DNA of 64,000 nucleotides from the NCBI GenBank assembly GCA_964510085.1, contig CAZEAB010000003.1:18276-82275 (forward strand), read 5' to 3'. This stretch comes from an uncultured Methanosarcinales archaeon (GTDB taxonomy: Archaea > Nanobdellota > Nanobdellia > Woesearchaeales > GW2011-AR9). Both the position numbers and the translations under genes were made by a program. This document shows, in pieces, positions 1 through 64,000 of the stretch. Position 1 is the first letter of the stretch. Each line of letters begins with the position of its first letter. The notes under the pieces were generated by a model that did not search any database, was not told where the DNA came from, and saw only the letters and a list, made by a program, of their open reading frames with translations.

Positions 1-999
1 ATTGACGCAGTTAAAATTACTGAAGACGATTTAGAAGTGATTCAACAAACTCATGGAGTGAAACGTGCAGCAGGATTGATATATTCTACAGGAAGAATTG
101 AATTTAATGATATTGTAAGATACAATTTCGTAACAGGAATGCCCGAAGATCCGGAAGATCGTGCACTTATTGGAGAAGCAAATAGTTACAAAATTCTTAA
201 AGGGCGTTTTATTGAAAAGGGAGACAGATTTAGGGCAGTACTTGGACATGAATATACACAACCTTCATTCTTTGAAAAACAGATTGAACTTGGAGATAGA
301 ATACAAATTCAAGATAGAGAATTTAAAGTGGTTGGGTTTATGCAAAAAATAGGTTCGCCTCCAGACGATCAATCAATAATTATTCCGTTAGACATCTATG
401 CATCAGTATTTGACACTGGAGATGAACTGGGAATTTTGATAGCACAAACAGATTCAGGAGAAGATGTTGAAGCTGTTGCCGCTTCTGTTGAAAAGGATTT
501 ACGAAAATCTCGTGATTTAGATGAAGGAAAAGAAGATTTTTCAGTTCAAACGCCACAGCAGTTAGCAGGATCATTTGCAACTATACTTGACATAGTACAA
601 GTGGTGTTAGTTGGAATTGCTGGAATCTCTCTTCTTGTTGGAGGAATTGGAATAATGAATACAATGTATACGGCAGTATTACAAAGAACAAAAGAGATAG
701 GCGTATTAAAAGCGCTTGGTGCACAGAATAAACATATCTTATCTCTTTTCCTTGTTGAATCTGGTTTATATGGTCTTGGAGGAGGATTACTTGGTGTCTC
801 TATTGGTATAACTCTTGCGTTAATTACCGAAGAATTATTTTTAATTTTTGTAGGTCCAGCATTTTTATCAATAGAAATCAACATATTTTTTATAGGAGGA
901 GTACTTCTATTCTCATTTATTGTTGGAGTTTTATCTGGAATCGCTCCAGCATATGGCGCATCAAAATTAAACCCAGTAGACAGTTTAAGGTATGAGTAA
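1..999 (+). CDS. ABC transporter permease, FtsX/MacB-type (5' end outside window)
   Basis: Frame is open from nt 1. C-terminal FtsX-like TM module with LQRTKEIGVLKALGA motif. 8-nt overlap with the downstream ATPase gene. Confidence 0.85.
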   Translation: MDAVKITEDDLEVIQQTHGVKRAAGLIYSTGRIEFNDIVRYNFVTGMPEDPEDRALIGEANSYKILKGRFIEKGDRFRAVLGHEYTQPSFFEKQIELGDRIQIQDREFKVVGFMQKIGSPPDDQSIIIPLDIYASVFDTGDELGILIAQTDSGEDVEAVAASVEKDLRKSRDLDEGKEDFSVQTPQQLAGSFATILDIVQVVLVGIAGISLLVGGIGIMNTMYTAVLQRTKEIGVLKALGAQNKHILSLFLVESGLYGLGGGLLGVSIGITLALITEELFLIFVGPAFLSIEINIFFIGGVLLFSFIVGVLSGIAPAYGASKLNPVDSLRYE

Positions 1000-1696
1000 A
1001 ATGACAAAAAAAATAATTGAACTCAAGGAAGTATGGAAAACATACACGATGGGAGAGAACGTCCTTCATGTACTTAAAGGAATAAATCTAACCATAAACA
1101 GAGGCGAATTTATTGCGATTCTAGGCCCTTCCGGTTCAGGGAAATCAACATTAATGAACCAAATAGGTGTTCTTGATGTCCCTACACAAGGAACAGTTCT
1201 TCTTGACAGCCACGACATCTCAAATTTAAGTGAATCAGAATTAGCAAAAATACGTGGTCAGAAAATTGGGTTTATTTTCCAACAATTTAATTTGATTCCA
1301 ACACTTTCTGCATTAGAAAACGTAACCCTTCCTACACTATTTCAAGAGGTAGAAGAAGATAAAGTGATTAAAAGAGCCACTATGCTTCTTACTCGTATGG
1401 GGTTAGGAGATAGGCTTAACCACAAACCAAATGAATTATCTGGTGGTCAGCAGCAACGAGTTGCAATAGCAAGGTCTTTAATCAACAACCCAGACATAAT
1501 TCTTGCAGACGAACCAACAGGAAACTTAGATTCTGCTTCTGGGAAGGAAGTTATGAAAATGTTAACAGACCTTCATGGTAAGGAAGGAAAGACAATAATC
1601 TTAGTAACACATGATATCCATCTTGTAAACTACTCAAAAAAGACTATTTATTTAAAAGATGGAGAAATAGAAAAAATTACAAATCATAACAGGTAA
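992..1696 (+). CDS. ABC transporter ATP-binding protein (MacB/LolD-like)
   Basis: Walker A GPSGSGKST, ABC signature LSGGQQQRVAIARSL, Walker B IILADEPTGNLD. Confidence 0.92.
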   Translation: MSKMTKKIIELKEVWKTYTMGENVLHVLKGINLTINRGEFIAILGPSGSGKSTLMNQIGVLDVPTQGTVLLDSHDISNLSESELAKIRGQKIGFIFQQFNLIPTLSALENVTLPTLFQEVEEDKVIKRATMLLTRMGLGDRLNHKPNELSGGQQQRVAIARSLINNPDIILADEPTGNLDSASGKEVMKMLTDLHGKEGKTIILVTHDIHLVNYSKKTIYLKDGEIEKITNHNR

Positions 1697-1777
1697 ATTC
1701 ATCATAACTTTTTAACTATATAAATATTTATAAATTGTTATCTCCTCGAAAATGACACTATTATAGGGGTGAATAAT

Positions 1778-2914
1778 ATGGAACAGAAGCAATTAGATGA
1801 ACTTGACGAATCCTATTTCGGCGAGGAATTTATTGATGATGAAGAGATAAAAATTGAAGATGTCAAGCCAGCTAAAGCTAAAACTGCTAAAAAGAAAGCT
1901 GAGAAGAAAACATCAAAAAAATCAACTAAAAAAGAAGCAACCAACGCTAAACCAATTGAGTTAGATTCTTTAGATAACATTCAACCAGAGATTGACGATT
2001 TACCTCCGGTTGAAGTAACTGAGATTACACATGAGGAACCACTTGTAAAACAAACAAGCGCAGCTCCTCTTGATACGCCTAAATCAGATCCAATCGATCC
2101 ATGGGCAAATGAAGAAGAAGATGAAAATCTTTTCAAAGAAACTTCTACCTGGAAAGCAATTACTGGAATTGCAGTAATCTTGTTAATCCTTTCAGTATTT
2201 ACTGGTGGATTTCACTTTTCGGGACCAACAGGAGCAGCAGTTGCAGATGGAATTTCATTAGATACAGCTGAACAGAAGGCATTAACATATGTAAATGATA
2301 AGTTGTTACAACCTCCTTTCGTTGCAACAGTTGAAAAGTCTGAAGATGTAGGAACAGTATACAAAATAACATTAAATCTTGCAGGGGAACCAATTGAATC
2401 CTATATGACTAAAGATGGTGAGTTTTTCTTTCCACAAGGTTTCGATGTTGATGGAACAACTCCAACAGAAGAAACAGTTGATCTTGAACCGGTAGAACCT
2501 GTTGTTAAAGAAGAACCTACAGAAGAACCAGTAGTAGTAGATGTACCTACAGAAGAACCAGTTGAGGTAACACCTCCAGTTGAGGAAAAACCAGTTGAAG
2601 TACCTGTAGAAGTGCCAGCTGAACCAACAACACAACTTTCAATGAGCTACAAAAAATGGAGTTTCTCTCCTACAAAGTTAACTGTAAAACAAGGAGATAA
2701 AGTGTCTTTAACAGTTTCTGCAGATACTTCCAATCCAAGTTTTGCTCTTCCAGGATTAACACTTGGAATACCTGGATTAGGAGTAGAACAAGCAGTTGAG
2801 GGAACAGGAACTGTAGAATTTACAGCAGACAAAGCGGGTTCATTTGAATTACTATGTGCAAGTTGTAGTGGAACTCAAGCAGCTGTAATGAAAGGAACAT
2901 TAGTTGTGGAATAA
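1778..2914 (+). CDS. Membrane-anchored acidic protein with Pro/Glu/Val-rich linker and C-terminal cupredoxin-like domain
   Basis: ATG at 1778 lies 5 nt after AGGGGTGA (the track starts at GTG 1769). Lys-rich N-terminus, one TM (ITGIAVILLILSVF), EPVxx low-complexity linker. The C-terminus 'VEFTADKAGSFELLCASC..MKGTLVVE' resembles the cupredoxin_1 fold, but the usual His ligands are not evident. Confidence 0.6.
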   Translation: MEQKQLDELDESYFGEEFIDDEEIKIEDVKPAKAKTAKKKAEKKTSKKSTKKEATNAKPIELDSLDNIQPEIDDLPPVEVTEITHEEPLVKQTSAAPLDTPKSDPIDPWANEEEDENLFKETSTWKAITGIAVILLILSVFTGGFHFSGPTGAAVADGISLDTAEQKALTYVNDKLLQPPFVATVEKSEDVGTVYKITLNLAGEPIESYMTKDGEFFFPQGFDVDGTTPTEETVDLEPVEPVVKEEPTEEPVVVDVPTEEPVEVTPPVEEKPVEVPVEVPAEPTTQLSMSYKKWSFSPTKLTVKQGDKVSLTVSADTSNPSFALPGLTLGIPGLGVEQAVEGTGTVEFTADKAGSFELLCASCSGTQAAVMKGTLVVE

Positions 2915-2916
2915 AT

Positions 2917-3004
2917 GCGTGTGTCAAGGGTAGCGCCCTGACTAGTCGAGACGGGTACCCCAAAGGGGTACGATATCCGTCGTGCCCTACCCAAAGACAC
3001 ACAC
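2917..3004. ncRNA. GC-rich structured RNA element, family copy 1 (unclassified)
   Basis: Starts 3 nt after the stop codon. Nested helices: GTGTGTC/GACACAC, GGGTAG/CTACCC, GACGG/CCGTC and a perfect 7-bp GTACCCC-AAA-GGGGTAC hairpin with a 3'-side bulge GATAT. Shares blocks GCCCTGACT, CGAG and GTGC with 8108-8205 and 43660-43778. Transcribed strand not established. Confidence 0.5.
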
Positions 3005-3050
3005 TAAGGAATAGAAACATTTTTATTCTTCTTTTTTTCTTCTTGACATT

Positions 3051-3635
3051 ATGGGTAAATCTTTATTGAAGTCACAAAAACTAAAACAAGCAGTTGTTTT
3101 AACACTTATGTTCTTAATAGCACTTGGATTTATGGTTCCTGGTTTTCTTAATGCTCCCCTATCTAATGAAGATGGTGGAACATACGTAGAACCACGATTA
3201 TGCCAATCAGATAATGATTGCTATTTAACATGTGATAATAAGCCGGTTAAAGTTCTTTGTTCACAGAATTTATGTTTTCAGAATTCTTGTAAAGAATATT
3301 CTCCTTATCAATTTATAGAAAATGCTGTATCCTTTTCACTAGATGTACAAGCAGATAATAGTAATGTCAATCTTATTCCTCAAGCTAATAATCTCTTCGT
3401 AACCGCTGAAAAAGGAAAAATCAATGTGCACACCTATTCTCTTCCATTAGGAGTTGTATTAGATCGTCTTGGAGTAACTTTTACAAACACCTGTGCACAA
3501 ATTAATACAAATTCTTATTGTGTACCTGAATGGAATGTATCTATCATCAAAAATGGAAATCATTCCAGTTTACAGGCTGTTGCATTACAAGATGACGATG
3601 TGAAGATTCTTATTGAGAAGGAAGACTTCAACTGA
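3051..3635 (+). CDS. Cys-rich secreted/membrane-anchored protein, unknown function
   Basis: N-terminal TM/signal (AVVLTLMFLIALGFMVPGF) followed by CQSDNDCYLTCDNKPVKVLCSQNLCFQNSC. Confidence 0.6.
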   Translation: MGKSLLKSQKLKQAVVLTLMFLIALGFMVPGFLNAPLSNEDGGTYVEPRLCQSDNDCYLTCDNKPVKVLCSQNLCFQNSCKEYSPYQFIENAVSFSLDVQADNSNVNLIPQANNLFVTAEKGKINVHTYSLPLGVVLDRLGVTFTNTCAQINTNSYCVPEWNVSIIKNGNHSSLQAVALQDDDVKILIEKEDFN

Positions 3636-3694
3636 AATTGAACTCTTTGTAATGTTTATATACTATCTTTATTCTATAGGTGTTGGTGATTAAC

Positions 3695-4519
3695 ATGATA
3701 CAAAAACAATTACATAAATTAAAAGAAAATTGGTTACTTGTTGCTTTATTTCTAGTAGCAATTATTTTTGTCTCCGGAATAAACCCTGTTTCTTCAGGAT
3801 TTAGTAAAGTAGGTTCCACAATGGAGTATGCAATGGCAGAACCATCTGATTTCTACGATTCTGGATTTGCACCAGAGATACAGGAAAGGAAGATAATACA
3901 AACACTTTCATTGTTAACAGAAGTGAGGAGAGGTTCATACACAGATAATGAACAAAAAATGAAAGCAATAGTAATTTCCTCTGGTTCTTTGATAGTAAAT
4001 GAAAATGTAAATACACACGACGATTCTAAATCCGGTTATTATCAAATTCAAGTTGATTCTTCAAAAGCAGATGCAATAATGGATCAATTAAAAGGAATTG
4101 GAAAAGTAACGTCTTTGTACAATAATAAAAGAGATATTACAAGCAGTTACACAGATACAAAGATAGAATTAGACAGTGAGAAACGAAGATTGACAAAGTA
4201 TAACCAAATGTTCTCTGAATCTAAGAATGTAAATGAGAAGATCCAACTAACTAATCTAATTTTTGATCAAGAACGAAGAGTAAAATACCTTGAAGAAAGA
4301 TTACAAAACCAAGATGAAAAAGTTGATTATACAACCATTTCTTTCTCAATGACAGAAAAGCAATCTGAATGGGCAAACATCGCATTTACAAGTTTAGGCA
4401 ACCTGGTACGAAGTTTAGTAAATAGTGTTAATACTTTACTACATCTTATCTTTGTAATCTTGCCATATGCAGTAATTGGTTTAATTGGATTGTTTGTATA
4501 TAGAAAGATTAAGAAGTAA
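3695..4519 (+). CDS. DUF4349-like membrane protein
   Basis: N-terminal TM, central coiled-coil region (KIELDSEKRRLTKYNQM..ERRVKYLEERLQNQ) and C-terminal TM, as in DUF4349. ATG 3695 preferred over GTG 3680. Confidence 0.55.
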   Translation: MIQKQLHKLKENWLLVALFLVAIIFVSGINPVSSGFSKVGSTMEYAMAEPSDFYDSGFAPEIQERKIIQTLSLLTEVRRGSYTDNEQKMKAIVISSGSLIVNENVNTHDDSKSGYYQIQVDSSKADAIMDQLKGIGKVTSLYNNKRDITSSYTDTKIELDSEKRRLTKYNQMFSESKNVNEKIQLTNLIFDQERRVKYLEERLQNQDEKVDYTTISFSMTEKQSEWANIAFTSLGNLVRSLVNSVNTLLHLIFVILPYAVIGLIGLFVYRKIKK

Positions 4520-4575
4520 ATTTATTTTTTTAATTTATTTTTTAAAATTTTATCTAAAAAATGACTGAAAATACA

Positions 4576-5169
4576 TTAGATTTTCAATTTATTTTTTATT
4601 AATTCTATAAACAAGTATAATACAATAACTGTAACTCCTCCCAAAAGAAACCAAAGAGCAAGGTCTGGTTGTTGGACAACAGGCGCAGATTTCATTGCTT
4701 GTGGGACAGCTTCCATCATAGAATCTGCGGCAATTTCTTGAACAGCAAAAGAAGATTTTTCCATTACAAAAGAACCGCTATCTTGAACAAACTTAATAAT
4801 CGCACTAATTCCCACTATTCCAATAGCAACAGGCAATATGTTCTTCAACTTCTCTCTTAACCCACTTACTTTCTTAGGAGCAATAATAATATATTTGTTT
4901 GCAAGTTTGTAATGTTTGACTTCTCTGCCCTTTGTACTATAGTGGAATTCTTCTACATGTACTAGGCTAGATTCTACTAATTTTTGTAAATGATAATGAA
5001 CTGTAGAGATAGGAATATCTAAAGACTTAGCGATAGAAGATTCGGAATCATGATCTTTCTCAGCAAGATAATTTAAAATCTTACGGGAAGTATCACTTGT
5101 AATGGTCTCAGCTAATTTCTTTGTTTTAGTTTCATTTAAATCTACTAGCAGGAAGTTGTTTTTACTCAT
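4576..5169 (-). CDS. ArsR-type winged-helix regulator with C-terminal transmembrane segments
   Basis: HTH 'SSIAKSLDIPISTVHYHLQKLVESSLV' followed by two hydrophobic helices (ILPVAIGIVGISAII; LALWFLLGGVTVIVLYLFI). Confidence 0.7.
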   Translation of the reverse strand: MSKNNFLLVDLNETKTKKLAETITSDTSRKILNYLAEKDHDSESSIAKSLDIPISTVHYHLQKLVESSLVHVEEFHYSTKGREVKHYKLANKYIIIAPKKVSGLREKLKNILPVAIGIVGISAIIKFVQDSGSFVMEKSSFAVQEIAADSMMEAVPQAMKSAPVVQQPDLALWFLLGGVTVIVLYLFIELIKNKLKI

Positions 5170-5220
5170 ATTTTCTATTTATGTATAGCATTTAAAAACC
5201 TATTGATAACTTTAACTCAA

Positions 5221-6195
5221 TTAAAAGTCAATAGGAAAGTACATTTGTCGAATGATAATATATCCAATAAACAGTGCTATAAGAACAACACTTTCCCACT
5301 TCTTTAATTTCTCATTTGTTAACAAGAAATAATATATCAAACCAGCGGTTGCAATCTTTATAGGAAGGTCATACCAAATAACAACATTTGGAATAACATA
5401 ACTTGAAATTGCTGCTCCCACCCCAATACCAAACAAAGGATTAGTAATATTACTTCCAATTAAAATCCCGGCACTCACATCTTTCTTTCCTTTAAGCACT
5501 GCAATAAGAGATGTAGTTAATTCTGGTAAGGCCGATGCAACTCCTAGCATAATAACACCAAAGAAGGATGCACTTATTGAAAGAGATGAAATAATAACTG
5601 TTGCAGCATCTAACACTAACTCTGCTGTAAATGCCATAAACACAAACGAAATTAAGATTAACGAAGTTCCTAACCAAATATCCTTTTTAGATAAATCGTT
5701 AGTCGCAACAACACCTTTTTCATGAAGTTTTTTCTTCTTTAGATATAATAAATAAAACAAGTATGCTAAAATTAACAACCATCCCTCTACCTGTGAAATA
5801 ACCCCTCCTAGAGAAAATAACCATACTAACAAAGCGGCTCCAATTAAACCACCCATCTCTACAAATAAGTTCTTTCTAATAACAACAACAGTGCCTATAA
5901 TCGCAATAACAGGAAGCACAAGATTCTGCTGAAAAATGTCAGAACCAATATTGTTTCCAATAAGTAATCCAGATAAAGTATTCATTAATGCTGGCTGGCT
6001 AACAATTTTAACACTTCCAATAATATGAGTCATAATTTCAGGGATACTTGTTCCTATGGAAAGGATAGTAAGCCCAATAAACGTACCAGAGATTCCGTAA
6101 TGTTTTGCAATAGAAATCGAATTCTTAATAATCATCTCTGCAAGTACAAGTATAATAATAAATCCAATTACAAGTGAGAGTATTTCATTAAGCAT
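5221..6195 (-). CDS. Na+/Ca2+ exchanger family (CaCA, YrbG-like) membrane protein
   Basis: Two alpha-repeat signatures, GTSIPEIMTH and GSNITNPLFGIG, in a polytopic membrane protein. Confidence 0.8.
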   Translation of the reverse strand: MLNEILSLVIGFIIILVLAEMIIKNSISIAKHYGISGTFIGLTILSIGTSIPEIMTHIIGSVKIVSQPALMNTLSGLLIGNNIGSDIFQQNLVLPVIAIIGTVVVIRKNLFVEMGGLIGAALLVWLFSLGGVISQVEGWLLILAYLFYLLYLKKKKLHEKGVVATNDLSKKDIWLGTSLILISFVFMAFTAELVLDAATVIISSLSISASFFGVIMLGVASALPELTTSLIAVLKGKKDVSAGILIGSNITNPLFGIGVGAAISSYVIPNVVIWYDLPIKIATAGLIYYFLLTNEKLKKWESVVLIALFIGYIIIRQMYFPIDF

Positions 6196-6217
6196 CTAAG
6201 AAGGAAGAACTTTTTAC

Positions 6218-6679
6218 TTATATCTCTTTTGCTAACTCAGAGAAAGGAAATTCAACAAATTCAGGTTCATCAAAACCTAATTCGGCAAATAAGGAATCTT
6301 GCACAACTTCTCCTTTAACAATTAGAAAATCTCCAACATCCTCAATGATATAAATACCTAAATTATACTCTTTCCACTCAAATCGTCTTCGTTTTTTGTC
6401 TAAAATAATATCCCTTCCGTATCTCTCCTTAAGAGCGTTTTTTAATTCTCTAGGTTTTTCTATCTTCTCATGCCGAGTAACTTCAAATTTTCCCCCTTTT
6501 TGTACAAGTTGTATTAAGAATTTCCCATAATCATTCTCAGTTACTTTCAGAACATGTCCCTCTGGTTGTTTGTAATATGTATCGCTTGCTTCCATTTCAT
6601 TTTGGAAGATAGCTCCAGCAGAGAGTAATTTCTTTTCAGCTTCTTCTATGTTTGTAATTCTAATTTTCCGTTCTTCCAT
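6218..6679 (-). CDS. CYTH-domain protein (CyaB/thiamine triphosphatase-like)
   Basis: Size and pattern (..KIRI..SDTYY..; KKRRRFEW..; IEDVGDFLIVKGE) resemble class IV adenylate cyclase/CYTH proteins. Second Met at 6679 preferred. Confidence 0.45.
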   Translation of the reverse strand: MEERKIRITNIEEAEKKLLSAGAIFQNEMEASDTYYKQPEGHVLKVTENDYGKFLIQLVQKGGKFEVTRHEKIEKPRELKNALKERYGRDIILDKKRRRFEWKEYNLGIYIIEDVGDFLIVKGEVVQDSLFAELGFDEPEFVEFPFSELAKEI

Positions 6680-6732
6680 TATAGAAATATTTATTAGTTG
6701 CATTATTAAATCTTCTGGAACAGGTGATTATT

Positions 6733-7239
6733 ATGAAAATAGCATTAATTATAGCACAAAACAACTTCAGAGATGAAGAATATGAAGTGCCTAAGAAAAC
6801 ATTTGAAGACGCTGGTTTTGAAACCGTCACAATATCTAAAACAACTGGCACATGCACCAGCAAATTCAAAAGGACGGTACAAGCAACTGATTCTATTGAT
6901 AATATTGACGTTGCAGACTATGACGCAATCGTTTTTATTGGCGGCGGCGGTTCTGCACAATATCAACACGATGTTCAAGCACATATGACTGTCCAGGAAG
7001 CAATTAATCAAAATAAAGTTCTTGCGGCTATCTGTTTAGCTCCCTCCATTCTTGCATTAGCTGGAGTTCTTGAAGGAAAGAACGCAACAGCACATCCAGG
7101 AGATGGTGTTGAGATCATAAAGAATCAAGGAGCTAATTACGTAGAGGAACCGGTTGTAGTAGATGGAAGGATTGTTACTGCTGACGGCCCTAATTCAGCT
7201 AAAGAATTTGCTGATAAGATTATTAGCTTATTAAGATAG
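6733..7239 (+). CDS. DJ-1/PfpI family protein
   Basis: Nucleophile-elbow-like 'LAAICLAPSILA' and 'ATAHP'. AGGTGA Shine-Dalgarno (SD) sequence 5 nt upstream of ATG 6733. Confidence 0.8.
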   Translation: MKIALIIAQNNFRDEEYEVPKKTFEDAGFETVTISKTTGTCTSKFKRTVQATDSIDNIDVADYDAIVFIGGGGSAQYQHDVQAHMTVQEAINQNKVLAAICLAPSILALAGVLEGKNATAHPGDGVEIIKNQGANYVEEPVVVDGRIVTADGPNSAKEFADKIISLLR

Positions 7240-7270
7240 ATTTATATTCTTCTTTTTTATCCTTTTTATT

Positions 7271-8107
7271 ATGGGTGCACGTAAATTTACACAAGAGGAA
7301 CAAGAACGGATTATAAAACCTATTGTAAGGAATCTCATTGAATCACATACAAAAGGAAAAACAACTATAATTGCTTTACAAGGTGGTCAAGGAACTGGAA
7401 AAACAACAATAGCTAATTTTATTAAAAGAGATTTGACGTATTTTAAATATAAAGTACAATCATTTTCAATAGATGATTTCTATACAACGGCAAAAGAAAG
7501 AAAAGCTCTCCAAAAGAAATACAAAAAGAATCCCTTCTATCAAATACCTAGGGGGATGCCGGGAACACATAGAGTAAAAGAATTACATACTGTTCTCAAA
7601 AATGTTAAAGAGGGAAAACCTTTTTCAATACCTCATTTTGACAAATCTAAACATAAGGGGTTTGGCGACGTTCTCAAAAAAGTAAATAATATCAAAAGAA
7701 GACAAGATTTTATTATCCTAGAAGGGTGGTGTGTTGGTATTCCTTCTGTTACATCAAAACAATTACAGAAAATTTGTACAAAAAACCGTATTAACTTGAA
7801 AAGTATTGATCCAAGAGAATATCATAAGACTGTAATTAAACATATTACCCCATATCTTCCGCTTTGGAAACTGATTGATACAACGATAATGATTGTCCCA
7901 GATTCATCTTCTTGCCATAAATTGTGGCGATTATTACAGGAGAAACGTTTGAAAGAAAAAAAGGGAGAAGGTATGACAAAGACACAAGTTTCACATTTTG
8001 TAGATGTCTTTTTACCATTTACGTATCTTTGCTATGAAAAGATAAAATCAGATATTATTATTAAGGTAGACAAATTACATAATTATTATCAGGTGAAGAA
8101 TGTGTAA
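7271..8107 (+). CDS. P-loop D-glycerate 3-kinase-like kinase (GLYK family)
   Basis: P-loop GGQGTGKTT, then SIDDFYTTA, PRGMPGTHRV, HFDKSKHKGFGD and ILEGWCVG. These match in order the plant/yeast/cyanobacterial GLYK pattern. Confidence 0.55.
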   Translation: MGARKFTQEEQERIIKPIVRNLIESHTKGKTTIIALQGGQGTGKTTIANFIKRDLTYFKYKVQSFSIDDFYTTAKERKALQKKYKKNPFYQIPRGMPGTHRVKELHTVLKNVKEGKPFSIPHFDKSKHKGFGDVLKKVNNIKRRQDFIILEGWCVGIPSVTSKQLQKICTKNRINLKSIDPREYHKTVIKHITPYLPLWKLIDTTIMIVPDSSSCHKLWRLLQEKRLKEKKGEGMTKTQVSHFVDVFLPFTYLCYEKIKSDIIIKVDKLHNYYQVKNV

Positions 8108-8205
8108 GTAACATCATTTTGGGAATGGGGGCCCAGGCTTGCCGAGGCGGTTATAATCGCAGATTATAGAAACCCGCCGTGCCCCATAATCCAAATGTAT
8201 GTTAC
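8108..8205. ncRNA. GC-rich structured RNA element, family copy 2 (unclassified)
   Basis: Begins at the nt after the stop codon. Long imperfect closing stem GTAACAT..ATGGGG / CCCCAT..ATGTTAC. Core GCCCAGGCT-TGC-CGAG-GGCGG-T-TATAATC-GCA-GATTATA-GAAAC-CCGCC-GTGC has the same architecture as copy 1. Confidence 0.5.
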
Positions 8206-8233
8206 ACAAAAATATGTTAATAAAGAGGTTAAA

Positions 8234-9172
8234 ATGTTTAAATACGACGTATTATGTGTTGGAAGTGCAACAGTAGATCATTTCTTAACAACAGATGTAG
8301 CACTAAAAAGCATAAATCCTGGAGACAAAATTCTTGTGAAAGCTAAAGAAGTACATTCTGGTGGTGGAGCAACAAATACTGCAGCAACTTTATCTAAATT
8401 GGGTTTAAATGTAAAAATACTTTCTAAATTAGGCAATGACCACGATGCAGAGTTTATTAACAAGGAGATGAAAGAATATAAAGTTCAGAATATTTGTCTT
8501 CACACTAGTAAGAAACCAACAAATTCTTCTGTAATTGTATCCTCGCCTGTTGAAAAAGATAGGATTATTTACGCGCAAAAGGGGGCATCTCGAGACCTTA
8601 ATGCACGTGATTTCAAAAAACCACGATGTAAGTGGATTTACATGGCAAGTTTAGTTGGAAAATCATTTTCTGTGTTGAAAGAATTAACAAAATATAATAC
8701 TAAAATTGCATTTAATCCTTCACTATATTTAGCAAAGAAAGGAAAGCGACATTTAAAACCAATCTTAAAAAAAACAACGGTGTTAATATTAAATAAAGAA
8801 GAAGCACAAGTTCTTTTAGGGAAGAGAACAAATTCGTGGAAAATATTATTGGAAGGTCTACATTTTCTTGGTCCTAAAACAGTTGTTATTACAAACGGAC
8901 ACAGTACGTTTTACGCATTACATGAAGATACAACGTACAAAATAATCCCCCCAAATGTTCCTAGGATTTCAACAGCTGGTGCAGGTGATTGTTTTGCAGC
9001 CTCTGTAGTTGCAGGCATAATAAAAAAAATGCCCTTTGAAGAAGTATTAGCTATGGCTCAAGCAAATGCATCATCTCTTATACAGCAGATTGGAACAAAA
9101 GAAGGGTTATGTACGATGGCACAAGTACGGAAATTAATGAAGAAATATAAGACGAAAGTCACTTCCAATTAA
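8234..9172 (+). CDS. PfkB-family carbohydrate kinase (ribokinase-like)
   Basis: DVLCVGSATVDH N-terminus and C-terminal TAGAGDCFAASVVAG signature. ATG 8234 follows AGAGGT, whereas the track start 8195 lies inside the RNA element. Confidence 0.85.
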   Translation: MFKYDVLCVGSATVDHFLTTDVALKSINPGDKILVKAKEVHSGGGATNTAATLSKLGLNVKILSKLGNDHDAEFINKEMKEYKVQNICLHTSKKPTNSSVIVSSPVEKDRIIYAQKGASRDLNARDFKKPRCKWIYMASLVGKSFSVLKELTKYNTKIAFNPSLYLAKKGKRHLKPILKKTTVLILNKEEAQVLLGKRTNSWKILLEGLHFLGPKTVVITNGHSTFYALHEDTTYKIIPPNVPRISTAGAGDCFAASVVAGIIKKMPFEEVLAMAQANASSLIQQIGTKEGLCTMAQVRKLMKKYKTKVTSN

Positions 9173-9752
9173 ACTTCCCATCAAAGTTAACTATCTCATG
9201 TAACTTCTTTCGTTGATTTGGTTTCTCTGTTTTTGCAATATTCTCGGGAAGCACAGACTTTGGACCCAACTTACCTATAGCACACATTGCTTCAATCTTA
9301 TACTTTTTTGGAATCTTAAGAACTTTTCTTGCTTTTGTATAATCAAACCCACTCATACCATGTACAACAAAACCTCTACGAGCTCCCTCTAATGCTAGGG
9401 AAACCCAAGCAGCTCCCGTATCAAAAGAATGTGTTGGATTTGGTTTATCTTTATATTCTGATTTTGTTCTTGAAATTATAACAACTAATGCAGTTGCATC
9501 CTTACACCACGCTTTATTGAAATCTACTAAGAAATCCATGAAAACGTCTTTTCTCTTACCTGTTGCAACGATAAACCGCCACGGTTGTACATTAAATGCA
9601 GAAGGTGCCCATCTAGCCGCTTCAAATAATGATTTTAATTCTTTACTTGTTAACTTACCTTTCATAGCCCGTGGAGACCAGCGTGTATAGAATAATGGAG
9701 ATACGTTTTGTGATGGTTTTCTAAATTTCTTTGCGATAGATTGTAGTGACAT
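9159..9752 (-). CDS. Nitroreductase family protein
   Basis: 'APSAFNVQPWRFIV' nitroreductase motif; typical size. Confidence 0.8.
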   Translation of the reverse strand: MSLQSIAKKFRKPSQNVSPLFYTRWSPRAMKGKLTSKELKSLFEAARWAPSAFNVQPWRFIVATGKRKDVFMDFLVDFNKAWCKDATALVVIISRTKSEYKDKPNPTHSFDTGAAWVSLALEGARRGFVVHGMSGFDYTKARKVLKIPKKYKIEAMCAIGKLGPKSVLPENIAKTEKPNQRKKLHEIVNFDGKFNWK

Positions 9753-9819
9753 ACAGGTAGTATATTCAAAACATATAAAAACATATGTTTCTTACTACAA
9801 TATCAAAAAAGAGGTATCA

Positions 9820-10728
9820 ATGTTTGCATCAACCAAGAAAATCCTAGCACGAGCACAAAAAAAGAATTACGCAGTTCCACATTTTAACATAAATAATATG
9901 GAAATAGTGCAAGGTGTTACAAATGCAGCTATGAAAACAAATTCTCCAATAATCCTATCAACCTCAGAAGGTGCTATAAAATATGCAGGGTTATCTTATT
10001 TACGATGTTTAGCAGGTTCTGCTGCTGCATCTGTTAAAGTTCCAATCGCATTACATCTTGATCATGGAAGAGATTTGAAAATAATTAAACAGTGTATTAA
10101 CGCAGGGTATTCTTCAGTTATGTTTGATGGTTCCCATCTCCCTTATGAACAAAATGTAAAAATAACAAAGAAAGTCGTCAAATGGGCACATAAAAGAGGA
10201 GTTTCCGTTGAAGCAGAACTAGGTACAATCGGTGGGAAGGAAGATGCAATAGAAAGCAGAAAGATAATTTATACAAAACCAGAACAAGCACAAGATTTTG
10301 TTGAAAGAACCGGTTGTGATTTCCTTGCCGTAGCTATTGGAACATCACATGGAGCTCATAAATTTAAAGGAAGTGCTCACTTACGTCACGATATACTAAA
10401 AGAAATAAGAAAGATAGTGAAAATCCCTTTAGTATTGCATGGAGCTTCAGGAGTTCCAGAGAAGGTAGTAAAACAAGCAGTAAAATACGGAGCAAAACTT
10501 TCTGGTGTATATGGCGTTCCAAATTCGCAGATAAAGAAAGCAATACAAAACGGAATTTGTAAAATAAATACTGATACAGATTTACGGTTAGCATTTGATG
10601 GAGCCGTTAGAAAATTCCTTAAAACGAAACCAAAAGACTTCGATCCACGACATATCCTCGGCCCAGCAAGAGATGCAATTCAAAAGGTTGCAGAAGAACG
10701 AATAAAAGTATTTGGAAGTGGGAAATGA
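9820..10728 (+). CDS. fba: Class II fructose-bisphosphate aldolase
   Basis: 'PHFNINNME', 'ALHLDHG' and 'TSHGAHKF' metal/active-site motifs. Confidence 0.9.
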   Translation: MFASTKKILARAQKKNYAVPHFNINNMEIVQGVTNAAMKTNSPIILSTSEGAIKYAGLSYLRCLAGSAAASVKVPIALHLDHGRDLKIIKQCINAGYSSVMFDGSHLPYEQNVKITKKVVKWAHKRGVSVEAELGTIGGKEDAIESRKIIYTKPEQAQDFVERTGCDFLAVAIGTSHGAHKFKGSAHLRHDILKEIRKIVKIPLVLHGASGVPEKVVKQAVKYGAKLSGVYGVPNSQIKKAIQNGICKINTDTDLRLAFDGAVRKFLKTKPKDFDPRHILGPARDAIQKVAEERIKVFGSGK

Positions 10729-11102
10729 AACAAACATTACAAATATATCTTGGAAGTTTTGTTGCAACGATTGTACTTTTTAGGTTTATACTTTTTTTCT
10801 CACCAAATATTAATCTGAATGTAGGCCAATATAACATTCATCATTTGTACACAGGAGCTTTTATACTTGTCATACTTACAATATTACTTTTATTTAACAT
10901 AAAACATTGGGTTGTTACAGCATTAGTTGGAATTTCATCTGCTATGATTATAGATGAACTCGTGTACTTAATTGCAACAGATGGAAGCGATGCAGCGTAT
11001 TTATCTGGAACATCAAATAGTGGGGCTATGATACTGGGAGGAATGATAGTACTTATAACGGGAGGCATATACATATGGAATGGAAAAAAGACACCAAGAT
11101 AA
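10725..11102 (+). CDS. Small polytopic membrane protein
   Basis: ATGA overlap with fba; 3-4 hydrophobic helices. Confidence 0.55.
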   Translation: MKQTLQIYLGSFVATIVLFRFILFFSPNINLNVGQYNIHHLYTGAFILVILTILLLFNIKHWVVTALVGISSAMIIDELVYLIATDGSDAAYLSGTSNSGAMILGGMIVLITGGIYIWNGKKTPR

Positions 11103-11407
11103 TTATTACATTAATATTACTACAGGGAATTATTGATTACATTTACGTATTTCTGTATCCCACGGTAAATCCAATCAGAGCAACGCTCATAGGAACAACT
11201 GCCTTTGTATTTCTCTCAATACCACAATTGAAAAAATTCATTGGATGGAATCCTAAATGGGCATTCATACCAATTTTTGCAAACGCATTCATTGGTGCAT
11301 TATCTGTGCAGGCAGGTATAGTTCAATCAAAATCAATGGAATCAGCTGTATTACATGTTGGTATTTTGATAATAACATACTTCATAGTGAGGAAAATCAA
11401 GAAATGA
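11075..11407 (+). CDS. Small polytopic membrane protein
   Basis: Hydrophobic helices throughout; overlaps both neighbours. Confidence 0.5.
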   Translation: MEWKKDTKIIITLILLQGIIDYIYVFLYPTVNPIRATLIGTTAFVFLSIPQLKKFIGWNPKWAFIPIFANAFIGALSVQAGIVQSKSMESAVLHVGILIITYFIVRKIKK

Positions 11408-11844
11408 AAACAATATACATCGCATCAGATCATGGAGGATATGGACTAAAAAAGAAATTAATCCCCTACTTAGAAAAGAAGTACAAAGTAGAAGATCTCG
11501 GCCCATACTCATACAACAAAAACGATGACTATCCAGATTATGCAATCCCTCTTGCAAAAAAAGTAGCAAAAACAAAATCGCAGGGGATTGTTATTTGTCG
11601 TAACGGCCAAGGCATTTGTATTGCGGTAAATAAAATAAAAGGAATTCGCGGTGTCACTGGTTTTTCTGTAAAAGAAGCAAAAACAACTAAGTTAGATGAT
11701 AATGCAAATGTGCTTAGTTTACCTGCAGATTATCTCACTGTGGGAAAAGCAAAAAAAATTACAAAAGTATGGCTTGAAACAAAATTCTCTGGATTAAAGA
11801 GACATAAACGAAGATTAGCAAAGGTTAAGAAGGTAGAGAGATGA
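11404..11844 (+). CDS. rpiB: Ribose-5-phosphate isomerase B
   Basis: 'MKTIYIASDHGGYGLKKKL' and 'GIVICRNGQGICIAVNK' (RpiB/LacAB). ATGA overlap at 11404. The longer track ORF (11257) is an out-of-context extension. Confidence 0.88.
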   Translation: MKTIYIASDHGGYGLKKKLIPYLEKKYKVEDLGPYSYNKNDDYPDYAIPLAKKVAKTKSQGIVICRNGQGICIAVNKIKGIRGVTGFSVKEAKTTKLDDNANVLSLPADYLTVGKAKKITKVWLETKFSGLKRHKRRLAKVKKVER

Positions 11845-13472
11845 AATGGGTATTAATCATATTAACTATTTTTCTTATAGGTTGCAGTTCGGAAATAAGT
11901 GAAAAGGATTTAGTGAACAAAATATTTCTTAAAGGCGATTCAATTGATTGGAATGTTTGCTTTGAACAGGAAGATCGAGTTCTTGGATTAGCTCGACAAG
12001 GAGTAATACTAAAATCATTCCAACTTACTGATGGATGTAAGAATAGATGGATAAATGAAAGTGATGAACTGGTAGTATTCCGTTGTGAGGATAAAGTTCC
12101 TATTGCAAGTACGTTAGATTGTGTAACTGGTTGTACAAATACAACATGCAATCCTTTAGATTGTGAAGATTCAGATAATGGAGTAGATTACTACAAATTA
12201 GGAACAAGTACAGGAGAAGATGTTGATGGAAATGAAGGAGAGTTTACAGATATGTGTCTTTCTCCAACAAAACTCATTGAATTCTCTTGTAATATAAATC
12301 AAGTAGATGCAACAGAACATACTTGTCCATTTGGGTGTAGGAAAGGAGTTTGTCTTCCTTCACAAGAACTTGCTTTGCCAGATACCCCCTTACTTGAAAT
12401 TCCAGAAATTTTTTCTTTAGAAATAATCCCAGAAATTTCCGCAAAGGATGTTCCAGTACGATTTGTTGTTTCCACTTCTGGAATAAACATAGAACAACCT
12501 AGAATTGAAATGGGGAAGAAGGGATACACATTATATGATGACGGGTATCATGGAGATAGTTTTCCTTATGATGGGATTTATGGAGTAGAAGTAAAAAATT
12601 TACCAATAAAAGATTATGAAGCAGTAGTTAGCTACTATCAGAATGGAAAAAGAATCAAACGTTATGATTTAGCTAGAGGTGGCAAAATAATTAATAATGC
12701 AAATAACACGTGTGTTAAAATAACTAATAATAAAGGCCCAATCAATGTAGTAATGGTTGGTGTTGGGTTAACTCAACAAGATATTGAAGATATCACTCCT
12801 GGAATTTTTAGTGCTGAGCCATTTTCTTCTAATAAAGAATTATTTAATGTATGGGTGGTTGAAGGAGAAGCAATAAACATAGATGAGGGATATAAACTCA
12901 TTACATCGTGCAATCTTAAAAACCAATTTAATTTAATACTTTATAATAATCCCCTCACTCCAGACTCACATGAACTAGGATACGGCGCATATAGGTATGG
13001 GAGAGCATATCATAACCCCCCATTATTCAATGGAACTGCTTTAGTCATACACGAGTTAATGCATGTATTTGGAGCACTTGTAGATGAATACGAAACAGAT
13101 TACATTGGGCCTAATCCTTCACTTACGCAATGTTATGAATCCTCATATGTGGATTGTACCTCCAATAATGAATCTTGCTTACCAACAACCATTTCAGATA
13201 ATGATTGTATTCTTAACGCTCCTTGGAATGAACAAATTGGAAATGGATGTGGTAATGAAAGTGTAATTGATTGTGAATTGGGCGATGAGAATTATAACAT
13301 AGAAGTTGGTTGTTTCCTTGGGTGTGGAAGAAGTAAGAATCTTTACAGATCAACATTCAACAGCGGGATGAGAACAATCTCAACACCATTTGTTCTCGGA
13401 CCTATAAACGAGAAGATTATATGCAACAAAATATTTGAATTAACTGGAAAAAGAATAGGTGTTTGTGCATGA
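11841..13472 (+). CDS. Secreted Cys-rich metalloprotease-like protein (M64-like HExxH..DEY)
   Basis: Lipobox-like N-terminus MKWVLIILTIFLIGCSS, many Cys pairs, and 'ALVIHELMHVFGALVDEY', which resembles the peptidase M64 zinc site. Confidence 0.6.
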   Translation: MKWVLIILTIFLIGCSSEISEKDLVNKIFLKGDSIDWNVCFEQEDRVLGLARQGVILKSFQLTDGCKNRWINESDELVVFRCEDKVPIASTLDCVTGCTNTTCNPLDCEDSDNGVDYYKLGTSTGEDVDGNEGEFTDMCLSPTKLIEFSCNINQVDATEHTCPFGCRKGVCLPSQELALPDTPLLEIPEIFSLEIIPEISAKDVPVRFVVSTSGINIEQPRIEMGKKGYTLYDDGYHGDSFPYDGIYGVEVKNLPIKDYEAVVSYYQNGKRIKRYDLARGGKIINNANNTCVKITNNKGPINVVMVGVGLTQQDIEDITPGIFSAEPFSSNKELFNVWVVEGEAINIDEGYKLITSCNLKNQFNLILYNNPLTPDSHELGYGAYRYGRAYHNPPLFNGTALVIHELMHVFGALVDEYETDYIGPNPSLTQCYESSYVDCTSNNESCLPTTISDNDCILNAPWNEQIGNGCGNESVIDCELGDENYNIEVGCFLGCGRSKNLYRSTFNSGMRTISTPFVLGPINEKIICNKIFELTGKRIGVCA

Positions 13473-14089
13473 AAATATATCCGTCAGTAATGGGTAAGTC
13501 GCAGAAAGAGATTAACGCTCTATTTAAGAAACTAGAAGGAGTTTCAAAAGAATTACATCTTGATGTTGCCGATGGTAAATTTGTACATAACACTTCTTTA
13601 TGGTTTGATTTTAAGTTAAGTAAAAAATTCAAATACAATGCACATCTCATGATTGTTCATCCAGAGAGGTGGATTGAAAAGTATGGAAACAAAGTAGATT
13701 TATGCATAGTTCATTTACATGCTATTAAGCACATTCAATTTTTTATTGAATATGTAAGAAGTAAAAACAAAAAAGTTGCAATCGCATTAAATCCTGAAAC
13801 TAAAATTAAAGAGTTAAAAGATTATTTGAATGATATTGATGTAATTCTAGTCATGACAGTACATCCCGGATTTTATGGGGCTAAATTTCTATCATCTCCA
13901 TTACGTAAAATAAAGAAAATTAAGAAGATTAATCCTGATATAAAAGTAATGGTTGATGGTGGCATGAATCCGAAAACTGTTCGTAAGGCTGTCAGGGCAG
14001 GTGCAGATTCAATTATTTCTGGCAGTTTTATTTCTAAATCTAAGAATTCAAAGAAAGCGATGAAAGAATTAAAGGCACTGGTCAAATAA
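13469..14089 (+). CDS. rpe: Ribulose-phosphate 3-epimerase
   Basis: 'HLDVADGKFV', 'VMTVHPGFYGAKF', 'VDGGMN'. ATG 13469 overlaps the upstream TGA. Confidence 0.85.
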   Translation: MKIYPSVMGKSQKEINALFKKLEGVSKELHLDVADGKFVHNTSLWFDFKLSKKFKYNAHLMIVHPERWIEKYGNKVDLCIVHLHAIKHIQFFIEYVRSKNKKVAIALNPETKIKELKDYLNDIDVILVMTVHPGFYGAKFLSSPLRKIKKIKKINPDIKVMVDGGMNPKTVRKAVRAGADSIISGSFISKSKNSKKAMKELKALVK

Positions 14090-14170
14090 TAATAAAGCTA
14101 AATGGGAAGCACTGGTCACACTAGACAGGTACGGATAGAATATATAAATGACTTCTTCAACATACACATT

Positions 14171-14824
14171 ATGAAACACATGCTCAAAGAGAATATGCCC
14201 CGAGAAAGACTAATGCATTCCCCCACATCATTATCTTCAGCAGAACTTCTCGCAATTATCTTAAAATCAGGAACAAAAAAAGAAAACGTTCTTGAAATAT
14301 CTCATAAATTATTACAAAAATATGGGAGTAAATTACAACATTGTTCAGTACAAGAACTATCACAAGAATATGGAATAGGAATAGCTAAAGCATGTCAAAT
14401 AGTTGCTCTCTTTGAATTTCATAAACGAATTCCAAAAGAAAAGAAAGTAGTAATAACTTCTCCAAAAGACGTTGCCAAGATATTTTCACAAAAATTACAA
14501 CATAATCAAAAAGAACACTTCATCGCATTATATTTAGATGTAAAAGGGAATGTAATTAATGAAAAAACTGTTACAATAGGATTGGCTAATGCATCTCTAG
14601 CACACCCTAGAGAAGTATTTCATGGTGCAATAAAAAGTATGGCACATTCCGTTATAGTCATCCACAATCATCCTTCAGGAGATCCAACACCTTCTGAAGA
14701 AGATCTATTAATCACAAAGAAATTAGAAGAATCTGGTGAGATAGTTGGAATTAACCTTATTGATCATGTTATTATAGGAAAAGGTAGCTATTGGAGTTGG
14801 AGTGAAAATAGACAGAAAGTTTAA
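14171..14824 (+). CDS. radC: RadC-like JAB/MPN domain protein
   Basis: 'VIVIHNHPSGDPTPSEEDLLITKKL' JAMM motif. TATA aatatataaa (14139-14148) lies 22 nt before ATG 14171. Confidence 0.85.
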   Translation: MKHMLKENMPRERLMHSPTSLSSAELLAIILKSGTKKENVLEISHKLLQKYGSKLQHCSVQELSQEYGIGIAKACQIVALFEFHKRIPKEKKVVITSPKDVAKIFSQKLQHNQKEHFIALYLDVKGNVINEKTVTIGLANASLAHPREVFHGAIKSMAHSVIVIHNHPSGDPTPSEEDLLITKKLEESGEIVGINLIDHVIIGKGSYWSWSENRQKV

Positions 14825-14849
14825 AAAGCATATTCTGAATTATACCTGT

Positions 14850-15440
14850 ATGGCAAAGAAAACAAAAAAATCTGGAAAAGCAGTAGAATCTGAATCTCTT
14901 TCAGAAAAGAAAAAAGTCCTTGTAAAAGGAATATTAGCGGGTGAACGGGTATTAACTGAATCATCTGATGACGCAAGAGATTTCTATAACCAAAGTAGGT
15001 TTGGAACCATTGCAGAGAACGGAAGGGTTGAACTTTCTTTAATTGAAGGTCTTTATTTAATGGAAAAAGGAAGATTACATGTAAAGACAGAAGCAGGAAG
15101 GGAAGTTAAACCAGAATCATACATTAAGAAAGCAAGAAAGACAGAACCAAACTTCTGGATACGATATGTTGTATTCAAAGACATGCGAAATCGAGGTTAT
15201 ATTGTAAAAACAGCACTTAAATTTGGTGCAGATTTCAGAGTATACGACCGTGGAGTAAAACCAGGAGAAGATCACGCAAAATGGATTGTTTTTCCAGCTC
15301 ATGAAGGGTCTACCTTAACATGGCACGATTTCTCAGCTAAAAACAGAGTTGCCCATAGTACCAAGAAAAGGTTATTAATGGGAATTGTAGATGGCGAGAA
15401 TGATGTAACTTATTATGAGATAAGGTGGATGCGACCTTAA
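14850..15440 (+). CDS. endA: tRNA-splicing endonuclease
   Basis: 'YVVFKDMRNRGYIVKTALKFGADFRVY' and 'HAKWIV..AKNRVAHSTKKRLL' catalytic-domain motifs. Lys-rich N-terminal tail MAKKTKKSGK. Confidence 0.88.
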   Translation: MAKKTKKSGKAVESESLSEKKKVLVKGILAGERVLTESSDDARDFYNQSRFGTIAENGRVELSLIEGLYLMEKGRLHVKTEAGREVKPESYIKKARKTEPNFWIRYVVFKDMRNRGYIVKTALKFGADFRVYDRGVKPGEDHAKWIVFPAHEGSTLTWHDFSAKNRVAHSTKKRLLMGIVDGENDVTYYEIRWMRP

Positions 15441-15504
15441 TTTTTCTTTTCTTTATCACTCCAGTTCCAAAATCCTTATAAACCGCTGATTTAGTAAATC
15501 TTCT

Positions 15505-16602
15505 ATGACTGACCAAGATAAAATTCTCGCATTTATTCAATCAACAGGGCCAACTCTCCCTGCAAAGGTAGCCAAACATATAGGTTCGGATATACTCATT
15601 GCATCAGCACATTTAGCAGACTTAACCTCACAACGTAAAGTAAGGATATCAAACCTTAAAGTAGGTGGTTCTCCATTATATTACTTAGACGGTCAGCAAG
15701 ATAAATTGTATGGCTTTGTTCAAGGAAATACAAATCCAAAAAACATAGTGGTACTTGACAGGTTACGTGACGAAAAAGTACTTCAAGAAAAGAACTTAGA
15801 TTTACTTGCAAAAGTTGCATTACGCGCATTAAAAGATTTTGCAGTTCCATTACAAGTTCGTACACAAAATGGGGTTGAACTATTTTGGAAATGGCATTTA
15901 CTTCCAAAAGAAGAAACAAATACGAGCATAGGGCTTATTCTAAAACCAAAAGAAGAACCAGCAAAAGAAGTAGAACTAAAGCCAGAAGAACAAGTTTCTG
16001 AAGAAATAATTGAAAAAGTAATTGAAGAGAAAATTAAAGAACCAAAGAAAAAAGAAGTTCCACCTCAAGAAGAGCCAGAAGAAATAACTCCAGAAGATGT
16101 TGCAGAAAAGAGTGATCCAAAAGAACCAGAAAAAGCAGAACCTGCAACCAAAGATGAACCAAAACCAGTTAAGAAAAAGCAAGCTAAACCAGTAAGGAAA
16201 AAGAAAAAAGTTCAAACGAAACTGATTAAGAAAGCAGAACCTGAACCAGAGATAATAGAAGAAAAGAAGCCACGAAGAAAGGTTAGTGAAGATTTCCTTC
16301 CAATAATTGAAGATTTCTTAAAAACTCTTAAAATATCTATTGAAGTAAAAGAAACTGTCCGAAAGAATGCAGAAATGGATTTTATATTAACAGTTCCTTC
16401 TGCTGTTGGAAAGATGAAATATTATTGTAAAGCAAAGAATAAGAAACGATGTGATGAGAAAGATATCTCAGCAGCATACATGGAAGCACAGATTAAGAAA
16501 TTACCATTATTATTTTTATATTCAAACGACATTTCAAAGAAAGCGCAGGAAATGCTTGAATCAGATGCGTTTGAAAATGCAATGGTAAAAAGGATAGAGT
16601 AA
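15505..16602 (+). CDS. Winged-helix protein with Lys/Glu/Pro-rich linker and conserved C-terminal domain, unknown function
   Basis: N-terminal wHTH-like 'ILAFIQSTGPTLPAKVAKHIG..RKVRISNLKVGGSPLYYL', a ~130-aa KEP-rich linker, and a C-terminal ~110-aa globular region. Confidence 0.6.
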   Translation: MTDQDKILAFIQSTGPTLPAKVAKHIGSDILIASAHLADLTSQRKVRISNLKVGGSPLYYLDGQQDKLYGFVQGNTNPKNIVVLDRLRDEKVLQEKNLDLLAKVALRALKDFAVPLQVRTQNGVELFWKWHLLPKEETNTSIGLILKPKEEPAKEVELKPEEQVSEEIIEKVIEEKIKEPKKKEVPPQEEPEEITPEDVAEKSDPKEPEKAEPATKDEPKPVKKKQAKPVRKKKKVQTKLIKKAEPEPEIIEEKKPRRKVSEDFLPIIEDFLKTLKISIEVKETVRKNAEMDFILTVPSAVGKMKYYCKAKNKKRCDEKDISAAYMEAQIKKLPLLFLYSNDISKKAQEMLESDAFENAMVKRIE

Positions 16603-16633
16603 GTTTTTTAATATAACACAAATACCAAATAAT

Positions 16634-17665
16634 ATGGGACTTAAATTCAAAGACATTGTTACAAGAAAGGAAACATCTTTACACGAACTTAAAGATAAAG
16701 TTCTTGCAGTAGATACAATGAATTTACTGTATCAATTTCTAACTACAATAAGGGGGCCCGACGGTTCAGCATTTACAGATAAAGAAGGCAGAGTCACTTC
16801 CCATTTAATTGGATTATTTAATCGAACAACTACACTAATGGAACATGGATTAAAATTAGTATTTGTTTTTGATGGAAAAGCTCCAGATATAAAAAAGAAA
16901 ACATGGGAAAAACGTTCAGAAGTAAAAAAACAAGCGTCACTACTTTTAGAGAAAGCAAAAGAAGATGGAGACATCGCTAGTATGAAACGATATTCTTCAA
17001 GAACTGTTGTTCTTACAAAAGACATGATTGAAGATGCAAAGAAAGTATTAACAGCATTAGGATTGCCAATAGTTCAAGCTCCTTCAGAAGGGGAGGCACA
17101 AACTGCATTTATGGTAAAAGAGGGAGATGCATTTGCATCAATATCTCAAGATTATGATAACCTCATTTTTGGATGTCCTACTTTAATACGAAATTTATCA
17201 ATAGTTGGAAAGAGAAAGAAAGCAGGAACCCTTGGCTATACGGTTGTAAAACCAGAAATGATTCTTCTTGAAGACGTTCTCAAAGAACTTACACTAACTA
17301 GAGATGAACTAATAATCCTCGCAATTCTTGTAGGAACAGATTACAATCCAGGCGGAATAAAAGGAATTGGTCCTAAGAAAGGATTAAAACTAGTTCAAGA
17401 GAATAAAGATGTTGAATCAATTTTCACACAAGTTGAATGGAATAAACACTATCCTGATTTAGATTGGAAGATTATATTTGACACTATTAAGCACATCCCT
17501 ACAACTAAGGAATATAACTTAGAATGGAAAAAGATTAATGAAGAAAATTTACTCACCTTACTCAAAGGCTTTGATTTCCATGAAGAACGAGTAAAATCAA
17601 AGTTAGATAAACTAACTAAACAACAAACTAAACTAAATCAAAAAGGATTAAGTAGTTTCTTTTAA
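16634..17665 (+). CDS. fen: Flap endonuclease 1
   Basis: XPG N/I domains (VFVFDGKAP; PSEGEAQ; GTDYNPGGIKGIGPKK) and C-terminal PIP box QKGLSSFF. Confidence 0.95.
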   Translation: MGLKFKDIVTRKETSLHELKDKVLAVDTMNLLYQFLTTIRGPDGSAFTDKEGRVTSHLIGLFNRTTTLMEHGLKLVFVFDGKAPDIKKKTWEKRSEVKKQASLLLEKAKEDGDIASMKRYSSRTVVLTKDMIEDAKKVLTALGLPIVQAPSEGEAQTAFMVKEGDAFASISQDYDNLIFGCPTLIRNLSIVGKRKKAGTLGYTVVKPEMILLEDVLKELTLTRDELIILAILVGTDYNPGGIKGIGPKKGLKLVQENKDVESIFTQVEWNKHYPDLDWKIIFDTIKHIPTTKEYNLEWKKINEENLLTLLKGFDFHEERVKSKLDKLTKQQTKLNQKGLSSFF

Positions 17666-17680
17666 GGAAGATTTAAATAA

Positions 17681-18712
17681 ATGTTTTTTCATCCAAATCT
17701 TATGTTAGCAGCGTTTACAGAATTAAAGAATGCAGAAAAAGTAAAAGATTTTCTTATAAAAAAGAAACTCATGCATCTAGATTACAACCCTGTCCGAGAA
17801 CTAGATTACCTCTATTTTCCTATAATAAAGAAAGTTAAAGTACCTAAAGCTAAAGTTGTAAACACAAAATTCACATTTCCAATGAAGCAAAAGAAACAAA
17901 CCATCACTTCTCTTCTACAAAAGAAACTTACACAAAAGCAAATAAATTTACTTCCAAGATCTCAGGAAATTGTGGGTTCAATTATGATTCTTGAAGTTCC
18001 AAATGAATTAACTGTAAAAGAGAAATTAATTGCAAACGCATATCTTAAACTAAATAAAAATATTACAACAGTTGTAAAAAAATCCAAAATGCATTCAGGT
18101 ATATTCAGAACAAGGAAAGTTAAGATTTTGGCAGGAAAAAGATCCAAAGAAACAATTCATAAGGAAAGTGGTGTTCAATTAAAACTTCATTTAGAAAAAA
18201 CATATTTTTCTGCTAGATCTGGAAATGAAAGATTACGTATAGCAAAACAAGTTAAAAAAGGGGAAAAAGTTCTTGTAATGTTCTCTGGAGCAGCTCCATT
18301 TCCATTAGTTATTGGAAAGCATTCAAACGCAAAAGAAGTGTATGGTGTTGAAATGAATCCCCTTGCACATAGGTTTGCGGTTGATAATGTAATATTAAAC
18401 AAATTGGAAGGAAAAGTTATAATTGTAGAAGGAGATGTGAAAGTAATCCTTCCAAAACTACGGAAAAAGTTTGACAGAATTGCAATGCCTCTTCCAAAGA
18501 CAGGGGAAGAATTTTTACCTCTTGCATTATCAAGGAGTAGAAAAGGAACAATCATTCACTTATACTCATTTTTATCTGATACAGAGATTAGAGCATATAC
18601 AAAAAAGATTAAAGAAATAAGCAAAAACAAAGTAAAGGTGTTACGTAAAGTTAAATGTGGCCAGTTTTCACCAAGTGTACATCGTGTTTGTTTTGATTTG
18701 AAAGTTGTGTAG
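17681..18712 (+). CDS. trm5: tRNA (guanine37-N1)-methyltransferase Trm5 (Met-10+ like)
   Basis: SAM-MTase core 'VLVMFSGAAPFPLVIG..VYGVEMNPLAHRF..'. Confidence 0.8.
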   Translation: MFFHPNLMLAAFTELKNAEKVKDFLIKKKLMHLDYNPVRELDYLYFPIIKKVKVPKAKVVNTKFTFPMKQKKQTITSLLQKKLTQKQINLLPRSQEIVGSIMILEVPNELTVKEKLIANAYLKLNKNITTVVKKSKMHSGIFRTRKVKILAGKRSKETIHKESGVQLKLHLEKTYFSARSGNERLRIAKQVKKGEKVLVMFSGAAPFPLVIGKHSNAKEVYGVEMNPLAHRFAVDNVILNKLEGKVIIVEGDVKVILPKLRKKFDRIAMPLPKTGEEFLPLALSRSRKGTIIHLYSFLSDTEIRAYTKKIKEISKNKVKVLRKVKCGQFSPSVHRVCFDLKVV

Positions 18713-18815
18713 GCCAAATGAAAAGAAAATCTACACAAGTTTTATAATGAATTTAGTTTCTTATATGCATCAGAGAAACAAGAGGTTCTCAAAGATCTAA
18801 TTGATCGGGAATGTA

Positions 18816-18887
18816 ATGTGCGATGATGTACGTGAACACCAACTGAGCTTCGGCAATGATGAGCGGTAGTAACTTGCTAGCACACAT
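18816..18887 (+). ncRNA. Candidate C/D-box sRNA (imperfect terminal D box)
   Basis: ATGTG-C-GATGATGT (C-like), 13-16-nt spacer, CTGA (D'), GC-TTCG-GC mini-hairpin, AAT-GATGA (perfect C'), 14-nt spacer, CTAG (D-like, not CTGA), CACAT closing the 5' ATGTG. Confidence 0.35.
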
Positions 18888-18896
18888 AGATCCACC

Positions 18897-19301
18897 ATGA
18901 AACCAACTATAGCAAAAACAAAAGAAGATATTCTTCAAGTCATTGCACTACGTAGATCTGTGTTAGTAAACGAATTCCAATTTTCTCGATATCAAGATGA
19001 ACCAGACTATTACGACTTTACTTCAACAATATATATCATAAAAAATGATAATAATAAAGTAATTGGAACCGTACGTGTACGATCAGATACAAATAGATTA
19101 CAAAGAGTTGCTATCCACCCAAAGTATAGAAAAACAGGTGTTGGCTCAACATTATTAAAACATGCTATTGAGAAACACAAAGAACTTTATGTGATGGCAC
19201 CTGAAGAAACAATTCCATTTTATGAAAAGCATGGGTTTAATATTACTGGAGAAAAAAAGAGGGGAAAACATCACTTATATTATAGAATGCAGAATTTCTA
19301 A
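18897..19301 (+). CDS. GNAT family N-acetyltransferase
   Basis: 'RVAIHPKYRKTGVGSTLLKHAI' acetyl-CoA binding motif. Confidence 0.85.
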   Translation: MKPTIAKTKEDILQVIALRRSVLVNEFQFSRYQDEPDYYDFTSTIYIIKNDNNKVIGTVRVRSDTNRLQRVAIHPKYRKTGVGSTLLKHAIEKHKELYVMAPEETIPFYEKHGFNITGEKKRGKHHLYYRMQNF

Positions 19302-20509
19302 CCAAACAAACCCTGATGCACTTCTTCCTGTTCTTCTTCAACTTTAACTTTAATGATTGCACTCATAAAATCTTCTTCAGTAACAGAACTTCTATTGTCT
19401 CTAATAGCAAAATAACCCGCTTCAGTACATATTGCTCTTATCTCAGCACCACTGCATCCACTCATTTCTTTTGCAATATTTTTTGAATTCACTTTAGATA
19501 AATTCATATTTCTTGTATGAACTTTTAAGATTTCAATAATTCCCTTATCTGTTGGCAATCCTACCTCAATTAATCGGTCTAATCTTCCTGGCCGGATAAT
19601 CGCTCTATCTAAAATATCTAATCTGTTTGTTGCACCAATAATCTTTACATCATCTAATGCTTTAAATCCATCAAGTTCTGCAAGTAATTGCATAAATGTT
19701 CTATTAACTTCTCTTTCACCAGAAGTTCCAGTATCCATCCTCATTGCTGCAAGTGCGTCAATTTCATCAATAAAAACAATCGCAGGAGATTTAGTTCGTG
19801 CAAGCGCAAAGATTTCTTTCACTAACTTTGCACCTTCACCAATAAATTTTTGTACTAACTCGGAACCCACTACCTCAATAAACGTTGCATTGGTACTATG
19901 TGCAACAGCTTTTGCCAATAACGTTTTTCCAGTTCCAGGTGGACCATATAACAAAACACCCTTTGGAGGTTTGATTCCAACATCTTTAAACAACTTTGGT
20001 TTCTTCAAAGGTAATTCAATAACTTCTTTAACTTCTTGAATAACATTCCGTAAACCACCTACCTCCTTCCAACTTTCTTGTGGTTTCTCGACGATAACAT
20101 ATTTTTCAACTTCTAAACTGTCACCTAATTCCACACGATGAATTACATTTAATGATTTTTGATCAACAAGAACTGCATCACCTGCTTGTAACTTTTCTAC
20201 ATCTTGTGAAACGTAACTATAAAATTTATTTCCATTTGGAAGTTTAATAATTGCTTTGTTTTCTGGAAGCAAATTTACAAGATCTGCAACTAATAAAGAA
20301 GGTTTCCGCAAGTTGTTTAATTCGTTTGTTGTGCTATTAAAAAGTTCACGCAACATTACCGCTTCTTCCTCTATTCTTTGGAAAGATTTTGCCAACGTTT
20401 TATTTTCTAATTCAACTTTTTCTAACGCTTCTGCAAGTGCTTGATTTTCTAACTCCATGTCACGTAAGGGAATAGTTTCAGAGTACACAACTTTTTTGTT
20501 TTCTTCCAT
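19298..20509 (-). CDS. pan: Proteasome-activating nucleotidase (AAA+ ATPase)
   Basis: N-terminal coiled coil, OB region, Walker A GPPGTGKT, Walker B IVFIDEID, second region of homology. Confidence 0.93.
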   Translation of the reverse strand: MEENKKVVYSETIPLRDMELENQALAEALEKVELENKTLAKSFQRIEEEAVMLRELFNSTTNELNNLRKPSLLVADLVNLLPENKAIIKLPNGNKFYSYVSQDVEKLQAGDAVLVDQKSLNVIHRVELGDSLEVEKYVIVEKPQESWKEVGGLRNVIQEVKEVIELPLKKPKLFKDVGIKPPKGVLLYGPPGTGKTLLAKAVAHSTNATFIEVVGSELVQKFIGEGAKLVKEIFALARTKSPAIVFIDEIDALAAMRMDTGTSGEREVNRTFMQLLAELDGFKALDDVKIIGATNRLDILDRAIIRPGRLDRLIEVGLPTDKGIIEILKVHTRNMNLSKVNSKNIAKEMSGCSGAEIRAICTEAGYFAIRDNRSSVTEEDFMSAIIKVKVEEEQEEVHQGLFG

Positions 20510-20643
20510 TTTTTATCTAAAAACCGTTTTACTTTTTAAAACTATGCGCAAGTTTGTAATTTTTTTCTTGTAAACAAAGTTAACAAAAGGAAATGTTTAA
20601 AAAGGAAAATAACTTTTCTAAAAGTGAAAACCCAAAGAGGTGA

Positions 20644-21189
20644 ATGATGATGGCTAAGAAGGCTACAAAAAAGAAAACGACTAAGCGGAAGACAACGAGG
20701 AAAAAGTCAACTGCGCGGAAGAAAACTACAAAAAGAAAGTCCACTGCTAAAAAGACTACAAAGAAAAAAGCAACAACACGTAAAAAAGCAGTGAAAAAGA
20801 AAGCAGCAACCAAACGGAAAGCTGCAGTAAAGAAGCGAGCGACTAAGAAAAAGACGACTAAGAAGAAAACAACTAAGCGGAAGGCTACAAAGAAGAAAGC
20901 ACCTGCAAAGAAAAAATCTACTAAGCGTTCAACCGCAGCAAAGAAAGCAGCGGCAACTCGAAAGAGAAAGTCAAACGCGCGAAGTAGAGCAGCTACCAAA
21001 GCAGCAGCAACTCGGAAGCGAAAAGCAACCAAGAGAAAAGCAGCAGGTAAAAAGGCAGCAGCAACCCGAAAGAGAAAAACAGCAGTTCGAAGAAAAGCTG
21101 GTAAGAAAGCAGCAGCAACTAAGAAGAGAAAAACTGCAGTTCGAAGAAAAGCGGGTAAAAAAGCAGCTCGAACAAGAAAGAGGAAATAA
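20644..21189 (+). CDS. Histone H1/HC1-like Lys/Ala/Thr/Arg-rich basic protein
   Basis: 181 aa made almost entirely of K/R/A/T. AGAGGTGA SD before ATG. The 3' half consists of 54-nt (18-aa) tandem units. Confidence 0.65.
   Translation: MMMAKKATKKKTTKRKTTRKKSTARKKTTKRKSTAKKTTKKKATTRKKAVKKKAATKRKAAVKKRATKKKTTKKKTTKRKATKKKAPAKKKSTKRSTAAKKAAATRKRKSNARSRAATKAAATRKRKATKRKAAGKKAAATRKRKTAVRRKAGKKAAATKKRKTAVRRKAGKKAARTRKRK
20947..21189 (+). repeat. Coding tandem repeat, 54-nt period, about 4.5 units
   Basis: Units at 20947, 21001, 21055, 21109 and 21163 (partial), each starting GCAGC(A/G)GCAAC. They encode AAATRKRK-x6-8-KK. Confidence 0.9.
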
Positions 21190-21223
21190 TTTTTTATTTT
21201 TTTATTTTACTATTTTTTACGTT

Positions 21224-23167
21224 TTAAGAAAACCATCCAATCAACTTATTAAAAAAGAATATCACCGATTCTCCAAATGAAGAACTCTCGCCTTCAACAA
21301 TAACAATCTGTTCTTGAGAAAACTGTTTACCAGTATTGTCCTTCCATTCTACTGAAACAATAAACTCATTTGATGAACTTAATGGAAAGTCTTCTAAATT
21401 CATATTAATTTTATGATTATCGTCTAATGAAGCAATGTCCCATGTTTGTACAAAACTAGGTCCATTAATTGAAACAAGAAGATCTTTAGGTGTTTGAAAA
21501 GATTCTTTTGTTAATAACACTTCGATTCTAAAATGTTCTTTAAGTTTAACACTTTTTGGTGCAACTACTTGCATGTTGATAGTAGGTTTATCTAATACTC
21601 GGTACGATAATGCATCTTTCTTCTCTACTTCCTCACTTTCAATACTCACAACAACACTTTGCCACCCAATTTCTTTTGCAGTAACTTTAATACTCGTAGA
21701 AACACCTTTCCCAATATCAATATCTACATTCTCACAAACTGTGTTTAAACAATAACTCGCATCTCGTATTGGTATGCTACCTTTGTTCAAAGCATCACAT
21801 GTAAATTCTCCTTGTTCTCCTTTGTATAATTCATCAGGAAATTCACAATCAAAGACAATTTTACGTGAATAACTTTTATCTTCATCTGAAACTGTTACTC
21901 TTTCAATATCATTTTTTGAATATATCTCTCCATTTCTCTCAACTTTAAACTCATCTCTGATAGTTTTATTTTGTTCAGAATAAATTAATGTGGGGAAGGT
22001 GTATACATATCTTTTTTGCAAATTTTCTGGAATTTTTAGTACCCAAAATGTTTCCTTAACTTCTTTCGGACCGAGTAAGATATTACGTCTATTTCTTCCA
22101 ATTACTTCAATTTCTGGTGGAACAGCAATGTTTAATGCAGTAGCAGCATAGTAATTCTCATTATTTTTTACAATCCCTTTTACATAATTATAACTTCCAA
22201 AACCAACATTATTAGAGAGAATTTCTTGTTCCAATAAAATCTGTTCTTCATTTTGAGTTCCCTCATTTTCTAACCTGATATCAAAATCAATTTCTTGTGG
22301 TGCAAGTTTAACGTTTTTTCCAGTCCATTGAAATTTTGTTGCAGGATCTTGTGGATCAAATCCATCACGAAGTTTAATGTGGGTTACATCTACATACCCA
22401 TATTGGTTAAAAGTAACATCAAAACCAACCCATCCAATCTCAGGGAAATACACTTCCGCCCATCCGTGCGGTTGCCAATTCTCATTAAACAAATCGGAAG
22501 TAGTGTAACTAATTCCAGAAACGAATCGTGCAGGTACACCAACAGATCTTGCCATTGCTACAAATAAAGACGTCATTTCATCACATACACCTCGTCTTTC
22601 CTTAAGAACCCAGCTCGCTTTTTGAGATGTAGATGCAGTTAGTGTCGTTAAATCATATTCAATATTCTCTTCAGTCCAACTTGCTAATTTAAACACAGCT
22701 TTAAACAAATCATCTTCCCCTTTCACTAATTCTTGCGCTTTCTTCACAATTTCTGGATTAGTTGAATCAATAGAATCAGTCGGCTTAAGATATTCTTCAA
22801 AACCTTTCACACTTGTAAGAGGAAACGCAATCCTATTTTTTACAGGTCTTCTCACATTCTTTGTTTTAATACTTGCAGTGTAACGGAAATCTTTAGATTC
22901 AATCTTCCCATCTTTCCACGTAAAAACTACATTATCTCCTTCAATTGAACCTTTGTGGTTTATATCAAGAACATCTTGCCTAAAATCTTCTTCTGGGAAT
23001 AATAAGAATCTTGCTTCTGTTTCTGTAATACTAGCACTTCCGCTTTCTGCAATTAAATCAAACCCACTTTCAACATCTAACTCGATTTGTAAAGAATCTT
23101 GTTGATAAAGGTTTGCAGATACGGAGAAACTAACTATTATTAACATTAGCAACAAAATTTTTTTCAT
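21224..23167 (-). CDS. Large secreted transglutaminase-like protein
   Basis: Signal peptide, then a Cys-His-Asp core: 'RRGVCDEMTSLFVAMARSVGVPARFVSG' .. 'HGWAEVYFPEIGWVGFDVT'. Confidence 0.8.
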   Translation of the reverse strand: MKKILLLMLIIVSFSVSANLYQQDSLQIELDVESGFDLIAESGSASITETEARFLLFPEEDFRQDVLDINHKGSIEGDNVVFTWKDGKIESKDFRYTASIKTKNVRRPVKNRIAFPLTSVKGFEEYLKPTDSIDSTNPEIVKKAQELVKGEDDLFKAVFKLASWTEENIEYDLTTLTASTSQKASWVLKERRGVCDEMTSLFVAMARSVGVPARFVSGISYTTSDLFNENWQPHGWAEVYFPEIGWVGFDVTFNQYGYVDVTHIKLRDGFDPQDPATKFQWTGKNVKLAPQEIDFDIRLENEGTQNEEQILLEQEILSNNVGFGSYNYVKGIVKNNENYYAATALNIAVPPEIEVIGRNRRNILLGPKEVKETFWVLKIPENLQKRYVYTFPTLIYSEQNKTIRDEFKVERNGEIYSKNDIERVTVSDEDKSYSRKIVFDCEFPDELYKGEQGEFTCDALNKGSIPIRDASYCLNTVCENVDIDIGKGVSTSIKVTAKEIGWQSVVVSIESEEVEKKDALSYRVLDKPTINMQVVAPKSVKLKEHFRIEVLLTKESFQTPKDLLVSINGPSFVQTWDIASLDDNHKINMNLEDFPLSSSNEFIVSVEWKDNTGKQFSQEQIVIVEGESSSFGESVIFFFNKLIGWFS

Positions 23168-23245
23168 ATAGATATTCTATTGCATATGTATATAAACATT
23201 TCTTGAAACCCAAATCCTTATATACAAAAAAATAATACCACTCCT

Positions 23246-23779
23246 ATGGATAACGCTATTGCATTACTTGAAAACGACTTAAAAAGTGCTGTTGCAATTC
23301 AATTAGTTCGTAACAGATTTTCTATTATAGCAGTACATTTTGGAGAACAGAAAGAAGAAATTGTTGATCTTGCACATAGATTGGGTGTTCGTTACATTTA
23401 TTTTATTCCATTTGAAGATTATGAAGACGTTTTACTTAATAAATTAGCAATGATGAAAATGGCAGAATTCGTTGCAGATAAAGAAAACGCAAAAGCCATT
23501 ATTACGGGAGAACATATCCCATTAATTGCAAGTAATCATCTTGAAGCAACAAAAATAATTAATACTCAATTAAACAAAACTGTTGTGCGGCCAGTATTTA
23601 GTTTAACAGAAGAGGAAGTGCTACGAATTGCCAATGAAAATGAACTTCCTCCCATGAAAATTTCTCCTTCATTAGATTTAGTAAATCAGAATACAGATAA
23701 TGCTATCTCAAAAATACGTAAAATAATCCCCCTTCTTCACGAAAACTTAAAAAACTCCCAGGTAATTGAAGTATCATGA
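23246..23779 (+). CDS. ThiI-like adenine-nucleotide alpha-hydrolase domain protein with degenerate PP-loop
   Basis: '[23 protein letters not shown]' aligns with ThiI 'LLSGGIDSPVA..ALHF', but SGGxDS is lost. '[16 protein letters not shown]' and '[13 protein letters not shown]' match the ThiI C-terminal half. No THUMP domain. ATGA overlap with cysS. Confidence 0.55.
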
Positions 23780-24489
23780 AAATATTTAATACATTATCTC
23801 AGAAAAAGGAGACATTTAAACCATTAGGAAAAACAGTAAATTATTACCAATGTGGTCCCACGGTTTATTTGTATGCACATATCGGAAATTTACGTAGTTA
23901 CATCTTTGGTGATATCCTTAAGAGAACACTCTTATTTAATGATTATAAAGTAAAACATGTAATGAACATAACTGATGTAGGCCATTTAACATCTGATGCA
24001 GATTCTGGTGAAGATAAGATGTTGAAAGGAGCGAAACGTGAAAAGAAAACAGTATGGGAAATCGCGGAATTTTATACAAATGCGTTCAAAGAAGATATCT
24101 CCAAATTAAATATTATCTCTCCTTCTATTTGGTGTAAAGCAACAGACCATATTAAAGAACAAATTGATATGATTACTCTATTAGAGAAGAAAGGATTTAC
24201 TTATACTTCGGGAGGTAATGTCTACTTTGATACTACCAAATTAAAAGATTATGGGAAGTTAGCTAGATTAGATTTGAAAGCTTCAATGAAATCTAGAGTA
24301 AAAAAAGATGTTAACAAGAAAAACCCACATGATTTTGTTCTGTGGTTTACAAAATCTAAATTTGACAAGCAGGAGATGAAATGGGATTGTGTTCTTGACA
24401 TGACTTTAACCGATGAAGAATATGAGAGTTTAAAGAAAGAAGCCAAACTTAACAAAAATCTAGACATCTTGGAGGTCGAAGATGTCTAA
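23776..24489 (+). CDS. cysS: Cysteinyl-tRNA synthetase, N-terminal fragment
   Basis: '[19 protein letters not shown]' (zinc Cys + HIGH), NITDVGH, '[14 protein letters not shown]'. It then diverges into a non-CysRS 33-aa tail ([33 protein letters not shown]) and a stop. Confidence 0.9.
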
Positions 24490-25310
24490 AGATTTTTGCA
24501 AAAGCGGTTGTGGCAACAAAGCTACTCATAAAGGATGGTGTAAGATAAAATGGAGGTCTGGTAATAAGTTCGGTGTTGCATGTCCGATTGTTGAGAAGAA
24601 AAGAGGAAGATCTATCTCAAGATTTAGATTAGAAGAAGCGAAATTAGGTAAGAACCCAATGCAAAATCCAGAAATCTGTCGGAAAAATCATTCTCCAGAA
24701 CGAAATAGGAAAGCTGCTGAAAGCTTAAAGAAACTAGGAAGTATGGGTTTGTTACCTCAGCAAACTGAAAGTGAGGAACTCAAGGAAAGAAGAAGAATCA
24801 GGAATCAAAAGGCACTTCAAAAACTGTGGAAGGAAGGGAAACATCCATTACAGTCTAAATCTAAAAAAGAATTTGAACGTATTAAAAGAAAGATATCAAA
24901 AACTTTATCTTTAGGGATAATTGAAGGTAAAATAAAACCATCTTATGGCGGAAAAAGAGTTTCTTATAAAAATTTAATATTGAGATCAACATGGGAGAAG
25001 GAAGTAGCTCAATTTTTAGATAAGAATAATATTAAATGGGAGTATGAGAATATGATTATACCCTATTACGACATAGAAAGAAATGTGGTGGCAAATACAA
25101 TCCCAGACTTTTATTTACCTGAATTTAATGTTGTGATTGAGGTAAAAGGAAGAGGGTATGATTCTCTTCAAACAAAAGATAAAATGGAAGCAATTTCCGC
25201 GCTTGGCTACAATACTTTTTTATTTGGTGAAACTCATATGAAACGTATTAGGCACGACGATCAGAGAATAATCAAAGCTATTAAAAATGAAAAAAATTAA
25301 AGTAAAATTA
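24388..25310 (+). mobile_element. Homing-endonuclease gene insertion splitting cysS (boundaries approximate)
   Basis: CysRS similarity stops after codon D (24387) and resumes at about 25311 (IGYPGWHLECS), in a different frame. The interval is filled by the endonuclease-like ORF and its GGAGGT SD. Confidence 0.7.
24482..25300 (+). CDS. Free-standing homing-endonuclease-like protein (Cys/His N-terminus, 2x NUMOD3-like, C-terminal PD-(D/E)XK nuclease)
   Basis: NUMOD3-like '[29 protein letters not shown]' and '[24 protein letters not shown]'. Nuclease-like '[21 protein letters not shown]...[17 protein letters not shown]'. Overlaps both cysS fragments. Confidence 0.7.
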
Positions 25311-26063
25311 ATCGGATATCCTGGCTGGCACTTAGAATGTTCTGCAATGGCTTCTAAATATCTAGGGAAGCAGTTTGACATTCATTGTGGTGGAATTGAC
25401 CACATATCTGTACACCATACAAACGAAATAGCACAATCAGAAGCAGCCCATGGAAAGAAATGGGTAAAATATTGGATGCATAACGAATTTCTTGTGTTGA
25501 GTAAGGGAGAAAAAATGGCCAAATCTGGAGATAACTTTTTGACGTTATCTGTATTAGAAGATAAAGGCTATTCTCCATTAGATTACCGATACTTCTGTTT
25601 AGGAACACATTACAGAAATCCGTTAATGTTCTCATTTAAAGCACTTGATTCAGCTAGAATTGCACGTAAGAAGTTATTTGATCGAGTTCTATCATTAAAA
25701 GGAAGTAAACATACTAAGGACCATAAAACCGGAAGAAAGTATGCAAAACAATTTACTGCAGAGATTAACGACGATTTAAACACTCCTAAGGCACTTGCAG
25801 TGATGTGGGACGTTTTGAAGAGTGATTTATCTGATCATGTAAAGTATTTATTATTATTAGAATTTGACAAAGTCCTTGGATTTAATTTAGGAAGTTTAAA
25901 GAAAGTAGAAGTTCCAGAATCTGTAACTAAATTAGCAGAGGAACGGTTAGTAGCTCGTAACGCTAAGGACTGGAAGAAGTCTGATAAGTTACGTTCAAAG
26001 ATAGAGAAGTTAGGATATAGTATAGCAGATACGAAGGATGGTTATGAGGTTAAAAAGGATTAA
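25287..26063 (+). CDS. cysS: Cysteinyl-tRNA synthetase, C-terminal fragment
   Basis: 'GYPGWHLECSAM', 'HHTNEIAQSE' (zinc His/Glu), KMSKS variant 'KMAKSGDN', and anticodon-binding-domain motifs. ATG 25287 lies inside the endonuclease ORF. Confidence 0.9.
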   Translation: MKKIKVKLIGYPGWHLECSAMASKYLGKQFDIHCGGIDHISVHHTNEIAQSEAAHGKKWVKYWMHNEFLVLSKGEKMAKSGDNFLTLSVLEDKGYSPLDYRYFCLGTHYRNPLMFSFKALDSARIARKKLFDRVLSLKGSKHTKDHKTGRKYAKQFTAEINDDLNTPKALAVMWDVLKSDLSDHVKYLLLLEFDKVLGFNLGSLKKVEVPESVTKLAEERLVARNAKDWKKSDKLRSKIEKLGYSIADTKDGYEVKKD

Positions 26064-26995
26064 GTATTCTTTAATATGTATTCTTTAATCATTGGAACCA
26101 TTTCTTTTCTCATAATTAAGTAGTTGGTCTTAGCAATATTTTTTTCAAACTTTACATTTAAAGTAGAGGAAATAACTTTTTTAGTTAATTCATCAATTGC
26201 GACAAAAGTGTTAAAACCATGTTCTAGGTCAATACAATTTAGGAGAATATATTTTACTAACTTCTGTTCTTTTATATCTGATAATATTTTTATTGTTTTT
26301 TCTAAATTATTCTTTAAGAAATCATCAACACCAACAATTTCTAATTGTGCGATACCTATCTTATCATCATCTGTCTGAAAATCTTTAAAGTCTCCAAGCA
26401 AAACCTCTTTTAATGGTTGAGTAAATTTTGACTTATGAGCAAACATTTGATGTACATAATCTTTAGGGAGACTTATTTGTTTTTTTAACCACTCTGCCAT
26501 CCTCTTATCTCTGTTAGTAGTTAGTTTCCCCTTAAAATTTAATGTATTTGAAACTATTGCAGAATAAAGTAAAACGGCAGATTCTTCGGAGATTTTCATC
26601 CCTTCTTTTTCAAATTTTTCTGCAATTAGCGTTGCACATGATCCAACCAACTCGATTTGAATTTTTGCATTTGGAAATTTTTTTTGGTCTTCTGATTTTC
26701 TATGATCAATAATTTCAATGACTTGTTCAGGCTTTATCCCTTGCGGAAGTCTTAAAATTTCACTTGCGTCAAGAAAAATAACATCTCTGTACTCCTCTAT
26801 TAACTTTTCAACATCATTAATTTTGATATTAAATTTATCTATAACAAATTGAGCTTCTCTATGAACTGTTCCAAAGAATCCTGCTTGTGCATTAATGTTC
26901 TTATTACGAAGAAACTCAGAATATGCATAAGAACACCCAGTTCCATCTACATCGGGATTTTCATAAGATGTTATTAATACTTTTTTTGAAATCAT
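26060..26995 (-). CDS. DHH/DHHA2 family phosphoesterase (family II pyrophosphatase-like)
   Basis: 'NPDVDGTGCSYAYSEFL', 'IFLDASE' and 'IIDHRK' motifs in DHH order. Confidence 0.65.
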   Translation of the reverse strand: MISKKVLITSYENPDVDGTGCSYAYSEFLRNKNINAQAGFFGTVHREAQFVIDKFNIKINDVEKLIEEYRDVIFLDASEILRLPQGIKPEQVIEIIDHRKSEDQKKFPNAKIQIELVGSCATLIAEKFEKEGMKISEESAVLLYSAIVSNTLNFKGKLTTNRDKRMAEWLKKQISLPKDYVHQMFAHKSKFTQPLKEVLLGDFKDFQTDDDKIGIAQLEIVGVDDFLKNNLEKTIKILSDIKEQKLVKYILLNCIDLEHGFNTFVAIDELTKKVISSTLNVKFEKNIAKTNYLIMRKEMVPMIKEYILKNT

Positions 26996-27077
26996 TTATT
27001 TAAATATAAATTCTCTACTTAAAAACATTCCTCTTCTTTTAGTAACATTAATATATTCTAATATTTTCCAACAACAC

Positions 27078-27635
27078 ATGAAATACATAATACTACTAAT
27101 CACATTGACATTACTAATAACGGCCTGCACAACAACGCAAACAACGGAACAAGCACCAGAAAGCTTTCCAGACCAAAAAACAGCAGACAACCCAGAGAAA
27201 ACAACAACAGTAGACTGGCGTACTATAACAATAACAGACGTTAACACAAACACACCATACACAATTAACGATTTCAAAGGAAAACCAATTCTTATCGAAT
27301 CATTTGCAGTATGGTGTCCTAAATGCACTGCTTTACAACGAGAAGTTAAAAAATTACATGAAACAAATAAAGAAGTAGTCTCAATATCATTAGACACAGA
27401 CCCTAATGAAGATGCTGACTTTGTAAAAAGTCATGCACAAAAGAATGGATTTGATTGGAGATATTCCATCTCTCCAAAAGAAATGACTCTCTCACTAATA
27501 GACGAATTTGGAACAGGTGTTGTAAACGCACCATCAACTCCCGTTATCATTATCTGTCCTGACGGAACAACAAATTATCTAAGTAGGGGATCTAAAAAAG
27601 TAGCTGACTTACAAGAAGCAATAGACGCATGTTAA
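27078..27635 (+). CDS. TlpA/ResA-like thioredoxin-fold lipoprotein
   Basis: Lipobox LLITAC and redox motif 'FAVWCPKC'. Confidence 0.8.
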   Translation: MKYIILLITLTLLITACTTTQTTEQAPESFPDQKTADNPEKTTTVDWRTITITDVNTNTPYTINDFKGKPILIESFAVWCPKCTALQREVKKLHETNKEVVSISLDTDPNEDADFVKSHAQKNGFDWRYSISPKEMTLSLIDEFGTGVVNAPSTPVIIICPDGTTNYLSRGSKKVADLQEAIDAC

Positions 27636-27636
27636 C

Positions 27637-28323
27637 ATGGTATCACTACTAACTAACCTTGGAATTTCATTTACAGCAGGTTTAATCTCTCCATTAGTAG
27701 CGGTATGTGTTCTTCCACTATATCCTGGTTTCTTATCGTACTTAGCAAATAAAGCAAGTGGTGAAGATTCTAAAAGGAAAATCATTAACTTTGGTCTTTT
27801 AGTTGTAGCAGGGGTCATTCTCTCAATGTTTTTGATTGGACTAATCTTTACAGGATTATTACAAACCTCTCTTGGGAAGGTTACACAAATCTTATCACCA
27901 ATTGCCTTCGGATTGTTAGCAATTATTTCCATATTAATGATATTTAACGTAGATCTTACTAGATTCTTACCACAAACACATGCGCCAGTATTGAAAAACC
28001 CATACTTCTCTGCATTATTGTTTGGAATATTCTTTGGTGCTATTGTACTTCCGTGTAATCCAGCAGGGTTAGCAGTACTATTTGCGGTATCTACATCAGT
28101 AACGAGTTTCCTTACGAATTTACTTAACTTCGTTGTCTTCGGAATAGGAATGGGTCTTCCACTATTAGTACTTGCTGTATTATCAGCAACATCTGGAAAA
28201 GTAATAATTGACTGGCTAACATCTCATAAGAAACAGATTAATGTAGGGGCAGGTATCTTTATGTTACTTGTGTCACTATACTATTTATTCTTTGTTTTTA
28301 AGATACACAGTTTATTACTCTGA
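27637..28323 (+). CDS. ccdA: CcdA/DsbD-family transmembrane thiol-disulfide electron transporter
   Basis: Conserved TM cysteines 'AVCVLPLYPGFLSYL' and 'VLPCNPAGL'; 6 TM helices. Confidence 0.85.
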   Translation: MVSLLTNLGISFTAGLISPLVAVCVLPLYPGFLSYLANKASGEDSKRKIINFGLLVVAGVILSMFLIGLIFTGLLQTSLGKVTQILSPIAFGLLAIISILMIFNVDLTRFLPQTHAPVLKNPYFSALLFGIFFGAIVLPCNPAGLAVLFAVSTSVTSFLTNLLNFVVFGIGMGLPLLVLAVLSATSGKVIIDWLTSHKKQINVGAGIFMLLVSLYYLFFVFKIHSLLL

Positions 28324-28365
28324 TTTTTTGGAAACACATAAAAACAAAATTACTTTACTTATAAT

Positions 28366-29367
28366 ATGAAAAAAATATTGTTTATCATAATTCTCTCTTT
28401 GTTCTTAGTAGCATGTAACACAGACATACAAGAAACAAACACCTCACAAAAATCTGGTACGTCTGTCCTTGACAACGAAATAAAAACAACAGCAGATGGA
28501 ACAAAATATATCATCCCACCAAATGAAATTCGTGGCGGCGGTCCGCCAAAAGGAGGAATAGGTGTTGACAGAGGTATTCCTGCATTAGGTAAAGAGAACA
28601 TTAAATTTGTTACAGTACAAGAAGCAGACAAATGGATTGAAGATACTGAATTAGTTCTTGCACTTATCCATAAAGACGTAAAAAGAGTATATCCCTTACA
28701 AGTTTTAGTATTCCATGAAATTGTAAATGATGATGTAGCAGGAGATCCTTTACTTATTACCTATTGTCCATTATGTGGTTCTGGCATTGCATATGAACCT
28801 TTTATTGATATAAATGGAAAGAGAACATACAGCAGATTTGGAACGTCTGGGAAATTATATAATTCGAATCTCGTAATGTACGATGAGGAAACGGACACAT
28901 ATTGGCAACAGATTGATGGAAACGCTATTGTAGGAGAGTTAACAGGCCAAGAACTTAAAGATATTTCTATAGACACCGTTACATGGAAAGAATGGAAAAC
29001 ATCTCACCCAGATTCGGAAGTATTATCTAAAGAAACCGGAATGAGTAGGCCTTATGGAGAAGATCCGTATGGCGGTTATTATGAAAATTCATTCCTCTTT
29101 TTCCCTGTAGACAATGAAGATGAATCAATACATCCAAAAACAGTAATATTCGGTGTAGAAAGTGATGGCAAGTATATTGCATATAAAGAAGAAGATGTTT
29201 TGAAAGGAACGATACAAGATGATGCAAATGAAATTACGGTAACTCGTGGTGAGGATGGAATAGTAAAAGTGATGAAAGGCGATACAGAACTTGTCAAAGA
29301 ACGAGATTTCTTCTTTGCGTGGTACGCATTCCATCCAGATACCGAGATATATGGAGTTATCAATTGA
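28366..29367 (+). CDS. DUF3179 domain lipoprotein
   Basis: Lipobox LFLVAC and hallmark 'LLITYCPLCGSGIAY..GTSGKLYNSNLVMYD..TDTYWQQ'. Confidence 0.75.
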   Translation: MKKILFIIILSLFLVACNTDIQETNTSQKSGTSVLDNEIKTTADGTKYIIPPNEIRGGGPPKGGIGVDRGIPALGKENIKFVTVQEADKWIEDTELVLALIHKDVKRVYPLQVLVFHEIVNDDVAGDPLLITYCPLCGSGIAYEPFIDINGKRTYSRFGTSGKLYNSNLVMYDEETDTYWQQIDGNAIVGELTGQELKDISIDTVTWKEWKTSHPDSEVLSKETGMSRPYGEDPYGGYYENSFLFFPVDNEDESIHPKTVIFGVESDGKYIAYKEEDVLKGTIQDDANEITVTRGEDGIVKVMKGDTELVKERDFFFAWYAFHPDTEIYGVIN

Positions 29368-29442
29368 AAATAAACAAAAAACATTTGTGTTAATACGAAA
29401 AATATCGCTAATTTTATATACTCTTAATTCTTTCTTACACTC

Positions 29443-30246
29443 ATGAAAAAAGAGGTGTACCTAAAAGCTATTCTAATTTTGTCACTAATAGGTCTTGCAA
29501 CTTCTTTCTATTTACTGTATGAACATTATGCAGCAGGATCAAGTGTATGTGATGTAAATGCAACAGTTTCCTGCTCATTAGTAAACTCAAGTGTCTTTTC
29601 AGAGTTACTTGGAGTTCCAGTAGCTTTATTGGGAATTATTTGGTTCCTCGCAGTAATATGGTTAACAACAAGGAAGGATAAACAATACCTTAACATATTA
29701 TTCTGGTGGCATTTACTTGGTTTATTGTCAGTAATTTATTTAGTTACAGCTGAGTTTATATTACAAGCAATTTGTCCATTCTGTACAGTAGTTCATGCCA
29801 TAATTATAATTGGACTAGTAATATCATTCTTTTTACAAAGAGATGTGAAAATAAAGAATAAACAAATCAAAAAAATACTAAAACCGTTCTTAATAGTAAT
29901 TATCATTCTTAACATAATCCCTTTAATATTATTTAATCTTCCAACTAATGAAGAAGATCACAGTAAACTAGCTCTTTGTTTAACAGAGAAGGGTGTTAAC
30001 ATGTATGGTTCTTTCAAATGCGGTGTATGTGCTAAAACAAGAGCGATGTTTGGAGATGCTTTTGAATACATGACAGAAATAGAATGCCATCCTCAAGGAG
30101 AGAATGCACAAACAGAATTTTGTTTAGAAAAAGGGATTGAAGGAACACCAACATGGATTCTGGAACCAAATGGGGAAGAAATAAAACGTGAAGTAGGTTT
30201 TATGTCAATAGAAGAACTTGCAACATGGGCGGGGTGTGAAGAATGA
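29443..30246 (+). CDS. Vitamin K epoxide reductase (VKOR) fused to a thioredoxin-like domain
   Basis: Loop cysteines 'VCDVNATVSC', TM 'CPFC', and a C-terminal Trx-like 'FKCGVCAKT'. Confidence 0.8.
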   Translation: MKKEVYLKAILILSLIGLATSFYLLYEHYAAGSSVCDVNATVSCSLVNSSVFSELLGVPVALLGIIWFLAVIWLTTRKDKQYLNILFWWHLLGLLSVIYLVTAEFILQAICPFCTVVHAIIIIGLVISFFLQRDVKIKNKQIKKILKPFLIVIIILNIIPLILFNLPTNEEDHSKLALCLTEKGVNMYGSFKCGVCAKTRAMFGDAFEYMTEIECHPQGENAQTEFCLEKGIEGTPTWILEPNGEEIKREVGFMSIEELATWAGCEE

Positions 30247-30950
30247 TTGAAGGTCTTACTTTACCCATCATTATTGGAGCAGCATTATTAGATAGTATTA
30301 ATCCCTGCGTCTTTGGAGTATTAATATTTTTAATTGGTTTCATGACCAAATTATTTAGAAGTGCAAGTAGAATGCTTATAGGTGGTTTAATTTATACCAC
30401 CGTTGTATATTTAACATATTTATTAATTGGAATTGGATTTCTTAAGTTTACAGTATCATTTGGATTTTCTGTTGTAGTATATTGGGTAGCGGCTATAATT
30501 GCTATTCTTGCAGGATTATTAGAAATAAAAGATTTCTTTTGGTATGGAAAAGGATTCTCATTACAAATGTTTCCTGGGACTGCAGAAAGAATAAGATATT
30601 ACACTAACAAATTAAAAACTTTACATGAAAAAGGATTAGTCTGGGTATATCTCGCAGCAATTCCGTTAGGTATCTTTGTAACATTGGTAGAACTACCTTG
30701 TACTGGTGCTCCATATCTTGCAGTTCTTGCTATTATTGGGCAAGGAAATTATGCACAAGGGATACCTCTTTTATTATTATATAACTTAATATTCATACTT
30801 CCATTGTTTGTAATCATTGGAATTGCATACTTTGGTAAATCCTCAAAAATAATGGAAGATTGGAGAAAAAAACATAGGGGCTTGATGCGTTTAAGTGTTG
30901 GTATATTCTTAATTGCACTTGGGTCGTATATGGTATATACTGTTTGGTGA
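30243..30950 (+). CDS. Second CcdA/DsbD_2-like membrane protein
   Basis: 'SINPCVFGVLIFLIG' and 'ELPCTGAPYLAVLAI'. ATGA overlap with the VKOR gene. Confidence 0.7.
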   Translation: MIEGLTLPIIIGAALLDSINPCVFGVLIFLIGFMTKLFRSASRMLIGGLIYTTVVYLTYLLIGIGFLKFTVSFGFSVVVYWVAAIIAILAGLLEIKDFFWYGKGFSLQMFPGTAERIRYYTNKLKTLHEKGLVWVYLAAIPLGIFVTLVELPCTGAPYLAVLAIIGQGNYAQGIPLLLLYNLIFILPLFVIIGIAYFGKSSKIMEDWRKKHRGLMRLSVGIFLIALGSYMVYTVW

Positions 30951-30954
30951 TAGA

Positions 30955-31392
30955 ATGGCAAAAAAGAAAAAATTAGAAAAGAAATGTAAATGGTTACCAT
31001 TTAAAGACTATTTCACAACAGCTGAAGGAATTCTTCGTCTTGGAATTTTTGGAAGTTTCCTAGGGCACGGAATGTTTGCACTAGGTGTGAAATCTGGATG
31101 GTTTAAGTATTTTGCAGCAGTTGGTTTATCGGAATCATTTGCTCAAACGTGGCTTCCTTTAATTGGAGTAATGGATATTGTTGTGGCAGTGTTTGCATTG
31201 TTCTGGCCGATTAGGATAGTGTTAGCATGGGCAGCTGCATGGGGATTATGGACTGCTTTGTTACGGTGGCCTGTTGGACCAGATCCAATATGGGACTTTG
31301 TAGAAAAATGGGCAAATTGGGCAGCTCCATTAGCATTACTTGCTCTACACGGATTTCCTAAGAAGTGGAAAGACTGGTGGAAAGTTAAATAA
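30955..31392 (+). CDS. Membrane protein (weakly DoxX-like)
   Basis: Four hydrophobic helices and a Trp-rich C-terminus. ATG 30955 (MAKKKK..) preferred over the track start. Confidence 0.5.
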   Translation: MAKKKKLEKKCKWLPFKDYFTTAEGILRLGIFGSFLGHGMFALGVKSGWFKYFAAVGLSESFAQTWLPLIGVMDIVVAVFALFWPIRIVLAWAAAWGLWTALLRWPVGPDPIWDFVEKWANWAAPLALLALHGFPKKWKDWWKVK

Positions 31393-31468
31393 TTTTTTTA
31401 TTTTATTTTTTATTTAACCAAACATTTATTAATTCTAAAAAAACAATATTGTAAAAGAGGTGGTTGTT

Positions 31469-31576
31469 ATGGCAAAGAAAACAGCTTCTAAAAAAACCAA
31501 AAAGAAACCTACTACAAAAAAATCTACTAAAAAGAAAGTAAAAGTAGCAAAAGGAAAAGTTTGTGAGTTTTGTTAA
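31469..31576 (+). CDS. 35-aa Lys-rich peptide ending CEFC
   Basis: GAGGTGG SD 6 nt upstream of ATG. Sequence MAKKTASKKTKKKPTTKKSTKKKVKVAKGKVCEFC. Its stop overlaps the transketolase start (TAATG). Confidence 0.4.
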   Translation: MAKKTASKKTKKKPTTKKSTKKKVKVAKGKVCEFC

Positions 31577-32460
31577 TGAAATTAAATAAAATAAAAGACT
31601 TGCAGATGATGGCCGACATCATTAGAGAAGACATAATCTCTTCTTTACTAGAAGCTAAGTCAGGCCACTCAGCAGGACCTTTAGGAATGGCAGACATATT
31701 TACTGCATTATATTTTAACGTTCTTAAACATAATCCAAAGAAACCAAAATGGGAAGGACGAGACCGTTTAATTCTTAGTAATGGCCACATTTGTCCTGTT
31801 TTATATGCAACCATGGCAAATGTAGGATACTTTCCAAAAAAAGAACTTCTTACATTACGGAAGTTTGGAACAAGATTACAAGGGCACCCCCATAGAACCG
31901 CTTTACCAGGATTAGAAACAACTTCTGGACCTCTTGGTTCGGGTTTATCTCAAGGAGCTGGAATGGCACTTGGATTTAAGATAGATAAAAACAACAACAA
32001 AATATTTTGCTTATGTAGTGATGGAGAACAAGATGAGGGAAACCATTGGGAGGCTGTCATGTTTGCAGGAAAACACAAATTGTCTAACCTAATAGCAATT
32101 ACAGACAGAAATTATATTCAAATAGATGGGAATACAGAAGACATTATGCCATTAGATCCATTAGATAAAAAATATGAATCATTCAATTGGAATGTAAAAG
32201 TAATTGATGGGAATGATATGAAAGTTGTGTTAAGAACTTTACAACAAGCACGAAACAATCGTGGAAAACCGTTAATGATTATTGCAAACACCGTTCCAGG
32301 AAAGGGTGTAGATTTCATGGAGAATAAACACGAATGGCATGGTAAACCTCCAAAAGCAGATGAGGCATATACTGCTTTGGAAGAAATACACGCACATGAA
32401 GTTGAAGAAAGAGGAGATTGGATTTCAAAACACGAGAAATGGAGGCCGATTCACAAATGA
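31576..32460 (+). CDS. Transketolase, N-terminal subunit
   Basis: 'GHSAGPLGMADI', 'LSNGHICPVLYA' and 'SDGEQDEGNHWEA' TPP-binding motifs. Confidence 0.9.
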   Translation: MKLNKIKDLQMMADIIREDIISSLLEAKSGHSAGPLGMADIFTALYFNVLKHNPKKPKWEGRDRLILSNGHICPVLYATMANVGYFPKKELLTLRKFGTRLQGHPHRTALPGLETTSGPLGSGLSQGAGMALGFKIDKNNNKIFCLCSDGEQDEGNHWEAVMFAGKHKLSNLIAITDRNYIQIDGNTEDIMPLDPLDKKYESFNWNVKVIDGNDMKVVLRTLQQARNNRGKPLMIIANTVPGKGVDFMENKHEWHGKPPKADEAYTALEEIHAHEVEERGDWISKHEKWRPIHK

Positions 32461-33416
32461 GATTAAACAAAAAATTACACTTAAATCTCTTTCGTGAAAA
32501 TATTCCTACGAGAAATGGGTACGGTGATGCACTTGTCAAACTTGGACGGTCAAAAAAGATAATGGTTCTTTGTGCAGATTTAGTAGATTCCACTCGTGTA
32601 ACAAAGTTCAAAAAGAAATATTCCCAACAATTTGTGGAAATGGGTGTAGCAGAACAAAATCTTGTTACTGTTGCTTCTGGTTTAGCAGCTATTGGTAAAA
32701 TTCCATTTGTTTCTTCATACGCAGCGTTCTGCCCAGGAAGATGTTGGGAACAGATTAGAACAACAATCTGTTATAATGATCAAAACGTTAAAATTATTGG
32801 CGCTCATGCAGGAATCTCAGTAGGACCAGACGGAGCTACACATCAAATGTTAGAAGACATTGCGATTATGAGAGCTTTACCTAACATGATAGTTGTAGTT
32901 CCTGCAGATTATGAACAAACGAAGAAAGCAACAATGGCCATAGCAAAGTACAAAGGTCCCGCATATATGAGATTCGCTCGTTCAGCTACAGATCAGATTA
33001 CTACAACAAAAACTCCATTTAAAATTGGGGAAGCTCAAATTTTAAAAGATGGCAAGGATGTAGCAATTATTGGAGCAGGTCCCGTCGTTGCAGAATGTTT
33101 GAAAGCAGCAGAAATATTAGAGAAACAAGGAATAAATGCAATGGTTGTGAATAATCATACTATCAAACCTCTTGACAAGAAAACATTATTGATGGCTGCA
33201 AAAAAGTGTAAGAAAATAGTAACAGTTGAAGAACATCAAGTAACAGGTGGTGTTGGCAGTGCTATTTGTGAATATCTCTCTTCAGTATATCCTGTACCAA
33301 TTAGAAGAGTAGGCATGCCTGATAGATATGGTGAATCTGGTGAGCCAGAGGAATTATTAAGTGTATTTGGTTTTAGTTCTAAACATATTGTGAAGGAAGT
33401 AAAGAAGTTGTTGTGA
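32457..33416 (+). CDS. Transketolase, C-terminal subunit
   Basis: 'GVAEQNLV', 'GISVGPDGATHQMLEDIA'. ATGA overlap with the N-terminal subunit gene. Confidence 0.9.
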   Translation: MRLNKKLHLNLFRENIPTRNGYGDALVKLGRSKKIMVLCADLVDSTRVTKFKKKYSQQFVEMGVAEQNLVTVASGLAAIGKIPFVSSYAAFCPGRCWEQIRTTICYNDQNVKIIGAHAGISVGPDGATHQMLEDIAIMRALPNMIVVVPADYEQTKKATMAIAKYKGPAYMRFARSATDQITTTKTPFKIGEAQILKDGKDVAIIGAGPVVAECLKAAEILEKQGINAMVVNNHTIKPLDKKTLLMAAKKCKKIVTVEEHQVTGGVGSAICEYLSSVYPVPIRRVGMPDRYGESGEPEELLSVFGFSSKHIVKEVKKLL

Positions 33417-33420
33417 GTTA

Positions 33421-33906
33421 TCACTTCAACTTACGATACGCTAACCAAATTAATATCGCTAACGCAATTCCTAATAATACAAACTTTAACACATCATTTG
33501 CATGGGTCCAATATCTCATCGTTCCGTATAATATAAGGAACACAGCGCCTAATAATAGGCCTTGACTTACAACATCCTTTCTCAACTGCAGAGCTGTAAT
33601 AACTGCAATAATTCCTGCTATTAATGATACTATAAACACAATTTTGTCATGACCTTCTTGAGCATCTTGATAGGGTTCTCTACACTTCATTTTATTACTA
33701 CATAACCCTCTTTCGCCCTTTGGAACATGATTAGCATTCCAAATTCCGCCAGCTTCTAAACACGATTTTTCATCCACCACTTCAAACAAATCTGGACAGA
33801 AATCCTCATACTCAGGAGAATCATGAAATACTTCGATACCATAACCTACAAAGAACGCAAAGATTATTGCAATCGCAACCGCAAGTAAGTTATGTTTGAA
33901 GTTCAT
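33421..33906 (-). CDS. Membrane protein with Cys-containing ectodomain
   Basis: N-terminal TM, a 4-Cys loop (FCPDL..KSCLEAG..GLCSNKMKC), then 3 TM helices. Confidence 0.55.
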   Translation of the reverse strand: MNFKHNLLAVAIAIIFAFFVGYGIEVFHDSPEYEDFCPDLFEVVDEKSCLEAGGIWNANHVPKGERGLCSNKMKCREPYQDAQEGHDKIVFIVSLIAGIIAVITALQLRKDVVSQGLLLGAVFLILYGTMRYWTHANDVLKFVLLGIALAILIWLAYRKLK

Positions 33907-33978
33907 ATCTCTATAATTATCTTACAATTTATAACTGTTTTGCAACGGGTTTATATATTACCACCATCTCCTATTTCT

Positions 33979-34779
33979 ATGCTTAAAGAAATATTCCCAT
34001 TCAAAGGAGAAAAATCAGGACCTAAAGTTGTTATTCTTGGAGGGGTTCATGGAAATGAAATATGTGGTGTGGAAGCAATACGAAAGTTAGCACCAAACTT
34101 AAAGATAACTTCGGGAGAATTAAGATTAATCATAGCTAATCCTAAAGCAGTAGAACAGAATGTGCGATATACTGAAGAGAATCTAAATCGTTGTTTCAAA
34201 AAGAACAAAACTCTAACTGGTTCTTACGAAGAAAAACTTGCAAAAGAAATCATGAAACATTTAGATTGGGCAGATATTAGTTTAGATCTTCATGCAAGTA
34301 ACTCAAAAGAAACTAGGCCTTTCATAATTGCTCGAGAAGATAGGTTAGTGTATGCATATATGTTGCCAATTCCAACTATAGTAACTGGCTTTGAAAAATT
34401 TTACTCTGGTGATTCTGACTGGTATATGGAATCTAAAGGGAAAGTAGGTATGGGCGTTGAATGTGGATATCTTAGAGATCCTAAATCTTCAGAAGTAGCA
34501 GAAGAGTGTATTATTAATTACCTAAAAGGACTTCACATGATTGAAGGGCAACCAGTTCAAGTAAAACGAAAAGAGTTTGATTTGTTCTTTCAATACCATA
34601 ACAAAGATGAATTCAAGTTAACAAGACAATTTCCAGATTTTGATTTAGTGTTAAAAGATGAAATAATTGGTTATGATGGTGATAAAGAAGTGTGGTCAGA
34701 TCGAGATTGTTTTATTATCTTTGCACGAAACAGAACACCGGGGTATGGTGAATCTTTTTGTTTGTTAGAAAAGGTCTAA
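33979..34779 (+). CDS. Succinylglutamate desuccinylase/aspartoacylase (M14-like) family protein
   Basis: 'VVILGGVHGNEICGVEA' zinc motif, 'NLNRCF', 'SLDLHAS'. Confidence 0.75.
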   Translation: MLKEIFPFKGEKSGPKVVILGGVHGNEICGVEAIRKLAPNLKITSGELRLIIANPKAVEQNVRYTEENLNRCFKKNKTLTGSYEEKLAKEIMKHLDWADISLDLHASNSKETRPFIIAREDRLVYAYMLPIPTIVTGFEKFYSGDSDWYMESKGKVGMGVECGYLRDPKSSEVAEECIINYLKGLHMIEGQPVQVKRKEFDLFFQYHNKDEFKLTRQFPDFDLVLKDEIIGYDGDKEVWSDRDCFIIFARNRTPGYGESFCLLEKV

Positions 34780-36125
34780 AGTGGAACATTAGCAGCAGCT
34801 CGTTGCACTACTTCATTTAATGCAGGATGAATATGTACTACATTTCTCAAAAGACTTAAACCACCCTTCCCACATTTCATAGCAATAAGAACTTCATGTA
34901 ATAAAACAGACGCATTTGGCCCAATAATGTGACACCCAATAATTTTTCTATCCCTCCCAACAATTAATTTTACAAAACCATCTTCTTCAGCAAGAGCTTC
35001 TCCCATTCCTGTTCTGGCATATTCATATGTTCCTACAACGTGGTTCTTTGCTTCTTGTTCTGTAATACCAACTCCTGCAATTTGTGGGTCAGTAAATACT
35101 GCATGTGGCATTGGGAAATAATCAACTTTCATTCTGTTTTTATGGGTTACATTATGGGTTACATACTCTGCTTCTAAATTTGCTGAATGTCTAAACATAT
35201 ATACTCCTGCTACATCTCCCAAAGCCCAAATATTCTTCTGAGACGTTTCCATATATCTATTTACTTTTACAAAACCTCTCTTATTTACTTTAACACCCGT
35301 CTTCTCAACTTGTAACGCATCTGAATTTGGTTTTACTCCTGTTGCTACCATCAAAGAATCAGCAGTAAACTTTTTCATACGACTACCTACTTTGGCCCAT
35401 ACAACAGTTTTACCATTCTTCCTTTCGACTTTAGTTGCAGACGCATTCAATACCACATTATATTTTTTCTTCCACACTCGTGTAAACGTTTCTGCAACAT
35501 CTTTATCTTCTCGAGGTAATAACAATGGTCCTCGTTGTAACACAGTAATTTTACATCCTAAAGAACCATAGAAATTACCTAATTCGCATCCAATATACCC
35601 CCCACCAATTATAATCATTGATTTTGGCAACGTTGTTCGTCTCAACGCTTCCGTTGAAGTCATATATGGAACTTTATTTAATCCTTCAATGGGTGGAATA
35701 AATGGTCTTGCACCAACAGCAATAACAAACTTCTTCGCTTTGTATTGTTTCTTTTTTACTTCAATGATATATGGTGCAACAAACTTAGCCATACCTTGAA
35801 TTAACTTTGGATTATTACCCCTTTTAAGAGATCTTTGAATATTTGCAGAATCTCCATCAACAGTAATGTTTGCTCTATCTGTAACTTTTTTAAAATTCAC
35901 AGAATTAAATGTAGATGTAATGCCAAACGTTTTAGAATTCTTAATGGTGTTTGCAACATCTGCAGAATGAATAACAATTTTAGAGGGGATACAACCTCTG
36001 TTAAGACACGTACCACCTAAAGGTCCTGATTCAACAACTGCTGTCTTTAAACCAGCTTGTGCTGCTTCCACAGCTACATTTAAGCCAGCTCCTGAACCAA
36101 TAACAATAAGGTCGTACGTTTTCAT
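34776..36125 (-). CDS. FAD-dependent pyridine nucleotide-disulfide oxidoreductase (dihydrolipoamide dehydrogenase/glutathione reductase class)
   Basis: 'DLIVIGSGAGL', redox-active 'GGTCLNRGCIPSK', NAD-binding 'IIGGGYIGCE', C-terminal 'HIHPALNE'. Confidence 0.88.
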   Translation of the reverse strand: MKTYDLIVIGSGAGLNVAVEAAQAGLKTAVVESGPLGGTCLNRGCIPSKIVIHSADVANTIKNSKTFGITSTFNSVNFKKVTDRANITVDGDSANIQRSLKRGNNPKLIQGMAKFVAPYIIEVKKKQYKAKKFVIAVGARPFIPPIEGLNKVPYMTSTEALRRTTLPKSMIIIGGGYIGCELGNFYGSLGCKITVLQRGPLLLPREDKDVAETFTRVWKKKYNVVLNASATKVERKNGKTVVWAKVGSRMKKFTADSLMVATGVKPNSDALQVEKTGVKVNKRGFVKVNRYMETSQKNIWALGDVAGVYMFRHSANLEAEYVTHNVTHKNRMKVDYFPMPHAVFTDPQIAGVGITEQEAKNHVVGTYEYARTGMGEALAEEDGFVKLIVGRDRKIIGCHIIGPNASVLLHEVLIAMKCGKGGLSLLRNVVHIHPALNEVVQRAAANVPL

Positions 36126-36172
36126 CCTCTTTTTAGAATAGAACTATTTTTATGTTAATAAGTGTTTTGTGT

Positions 36173-36865
36173 TCAATCACACTTTTTCAACGCTATATTT
36201 AACTGATGTTTACCTTTTATACCACCAGCTAACAGATGGGCAGAGAGATCTTCACACACTAACAATAATGGAGCAAGATCATATCTAACAGCTTTTGAGC
36301 TAAACTTCTTAATAATACTAACTCTTAATTCTTTAGATGATAAAACAAATGGCCAATCATATTGATGCAAATCAATTAATTTAATTACATCCTTTTTCTT
36401 AGAAATTGGATCCACATTTAATGAAATATGTTTAAACGAATTATTATTTTCTTCTATAAACTCTTGTAATTTTACCTTTTGTTCACCACAAGGATAACAT
36501 TGTTCTGAATAAAGTTCAACAATAACTTTTTGACCTTTTAAACTTTCAATGGTAAATGTCTCATTTGAAATAACATTCTCCATCTCCATTCTCATCCACT
36601 TTGTATCATTATAAAACTGTGTTTGAATTGGTTCCTCGGGAAGCGACTCTACTACTTCTTTTGGTTCTTCTACTACCTCTTGCTTTTCTGTAATAACGGG
36701 TTCTGGAGCAATTTCATTAGTTTCCACATCTTCAACAATTTTTTCATCTACTAAAACTTCGGTAGGCAATTCCTCTTTTTCAACAGGTTCTATTTCTTCT
36801 TGTACAACTTCAGAACATCCAACTACCAAAAATAATACAATAAGCAACAATAACCAAGTTTTCAT
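36173..36865 (-). CDS. Thioredoxin-like lipoprotein with acidic linker
   Basis: Lipobox FLVVGCS, Glu/Val/Pro-rich linker, and a Trx-like domain with 'EQCYPCGEQK'. Confidence 0.65.
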   Translation of the reverse strand: MKTWLLLLIVLFLVVGCSEVVQEEIEPVEKEELPTEVLVDEKIVEDVETNEIAPEPVITEKQEVVEEPKEVVESLPEEPIQTQFYNDTKWMRMEMENVISNETFTIESLKGQKVIVELYSEQCYPCGEQKVKLQEFIEENNNSFKHISLNVDPISKKKDVIKLIDLHQYDWPFVLSSKELRVSIIKKFSSKAVRYDLAPLLLVCEDLSAHLLAGGIKGKHQLNIALKKCD

Positions 36866-36945
36866 AATAATAAAAATACATTGAGTTATTTAAAACTATG
36901 CTTTGCACACCAACATTTATAAATTCAAAATAACTTCTAATTAAC

Positions 36946-37929
36946 ATGCCAAAAGCAAAAGTATTCATCACAAGAAAAATTCCTGGAACAGCAATTCAAC
37001 AATTAAAAAAACATTTCCAAGTAAAAGTTTACCCAAAAGATCAGAAAATTTCACGAAAAGAACTTATCAAAGGAGTAAAGTGGTGTGACGCTCTTCTTTG
37101 TATTCTCACAGAAAAAATAGACAAAGAAGTAATCGACGCAAATCCAAATCTTAAAGTTATTTCAAATTATGCAGTGGGATATAATAACATAGACGTTGCC
37201 TATGCAACAAAAAAGGGAATACCTGTATGTAACACGCCCTCTATGGAAGTTGTAGATGCTGTAGCAGAACATGCTGTTACATTACTTCTAGCTGTCGCAA
37301 AGAGAGTTCATGAAGATGAAGCATATGTACGAGAACATAAATGGAAATCCTGGGCACCAAGACTTCTACTTGGAACACAAATTAAAGGAAAAACTCTTGG
37401 TATAATTGGATTAGGAAGAATTGGAAAAGGTGTAGCAGAACGTGCTAGTCATGGATTAGGAATGAATGTTATATATTATGATATTAGAAAAGATACTAAA
37501 TTTGAAAAAAGATACAAAGCAAAGAAAGTGTCTTTTACAACACTAATTAAAAAATCAGATTTTATAACCCTTCATGTAAACCTTACAAAGAAAACACATC
37601 ATTTAATTGGAAAAAAACAGATTTCGTTAATGAAAAAAACAGCATATATCATAAACACGTCTAGGGGACCAGTAATAGATGAAAAAGCTCTTACAACCGC
37701 ATTAAAAAATAAGAGGATTGCAGGTGCAGGGTTAGATGTTCATGAAACAGAACCAAGCACAAATCACCCATTACATAAACTAAATAATTGTATATTAACA
37801 CCACACATTGCGTCCGCAACAGTTGAAGTAAGACAAAAGATGGGAGAAGATGCAGCAAACAATATTATTTCAATTCTCAAAAAGAAAGGAAAACCAAAGA
37901 TAGTTAATCCAGAAGTTTTAAAGAAGTAA
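36946..37929 (+). CDS. D-isomer-specific 2-hydroxyacid dehydrogenase (glyoxylate/hydroxypyruvate reductase-like)
   Basis: 'GIIGLGRIGKGVAERA', 'INTSRGPVIDE', 'AGLDVHETEP', 'LTPHIASAT'. Confidence 0.88.
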   Translation: MPKAKVFITRKIPGTAIQQLKKHFQVKVYPKDQKISRKELIKGVKWCDALLCILTEKIDKEVIDANPNLKVISNYAVGYNNIDVAYATKKGIPVCNTPSMEVVDAVAEHAVTLLLAVAKRVHEDEAYVREHKWKSWAPRLLLGTQIKGKTLGIIGLGRIGKGVAERASHGLGMNVIYYDIRKDTKFEKRYKAKKVSFTTLIKKSDFITLHVNLTKKTHHLIGKKQISLMKKTAYIINTSRGPVIDEKALTTALKNKRIAGAGLDVHETEPSTNHPLHKLNNCILTPHIASATVEVRQKMGEDAANNIISILKKKGKPKIVNPEVLKK

Positions 37930-37943
37930 ACTCATACTTTTTT

Positions 37944-38630
37944 TCATTGTGTCCACTTAATTATAATTAATGCACCATAAATCAAAAAACCCAAAATGAA
38001 ATAGGTTACATTTCCAACTCTTCCGTGTGGGATATGGTGTCGTGTTACTGAAAATAATAAAACCCCCGTGATTAATCCAATCATGGCATATAATACCCAT
38101 TCTGTGATGTATGGCCAGATAAATGCAGCGAGAGTTGCACCAACAATTGTAGAACTTGAAAGTATAACCATTCTTCTTTTAGATTTATGTGGGTCTGAGG
38201 GTAAATTACTTACTAATGTGTATGCAAAAATAGATATAGCGAAAAATGTACCTTCAATATAATTAATCATAGTTAATGTCACAAGAATAATTCCAAAGAT
38301 AAAATGGTAAATGTAATAAAAAATATGTTCCTCATACGTTAACATTTTTACTAATTCGTGCTTTCTATTATGTTTGTATATTTCTTTTTCAATTATGTGG
38401 TGGCTAATGAACCCCACTAATAAGAATAAAAACAAAAATCTATCAATTTGAATAGCTTTCTCCGAGAATATAGGAAACAGCTCTAACAAGATATATGACG
38501 TTGAAACTCCTGCAGTAAAAGAAACAATACGGTAATAGTAAGACTTATGACGTAAGTCTAAACTTTTACTTACATACTCCATAACCGCTATTGCAACAGC
38601 AAATAATAGCGGAACAAACACCCCTTTCAT
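37944..38630 (-). CDS. Polytopic membrane protein, unknown function
   Basis: About 7 hydrophobic helices and His-rich loops. Confidence 0.55.
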   Translation of the reverse strand: MKGVFVPLLFAVAIAVMEYVSKSLDLRHKSYYYRIVSFTAGVSTSYILLELFPIFSEKAIQIDRFLFLFLLVGFISHHIIEKEIYKHNRKHELVKMLTYEEHIFYYIYHFIFGIILVTLTMINYIEGTFFAISIFAYTLVSNLPSDPHKSKRRMVILSSSTIVGATLAAFIWPYITEWVLYAMIGLITGVLLFSVTRHHIPHGRVGNVTYFILGFLIYGALIIIKWTQ

Positions 38631-38696
38631 ATACTAAAGAAATATAATTGTGTTTAATAAGTTTTCGTCAAATAAAAAAGAGAAAAAAAGAAAGAA

Positions 38697-38855
38697 TTAC
38701 TTTTTCTTTCCAAGAATTCTAAACATTGTTGTTGAACAAGTTGGACATGATCCTTTCATAGCTCGTCTTTCAACACCGCCTTTTCCTTTCATTGGAACTT
38801 CTTTTCCATTTGAAATTTCTCTCTTTGCTTTACACTTTACACAATATCCTTCCAT
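38697..38855 (-). CDS. DUF5679-like zinc-ribbon protein
   Basis: 'MEGYCVKCKAKREI....MKGSCPTCSTTMFRILGKKK'. GAGGTG SD upstream of ATG 38855. Confidence 0.65.
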   Translation of the reverse strand: MEGYCVKCKAKREISNGKEVPMKGKGGVERRAMKGSCPTCSTTMFRILGKKK

Positions 38856-39010
38856 TTTATTTGCACCTCGATAGTTAATAGAACGTACTAATTTCACGCC
38901 CCTCTACATATAAAATGGAGGGTGTCCTTAAAAATGTTTCGTAAGTTTAAGCCTATTTTAGCTTATTTTGTACATAAATATTTATTAATAAAAGGTACAC
39001 AAAATGATCT

Positions 39011-39970
39011 ATGAAACATATAATTTCACTAAAAAATCAATCAAAAGAAGAAATTCTTAAAATGATTTCTATTGCAGTTAGGTTGAAAGAGCAACGAAGA
39101 TTACATCAACCAACTCATCTCTTAAAAGACAAAACTCTTATTATGTTATTTCAAAAATCATCTACGAGAACACGATTATCCTTTGAAACTGCAATGACTG
39201 AACTTGGAGGCCATTCAATATTTCTTGATGCAAGAACTACTCAATTTTCATTAACTGATTTTAAAGATGAAATTCAAGCAGTAATGCGTTTTGGTCACTT
39301 ACTGATGTTCAGAGCAAGAAAAGCAAAAGATGTTCTTACAGCCTCTTCATTTAACCAAATTCCTGTAATTGATGCATGTAGTGAAAAATATCATCCTGCT
39401 CAAGCATTGAGTGATATTCTTACCATGCATGAATATAGTAATGGAATTAATAATGTAAAAAAGGTGGTGTGGTTTGGAATCGAGAATAATGTCTCAAATA
39501 CACTTATGCTTGCTTGTGTTAAATTAGGAATAAAATTTGTTATTGTTGCTCCAGAAGTTGATAAGGATAGTATTGACGAAGAATTGAAATTACAAGCAGA
39601 AGCAACGGAGCTTGTAACAAGAACATTAGATATACAAGAGGCGTTACAAGATGCAGATTATGTTCATACAGATACATGGATGAATATGGAATTCTTTGAA
39701 GAAGGGAAAGTAAAAGAAATTTTTAAAGAGGAATATGAACGACGTAAAAAATTATTTCTCCCATTTCAACTGAATGCAGAACTTATCAACTCACACTGTC
39801 CAAACACAAGAATAATGCATTGTATGCCTCTTCATATTGGGTATGAAATCTCTCGTGACGCTGTAGATCACCCAAATTCTATTATACTTAACCAAGCAGA
39901 AAACAGATTACATATGCAGAAAGCTATTCTTGTATGGTTGGCTCAACAGAAGACAGAATCCCAACGTTAA
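39011..39970 (+). CDS. Ornithine/aspartate carbamoyltransferase family protein (OTCase-like)
   Basis: 'STRTRLSFETAMTELGG', 'HPAQALSD', 'MHCMPLH'. Confidence 0.8.
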   Translation: MKHIISLKNQSKEEILKMISIAVRLKEQRRLHQPTHLLKDKTLIMLFQKSSTRTRLSFETAMTELGGHSIFLDARTTQFSLTDFKDEIQAVMRFGHLLMFRARKAKDVLTASSFNQIPVIDACSEKYHPAQALSDILTMHEYSNGINNVKKVVWFGIENNVSNTLMLACVKLGIKFVIVAPEVDKDSIDEELKLQAEATELVTRTLDIQEALQDADYVHTDTWMNMEFFEEGKVKEIFKEEYERRKKLFLPFQLNAELINSHCPNTRIMHCMPLHIGYEISRDAVDHPNSIILNQAENRLHMQKAILVWLAQQKTESQR

Positions 39971-42365
39971 CACCAAACTTCTCTGTTTCTAAAGTAGTTT
40001 CACCTTCAAATATAATCTCTTGAACACTAAGAACAGATTTTAAATCAGATTCTACACTTGTAACAAGCTTAACAAAATCCGGTTCATCTGATCGTAAAAC
40101 TAACTGTTTCAATTCTGCTTTCAAAGATAATTGGTTCTCAGATTTATACTTACGAACAGTATTAATGATGTCCACACCAATATCCCCTGCAACTTCAACC
40201 GTATGGTTTTCTAACGAAGAATCAATTTCTGGCCACGAACTAATATGTATACTTTTATTTTTCTCTTTATTTGCAAAGAATAATTGATAAATCTCTTCAG
40301 AGATATGTGGCATTATTGGAGCAATTAACTTAAGTATGCTTAACAATGTAATATACAAACTCTTCTGTGCACTCTTTCGTTCTTCAACACCTCTAGCATC
40401 AGGATTATATAACCTATCTTTTACAATTTCAAGATATTGGTCACAGAACGTATGCCAAAAGAATTTTTCAACTTCTGCCTTTGTTCGTGAATATTCATAT
40501 TTATCAAACGTTTCAGTACATTCTCTAATTAATTTCTGTAATTTACTTATAAGCCACTTATCAAATGTTTCTGTTATTTCTCCAGAAGAATAATCCTCTA
40601 AATGCATGATACAAAACTTAGAAGCATTCCACATCTTTGTCACAAATTTCTGACCAGTTAACAAGTCTTTCTCTTGGAAGGGTAAATCATCTCCTAACTT
40701 AGAACCAGCTGCCCAAAATCGTAAAGCGTCTGCAGAATACTTATCCAACATAATACTTGGCTCAACAATATTCCCAAGAGATTTAGACATCTTCCTTCCA
40801 GATGGGTCTTGTGCATGTCCTGAGATAACAACATCTTTCCAAGGAACTCGTCCATGGTGGTACCAGCTTTTTACTAATGTATAAAATAACCATGTACGGA
40901 TAATATCGTGTGCTTGTGGCCGTAATGAGAAAGGTTCATTAACATAATCAATTTTATATTCTCCTTTATGAACCCAATTACGGGCAATTTCAGGAGTAAC
41001 TGATGACGTTGCCCATGTATCTAATACATCTGTTTCTGGAATAAGGTCTTCTTTTGCATATCCCTGTGGTGCATCTTTTGTTGGGTCTACAGGTAATTCT
41101 TCAACAGAAGGAAGAATAACCTCCCCAGTCTCTTTATGAGTCCATACGGGCACGGGAATTCCGAAATGTCTTTGTCTTGAAATACACCAATCCCAGTTTA
41201 AATTCTGAACCCAATGATCGTAACGAACTTTCATATGTTCAGGATACCATGTAATCTGGTTAGCTGCTTCCAATAATTCCTGTTTTTTATCTAATACTTT
41301 GATGTACCATTGTTTTGATTTTAAAAATTCAATAGGCGTTTTACATCGCTCGTGTACATTTGTAGCATGAACAATATCCTTTTGGCTTACTAATGCTCCT
41401 ATCTCTTTTAATTTTTCAATAATACCTTTCCTTGCCTCTTCAATTTTCATTCCTTTAAATTCTGTTGCAAGCTCGTTAAGAACACCATATTTCTCAAACA
41501 CAACTCGTAGTGGAAGATCAAACTTATGCCATTTCTCAACATCTTCTTTATCACCAAATGTACACACCATCATTAATCCAGTTCCTTTATCCATAGCAAC
41601 AGATTCATCTGCAAGAATTGGAACTTCATAATTGAATAATGGAACCATGGCAAATTTACCCTCTAATTCTTTATACCGTTTATCTTCAGGATTATAAAAA
41701 AGAGCAACACACGCAGGTAATAACTCAGGTCTTGTAGTTGAGATAACTAACTCTTTACCATGAGAAGTGAATTTTATATCATTAAATTGTGCATTTTTTT
41801 CAACAGATTCAAATTCCGCTTGGGCTATAGCGGTTTGACATTTTACACACCAACTTATTGGAGATTCCTGCCTATATATCCTTCCTTTCTTATACAAATC
41901 AATGAAAGATGCTTGTGAAGTTATTTGACAGTGTTCATTAATAGTAGAATACGATTTTGTGAAATCAGCAGACATTCCAATTTCTTGCCATGCTTTGATA
42001 AATTTTGGTTTTTGTTCTTCAATAAACTCATTACATATGTGAATAAACTCTTCCCTCTTCATTTTACGAGCAAGAATTTTCTTATTCTTCTCAACTAACT
42101 TCTCTGTTGGTAACCCATTATCATCAGTTCCAAACGGAAAAAACACATTCTTCCCAATCATTCTTTGATACCTCACAACAATATCTTGTTGCGTGTATGA
42201 AAACGCATGGCCCATATGCATCTTTCCAGAAACTGTTGGAGGAGGAGTATCTACACTATATGTAGGTCTACCATCTACATTATACACATACACTTCCTCA
42301 TCTTGCCAGAACTTCTGCCACTTAGCTTCAGATTCTTTTGGATCATATCGTTTAGGGAGTTCCAT
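39924..42365 (-). CDS. valS: Valyl-tRNA synthetase
   Basis: 'PPPTVSGKMHMGHAF' (HIGH), 'KMSKSLGN', editing-domain region; archaeal length (813 aa). Confidence 0.9.
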   Translation of the reverse strand: MELPKRYDPKESEAKWQKFWQDEEVYVYNVDGRPTYSVDTPPPTVSGKMHMGHAFSYTQQDIVVRYQRMIGKNVFFPFGTDDNGLPTEKLVEKNKKILARKMKREEFIHICNEFIEEQKPKFIKAWQEIGMSADFTKSYSTINEHCQITSQASFIDLYKKGRIYRQESPISWCVKCQTAIAQAEFESVEKNAQFNDIKFTSHGKELVISTTRPELLPACVALFYNPEDKRYKELEGKFAMVPLFNYEVPILADESVAMDKGTGLMMVCTFGDKEDVEKWHKFDLPLRVVFEKYGVLNELATEFKGMKIEEARKGIIEKLKEIGALVSQKDIVHATNVHERCKTPIEFLKSKQWYIKVLDKKQELLEAANQITWYPEHMKVRYDHWVQNLNWDWCISRQRHFGIPVPVWTHKETGEVILPSVEELPVDPTKDAPQGYAKEDLIPETDVLDTWATSSVTPEIARNWVHKGEYKIDYVNEPFSLRPQAHDIIRTWLFYTLVKSWYHHGRVPWKDVVISGHAQDPSGRKMSKSLGNIVEPSIMLDKYSADALRFWAAGSKLGDDLPFQEKDLLTGQKFVTKMWNASKFCIMHLEDYSSGEITETFDKWLISKLQKLIRECTETFDKYEYSRTKAEVEKFFWHTFCDQYLEIVKDRLYNPDARGVEERKSAQKSLYITLLSILKLIAPIMPHISEEIYQLFFANKEKNKSIHISSWPEIDSSLENHTVEVAGDIGVDIINTVRKYKSENQLSLKAELKQLVLRSDEPDFVKLVTSVESDLKSVLSVQEIIFEGETTLETEKFGVNVGILSSVEPTIQE

Positions 42366-42471
42366 TTTACTTCAGAAGTGAGGGGTTATATAAAAATGTA
42401 AGGGATAAATATACATAAAATAAACAATTCTCTCCCATAAACTTAATATACTCTTCCAACCAAAAGAAACC

Positions 42472-43650
42472 ATGACTCTTTACACTTTAAAATATGCACC
42501 TAAGAACTCTAACCAGGTATTTGGACAAGATGAAGGAAAAGTAAAACTTAAAGACTTTATAACAAACTACACTCAACAAAAATTCAAAGCAGCGCTAGTT
42601 CATGGCCCCCTTGGAGTTGGTAAAACGTCTTCAGTATATGCAATAGCAAATGAACTCAAATATGACGTTCTTGAAATAAACTCTTCAGATCTACGAAACG
42701 CAGCAAACATTAAATCATTCCTTGATTCAGCATTAGGACAGCAATCCTTATTCTTCACACCAAAATTAATCTTAATAGATGAAGTAGATAACATCTCCGG
42801 TGTAAAAGATAGAGGGTGTGTTCCAGCTGTATTGAAAGCTATCGAAAAATCAAAATTCCCTATAATACTCACAGCAAATGACATCTATGACAAGAAACTT
42901 AAACCATTAAAGAAAGCAGCTTTACCTATAGAATATCCAAAATTAGATTATAAAATAATTGCTCACGGATTAGAATGGGTGGCGCAACAAGAGAACATTA
43001 CGTACGAAATTAAAGCAGTTAATTCCTTAGCAAGACAAGTTGATGGAGATATGCGTGCAGCTCTTCTCGATTTACATACGTGTGGCAACAACTTTACATT
43101 TGACAAAGTAACAACCTTATCAGATAGAAAGAGAACAGAAGCTATAACGTCCGCATTACGAATAATCTTCAAATCATCAACAGCAGAAAATGCCTTACGA
43201 GCGTTAGATGATGTTGATATAGACATGGACCAAATATTCATGTGGATGGATTACAATTTACCAAAGGAATATACAGATGCAAAATCCTTAGCAAAAGCAT
43301 ATGAAGTTCTTTCAAGAGCAGATGTTTTCCGAGGAAGGATTAGGCGAAGACAACATTGGCGATTTCTTGCATACATGTATAATCTCTTAACAGCAGGAAT
43401 TTCTACATCAAAAGAACAACGTAACACAGAATTTGTTCAGTATAAACCAACTATGAGGCTTCTTCGAATTTGGCAAGCTAATATGAAGAATGCCAAAAAG
43501 AAAGAAATCGCAAAAAAACTAGCAGCAAGAACTCACGTTTCTACACGAGTTGCAATGAAGCAGATACCCTATTTGCAGAAATATTGTGATAATTCTATTG
43601 CTGAAGAATTAGAATTAAGTGATGATGAGTTTAATTGGTTAAAGAAGTAG
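42472..43650 (+). CDS. rfcL: Replication factor C large subunit
   Basis: 'KYAPKN', Walker A 'GPLGVGKTS', 'LILIDEVDN', 'DMRAAL' sensor. Confidence 0.88.
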   Translation: MTLYTLKYAPKNSNQVFGQDEGKVKLKDFITNYTQQKFKAALVHGPLGVGKTSSVYAIANELKYDVLEINSSDLRNAANIKSFLDSALGQQSLFFTPKLILIDEVDNISGVKDRGCVPAVLKAIEKSKFPIILTANDIYDKKLKPLKKAALPIEYPKLDYKIIAHGLEWVAQQENITYEIKAVNSLARQVDGDMRAALLDLHTCGNNFTFDKVTTLSDRKRTEAITSALRIIFKSSTAENALRALDDVDIDMDQIFMWMDYNLPKEYTDAKSLAKAYEVLSRADVFRGRIRRRQHWRFLAYMYNLLTAGISTSKEQRNTEFVQYKPTMRLLRIWQANMKNAKKKEIAKKLAARTHVSTRVAMKQIPYLQKYCDNSIAEELELSDDEFNWLKK

Positions 43651-43659
43651 GTTTGTTTC

Positions 43660-43778
43660 TGTAAGCGCTGCCCTGACTCCTCTGAGCAAAGCTCAGGGCG
43701 CAAACGGGAAAGCTATCCCGTTAAGCGAGTCGAGGTGGGTACATGGAACATGTACAAGTCCACCGTGCAGCGCTTACA
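43660..43778. ncRNA. GC-rich structured RNA element, family copy 3 (expanded, unclassified)
   Basis: 12-bp closing stem TGTAAGCGCTGC/GCAGCGCTTACA. Contains GCCCTGACT, two extra hairpins (CTGAGC-AAA-GCTCAG; AACGGGA-N6-TCCCGTT), then CGAG-GGTGG-GTACATG-GAA-CATGTAC-AAGT-CCACC-GTGC. Confidence 0.5.
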
Positions 43779-43830
43779 ATGTATAAACCATACAAAAACC
43801 TTAATAAACAACTTTCCACTCCAACAACAA

Positions 43831-45291
43831 ATGACTATTACAATAGAAGATATGGCTACATTCTGTAAAAAGAAAGGTTTCGTATTCCAAAGTGCTGAAA
43901 TCTATGGAGGTCTTTCGGGATTCTTTGATTACGGACCGTTAGGAGTAGAATTAAAAAATCGAATTAAACAAAGTTGGTATAAATTTATAGTTCAAGATAG
44001 ACAAAATGTTGTAGGGCAAGACGGTTCAATTATTTCAAACCCAAAAGTGTGGAAAGCTTCTGGCCATTTAGACTCATTTGAAGATTTAATCTTAGTAACA
44101 AAAAAATCTAAAACAAAATTACGTGCAGACCATTTCATTGAAGAAAAATTAAACATTTCTGCAGAGGGGATGTCGGCAAAAGATATTAACACACTTATCG
44201 CAGAAAACAACTTAACATACAAAGGTGAAGAATTTGAAGAAGTTAAAGGATTTCACTTAATGTTCTCAACAGAAGTTGGAGCGGAAGGAGGTAACACTTC
44301 TTACTTAAGGCCGGAAACATGCCAAAGTATTTTTCCAAACTTCAGATTAATAATGGAATCTTCTCGACAGAAACTTCCTTTTGGAATTTCGCAGACCGGA
44401 AAGGCGTTCAGAAACGAAATCTCTCCTCGTGATTTCTTATTTAGACTTCGAGAATTTGAACAAATGGAACTTGAATTTTTTATTCATCCAAATAAAGAAT
44501 GTAATGCATTAACAAAGGAACACAAAAAAACCACGTTTCAGTTTTTATCCTCGGAAGAACAAGATAAAAGTAATAAAATCACATCAATTTCAATAGCAGA
44601 TTTACTGAAAGCAAAAAAGCTAACGGAATGGCATGCATATTGGCTTGCAGAGATGTATATTTGGTATACAAAGATTCTTAAATTTAGCAAAGAAAATATT
44701 CGAGTACGAGAACATACCAACAAAGAATTATCTCACTATTCCTCTGCAACATTTGACATTGATTACAAATTTCCATTTGGCTTTAAGGAAATACTTGGAA
44801 TTGCAAATCGTGGAACGTATGACTTAACACAACACCAAGAACACAGTAAATCCAAATTAGAAGTTTTTGACGAAGCATCTCAAGAGAAAGTAATGCCAAC
44901 AGTTATAGAACCATCCCAGGGAGTTGATCGTTTATTTCTTGCAATGTTATTTGAAGCATATAAAGACGATAAAGAAAGGGGGAATATTGTATTACACCTT
45001 CCAAACGAATTTGCACCAACGTATTGTAGCGTATTCCCATTAGTAAAAAATAAGGAAGAAGTACTTTCAAAAGCAAAAAAAGTCTATGAGATGTTACGAA
45101 CAGAATTTACAACCTCCTTTGACGTATCTGGAAGTATAGGAAGACGATATGCTCGTGCAGATGAATTAGGAACACCTTATTGTATAACAATAGACTTTGA
45201 AGAAGATGATTCTGTAACTGTTCGTCACAGAGATTCAACAAAACAAGAACGTGTAAAGGTTAAGGAGCTGGTGTCATATCTCAGAAAATAA
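43831..45291 (+). CDS. glyS: Glycyl-tRNA synthetase (archaeal/eukaryotic alpha2 type)
   Basis: 'GFVFQSAEIYGG', 'FRNEISPR', 'GVDRL', 'RRYARADELGTPYCITID'. ATG 43831 lies 22 nt after TATA ttaataaa; the track start 43735 lies inside the RNA element. Confidence 0.92.
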   Translation: MTITIEDMATFCKKKGFVFQSAEIYGGLSGFFDYGPLGVELKNRIKQSWYKFIVQDRQNVVGQDGSIISNPKVWKASGHLDSFEDLILVTKKSKTKLRADHFIEEKLNISAEGMSAKDINTLIAENNLTYKGEEFEEVKGFHLMFSTEVGAEGGNTSYLRPETCQSIFPNFRLIMESSRQKLPFGISQTGKAFRNEISPRDFLFRLREFEQMELEFFIHPNKECNALTKEHKKTTFQFLSSEEQDKSNKITSISIADLLKAKKLTEWHAYWLAEMYIWYTKILKFSKENIRVREHTNKELSHYSSATFDIDYKFPFGFKEILGIANRGTYDLTQHQEHSKSKLEVFDEASQEKVMPTVIEPSQGVDRLFLAMLFEAYKDDKERGNIVLHLPNEFAPTYCSVFPLVKNKEEVLSKAKKVYEMLRTEFTTSFDVSGSIGRRYARADELGTPYCITIDFEEDDSVTVRHRDSTKQERVKVKELVSYLRK

Positions 45292-45319
45292 ATTACCTAA
45301 AAAGGGAGTAGTATATGGA

Positions 45320-45811
45320 ATGACGTTACTTATTATAATTGTACTACTAGTTCTACTATTTTTATTTTACCTAACACAACATGATACTGTAAAAACATTT
45401 AGTTTAGTACTCTTTATAGTAGTCTTTGCAGTTGGTTCTGCGTACATTTATGTACGAATAACTTCCAAAAAAGTTAAATTAGCACGTAAAGTAGAAGCAA
45501 TGGAAAAACATCTCGTTCATGCTGATTTAGCTTTCCTCAAAAAAGAGTATAAGAAGATTCATAACCATTATTTGAAATTGCCTGAGAAACATAAAGAACA
45601 TTTCTTTCAGTCAATTGAAAATATTCATAGAAAGATCGAACATTTTATGGTTGCTGAACATAAGTTACAAGAACTGGTTTCAGTTAAACATAAAGATAAG
45701 AAGAAACAACATAAAATATTGTTAGAAATGCACGAACTTTTTAATAAATTACCTAAAAAGGCACAAGAAAAATATCATCATTTGTTAGTATATGCAAAAA
45801 AACAATTGTAA
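45320..45811 (+). CDS. Membrane-anchored His/Lys-rich coiled-coil protein
   Basis: Two N-terminal TM helices, then a helical H/K/E-rich region. Confidence 0.5.
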   Translation: MTLLIIIVLLVLLFLFYLTQHDTVKTFSLVLFIVVFAVGSAYIYVRITSKKVKLARKVEAMEKHLVHADLAFLKKEYKKIHNHYLKLPEKHKEHFFQSIENIHRKIEHFMVAEHKLQELVSVKHKDKKKQHKILLEMHELFNKLPKKAQEKYHHLLVYAKKQL

Positions 45812-45813
45812 AT

Positions 45814-46200
45814 CTATCTACAAGCTCTAGATTTTGATACATCTTTTGCTTGAATTGTTATCTGAGCACGTTTACTTTTCCGAGAAAGTTCTTTTCCAAG
45901 ACATACAGAATAAGTATGTTGTGCAATTTTTGGATTTCCTCCATCAAGATAATCAATACATTTACTCTCTACTTGTTGTACACACTTTTTATTCTTTGAT
46001 CTTATAACTTCACATCCTCTAACAACATAAGGGTGAACTTCTTCCCATATAGCTTCCATGCAAGATCCAGGTTTGTAACGCTGGTGTGTTTTACTATTTC
46101 TTTTTAAAACCGGTTTCTTTGCATAAGTAGGAAAACTAACTGCTAATCCTACTGCTACTGTAGCTGCTGCAATTCCTTTCACTATATTTTCTAATTTCAT
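45814..46200 (-). CDS. Secreted 6-Cys domain protein (paralog B)
   Basis: Signal peptide plus 'CMEAIWEE..RGCEVI..KKCVQQVESKCIDYLDGGNPK..YSVCLGKELS', paralogous to 46197-46814. ATGA overlap. Confidence 0.6.
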   Translation of the reverse strand: MKLENIVKGIAAATVAVGLAVSFPTYAKKPVLKRNSKTHQRYKPGSCMEAIWEEVHPYVVRGCEVIRSKNKKCVQQVESKCIDYLDGGNPKIAQHTYSVCLGKELSRKSKRAQITIQAKDVSKSRACR

Positions 46201-46814
46201 TTTAATCTACAATACCTCTCCATGTTATGAAAACTTGAACCAGGAGTCATTTTAATATTTGCATTTTTCCCCGTAGTAAGACTTTGTTTAGATAATTCTG
46301 CACCAATACACGCAGCATATTTTTTTGCTACTTCTTTTGGTTTTCCACCATCAAGATATTCAATACATTTGTCCTGTACTTGTTCTACGCACTTTGCTAT
46401 CTCTGCCTTGTATGTTTTTGATTTTTTTTGTTGAATTGCACTACATCCTCTTTTAACAATTGGTTCAAATTCATCAAATACTTCATCCATACAAAAAGGC
46501 CTATATCTCATATTTCCCGGTACTATCGGTAAGAATATTCTTAGTTTTTTCTTTGGAGGTCTTAATCGGGTAATGCCAATCTTACCCATTGATCCAAATC
46601 CTCGGATTCTTCCATAAGGTGTTTTTCTTTTTTCTCTTTTGGGTGATTGTGATTCTTGTTGTGAGTATTCTCCTGGTAATCTACTTCCAAGTAATGCACC
46701 TACATCTTCATTCATAACTCGTTGTAAAGCGCTTGGCTTTTTAGCTTCTGCTGCTAAAGGCGAGACAATAATCCCTGCTGCTAATAGTGATACAATTTTT
46801 TGTGTTAAATTCAT
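46197..46814 (-). CDS. Secreted 6-Cys domain protein (paralog A)
   Basis: Start at MNLTQKIVSLLAAGIIVSPLAAEA (GAGGT SD upstream), then 'CMDEVFDE..RGCSAI..AKCVEQVQDKCIEYLDGGKPK..YAACIGAELS'. Confidence 0.6.
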   Translation of the reverse strand: MNLTQKIVSLLAAGIIVSPLAAEAKKPSALQRVMNEDVGALLGSRLPGEYSQQESQSPKREKRKTPYGRIRGFGSMGKIGITRLRPPKKKLRIFLPIVPGNMRYRPFCMDEVFDEFEPIVKRGCSAIQQKKSKTYKAEIAKCVEQVQDKCIEYLDGGKPKEVAKKYAACIGAELSKQSLTTGKNANIKMTPGSSFHNMERYCRLK

Positions 46815-46818
46815 CTTT

Positions 46819-46998
46819 TTACCTCGTAGTTGTTGGTGTAAAATATGTTCTCGATTTTTTTCTGAATAATCCGTGTGTAACAATAGTAACATACGTTCCT
46901 TCTGGAGCTTTACTAAGCATACTAACGACTCTTCCTTTATTATCTAGTTTAGCTTCATTATACGAATCTTCTCTCCTATGATACATGTTCTTTGTCAT
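46819..46998 (-). CDS. 59-aa leaderless small ORF heading the 6-Cys paralog operon
   Basis: TTTATATA box 22 nt upstream of ATG 46998. The stop TAA sits inside the SD of the next gene. Below the ORF-track size cutoff. Confidence 0.4.
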   Translation of the reverse strand: MTKNMYHRREDSYNEAKLDNKGRVVSMLSKAPEGTYVTIVTHGLFRKKSRTYFTPTTTR

Positions 46999-47115
46999 AT
47001 TTTAGTAATGAATTTACTAGTATATAAACCTTTCTATTTGTAACTACTTAAAAGTGATAAAGAAAACTATTTAAACCATCTCCTTCCTAAAATGGCATAA
47101 TTGGGGGTTTTAACC

Positions 47116-47517
47116 ATGGAAATCAAAGACGTACAAGCAAATCAAGGAAATGTAGATATTGTAGCAGAAGTAAGTGTAAAAGAAGACGAAAGAACATTTG
47201 AGAAGTTTGGAAAATCTGGACGTGTCTGTAGTGCAAAAATTAAAGATGCTACAGGAGAGATTAAACTTACATTATGGAATGATGACATAGATTCTGTGAA
47301 AGTAGGAGATAAAATACATATTCAAAATGGCTGGTGTTCTGAATATCAAGGAGAAAAACAGCTTTCTTCAGGCAAATTTGGAAAGATTGAAGTTGTCGAA
47401 GCAGGACAAGCAGAAGTCTTAACAAACGATCCAAATATGGTGCCTTCAGCTCTTCCAGAAGAATTACAAGAACAACCTGTAGCTGAAGAAGAAATGTTAG
47501 AAGAAGACGTAGAATAG
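47116..47517 (+). CDS. ssb: Single OB-fold ssDNA-binding protein with acidic tail
   Basis: 'SAKIKDATGEIKLTLWNDD...VGDKIHIQNGW' OB-fold pattern and an acidic C-terminus EEEMLEEDVE. Confidence 0.75.
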   Translation: MEIKDVQANQGNVDIVAEVSVKEDERTFEKFGKSGRVCSAKIKDATGEIKLTLWNDDIDSVKVGDKIHIQNGWCSEYQGEKQLSSGKFGKIEVVEAGQAEVLTNDPNMVPSALPEELQEQPVAEEEMLEEDVE

Positions 47518-47554
47518 AGAGGGTTTTTATACTTCTTATTATTTCTTATTTATT

Positions 47555-47869
47555 ATGAAACTTTTACCATCATTAAAACAAAAGAAACGGTACATTGTAT
47601 TTGAAGTATCTGAAAAAGTATCTGAATCAGACCTCAAAGAAGAAGTTAGTCAAGCATTATTTGAATTTGTAGGCACTCTTGGAGTATCTAAAATGTCCCC
47701 CTTATTCGTAAAGTATAAAAACAACAAGTTTATTATGAAAATTAACCATAAATACGTTGATGAAGCAAAATCAGCTTTATTATTAATCAAAACAATTAAA
47801 AACAAGCCAGTTACTATAAAATCTATAATAACATCTGGTACAATTAAAAAGGCCAGTTTGAGCTTATGA
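47555..47869 (+). CDS. RNase P protein component 2 (Pop5)
   Basis: 'LPSLKQKKRYIVFEV' and C-terminal 'SGTIKKA'. Located before psmA, as in the archaeal superoperon. Confidence 0.75.
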   Translation: MKLLPSLKQKKRYIVFEVSEKVSESDLKEEVSQALFEFVGTLGVSKMSPLFVKYKNNKFIMKINHKYVDEAKSALLLIKTIKNKPVTIKSIITSGTIKKASLSL

Positions 47870-47880
47870 GGTGTATATAA

Positions 47881-48606
47881 ATGAATCCAAGTAAACAAAT
47901 GATGGATAAAATGGGCTATGATCGGTCCATAACAATGTTTTCTCCTGAAGGAAGATTATTACAGGTAGAATATGCTAAAAAGACAGTAAAACAAGGTTCT
48001 ACCGCTATAGGGATCCAATGTAAAGATGGAATTGTTCTTATCTCCGATAAGAGAATCGCATCTAAATTAGTTGTCGCAGAAGCTATTGAAAAAATGTTTA
48101 AAATAGATGATCACATTGCAGCAACAGCATCCGGAATCATTTCAGATGCTCGAGTATTAGTAGATAGATCTCAACTAAAAGCACAGCAACATTCTGTAAC
48201 ATATGATTCAAAAATTGACATATTAACAATAACTAAAGACATTTGTGATTTAAAACAAATCTGTACACAATCAGCGGGATTACGGCCTTTTGGGGTATCT
48301 ATGTTAATTGGTGGTGTAGAAGATGATGGCACAATTAAGTTGTTTGTAACAGAACCGTACGGTCTTTATTTCCAGTACAGAGCAGCAGTAATTGGAGAAG
48401 GAGAACCACATATCGAACCACTTCTTCAACGGAAATATAAACCAGGAATGACCATAAAAGATGGAGTAGCTCTTGGTTTAGAAGCACTTAAAGACTTCTT
48501 AGGTGGCGAGTTTAACTTTGAACGAGTAGATGTTGTGTATGTTGATAACACCTCTAAGCGATGGAAGAAGTTAACCGATGGAGAGCTGAAGAGTTACGTT
48601 AAGTAA
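47881..48606 (+). CDS. psmA: Proteasome subunit alpha
   Basis: 'YDRSITMFSPEGRLLQVEYA' signature. Confidence 0.95.
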   Translation: MNPSKQMMDKMGYDRSITMFSPEGRLLQVEYAKKTVKQGSTAIGIQCKDGIVLISDKRIASKLVVAEAIEKMFKIDDHIAATASGIISDARVLVDRSQLKAQQHSVTYDSKIDILTITKDICDLKQICTQSAGLRPFGVSMLIGGVEDDGTIKLFVTEPYGLYFQYRAAVIGEGEPHIEPLLQRKYKPGMTIKDGVALGLEALKDFLGGEFNFERVDVVYVDNTSKRWKKLTDGELKSYVK

Positions 48607-48698
48607 GTTATTTCTATTTTTTAATTTTGTTACAAATATTTATAAAAACAGAATCTATTGAGTATGTTAAGGTGATTTTTGATTAGGAGGATAATAAA

Positions 48699-49100
48699 AT
48701 GTATTTTGTAAAAAAACCAGCAGAAAAAGAAAACGGAGAAATGGTAGTTAGTATAGATGGAATACGTGCTAGAGCTGCCTTTGGAAAACTTGAAGTAGTT
48801 TATAGAGGAACAGATGAAGAAGAAGCAAAAAATGTAGCTGAGAGTTTAGATGTAGCAGTTTTATCAGAATTTGCCCACGATAGAGGTGATGGTCACGTTA
48901 GTAGTGTTTCACATGCTAAATATCGTGCAGGAAAATGTTGGTCTGCTCAGTCTCAAGGACTAGATCGTGTAGATCCTGCAACAGGAATACTAAGAAGCCA
49001 TAGGTCAAGAAACCACGGCAGTGTAGAATTTTCCAAAGTCTATGAGCTATTTACTTCTCAAGAAATGGATTATTTAGCTGCTCATAAGAAAGTTGCTTAA
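48699..49100 (+). CDS. Hypothetical protein (133 aa)
   Basis: AGGAGG SD upstream; no recognisable motif. Located between psmA and the SBDS gene. Confidence 0.5.
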   Translation: MYFVKKPAEKENGEMVVSIDGIRARAAFGKLEVVYRGTDEEEAKNVAESLDVAVLSEFAHDRGDGHVSSVSHAKYRAGKCWSAQSQGLDRVDPATGILRSHRSRNHGSVEFSKVYELFTSQEMDYLAAHKKVA

Positions 49101-49170
49101 TTTTTTATTTTTTATTCATTCTATACAATCTCAACTATAATTTTATATATCACCTTCTACTCTTAACAAT

Positions 49171-49854
49171 ATGTCATCAAATCCAACCCTTGCCAGAATT
49201 AAGAAACACGGCATGAACTTTGAAATTTCTGTAGACCCAGATAAAGCATTAGAATACAAGAAAGGAAATGCATCATTACGAGAAGTTCTTCTTGCAGATA
49301 ACGTCTTCTCTGATGCTAAAAAAGGAGAAATAGCAAAAGAATCAGATCTGCAGACAGCGTTTGAAACAACTGACACAGATAAGATTGCAGACATAATTCT
49401 TAACAAAGGAGAAATACAACTTACTTCAGAACATCGAGCAGAGGAAAGAGATAAAAAGAAAAAACAATTAATTCATACAATTCATATTAATGCAGTAGAT
49501 CCAAAAACCGGATTACCACACCCACCAACAAGAATAGAACTTGCATTAGAACAAGGAAAAATCACATTAGACTATAACAAAACCGTTGAAGAACAACTAG
49601 ATGATGTTATAAGTAAACTTAGACCAATAATTCCAATAAGTATCCAAAAGAAAAAATTACAAGTTGTTATTCCTGCTTCATTCGCTGGAAAAGCATATCA
49701 ACCAGTGAAAGACGCTGCAACTATTCTTAAAGATGAATGGGGAAATGATGGATCTTGGACAGTTACTGTAGAAATTCCAGCAGGCTTATATCCAGACTTT
49801 ATCCAGAAGATGAATGGGCTGACAAGTGGCGAAGTTGTTATAAGTGAAGTGTAA
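49171..49854 (+). CDS. SBDS-family ribosome maturation protein
   Basis: 'ARIKKHGMNFEISVDPDKALEYKKG' and the overall SBDS pattern. Confidence 0.88.
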   Translation: MSSNPTLARIKKHGMNFEISVDPDKALEYKKGNASLREVLLADNVFSDAKKGEIAKESDLQTAFETTDTDKIADIILNKGEIQLTSEHRAEERDKKKKQLIHTIHINAVDPKTGLPHPPTRIELALEQGKITLDYNKTVEEQLDDVISKLRPIIPISIQKKKLQVVIPASFAGKAYQPVKDAATILKDEWGNDGSWTVTVEIPAGLYPDFIQKMNGLTSGEVVISEV

Positions 49855-49894
49855 ACAGAAGATTTATTAAGTATTCTTACTTATTCTACGTAAA

Positions 49895-50131
49895 ATGACG
49901 AATATGACGTTAGCGGTTCCTACTGAATTGCATAAAATAATGCGTAAGCATACTGATGTTAAATGGAGTGAAGTGGCTCGGAAAGCTTTATGGGCTAAGG
50001 CAAAAAAATTAGAACTGATGGATACGCTTCTTGCAAATTCTGATCTTACTGAAGAAGATGCATTAAAATTTGGGAAAAATATTAACATTGCAGTATTTGA
50101 AAAGCATAAGAAAAAATATGGTTCAGAATGA
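49895..50131 (+). CDS. vapB: VapB-like ribbon-helix-helix antitoxin
   Basis: 'MTLAVPTELHKIMRKH..WSEVARKAL' RHH pattern. ATGA overlap with a PIN remnant. Confidence 0.55.
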   Translation: MTNMTLAVPTELHKIMRKHTDVKWSEVARKALWAKAKKLELMDTLLANSDLTEEDALKFGKNINIAVFEKHKKKYGSE

Positions 50132-50253
50132 AGGTTGTTGTAGATTGTTGCATTTACAGCAACGCAGAGGGGATTTGGACGCATGATCACGATTTCATGA
50201 ATCAAAACAAAATTAAAATTTTTACAAATGTTGATTTACTAAACATGATATAA
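50128..50253 (+). pseudogene. vapC: Internally deleted PIN-domain (VapC) remnant, 41 codons
   Basis: 'MKVVVD' (PIN beta-1 with first Asp) joined directly to 'CCIYSNAEGIWTHDHDF..IKIF' (PIN C-terminal T-x-D-x-D-F region). About 85 aa of a normal PIN domain are missing. Confidence 0.5.
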
Positions 50254-50343
50254 TCAACTGCCAGTCACTATTCTTGAGGTGTAACCGCAACCTTTATAAA
50301 CCACCTCTCAAAATAGGTTGCAGAGAGAAAAAAAACAATTAAA

Positions 50344-51027
50344 ATGACTAGTTTAAAAGTAGAAAACAGACATGTAGTCATTCCCGGCGAACTTTTAGCC
50401 GAGGGAATGGATACGCTTCCTGGGGATAACACCTATAGGGAAGATGATAAGATTTATTCAAAAGTTCTTGGACTTGTGTCTTTATCAGGCAGAGTTGTAA
50501 GAATTACACCACTTTCTGGTTCTTATGTACCAAAAGTAGATGATAAAATCATATGTAGAGTTATTGACATTGCAATGTCCGGATGGAGATTTAACACCGG
50601 AACTGCATGGACAGCAATGCTCAACGTTAAAGATGCAACAAATCGTTTCATTAAAAGAGAAGCAGACCTAAGTCAAATTCTTGCAATAGATGATTACGTA
50701 GTTGCAAAGATTTCTAAGGTTACATCACAGATGTTAATCGATCTTTCATTACGAGAACCAGGACTTCAGAAAATTGAAGGCGGAAGAATTATTCAAATTA
50801 ATTCCCAGAAAGTTCCACGAGTAATTGGAAAGAAAGGAAGTATGATTTCAATGATTAAAGATAAAACCGGTTGTAACATTACTGTAGGACAGAATGGTGC
50901 AATTTGGATTAACGGAAAAAACGAAAATCTTGCAGAGAAAGCGATCAAAACCATCGAAGCAAGATCCCACGAAGAGGGATTAACAGAAAAGATGGAAAAG
51001 TTTTTGCAAACAGAGGTGAGTAGCTAA
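50344..51027 (+). CDS. rrp4: Exosome RNA-binding subunit Rrp4 (S1 + KH)
   Basis: 'VIPGELLAEG', S1 domain, KH 'RVIGKKGSMISMIK'. Confidence 0.92.
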   Translation: MTSLKVENRHVVIPGELLAEGMDTLPGDNTYREDDKIYSKVLGLVSLSGRVVRITPLSGSYVPKVDDKIICRVIDIAMSGWRFNTGTAWTAMLNVKDATNRFIKREADLSQILAIDDYVVAKISKVTSQMLIDLSLREPGLQKIEGGRIIQINSQKVPRVIGKKGSMISMIKDKTGCNITVGQNGAIWINGKNENLAEKAIKTIEARSHEEGLTEKMEKFLQTEVSS

Positions 51028-51028
51028 A

Positions 51029-51736
51029 ATGGCATATACACGAACTGATGGAAGACAAGTAACTGATTTGCGACCAATGGAAGCAAAAGCAGGCGTAATT
51101 CCTAATGCAAGCGGATCTGCAGTATTTATCGCAGGAAAAACCAAAGCAATCGTTGCAGTGCACGGACCTCGAGAAGTGTACCCACGATTTTTGTCAAATC
51201 CTAAGAGAGGAATCTTACGATGTTTCTATACAATGATGCCTTTTTCCGGTTCAGGAGAAAGAATCAGACCAGGAACAAGCAGACGAGCACAGGAAATTTC
51301 AATGGTAATGCAGAAAGCATTAGAACCAGTTGTTGATTTATCAGCATTTCCAAACTCAACTGTAGACGTATTCATTGAATTACCTCAAACAGATGCAGGA
51401 ACACGATGTGCAGCTATCTCAGCAGCATGTATTGCACTTGCAGACGCAGGAATTCCAATGAAAGACATGATCTCATCCGTTGCGATGGGAGAAGTTGACG
51501 GCACAGTAATGGCTGACTTAACATACAACGAAGAAGCATTCGATGGAGTAGTATCAGACATCCCAATTGCAATGAAGCAAAATACAAAAGAAATTACTTT
51601 GCTACAAATGGATGGAGAAATTACAAAAGAAGCTCTAATGGAAGCTCTTGAAATGGCAAAATCTGCAACTGATAAAGTGTACGAAGTACAAAAGAAAGCA
51701 CTGAAAGATAGATTTCAGAAGGAGAGTGCACAATGA
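51029..51736 (+). CDS. rrp41: Exosome subunit Rrp41 (RNase PH)
   Basis: 'RTDGRQVTDLRP..ASGSAVF..GPRE', 'GTRCAAISAACIALADAGIPM'. Confidence 0.93.
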   Translation: MAYTRTDGRQVTDLRPMEAKAGVIPNASGSAVFIAGKTKAIVAVHGPREVYPRFLSNPKRGILRCFYTMMPFSGSGERIRPGTSRRAQEISMVMQKALEPVVDLSAFPNSTVDVFIELPQTDAGTRCAAISAACIALADAGIPMKDMISSVAMGEVDGTVMADLTYNEEAFDGVVSDIPIAMKQNTKEITLLQMDGEITKEALMEALEMAKSATDKVYEVQKKALKDRFQKESAQ

Positions 51737-52524
51737 TAGTTAACAAAAAACGAATTCACGAACTCGCAGCTCAAGACAAAAGACTTGACGGACGAGCACT
51801 AGATGAATATCGGCAACCAATTGAAGTAGAAACAGCTATTTCATGGACTGCTGAAGGTTCAGCTCAAGTAAAAATCGGCGAAACAGTTGTAATGGCAGGA
51901 GTAAAATTATCTCTTGAAAAACCATACAACGATACACCTGACCAAGGCGGTATCATGATAAACGCAGAGCTTACACCTTTATCCTCACCAGAATACGAAC
52001 GAGGACCGCCTGGAATAAAGGCAATCGAACTTGCTCGTGTAACTGATAGAGGAATTAGAGAAGCAAAAGCAATTGACATGAAGAAACTATGTGTAACTCC
52101 AGGAGAGAAAGCATGGTTTGTAATTGTAGACATTGTTACAATCAACGACGCAGGAAGTTTATATGATGCAGCGAGTCTTGCAACATTAGCAGCACTTAAA
52201 GCAGCTCGATTTCCAGTAGTTGACGAAGAAACAGGTGCAATTAACTACAAAGAAAAAACCGACGTACCTTTACCATTGCTTAAAGAACCATTAGCAGTAA
52301 CCGTCTACAAAATCAACGGTAAACTCTTTGTTGATCCAAGTTCACAGGAAGAACATTCCTATGATGCACGTTTAACCGTTGCAGCAGATGAAAAAGGAAC
52401 AATCTCAGCAATGCAAAAAGGCGGAGATGCTCCTCTCACAATTGACGAAGTAGGTCAAATGGTAGACATTGCAATGGATAAAACAAAATTCCTACGGGAA
52501 CAGCTAGACAAATTCGTGAAATAA
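51733..52524 (+). CDS. rrp42: Exosome subunit Rrp42
   Basis: '[11 protein letters not shown]', RNase PH-like fold. ATGA overlap with rrp41. Confidence 0.92.
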
Positions 52525-52525
52525 A

Positions 52526-52711
52526 ATGGAATACACAAAATACGAAAAAACCAGGATGATTGGCTCTCGAGCACTACAATTATCTATGGGGGCTCCATTT
52601 TTAGTAAAGCTCTCTGAAGAGGATCTTGCCAACGTAAAGTACAATCCAATTCAAATAGCTTTGTTAGAATTTGAAGAAAACGTTTTACCTATTACTGTAA
52701 AACGGCCTTAA
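52526..52711 (+). CDS. rpoK: DNA-directed RNA polymerase subunit K (Rpb6)
   Basis: '[21 protein letters not shown]'. Confidence 0.9.
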
Positions 52712-52770
52712 TTTTTTTATTTTAATTTTTCCACATAATTCTTATAAATAAACGTTCTAATTTGATTATT

Positions 52771-53061
52771 ATGAAAAGAATAACTGATGCAATACGAAAC
52801 GCTCCTGATTTAAGTGATGAATTCAAATCAGATGCTGTGGAAAGATTAGAACAAGATTCTGATCTAGCTTTTATGGCTCGTAGAATAAACTTTAAAGCTC
52901 CTGAGGAGAACTATGCAGGAGAGGTTGCACTTCAAGCAACTACAGTTTTAACTCCTTTATACTTTAAACATGAAGTTTCTGAGCCAGTCGCAAGGGATCT
53001 TTTTCGTGACATGTATACTGCTTGTGGTGGTCTTATTAAAGGCGAATACGAAACAAGATGA
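52771..53061 (+). CDS. Hypothetical protein (96 aa), coupled to the DUF357 gene
   Basis: ATGA overlap with the next gene; no recognisable motif. Confidence 0.5.
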   Translation: MKRITDAIRNAPDLSDEFKSDAVERLEQDSDLAFMARRINFKAPEENYAGEVALQATTVLTPLYFKHEVSEPVARDLFRDMYTACGGLIKGEYETR

Positions 53062-53348
53062 ATTCAACAATAACAAAAGAAAAATTGGACAAATACTTCT
53101 CTATCACAAAAGAAGCACTAGATATGGCACAACCTGCTTTCGACGAATCTCGACAAGAAACAGCAGCAGACTTCTTTGATATGGCGTCAAGATATTACAA
53201 AGACGCCAAATTCTTCTTAGAAACAAAAGAAGACGGGGTACTTGCATTCGCTGCTCTTAACTACGCACACGGCTGGTTAGACGCAGGTGCTAGAATTGGC
53301 TTGTTCCAAGTAAAAGATTCTAGATTGTTTACTGTTGATGGAGAATAG
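53058..53348 (+). CDS. DUF357 domain protein
   Basis: 'ASRYYKDAKFF..GVLAFAALNYAHGWLDAGARIG'. Confidence 0.75.
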   Translation: MNSTITKEKLDKYFSITKEALDMAQPAFDESRQETAADFFDMASRYYKDAKFFLETKEDGVLAFAALNYAHGWLDAGARIGLFQVKDSRLFTVDGE

Positions 53349-53364
53349 AACATAGTTCTAGTAA

Positions 53365-53384
53365 TTGTAACTAAAAAGTTACAA
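53365..53384. promoter_or_regulatory. Inverted repeat TTGTAAC-N6-GTTACAA upstream of the trmB-family gene promoter
   Basis: Perfect 7-bp arms, 14 nt upstream of TATA ctttataaag (53398-53407). Confidence 0.3.
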
Positions 53385-53468
53385 AAACACACAAAAGCTT
53401 TATAAAGTATTCACAATACAAGCTTATTACTAAGAGAGGCCCGATGTGTATACGGAGGCAAAAATACA

Positions 53469-54254
53469 ATGATCGTTCAAAAAGATTTCCTAAACAAACT
53501 AAAAGACTTTGGTCTTAACTCATATGAAAGCAAATTATGGATTGCTCTATTAAGTAGGGGAGTTTCTACAGCTGGTGAATTATCAGATATTTCAAACGTA
53601 CCAAGAAGCCGTGCTTATGATGTATTAGAATCATTAGAAAAGAAAGGATTTATCATTGTTAAAGTTGGGAAACCTATCAAATATCTTGCAGTTCCTCCAG
53701 GGGAAGTTGTAGAACGAGTTCAAAAGAAAATTCTAGTTGACGCAGAACAAAAAAACAAAGTTCTTGCAGACTTAAAAACATCAGACATCTTATCTCAATT
53801 AAACACACTTCACACAGAAGGTGTAAAATTAGTTGACCCAACAGACAAATCTGGCGCTTTTAGAGGACGAGATAAAGTTCACGAACATCTTACATCTATG
53901 ATTAAAAGTGCACAGAAATCAATTACTATTATGACTTCAAAAGAAGGATTAGAGCGAAAATATGACGCTCTAGGAAATCACTTACGAAGAGCTGCAAAAG
54001 CAGGTGTTGAAATTCGATTTGCAACAGCTACAAACGCAAACAAAGAAGTTGTAAGTGCATTATCCAAATTTGGAAAAGTTCAAGCACACAAAAACAACAC
54101 TGCACGATTCTTACTTGTAGACAACAAAGAAATGCTCTTATTCTTAACAGACGACGCAAAAGTACACAAAAGTTACGATTGCGCTGTATGGGTAGAAGCA
54201 CCACACTTTGTGAACTACTTTGGAACATTGTTCGAACAGCAGTGGAAAAAGTAG
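53469..54254 (+). CDS. TrmB-family transcriptional regulator
   Basis: 'LGLNSYESKLWIALLSRGVSTAGELSDISNVPRSRAYDVLESLEKKGFI'. Confidence 0.88.
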   Translation: MIVQKDFLNKLKDFGLNSYESKLWIALLSRGVSTAGELSDISNVPRSRAYDVLESLEKKGFIIVKVGKPIKYLAVPPGEVVERVQKKILVDAEQKNKVLADLKTSDILSQLNTLHTEGVKLVDPTDKSGAFRGRDKVHEHLTSMIKSAQKSITIMTSKEGLERKYDALGNHLRRAAKAGVEIRFATATNANKEVVSALSKFGKVQAHKNNTARFLLVDNKEMLLFLTDDAKVHKSYDCAVWVEAPHFVNYFGTLFEQQWKK

Positions 54255-54303
54255 ATTTTCTACAATAGATTAATTTTTATATTAATTCTTTATTAATTAT
54301 TAC

Positions 54304-54603
54304 ATGACACAAACAAAATATGCAATACCAATTTTAAATAACGGACAGATTTACACCATACAAGACGCTTTAAAAGAACAGCTTCCAGATACAGTATGGG
54401 ACGGTTCCAGAGTTAGAGGAACTAAAAAAGGTTGGAATTCTCAATTAGGCAAAGATGTAGTCCCATTTAGAGATTATGTTCATACTCACACATCGGATTC
54501 TGACGAAATGAAATTGACTCTTTTTGATGGTAATATTCAAGATGATTATAGTCCTGGAAAACTTGCTGAAGTAAGAGCAACAATTGATAGGTTTGTTAAT
54601 TAA
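54304..54603 (+). CDS. Hypothetical protein (99 aa)
   Basis: Intact ORF in coding-dense context; no motif recognised. Confidence 0.45.
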   Translation: MTQTKYAIPILNNGQIYTIQDALKEQLPDTVWDGSRVRGTKKGWNSQLGKDVVPFRDYVHTHTSDSDEMKLTLFDGNIQDDYSPGKLAEVRATIDRFVN

Positions 54604-54642
54604 TGAATACATTTTTATATTCTCTTAATTTATTGTTCAATC

Positions 54643-54981
54643 ATGAAACAAGTAATACTCATACGACAAGATCTTAAGCTTCCTAAAGGAAAAGCGTGTG
54701 CGCAAGTAGCACATGCATCCGTAGAAGCAGTACTCAAAGCAGATTCTCAAGTAGTCAAAACTTGGAGATCTGAAGGAATGGCAAAAATTGTTCTTAAGGT
54801 AAAAGATGAGAAAGAACTCATACAATATTTCCAAAACGCAAAAGATGAAGGTTTAGCAGTTTCATTAATAACAGATGCAGGAAGAACTGTAGTAGCACCT
54901 GGAACGAAGACTTGTGCTGGTATTGGCCCAGCAGAAGACGACCAGATTGATTCTATAACAGATGAATTAAAATTACTTTAA
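54643..54981 (+). CDS. pth2: Peptidyl-tRNA hydrolase, archaeal type (Pth2)
   Basis: 'KQVILIRQDLKLPKGKACAQVAHAS' and 'DAGRTVVAPGTKTCAGIGP'. Confidence 0.92.
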   Translation: MKQVILIRQDLKLPKGKACAQVAHASVEAVLKADSQVVKTWRSEGMAKIVLKVKDEKELIQYFQNAKDEGLAVSLITDAGRTVVAPGTKTCAGIGPAEDDQIDSITDELKLL

Positions 54982-55024
54982 ACCAACCATAACCTTTATA
55001 AACAAGCCTCTTTCCCAAGTTAAC

Positions 55025-55333
55025 ATGAAAATTCCTAAAGCAATGAAGCGGCTTTGTACAAAGTGTAAGAAACACACTGAACAGAAAGTAGCTCAAAACA
55101 AAAAGAGAAAAGCAAGTTCTCTTAGCCAAGGTTCTAAATATAGGGCTCGAAAAAGAGGAGTTGCTCGAGGAGTAGGAAGTTTAGGAAGATATTCAAAACC
55201 AGCAGTTACTAAATTTAAACGTACTGGTGCAAAAAATACCAAAAAAACTGACTTACGATACACATGTTCTGTATGTAAGAAATCCTCTGCTCAAAAAGTA
55301 GGAATAAGATCTAAGCGGGTTGAATTTGTATGA
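55025..55333 (+). CDS. rpl44e: 50S ribosomal protein L44e
   Basis: Zinc ribbon 'CTKCKKHT...CSVCKK' and a basic core. Confidence 0.92.
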   Translation: MKIPKAMKRLCTKCKKHTEQKVAQNKKRKASSLSQGSKYRARKRGVARGVGSLGRYSKPAVTKFKRTGAKNTKKTDLRYTCSVCKKSSAQKVGIRSKRVEFV

Positions 55334-55494
55334 AGACTAATTTTGTTAAAGTTCGATGTAAATGTAAAAATGAACAAATTGTTTTTGATAAAAGTAGCAC
55401 TGTTGTAAAGTGCCTTGTTTGTAATGAAGATTTATTAAAACCAACAGGCGGAAAGGCAGAAATTGTTGGTAGAGTTCTTGAAGTTTTAAATTAA
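55330..55494 (+). CDS. rps27e: 30S ribosomal protein S27e
   Basis: Hand-translated 54 aa: 'FVKVRCKCKNEQIVFDKSSTVVKCLVCNEDLLKPTGGKAEI'. ATGA overlap with rpl44e. Below the track cutoff. Confidence 0.88.
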   Translation: MKTNFVKVRCKCKNEQIVFDKSSTVVKCLVCNEDLLKPTGGKAEIVGRVLEVLN

Positions 55495-55543
55495 CTTTAA
55501 CCAAGAGAACATTTATAAATAACTCATTCTCCTGAATACTAAA

Positions 55544-56314
55544 ATGCTCTATAAGAAAAAAGGAATGCCAGAAGTGGATGATTTAGTTCTTTGTAAAGTT
55601 ACAAAGATTTATCCCAACTCTGTATTCGTAAGTTTATTAGAATATAATGATTCTGGTATTATTCACATTTCAGAAGTTTCTCCAGGCCGTATTAGAAATT
55701 TACGTGATTACGTAAGTGTTGGAAGACAAATCATTTGTAAAATTCTTAGAATTGATAAAGAAAGAGGACACATTGATCTTTCATTACGTCGTGTAAATTC
55801 AAATCAAAGACGAGAGAAATTAGATGAAATTAAGCAAGAGTTAAAATCAGAAAGCATAGTAAAAAATCTTGCAAAGAGAGTGAATATGCCCTATAAAAAA
55901 CTCTATGAAGATTTAACAAAAGCAATATTCAAAGAATATTCGCATTTACATCTATGTTTCAAAGACGTAGCAGACGGAGAAACAGATTTAATTTCATTAA
56001 AAGTATTAAAGAAAGTAGCGGATCCATTAACAGAAATAATCTTAGATAAGTTTAAACCAAAAAAGATTACCATTGAGGGAGAAATTAGATTACAAACATA
56101 CGAAGAAGCAGGTGTCACAAAGATTAAAGAGATTCTTACTAAAATCGAGAAAATTTCTGATACAATTACGCTTTTCTACCTTGGAGCTGGAAGATTTAAA
56201 TTGGTAATAGAAGATTTTGAATATAAACCTGCAGAAGATAACTTTTCAAAAGTAGAAAAAATTCTTGAAGGTTTTACAGACAAACTTTCTACAGCATCAC
56301 TAGCGAGGGTCTGA
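55544..56314 (+). CDS. eif2a: Translation initiation factor 2 subunit alpha
   Basis: S1 domain 'GIIHISEVSPGRIRNLRDYVSVGRQIICKILRIDKERGHIDLSLRRV'. Confidence 0.92.
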   Translation: MLYKKKGMPEVDDLVLCKVTKIYPNSVFVSLLEYNDSGIIHISEVSPGRIRNLRDYVSVGRQIICKILRIDKERGHIDLSLRRVNSNQRREKLDEIKQELKSESIVKNLAKRVNMPYKKLYEDLTKAIFKEYSHLHLCFKDVADGETDLISLKVLKKVADPLTEIILDKFKPKKITIEGEIRLQTYEEAGVTKIKEILTKIEKISDTITLFYLGAGRFKLVIEDFEYKPAEDNFSKVEKILEGFTDKLSTASLARV

Positions 56315-56466
56315 TGGCTAAACACATCTTAAAAAAGGATGGGGAATATTCTTTAACAGCAGGAGAACGACCAATACCTCCTCCATTTACAATAGATGAT
56401 AAATATACTTCTTACAAAAGAGAAGCTAAAAAAGAAGAATATAAAAAAAGAAAATTAATCAATTAA
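56314..56466 (+). CDS. nop10: H/ACA RNP protein Nop10 (no zinc-ribbon cysteines)
   Basis: Hand-translated 50 aa: 'HILKKDGEYSLTAGERPIPPPFTIDDKYTSYKRE'. Conserved position after aIF2-alpha; TGATG overlap. Confidence 0.75.
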   Translation: MAKHILKKDGEYSLTAGERPIPPPFTIDDKYTSYKREAKKEEYKKRKLIN

Positions 56467-57256
56467 CGTTAACGTTTAATTCTGTTCCACTAACTGAAAT
56501 ACCTCGAATTGTTCCTTGAAGTACTGTTGTCTCATTAGAACCAACATCAAAAGAACCGACATAGTAGAACAACTTAACCTCGTCTTCATCAAGTGCATAT
56601 TGGAACTTATTTCCTACACTTAAATGTCCATTGGTATGTGGAATGTCTAATCTATCCAGTTTTAATCTATCAATTGAAAACGAATCATACTTTAAACCTT
56701 CAAATGACATTTTGATATCTCCCTTTGAAGATAAAGCAACATCGTTTACTTCAATACGTCTTGCTAATCCATCTAATGAAAATTCTTGCTCATTAAAATC
56801 AACAGTTCCCTTATAATCAACGATTCGTAACTCAACCTCTTTCAAATCATTTAACTCCAAGTGGTCTCCATTAACTGTAATAACCGTATTCAAATCAGAG
56901 AAACTTAATACAAGATCTTCAATTTTAACATCGTCATAGACATTTGGAACAGCTTCTGCATTTAATGCAAATACAAGTTCATTATTAGAATAATCAGCTT
57001 GTTCACTAAATGCTTCTTCTACCTTAATCTTCTTCTCAAGTGGTGAACCTTCCAAAGGAACTTCCTCTTCAGGTACAGAATCATTTGATGTTGACATTAG
57101 TTCTTCACCACTGTCTCCAATAAGAGCTCCAGTGAAACTAAGATCATTGTTGTTGTTCATCATCAAGAGAAAAAAAATTCCTCCAACGACTAACGTAATC
57201 ATTATTATATAAAATCTAACATGATGACTTGCATGATGTTGTGGTGGCCCATACAT
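56459..57256 (-). CDS. Membrane-anchored extracellular protein, unknown function
   Basis: His-rich N-terminus, one TM, and a beta-rich Asp/Asn/Val ectodomain. Confidence 0.55.
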   Translation of the reverse strand: MYGPPQHHASHHVRFYIIMITLVVGGIFFLLMMNNNNDLSFTGALIGDSGEELMSTSNDSVPEEEVPLEGSPLEKKIKVEEAFSEQADYSNNELVFALNAEAVPNVYDDVKIEDLVLSFSDLNTVITVNGDHLELNDLKEVELRIVDYKGTVDFNEQEFSLDGLARRIEVNDVALSSKGDIKMSFEGLKYDSFSIDRLKLDRLDIPHTNGHLSVGNKFQYALDEDEVKLFYYVGSFDVGSNETTVLQGTIRGISVSGTELNVNVN

Positions 57257-57364
57257 ATTATTTACACCTCAAGTATGCTTTACCATTTACGTTAATAAAG
57301 TTTTTGGTAATACAGATAAAAATCTTCCCGTAACATTTATAAACCAATCACAATAATACACTAC

Positions 57365-57424
57365 ATCGAGGGGTATGATCGTACACACGAGCGTATACCG
57401 GAGAAATGATATTTCTCAATCGAT
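57365..57424 (+). promoter_or_regulatory. Structured 5' leader of rps15 (predicted three-way junction)
   Basis: TATA tttataaa at 57336-57343. Closing stem ATCGA/TCGAT. Arm 1: GGTAT-GA-TCGT-ACAC-ACGA-GCGT-ATACC. Arm 2: GAGAAAT-GAT-ATTTCTC. The AGGTGA SD follows. Confidence 0.4.
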
Positions 57425-57447
57425 TATAAACATATAGGTGAAAACAT

Positions 57448-57900
57448 ATGGCACGAATGCATAGTAGAGATAAAGGAAAAAGTGGAAGTACTAAACCAGT
57501 AAAAGAAACACCGGCTTGGGCTCCATACAAAGGTAAAGACGTTGAGAAGCTTATTGTAAAGTACGCAAAAGCTGGTAAGAAAGCAAGTGAAATAGGATTA
57601 ATCTTACGAGATAGTTTTGGAATCCATAACGTGAAAGCGTTAACAGATAAAAAAATCACCCAGATTCTTGCAGATAATGACTTGAAGAAAGAAATTCCAG
57701 AAGATTTACAGAACTTAATCCGTAAATTAGTTGCAGCAAAAACACACTTTGAAAAGAATAGACAAGATATGACTGCAAAACATGGAATAGAGCTTACAAG
57801 TTCAAAGATCTTACGTTTAGTTCGATATTACCAGAAGTCACACAAACTCCCAGTAGGATGGAAGTTAGACATGAACAGACTAAAGATGTACTTAGAATAA
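57448..57900 (+). CDS. rps15: 30S ribosomal protein S15
   Basis: 'MARMHSRDKGKSGSTKP' and a C-terminal S15 helical domain. Confidence 0.93.
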   Translation: MARMHSRDKGKSGSTKPVKETPAWAPYKGKDVEKLIVKYAKAGKKASEIGLILRDSFGIHNVKALTDKKITQILADNDLKKEIPEDLQNLIRKLVAAKTHFEKNRQDMTAKHGIELTSSKILRLVRYYQKSHKLPVGWKLDMNRLKMYLE

Positions 57901-57945
57901 ATTTTTATTTTTTATTTACTTTTTTTAAAATATAAAGAAAAAAAA

Positions 57946-58236
57946 TTAAAGCATACTACGTATACTTTCTATGTTAGATGCGATGTCATGGCCTTTCTTC
58001 GTTAATTCTAACAACTTTAAACGACCATCTTTTCTGAATTTAATTAATTCAGCTTTCTGCATCTCTTGCAAAATTTTCACTACATGACTGTATGTACAAT
58101 CAATTTGTTTTGCCAAAACAGACGCATAAATGTTTGCATTGGCATTCTTTAGTTCGACCAACATCATTGCTGGTTTTTCCCTGAAAAATACGTCAAAAAT
58201 TACTTTCTTTGTGATCAAATTCACACCCCCAAACAC
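57946..58236 (-). CDS. Small winged-helix transcriptional regulator
   Basis: 'YASVLAKQIDCTYSHVVKILQEMQKAELIKFRKDGRLKLLELTKKG'. Start codon uncertain (GTG 58236 or an internal Met). Confidence 0.7.
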   Translation of the reverse strand: MFGGVNLITKKVIFDVFFREKPAMMLVELKNANANIYASVLAKQIDCTYSHVVKILQEMQKAELIKFRKDGRLKLLELTKKGHDIASNIESIRSML

Positions 58237-58350
58237 CTATTCCACGCCTCGATTATTGCTGCCGGATAGTCATATTTAAACATTTATTTACTCTAATAGT
58301 TATTTCCAAGTAGGCATTTTTATTTAAATCTTTTGATTTCCATTTCTTCT

Positions 58351-60180
58351 ATGTTTTTTCCCCATGATACAAAAAGACCAGGCCAAGATACGCTTATGGA
58401 AGACATTTCTGAAGCTCTTACCGACGGTAAAACAATTCTTACTCATGCACCAACAGGATTAGGGAAAACAGCAGCAGCTCTCTCAGAAGCCCTTGCTGTA
58501 GCTATGGAAGAAGATAAAGTAATATTCTTCTTAACAAATAGACATACCCAACATCAGATTGCAATAGATACATTAAAGAAAATAAAGAAGAAAACAGGTT
58601 CAGATTTCCATACGGTAGATTTGATTGGAAAAAGATGGATGTGTAATCAATCTATTGCACAAATGATGGGCTCTGATTTTAATGAATATTGTAAATCTCT
58701 TGTTGAGAAAGGAGAATGTGAATTTTACAATAATGTCAAAAAGAAAAGTGCATTACAAGTACAAGCACAAGTACATATCAAAGACTTACAACGACAAGGT
58801 CCACTTCATACGGGAGAATTAATAGAACAATGTCAAGATAAAAAAATGTGTTCATACGAAATTGCAGTTGCAATGTCAAAAAATGCCCGAATAATCATCG
58901 GAGACTATTATTACATGTTTAATCCACACGTACAAGCATCTATCTTAAACAAGATTGAAAGAGAATTACAAGACATAATAGTTGTTGTAGACGAAGGACA
59001 TAACCTTCCTAACAGAGTTACTGAAATGATGAGTAATAATCTCACTACAAACATGATTAAGAATGGGTTAGTAGAAGCAAAGAAATACAGGTACGATGGC
59101 ATTATAGTCTGGCTTCAAGACATGATGGAAATTCTAAACAACCTTGTTGGCGACGAAGAAAAAACAGTTACACGAGAGCAATTTACGAACGCGCTCAAAA
59201 TCAAAATAGATTATGAAGAATTAATGAACCAACTTGATTTAGCTGCAGAAGAAATAAGAAAAAAACAACGACGAAGTTATCTTGGGGGTATTTCTGCTTT
59301 CTTAGAGGCATGGGAAGGTCCCGATGAGGGATTCGTACGAATTATTGCAGAACACCGAAGTAAATACGGACCCATAATCTCATTACAATATTCTTGTTTG
59401 GATCCAGCATTAATAACACGAGATATCTTCAAAAATATTCACTCTGCGATTATCATGTCTGGTACGTTACAACCCACTTTTATGTATAAAGATATTTTAG
59501 GAATTGATAACGGTGTAATGAAGGACTATACCTCTCCATTTCCTCCAGAGAATAAAGTAAGTTTAATTGTTCCGGATACTTCAACAAAATATACCGTACG
59601 TGGAGATGTGATGTATAAGAGAATAGCAAATCATTGTAGTGAGATAATCAAACTAACTCCAGGGAATGTTGCAATATTTTTTCCTTCTTATTATTTGAGA
59701 GATTCTATAGCTCCATTTCTCTCCACTAAAAGAAAATGTTTCTACGAAAAAAACACCATGACCAAAGAAGAAAAACAAGGTTTATTACAAGAATTTGAAG
59801 CAGAGAAAGATGTTGGCGGTGTACTTCTTGGGGTTAGTGGAGCTAATTTCGCCGAAGGAATAGATTTTCCCGGTGATATATTGAAAACAGTTGTAGTTGT
59901 CGGATTACCTCTTGCAAAACCAGATCTTAAAACAAAATCACTCATTACGTATTATGATACAAAATATGGCAAGGGATGGGATTATGGATATACATTCCCT
60001 GCTTTTAGTAAGTGCATTCAATCTGCTGGACGTTGTATTAGATCAGAAACGGATGAAGGCGTTGTAGTTTATTTAGACGAACGGTTTGCATGGCAGAGAT
60101 ATTACAACTGTTTCCCGGAGAAAGTAGGGTTGATTGTTTCTAAAGAATATAGTAAGATTATGGCTGAGTTTTTTAGTTAA
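58351..60180 (+). CDS. xpd: XPD/Rad3-family 4Fe-4S DNA helicase
   Basis: 'THAPTGLGKT', four Cys (WMCNQ..EYCKS..GECEF..KMCSYE), 'VVVDEGHNL', C-terminal 'QSAGRCIR'. ATG 58351 lies about 25 nt after a TATA box. Confidence 0.9.
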   Translation: MFFPHDTKRPGQDTLMEDISEALTDGKTILTHAPTGLGKTAAALSEALAVAMEEDKVIFFLTNRHTQHQIAIDTLKKIKKKTGSDFHTVDLIGKRWMCNQSIAQMMGSDFNEYCKSLVEKGECEFYNNVKKKSALQVQAQVHIKDLQRQGPLHTGELIEQCQDKKMCSYEIAVAMSKNARIIIGDYYYMFNPHVQASILNKIERELQDIIVVVDEGHNLPNRVTEMMSNNLTTNMIKNGLVEAKKYRYDGIIVWLQDMMEILNNLVGDEEKTVTREQFTNALKIKIDYEELMNQLDLAAEEIRKKQRRSYLGGISAFLEAWEGPDEGFVRIIAEHRSKYGPIISLQYSCLDPALITRDIFKNIHSAIIMSGTLQPTFMYKDILGIDNGVMKDYTSPFPPENKVSLIVPDTSTKYTVRGDVMYKRIANHCSEIIKLTPGNVAIFFPSYYLRDSIAPFLSTKRKCFYEKNTMTKEEKQGLLQEFEAEKDVGGVLLGVSGANFAEGIDFPGDILKTVVVVGLPLAKPDLKTKSLITYYDTKYGKGWDYGYTFPAFSKCIQSAGRCIRSETDEGVVVYLDERFAWQRYYNCFPEKVGLIVSKEYSKIMAEFFS

Positions 60181-60779
60181 CGATAAACTCGCATGTCAAC
60201 AACTCCATCATTATCAAAATCAATATCTTGACGAACTACTTTACCATTCTTATCTTTATGGTGTTTAGTAGTAGAAGTTCTTTTCTTTTTATGATCAGTT
60301 ATTGTTGAGGTGTCTACTTTAGGACTATATCTAAGAGTCATTGTTCTTACAAGAATTCCTCCCTCATAGGCTTTATTTAAAATTATTCTCCCACGTGCAT
60401 CATGGTCTTTTTCTTCTTCATAATCCCAAGAACCATCTCCATTGGAATCTAAAGCTTGGTAGATTACCTTTCTATCATGGAATCTGACAACAGTTTCTCG
60501 ATAAAGAGTGTTATTAGCACCAAAGGTTCTACGTCTTATATCAAATACTTCTCCTGTTTTGGTATTAACTGTAGCATCAGTAAGGTTATATATCCCTCCA
60601 GCTAGATTATTACGTGTATGGATTTTTCTAATAGGAGATGCTGGTCTTTTTTGTGATAGTTTTACTTCACTAATGGGCCTTGATGGTGTATAATTATTCA
60701 TAAAAGAAGCTTCAACAGCCGGACTTAGAAGTAATCCTGCAACGAGCGTACATATGGTTGTAGCAATATTTTTAGCCAT
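60177..60779 (-). CDS. Secreted protein with Dx[DN]xDG calcium-binding-like motifs
   Basis: Signal peptide; 'DSNGDGSWD' and 'DFDNDGVVD'. Confidence 0.55.
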   Translation of the reverse strand: MAKNIATTICTLVAGLLLSPAVEASFMNNYTPSRPISEVKLSQKRPASPIRKIHTRNNLAGGIYNLTDATVNTKTGEVFDIRRRTFGANNTLYRETVVRFHDRKVIYQALDSNGDGSWDYEEEKDHDARGRIILNKAYEGGILVRTMTLRYSPKVDTSTITDHKKKRTSTTKHHKDKNGKVVRQDIDFDNDGVVDMRVYR

Positions 60780-60880
60780 ATTTTTTTTAAATTTAGTTCA
60801 TTTATATATTTTTCTGAAAACTCCACTCTTGAGTGGTGACTTCCAAAAAGTTTATATAGTAGTTCTCCTATTAACCTTAT

Positions 60881-61048
60881 ATGATAGACTACATTGTAAA
60901 TGAATTGATCTTAAAACCAGCTTTTAAAATACCTCAAACTGGATTAGCTAAAGCCCTTAATTCTCTAGCAGATTATAAAATTATGACTCCAACAGATATG
61001 ATTGCTGCTAAAGCAATAGGCGCACCTATTAAGCTCTTTTACAAATAA
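60881..61048 (+). CDS. 55-aa leaderless small ORF
   Basis: TTTATATA at 60851-60858, 22 nt before the ATG. Hand-translated as MIDYIVNELILKPAFKIPQTGLAKALNSLADYKIMTPTDMIAAKAIGAPIKLFYK. Confidence 0.35.
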   Translation: MIDYIVNELILKPAFKIPQTGLAKALNSLADYKIMTPTDMIAAKAIGAPIKLFYK

Positions 61049-61116
61049 TTACTTTTTATAACCTATATACTACACTAAATACTATTTTTAATGAACCAGT
61101 ATACAAAATAGTAACA

Positions 61117-61124
61117 TTTATATA
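61117..61124 (+). promoter_or_regulatory. TATA box for the 61150-61262 RNA gene
   Basis: TTTATATA about 25 nt upstream of the GGGG at which the GC-rich body starts. Confidence 0.5.
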
Positions 61125-61149
61125 CTTGTTACACTTTACTGCTATCATT

Positions 61150-61262
61150 GGGGAAAAAGAGGTATTGACTCCATGGGGGCTTAGGCCTCCACTCACACTC
61201 ATGCGGACTCCGTCAAGATTCTACCACCCTCACCCCCTCTTCGGAGATCCGCTTCTTTTTTT
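61150..61262 (+). ncRNA. Stand-alone GC-rich small RNA gene, unclassified (possibly pseudoknotted)
   Basis: TATA box, a GC-rich roughly 100-nt body in an AT-rich genome, and a terminal CTTCTTTTTTT. Helices: GGGG/CCCC, GAGG/CCTC, TTGAC/GTCAA, GGGGGC-TTAG-GCCTCC, and GCGGACTCC/GGAGATCCGC, which crosses the first ones. Confidence 0.6.
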
Positions 61263-61271
61263 AATAAGAAA

Positions 61272-61577
61272 TTAGAGAGTATATCTACTTTCAATATTTA
61301 CTTTTATTTTAGAAAGAACTGGGTTAGGAATATTATCTTTAATTAATTCTATTGTAGCATCAGGAGATATAGTATGTATATATTCTTTTATTTCAGAAGG
61401 ATTTTCTCCAGCAGGTATTGCAAAACGAACAGATTTCTCAACATCTTGAGTATTCTCAACAAGAACATTTCTGTTTTTCTCTAAACAAAATTTTCTAATT
61501 CTACCACGAAACATAACCCCGGTAATTGAAGTTAATTTTGTTCTTATTTCGTAAATATCCCATGTAATAATATCCAT
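61272..61577 (-). CDS. Hypothetical protein (weak acylphosphatase-like pattern)
   Basis: 'ITGVMFRGRIRKFCLEKNRNVLVEN' faintly resembles the V-G-x-VQGV-x-FR acylphosphatase motif. Confidence 0.4.
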   Translation of the reverse strand: MDIITWDIYEIRTKLTSITGVMFRGRIRKFCLEKNRNVLVENTQDVEKSVRFAIPAGENPSEIKEYIHTISPDATIELIKDNIPNPVLSKIKVNIESRYTL

Positions 61578-61611
61578 AATTATTGATTAAAATTATTATT
61601 AATAAGTTTTA

Positions 61612-62070
61612 CTAAAGATTACTATAATACTCAATAAACTCTTCCTGACTCACATTCAAACCAGCTTCTAAGAAATACTTTGCCAACAAAGTAGCATCTT
61701 TATTTACATCATTACTCTTTTTAAAATTAATAAGTCTCTTAACAGTAAACGACGACAAATGACCTTCTCCAACCTTAACAACGGCATCTTTCTTTCCCTT
61801 TACTACCTTATTTGTCTTCGGATTAAACACAACTTTACCATTAACATAAGAACCCTTATTATATTCAAAACCATACTTTCCTAATTCAGATACAATCAAA
61901 TTATGGACAATATTATCTGCTTTAAAACAATTCCCTCCTACTTCATCAAACGAATGTACTCTTCCAAGATACTTCTTCACTTTCTGACGAGGGCCTTGAG
62001 GAGTACTAACACTCTCAACTAAATACGCATACGGTTTCCCATTAATCTTCTTAGTTCTAATAAATGCCAT
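61612..62070 (-). CDS. Hypothetical protein with integrase Arm/AP2-like N-terminal beta-hairpin motif
   Basis: 'MAFIRTKKINGKPYAYLVESV..PRQKVKKYLGRV'. No recombinase catalytic domain. Abuts the upstream gene with no gap. Confidence 0.5.
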   Translation of the reverse strand: MAFIRTKKINGKPYAYLVESVSTPQGPRQKVKKYLGRVHSFDEVGGNCFKADNIVHNLIVSELGKYGFEYNKGSYVNGKVVFNPKTNKVVKGKKDAVVKVGEGHLSSFTVKRLINFKKSNDVNKDATLLAKYFLEAGLNVSQEEFIEYYSNL

Positions 62071-63618
62071 TTAACAAGAATTCTCAAATATATTTTCAAC
62101 AGATAATTTAAATTGTACGTCTTTAATAACTTCGTGTGTTAGAGCTTTACTCTCTTGAAATTTCTTTAAAGTAATAATTTTCCTAGATAATACTTTACCC
62201 TTATCAACAGTTTCAATTTCTACAGGAATAACGGCCTGTCCAGGACAATATGTTGGACTTTCTAATAACGTCCATGCCAAAGCACCAGCATATGTGTAAC
62301 TTCCACGTAAAGGTTTCTTATGTAATTCCTCTCCATCACTTGTTTTGAATGCTACAAAATTATAACTGCAAGAACACGCAGGATTATCCGTGGTTAAATC
62401 TTTTAATTCACCACATTTACTATTAATACATTTCTTACCAGCAGTACATTGGTCATGATTAGTACATACATTGGGATCTTCTACATTACCTTTTTGTGCA
62501 GCTAAATCTGCTTCAGCAGTATCACAAACGCCATTTGCGTTTTCATCTAAACAACAACCTTCATCGGATTCAATATGTGGTGGAGTACAAGTAACTTCAT
62601 ACACTAACTCATTTGTATCTTCTTTAACAGATTGACCAAGATTAATTGCTTGACCTTCTGTTGAACCACCAAAGACAACAAAACCAATAATAACCGCAAC
62701 AAGAACAACTGCTCCAACTGCCCCCATCATCCGTTTTTGTGCTTTATTTATGTGATGTTGCACATGTTTTGGATGCATCATTTGACCTTGAGCAGCAGCT
62801 TCTTCAGGTGTTGGAGGAGCCACATTCCCTTTTTTACTTGCTTTATACTTCTTATAATTTGCTTTCATGGTTTTCTTATACGCCCATTCAGCATCTGTAG
62901 CACTCCAACCACTTTGCATTAATCCAGCTTTAACACTTGGAAATTTCGCACCTCTTTGAGTCATAGCAGTAATGTAACCAGCAGTATCTGGATCTAATTT
63001 TCTTCTTCCACCAGAAGAACTTCCTCCTTTTCTAAGAAGCCAGAACCCAATACCTCCGCCGGCAAGAACTACTAAAACTAAAAGCCACACTAATCCCTTT
63101 GTTGTTCCCACTGAACCTTCCAAATCTTCAACAGTTTCTTCCGTCTCACCTAACGTTTTTTGCAAACCGGCTAAACCGGTACTTACACTTTTAAGTTTGG
63201 TATCCGTATCTTGACCATCAGAATTTAATTGCTGTTGTAAGCTAATAACTTGTTTCTCAACACTCCGTAAATTATTTTTTATTAAACCAAGTTCAGTCTT
63301 AAGAGATGCAGTAGAAGTTTCTACTGCTGCTAATTTTGATTTCACAGAAGTTACATCCTTTCCTAGAGTGTCAACAGGATCAACTTTCTTAGTTGTAACA
63401 TTTTTAGGAACATTTACAACTTTTGGAATAACTAACTCACATAGTCCTTTAGTTGTATTACACGTAAAATTTTTACCTGTTTCTACTCCCAACGCATCAC
63501 AAGCTTTTTGGGAAGTACACTTTAAACCAGTGGGTTGAGCTACAGAAAATACTGCTAATGCTAGTAAAATTACTATTAAACCTATAATGAACTTCTTATT
63601 CATCCTCTTTTTGTACAC
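62071..63618 (-). CDS. Two-TM Cys-rich surface protein with coiled coil
   Basis: Signal/TM, Cys cluster, heptad-like region, TM, cytoplasmic loop with 'AGYITAMTQRGAKFPSVKAGLMQSGW', TM, and a C-terminal Cys-rich ectodomain. Confidence 0.6.
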   Translation of the reverse strand: MYKKRMNKKFIIGLIVILLALAVFSVAQPTGLKCTSQKACDALGVETGKNFTCNTTKGLCELVIPKVVNVPKNVTTKKVDPVDTLGKDVTSVKSKLAAVETSTASLKTELGLIKNNLRSVEKQVISLQQQLNSDGQDTDTKLKSVSTGLAGLQKTLGETEETVEDLEGSVGTTKGLVWLLVLVVLAGGGIGFWLLRKGGSSSGGRRKLDPDTAGYITAMTQRGAKFPSVKAGLMQSGWSATDAEWAYKKTMKANYKKYKASKKGNVAPPTPEEAAAQGQMMHPKHVQHHINKAQKRMMGAVGAVVLVAVIIGFVVFGGSTEGQAINLGQSVKEDTNELVYEVTCTPPHIESDEGCCLDENANGVCDTAEADLAAQKGNVEDPNVCTNHDQCTAGKKCINSKCGELKDLTTDNPACSCSYNFVAFKTSDGEELHKKPLRGSYTYAGALAWTLLESPTYCPGQAVIPVEIETVDKGKVLSRKIITLKKFQESKALTHEVIKDVQFKLSVENIFENSC

Positions 63619-63671
63619 CTTTTACTAGAGAACTATTCTTTTTCTCTTTATATAGTTTTTTATTTGGGCAC

Positions 63672-64000
63672 TTAAGAAAAACCACTTGAACCAACTGTTT
63701 GTAAAATATTCTTTATTTCATTGATTACTTTTTGTTGACTATTTTTATCCGACATTCTAACAAATTTTAATAATAACTGGGTGAGTTCTTTTTCATCTAA
63801 ACATTTTAGAACAAAACCATTAGTTATAAAGTAAAATCTAAAATTTTCATATTTTAACTCTTTTATGACAATTCCTTTAACAGAACCTAATGTTTTTCCT
63901 TTGTGAGGATTATCTTTAAGACCATACATTGCTCGGAAAATATCTTTAGATTTTTGTTTGAATTTTTTAAGAATCTCGTTTTTTAAATCTTCAAGAATGA
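63672..64000 (-). CDS. RelE/ParE-superfamily (HigB/Gp49-like) toxin-like protein, 5' end outside window
   Basis: Frame stays open to nt 64000. '..NPHKGKTLGSVKGIVIKELKYENFRFYFI' and 'DKNSQQKVINEIKN' fit the Gp49/HigB pattern. Confidence 0.45.
   Translation of the reverse strand, partial: ILEDLKNEILKKFKQKSKDIFRAMYGLKDNPHKGKTLGSVKGIVIKELKYENFRFYFITNGFVLKCLDEKELTQLLLKFVRMSDKNSQQKVINEIKNILQTVGSSGFS

What the first reader, a model, noticed from the sequence alone, without database searches (positions are those of the whole stretch)
61150..61262. Independent roughly 110-nt GC-rich RNA gene with its own TATA box and oligo-T terminator
TTTATATA (61117-61124) lies about 25 nt before a run of G that opens a GC-rich body, and the body ends in CTTCTTTTTTT. 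This is the classic archaeal small-RNA gene layout. It sits between the ends of two minus-strand genes, so it is not a UTR. Helices readable by eye are GGGG(61150-53)/CCCC(61233-36), GAGG/CCTC, TTGAC(61165-69)/GTCAA(61212-16) and the hairpin GGGGGC-TTAG-GCCTCC. A 9-bp helix GCGGACTCC(61203-11)/GGAG-A-TCCGC(61243-52) crosses the first helices, so a pseudoknot or alternative fold is possible. A 10-nt unpaired ACTCACACTC (61191-61200) could be an antisense/guide segment. It shows no cloverleaf, no T-loop, no C/D or ACA boxes and no 5S pattern, and it is too short for SRP or RNase P RNA.
Basis: seen in the sequence. Interest (0 to 1): 0.62.

Follow-up and report, generated by a model that had tools for sequence, protein, structure and literature searches.

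The report
Conserved C-rich-loop small RNA gene
The flagged stretch is a real, previously uncatalogued small RNA gene shared by dozens of tiny DPANN (Woesearchaeota-type) archaea; its core is a hairpin with an almost invariant, G-free, C-rich loop, and that loop probably pairs with the G-rich ribosome-binding site of a nearby regulator gene.

Summary
A 60% GC island lies in a 34% GC window, a perfect TTTATATA box sits about 25 nt upstream, and the island ends in an oligo-T run. No Rfam family and no tRNA matches it.

Pattern and covariance-model searches found about 70 distinct homologues. All come from Woesearchaeota/Nanoarchaeota MAGs, with one copy per locus, usually just downstream of the XPD helicase gene.

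Shared features:
- a near-identical 45-nt promoter block, ACCAGTATAC-N6-GTAACATTTATATAC;
- a variable 5' region;
- one helix in which all 10 pairs show compensatory changes;
- a 22-nt invariant G-free loop core, AUUCUACCACCCUCACCCCCUC;
- a U-run.

In a sister clade the same promoter drives a 135-aa winged-helix-like protein, and the hairpin sits directly after its stop codon. The window's gene therefore looks like a former 3'-UTR element that became a stand-alone gene.

Best mechanism (inferred): the loop is an antisense seed for G-rich Shine-Dalgarno sites. The leading candidate target is the neighbouring winged-helix regulator p96, whose 5' region carries GGGGGUG in 21 of 34 lineages against 1 of 421 other start regions.

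Expression is untested.

The parts
61095..61104 (+). Upstream promoter element ACCAGTATAC, possibly an activator or repressor site
   Evidence: It is conserved at 80% or more in 64 distinct family members. The combination of this element with the TATA box precedes the RNA in 79 of 80 occurrences across 784 kb of loci. It is unique in the window. In the sister clade the same element drives the p135 protein gene.
61111..61125 (+). BRE/TATA box GTAACATTTATATAC (TATA at 61117-61124)
   Evidence: It is a perfect match to the window's promoter consensus: 16 near-matches against 4.6 expected. It is invariant across the family.
61132..61139 (+). Conserved promoter-proximal block CACTTTAC, between the TATA box and the predicted start
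   Evidence: The family consensus here is ..tgTtgtgcTTTact. Its function is unknown.
61148..61262 (+). Predicted transcript of about 113 nt (ends inferred, not measured)
   Evidence: In the 15 members that carry the GGGAAAAAGAGG motif, the motif begins 23-27 nt after the TATA box. The T-run is at 61253-61262. This span is 99% identical to the closest relative L043, against 66-67% in the flanks.
61150..61163 (+). 5' purine motif GGGGAAAAAGAGGT, resembling a Shine-Dalgarno site
   Evidence: GGGAAAAAGAGGUGAUA is conserved at the predicted start in 15 divergent members, and no ORF is conserved after it. It forms a perfect 8-bp match to the canonical 16S 3' tail. Its pairing to the loop is no better than shuffled versions, p=0.28.
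61175..61190 (+). Lineage-specific hairpin GGGGGC-UUAG-GCCUCC
   Evidence: It is present only in the window and L043. The single difference between them (61183 A>T) lies in its loop. No covariation test is possible.
61203..61211 (+). 5' arm of the conserved helix (GCGGACUCC)
   Evidence: The covariance model R1 aligns the window at 61192-61257 with 52.9 bits, E=1.2e-12. All 10 of 10 pairs show compensatory changes.
61212..61242 (+). 31-nt loop; the invariant G-free core AUUCUACCACCCUCACCCCCUC lies at 61218-61239
   Evidence: UUCUACCACCCUCACCCC (18 columns) is invariant across 54 aligned members. The wider 22-nt core is identical in nearly all of 64 members found by two overlapping exact-pattern searches, although part of that identity was imposed by the search patterns. 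The five members found independently through XPD synteny differ only by an A, C or U insertion or substitution.
61243..61252 (+). 3' arm of the conserved helix (GGAG-A-UCCGC, one bulged A)
61253..61262 (+). Oligo-T terminator TTCTTTTTTT
   Evidence: A run of four or more T lies within 25 nt after the stem in 56 of 64 members. A run of four or more A lies before the stem in only 8 of 64.
57949..58236 (-). p96, a small winged-helix DNA-binding protein gene and the candidate target; its G-box GGGGGTG is at 58224-58230
   Evidence: - It matches Pfam HTH_27 with E=3e-5.
- GGGGGTG occurs only three times in the window: here, antisense in the RNA loop, and once inside a coding region.
- The p96 5' region has a mean loop-duplex energy of -20.0 against a background of -8.1 kcal/mol. 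33 of 34 lineages fall below the background 5th percentile.
- In relatives with an unambiguous AUG start, the G-box sits 5-6 nt upstream of it.
58351..60180 (+). XPD/Rad3 helicase gene, the conserved upstream neighbour (context only)
   Evidence: It matches Pfam DEAD_2, HBB and Helicase_C_2. It lies upstream on the same strand in about 52 of 64 loci.

Best explanation
WHAT IT IS (shown by comparison). The stretch is a single-copy, independently promoted gene for a small non-coding RNA of roughly 65-140 nt, about 113 nt here. It is conserved in one clade of Woesearchaeota/Nanoarchaeota archaea.

Its only universal parts are:
- a dedicated promoter, ACCAGTATAC-N6-GTAACATTTATATAC;
- one 7-15-bp helix;
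- a large loop that holds an almost invariant, G-free, C-rich sequence, AUUCUACCACCCUCACCCCCUC, made of two C-blocks (CCACCCUC and ACCCCCUC);
- a U-tail.

In a sister clade the same promoter drives a 135-aa winged-helix-like protein (p135). There the hairpin, with loop motif AAUUCU..ACCACCCC, sits directly after the stop codon. The stand-alone gene most likely arose when the ORF between the promoter and the 3' hairpin was lost (inferred).

HOW IT WORKS (inferred). Because the loop has no G, it stays single-stranded and acts as an antisense seed for G-rich, Shine-Dalgarno-type sequences. The best candidate target is the mRNA of p96, a small winged-helix transcription factor encoded divergently from XPD 3 kb away. 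The p96 ribosome-binding site is GGGGGUG instead of the canonical GGAGGUG. That change gives a wobble against the 16S tail but a perfect match to the loop's CACCCCC. Pairing would hide the binding site and start codon and so repress, or otherwise tune, translation. The Zn-ribbon gene downstream may be a second target in some lineages.
For: Family and structure:
- Exact-pattern scans gave 13 archaeal hits, then 60 hits, and nearly all the non-chance hits are from Woesearchaeota/Nanoarchaeota.
- The covariance model finds one hit per locus in 64 loci, E from 1e-23 to 4e-6.
- All 10 of 10 pairs show compensatory changes. There are 137 such cells, 89.9% of cells are paired, 0/500 shuffles reach the observed value, and the signal collapses when the partners are slid.

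Strand: G-U 44 against A-C 10 cells, and a T-run follows the stem in 56/64 members.

Promoter: the block is conserved in 64 members and is specific to this gene in 79 of 80 occurrences.

Selection: the RNA body is 99% identical to the nearest relative, against 66-67% in the flanks.

Origin:
- p135 lies under the same promoter in 21 sister-clade loci and is absent from all RNA-clade loci.
- A hairpin with a G-poor loop follows the p135 stop in at least 13 of 21 loci, where about 2.4 would be expected by chance.

Target:
- GGGGGTG is present in 21 of 34 p96 5' regions against 1 of 421 other start regions. GGGGTG is present in 29 of 34 against 4 of 421.
- Loop-duplex energy averages -20.0 against -8.1 kcal/mol. 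33 of 34 lie below the background 5th percentile. Mann-Whitney p=2.6e-22.
- In the window, the p96 site is one of only three GGGGGTG occurrences. It also ranked among the top four of 25,600 scanned windows.
- Matched loop/target pairs beat swapped pairs, -20.7 against -19.7, permutation p=0.043. One example is the L154 loop AUCCCCCC with its own p96 site GGGGGGAU.
- Zn-ribbon gene start regions reach -26.5, -24.7 and -20.1 in three lineages.

Precedent: RsaE/RoxS use duplicated C-rich motifs, one presented in a hairpin loop, to pair with G-rich Shine-Dalgarno regions (PMC6158497). Methanosarcina sRNA41 masks ribosome-binding sites (PMC5867862).
Against: - No transcript was seen. Eight metatranscriptome contig sets from the same studies laid nothing on the locus. 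They also gave no sign that the organism is represented in them at all, so this result is uninformative.
- Any C-rich loop will score well against any G-rich ribosome-binding site, so the p96 signal may partly reflect an unusually strong binding site.
- The matched-versus-swapped covariation is weak (p=0.043).
- Inserted A residues between the two C-blocks in variants (L113, L110, L107) would bulge a continuous duplex. They fit two separate recognition units equally well, and those could also be protein contacts.
- The conserved AAUUCU part of the loop and the semi-conserved UCAYRAU motif 5' of the stem have no explanation in this model.
- The Zn-ribbon mRNA appears leaderless in several lineages, so it is not a universal target.
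Confidence: 0.45

Rival explanations
1. The RNA is a protein-binding scaffold, decoy or sponge. The invariant loop would be read by a sequence-specific single-strand RNA-binding protein, not by base pairing. Candidates are a poly-C-binding KH-type protein such as the archaeal NusA, Dim2/Pno1 or aCPSF1 KH domains, or one of the neighbouring winged-helix or Zn-ribbon proteins. The loop partly resembles the 16S 3' tail (UCACC..CUC against UCACCUCC).
For: - The core is invariant across genomes whose XPD proteins are only 50-66% identical. That is more typical of an RNP contact surface than of a regulatory seed.
- The variants insert A residues between two intact C-blocks, which suits two modular protein contacts.
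- AAUUCU and UCAYRAU are conserved but have no pairing partner. UCAY is present in 40 of 64 members against 10% of background windows.
- A small Zn-ribbon protein gene accompanies the RNA in at least 25 of 64 loci and only in the RNA clade.
Against: - No candidate protein could be tested.
- No K-turn or other known protein-binding motif is present.
- This model does not explain why the exact complement GGGGGUG is concentrated at the p96 start region.
Confidence: 0.25
2. The hairpin is a relic or cis element with no trans function. It would be the 3'-end-forming or stabilising structure of the former p135 mRNA, and the promoter-plus-hairpin remnant simply persists after the ORF was lost.
For: - In the sister clade the hairpin sits 4-51 nt after the p135 stop codon.
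- p135 is absent from all RNA-clade loci.
- The 5' region is highly variable in length and sequence.
Against: - A remnant would decay. Instead the loop is more conserved in the ORF-less clade than in the sister clade.
- The helix is kept by compensatory changes.
- The promoter is nearly invariant in 64 species.
- The whole RNA body is under purifying selection relative to its flanks.
- From general knowledge, archaeal termination needs only oligo-T, so a 29-nt conserved loop is not explained.
Confidence: 0.08
3. The feature is a DNA-level element. The inverted repeat with its C/G-rich core would act in DNA, for example as a protein-binding or recombination site, or as a G-quadruplex-prone template strand handled by the adjacent XPD-family helicase.
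For: - It is tightly linked to XPD.
- Strain-level divergence begins exactly at the 3' end of the element.
- The complementary strand carries G-runs.
Against: - The G-U against A-C asymmetry (44 against 10) and the one-sided T-run show selection on one transcribed strand.
- The arms vary freely while pairing is kept, which is the pattern of RNA, not of protein-DNA recognition.
- The G-runs do not fit a canonical G-quadruplex pattern.
Confidence: 0.04
4. It is a divergent member of a known RNA class: a split-tRNA half, a C/D or H/ACA guide, 5S rRNA, or a fragment of SRP or RNase P RNA.
For: - A few members have AUGAUGA (like box C) just 5' of the stem (4 of 64).
- According to another first-reader note, the genome encodes Nop10.
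Against: - ARAGORN finds nothing.
- Rfam finds nothing at gathering score or at E<=10, in the window and in two other members.
- There is no T-loop, no D box or K-turn geometry, no ACA box, and no upper stem or pseudouridylation pocket. The loop contains no G, so it cannot form internal helices.
Confidence: 0.02

Closest known systems
RsaE/RoxS of Firmicutes (Rfam RsaE)
   Same: - It is a small RNA of about 100 nt that is highly conserved across a large taxon.
- It has duplicated C-rich motifs, one presented in a hairpin loop.
- Those motifs pair with G-rich Shine-Dalgarno regions (PMC6158497).
- It has a U-rich 3' end.
   Different: - It is bacterial, with no sequence or covariance-model similarity.
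- Here both C-blocks lie in one 29-31-nt loop of a single helix.
- The promoter carries a dedicated, ultra-conserved upstream element.
- The target is only predicted.
Methanosarcina mazei intergenic sRNAs sRNA41 and sRNA154
   Same: They are archaeal trans-acting sRNAs proposed to mask ribosome-binding sites of target mRNAs (PMC5867862).
   Different: - They are restricted to Methanosarcina and unrelated in sequence.
- Their expression and targets were shown experimentally.
- The present family spans dozens of uncultured DPANN species and has far stronger sequence invariance.
3'-UTR-derived sRNAs of bacteria (for example CpxQ and SroC; from general knowledge)
   Same: In the sister clade the hairpin lies directly after the p135 stop codon. 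There the RNA would be made as the 3' end of an mRNA.
   Different: - In the window's clade the ORF is gone and the element has the promoter to itself.
- No processing evidence is available.
Other uncatalogued Woesearchaeota RNA elements noted in this scan (structured repeats, small-RNA cassettes)
   Same: They come from the same organisms. They are also GC-rich islands in AT-rich DNA, bounded by a promoter and a terminator.
   Different: - Those are multi-copy, mobile or strain-variable.
- This one is single-copy, syntenic with XPD, and conserved across a clade.

Membership tests
tRNA / split-tRNA half | Cloverleaf or half-cloverleaf with a T-arm (GTTCRANYC) and acceptor stem | tested here: not met
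   ARAGORN finds no tRNA in the whole window. Rfam tRNA does not hit at E<=10. No T-loop sequence is present in any member.
C/D box sRNA | Box C (RUGAUGA) and box D (CUGA) forming a K-turn, plus C'/D' boxes and 10-12-nt guides | tested here: not met
   AUGAUGA is present in only 4 of 64 members. No CUGA lies at the 3' side. The sequence 3' of the stem is U-rich, so the tandem G-A pairs cannot form.
H/ACA sRNA | Lower stem, pseudouridylation pocket, upper stem with K-turn or K-loop, and an ACA box 14-16 nt from the pocket | tested here: not met
   The loop core has no G, so no upper stem can form. No ACA box is conserved 3' of the helix. No Rfam hit.
5S rRNA / SRP RNA / RNase P RNA | A match to the Rfam covariance models (universal conserved loops and helices) | tested here: not met
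   No hit at gathering score or at E<=10, in the window and in two other members.
C-rich-seed antisense sRNAs (RsaE/RoxS-like mode of action) | Unpaired C-rich motif(s) presented in a loop | tested here: met
   A G-free loop core with two C-blocks is enclosed by a covariation-supported helix.
C-rich-seed antisense sRNAs (RsaE/RoxS-like mode of action) | Complementary G-rich sites at the ribosome-binding sites of conserved target mRNAs | tested here: inconclusive
   The p96 5' region is strongly and specifically enriched. However, only neighbouring genes could be searched, and G-rich binding sites pair with any C-rich sequence. The co-variation is weak, p=0.043.
C-rich-seed antisense sRNAs (RsaE/RoxS-like mode of action) | Homology to RsaE/RoxS | tested here: not met
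   No Rfam RsaE hit. The host is archaeal. This is an analogy of mechanism only.
Expressed small RNA gene (any family) | A discrete transcript with defined 5' and 3' ends | tested here: inconclusive
   Eight metatranscriptome contig sets showed nothing on the locus or on relative L109. No RNA run holds the sequence. Assembled contigs cannot show absence.

The most novel reading that the evidence does not exclude
The RNA and the winged-helix regulators next to it would form a deeply conserved RNA-transcription-factor circuit in DPANN archaea.
- The C-loop RNA works as a specialised mimic of the ribosome's anti-Shine-Dalgarno tail. It out-competes the ribosome for the non-canonical GGGGGUG binding site of p96.
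- A winged-helix protein (p96, or ancestrally p135) in turn controls the RNA gene through the ultra-conserved upstream element ACCAGTATAC.
- The RNA gene was born when the p135 ORF was deleted from between its promoter and its 3'-UTR hairpin.

This would be the first clade-wide sRNA regulatory module, with a traceable origin, described in DPANN archaea.
Probability: 0.2. Interest if true: 0.8.

Novelty: new member of a known kind. Interest (0 to 1): 0.68.

Why it matters
Almost nothing is known about regulatory RNAs in DPANN archaea, which make up a large share of archaeal diversity and have tiny genomes with little room for non-essential genes.

This family has several useful properties:
- It is single-copy and is kept in about 70 species.
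- It has one of the most conserved promoters seen in these genomes.
- It offers a concrete, testable RNA-mRNA pairing: loop CACCCCC with the p96 site GGGGGUG.
- It appears to record the birth of an RNA gene from a 3' UTR by loss of the ORF.

It also provides a ready seed alignment for a new Rfam family. That would improve annotation of hundreds of MAGs, where the locus is currently blank or mis-called as small ORFs.

Tried and rejected
- **Known RNA families.** Rfam at gathering score and at E<=10 found only junk matches (miRNA and lncRNA models). ARAGORN found nothing.
- **A small protein gene.** The conserved core is read in different frames in different members, and it shows no synonymous variation. 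This was rejected.
- **K-turn, C/D or H/ACA geometry.** Checked by eye on the alignments and rejected.
- **Viral origin.** Four hits in viral contigs lack the stem and the promoter, so they are chance matches.
- **Bacterial hits to the 18-19-mers.** Their number matches chance expectation, and they lack the promoter. L070 (Deltaproteobacteria) has a 7-bp flanking stem but a GC-rich context, and was treated as chance.
It is no better than shuffled motifs, p=0.28. The motif may instead pair with the U-tail in some members, or act as a ribosome-binding-site-like sequence. This remains unresolved.
- **Telomerase-like template idea.** Every contig holds a single copy of the motif, and no tandem G-rich repeats were seen. 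It was not pursued.
- **Complementarity to rRNA.** No rRNA lies in any held locus, so this could not be tested.
- **Other best window-wide duplex sites.** The site at 5776 lies inside a membrane-protein ORF. The site at 61496 lies in the non-conserved 101-aa gene. Both are judged chance.
- **Neighbour proteins p152, p515, p101, p200 and p55.** None gave an informative family or structure match.
- **Tool closures.** Whole-genome copy number, rRNA complementarity and genome-wide target prediction were therefore impossible.

Full report
**1. The observation**

- TTTATATA lies at 61117-61124, embedded in GTAACATTTATATAC.
- A G-run starts at 61150.
- The GC-rich body ends in GCTTCTTTTTTT at 61251-61262.

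The window is 33.8% GC. The stretch 61146-61263 is one of four islands that reach 60% GC or more. GTAACATTTATATAC is a perfect copy of the window's general BRE/TATA consensus, which has 16 near-matches against 4.6 expected.

Rfam finds nothing in the window at gathering score. Around the locus it finds only noise at E<=10. ARAGORN finds no tRNA in the whole 64 kb. The single-sequence fold is unremarkable, with z=-1.65 on the + strand and -0.33 on the - strand. The case therefore rests on comparison with relatives.

One detail in the finding is wrong. The upstream neighbours are a + strand 55-aa ORF (60881-61048) and the start of a minus-strand 200-aa gene, not the end of a minus-strand gene.

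**2. The family**

The source is a marine metagenome contig. When public assemblies were laid on the locus, contigs of other organisms matched the promoter (61085-61130) and 61217-61239, with different sequence in between.

Exact-pattern scans then recovered members:
- GATTCTACCACCCTCACC was searched in species-representative genomes and in JGI metagenomes.
- CTACCACCCTCACCCCCTC gave 60 hits.

Together these gave 64 distinct members. Nearly all are from MAGs labelled Woesearchaeota, Nanoarchaeota or Nanoarchaeia. The bacterial hits are as numerous as chance predicts, and they lack both the promoter and the stem.

A covariance model was built from 11 members. It finds exactly one hit per locus, with E from 1e-23 to 4e-6. 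The window scores 52.9 bits at 61192-61257.

**3. Anatomy**

All members share the following features.
- **(a) Promoter block.** The consensus is ttttaa.caACCAGTATACaAAAtaGTAACATTTATATActtgTtgtgcTTTact. The upstream element together with the TATA box precedes this RNA in 79 of 80 occurrences across 784 kb.
- **(b) Variable 5' region.** It runs from about 8 to about 115 nt. Fifteen divergent members, including the window, begin with GGGAAAAAGAGGUGAUA exactly 23-27 nt after the TATA box, which marks the likely start. A UCAY(RAU) motif lies just 5' of the stem in 40 of 64 members, against 10% of background windows.
- **(c) One helix of 7-15 bp.**
- **(d) A loop of about 29 nt.** It has the G-free core AUUCUACCACCCUCACCCCCUC (window 61218-61239).
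- **(e) A T-run.** It is present in 56 of 64 members.

The helix is proven by covariation:
- all 10 of 10 pairs show compensatory changes, in 137 cells;
- 89.9% of cells are paired;
- 0/500 shuffles reach the observed values;
- pairing collapses to 29-67% when the partners are slid.

G-U cells outnumber A-C cells 44 to 10, which points to the + strand as the RNA strand.

Against the closest relative (L043, whose XPD is 94% identical), the RNA body is 99% identical. The single change lies in a hairpin loop. The TATA-to-start spacer is 67% identical and the downstream DNA 66%.

The proposed guide ACUCACACUC is not conserved.

**4. Context and origin**

XPD helicase lies upstream on the same strand in about 52 of 64 loci. 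Convergent genes for a 152-aa and a 515-aa protein often lie downstream. A roughly 100-aa double-Zn-ribbon protein with its own conserved promoter lies downstream in at least 25 loci, though not in the window.

A scan with an XPD alignment fetched 80 further loci. Two results followed.

- *Loci with XPD at least 52% identical to the window's.* The model hits only these. Five new members appear, with small loop variants: CUCAACCCCC, CUCCACCCUCAAACCCCC, CUACUACCC and an extra C.
- *The sister clade, with XPD 42-47% identical.* This clade includes the complete genome GW2011_AR15.
  - The same promoter, including ACYAGTATAC, drives a 133-140-aa protein, p135 (MVILFDRFNLPEDIYE...SYNKRQFYDRILTP...), in 21 loci.
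  - The AF2 model of p135 (pLDDT 73) has weak winged-helix-like matches.
  - Directly after the p135 stop codon, at least 13 of 21 loci carry a 7-15-bp hairpin with a long G-poor loop containing AAUUCU..ACCACCCC. About 2.4 would be expected by chance.
  - p135 is absent from every RNA-clade locus and from the window.

The simplest history is that the ORF was lost and the promoter was left fused to the former 3'-UTR hairpin. The hairpin then stayed, and its loop became even more uniform. That argues for a function of its own.

**5. Mechanism**

A G-free loop cannot fold on itself, so it is a natural seed or binding platform.

I scanned the start regions of all ORFs in the RNA-clade loci against the loop. 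Two neighbouring gene families stood out: the Zn-ribbon gene in a few lineages, and p96.

p96 is a 96-aa winged-helix protein (Pfam HTH_27). It is encoded divergently from XPD, at window 57949-58236 on the minus strand.

The evidence for p96 as a target:
- The 100 nt before its conserved IFDVFF motif give a mean duplex energy of -20.0, against -8.1 kcal/mol for random windows. 33 of 34 lineages lie below the background 5th percentile. Mann-Whitney p=2.6e-22.
- The cause is a conserved GGGGGUG box. It is found in 21 of 34 p96 regions and in 1 of 421 other start regions.
- In lineages with an unambiguous AUG start, the box sits 5-6 nt upstream, which is Shine-Dalgarno position.
- In the window, GGGGGTG occurs three times in 128 kb of both strands: in p96, antisense in the RNA loop, and once inside an ORF.
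- GGGGGUG differs from the canonical GGAGGUG by one base. That base makes a wobble with the 16S tail but a Watson-Crick pair with the loop's CACCCCC. This last point uses the general archaeal 16S 3' tail sequence, not this lineage's own.
- Across clades, matched loop/target pairs are slightly better than swapped pairs, -20.7 against -19.7, p=0.043. The clearest example is the L154 loop AUCCCCCC with its own p96 site GGGGGGAU.

This layout parallels RsaE/RoxS, where duplicated C-rich motifs, one of them in a hairpin loop, pair with G-rich Shine-Dalgarno regions (PMC6158497). It also parallels Methanosarcina sRNA41, which masks ribosome-binding sites (PMC5867862).

What is shown: the gene family, the helix, the promoter, the synteny, the sister-clade arrangement, and the statistical link to p96.

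What is inferred: transcription and its exact ends, the ORF-loss history, and the pairing with its effect on translation.

**6. Weak points and rivals**

- There is no expression evidence.
- C-rich loops pair with any G-rich site.
- Inserted A residues between the two C-blocks, and the unexplained AAUUCU and UCAYRAU motifs, fit a protein-binding RNA about as well.
- The relic-terminator and DNA-element readings are disfavoured by the compensatory changes, the strand asymmetry, and the higher conservation in the clade that lacks the ORF.

**7. Novelty**

No Rfam 15 family matches. A full-text search for the core sequence, and for DPANN/Woesearchaeota RNA motifs, found nothing relevant. An earlier unchecked note from this scan describes a roughly 67-nt stem-loop downstream of XPD in another genome, which agrees with this finding.

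It is a new RNA family of a known general kind: an archaeal small non-coding RNA with a C-rich seed. It has an unusually conserved dedicated promoter and a traceable origin.

Noticed in passing
window 2901-3013, 8117-8194, 43646-43757: Three other GC-rich islands (55-63% GC) share the ordered blocks CCCTGAC / GYCGAG / hairpin / CGTGC inside a closing stem. They have no Rfam hit at gathering score.
   Followed up: no
L122:8166-8564, L129:5425-5811 and 19 other loci (sister clade): p135 is a conserved protein of about 135 aa (MVILFD..SYNKRQFYDRILTP..DYDLYKK) with no Pfam match and a weak winged-helix-like predicted fold. It is expressed from the same promoter that drives the RNA in the window's clade, and it is followed by the related hairpin.
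   Followed up: partly
window 58216-58236 (minus strand): By homology with relatives that use AUG, the winged-helix gene p96 probably starts at the UUG at 58218-58216, not at the annotated GTG at 58236. That places GGGGGUG at Shine-Dalgarno distance. Many relatives also use UUG or GUG starts here.
   Followed up: partly
L014, L022, L024, L046, L068, L086 etc., 180-480 nt downstream of the RNA: A protein of about 100 aa with four CxxC pairs (a double Zn-ribbon, ..SKDVY..RFDFxLR) lies downstream. It has its own conserved bipartite promoter, CATATACC..ATATAT-N12-16-AAARYATATATA. It occurs only in the RNA clade and is absent from the 64-kb window.
   Followed up: partly
window 60177-61048 and 61263 onward, compared with L043 and other loci: The slot between XPD and the RNA, and the DNA right after the RNA's T-run, are hot spots for small-gene gain and loss. 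The 200-aa and 55-aa genes occur only in the window and L043. Strain-level divergence starts exactly at 61263.
   Followed up: partly
window 61085-61130; L109 5770-5805: Many public assemblies break their contigs at the conserved promoter. Summed contig depth there reaches 143-183 in single samples. This indicates many co-occurring lineages that share this 35-nt block.
   Followed up: no
L020, L022, L024, L055 and many others (record titles): Dozens of AT-rich DPANN-like MAG contigs that carry this RNA and a Woesearchaeota-type XPD are labelled 'uncultured Methanosarcinales archaeon' in their TPA records. This is probably a labelling artefact.
   Followed up: no
window 61174-61185: A vestigial-looking mini-ORF, AUG GGG GCU UAG, sits 10 nt after the Shine-Dalgarno-like GAGGU of the RNA's 5' motif. 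It is not conserved in other members.
   Followed up: partly
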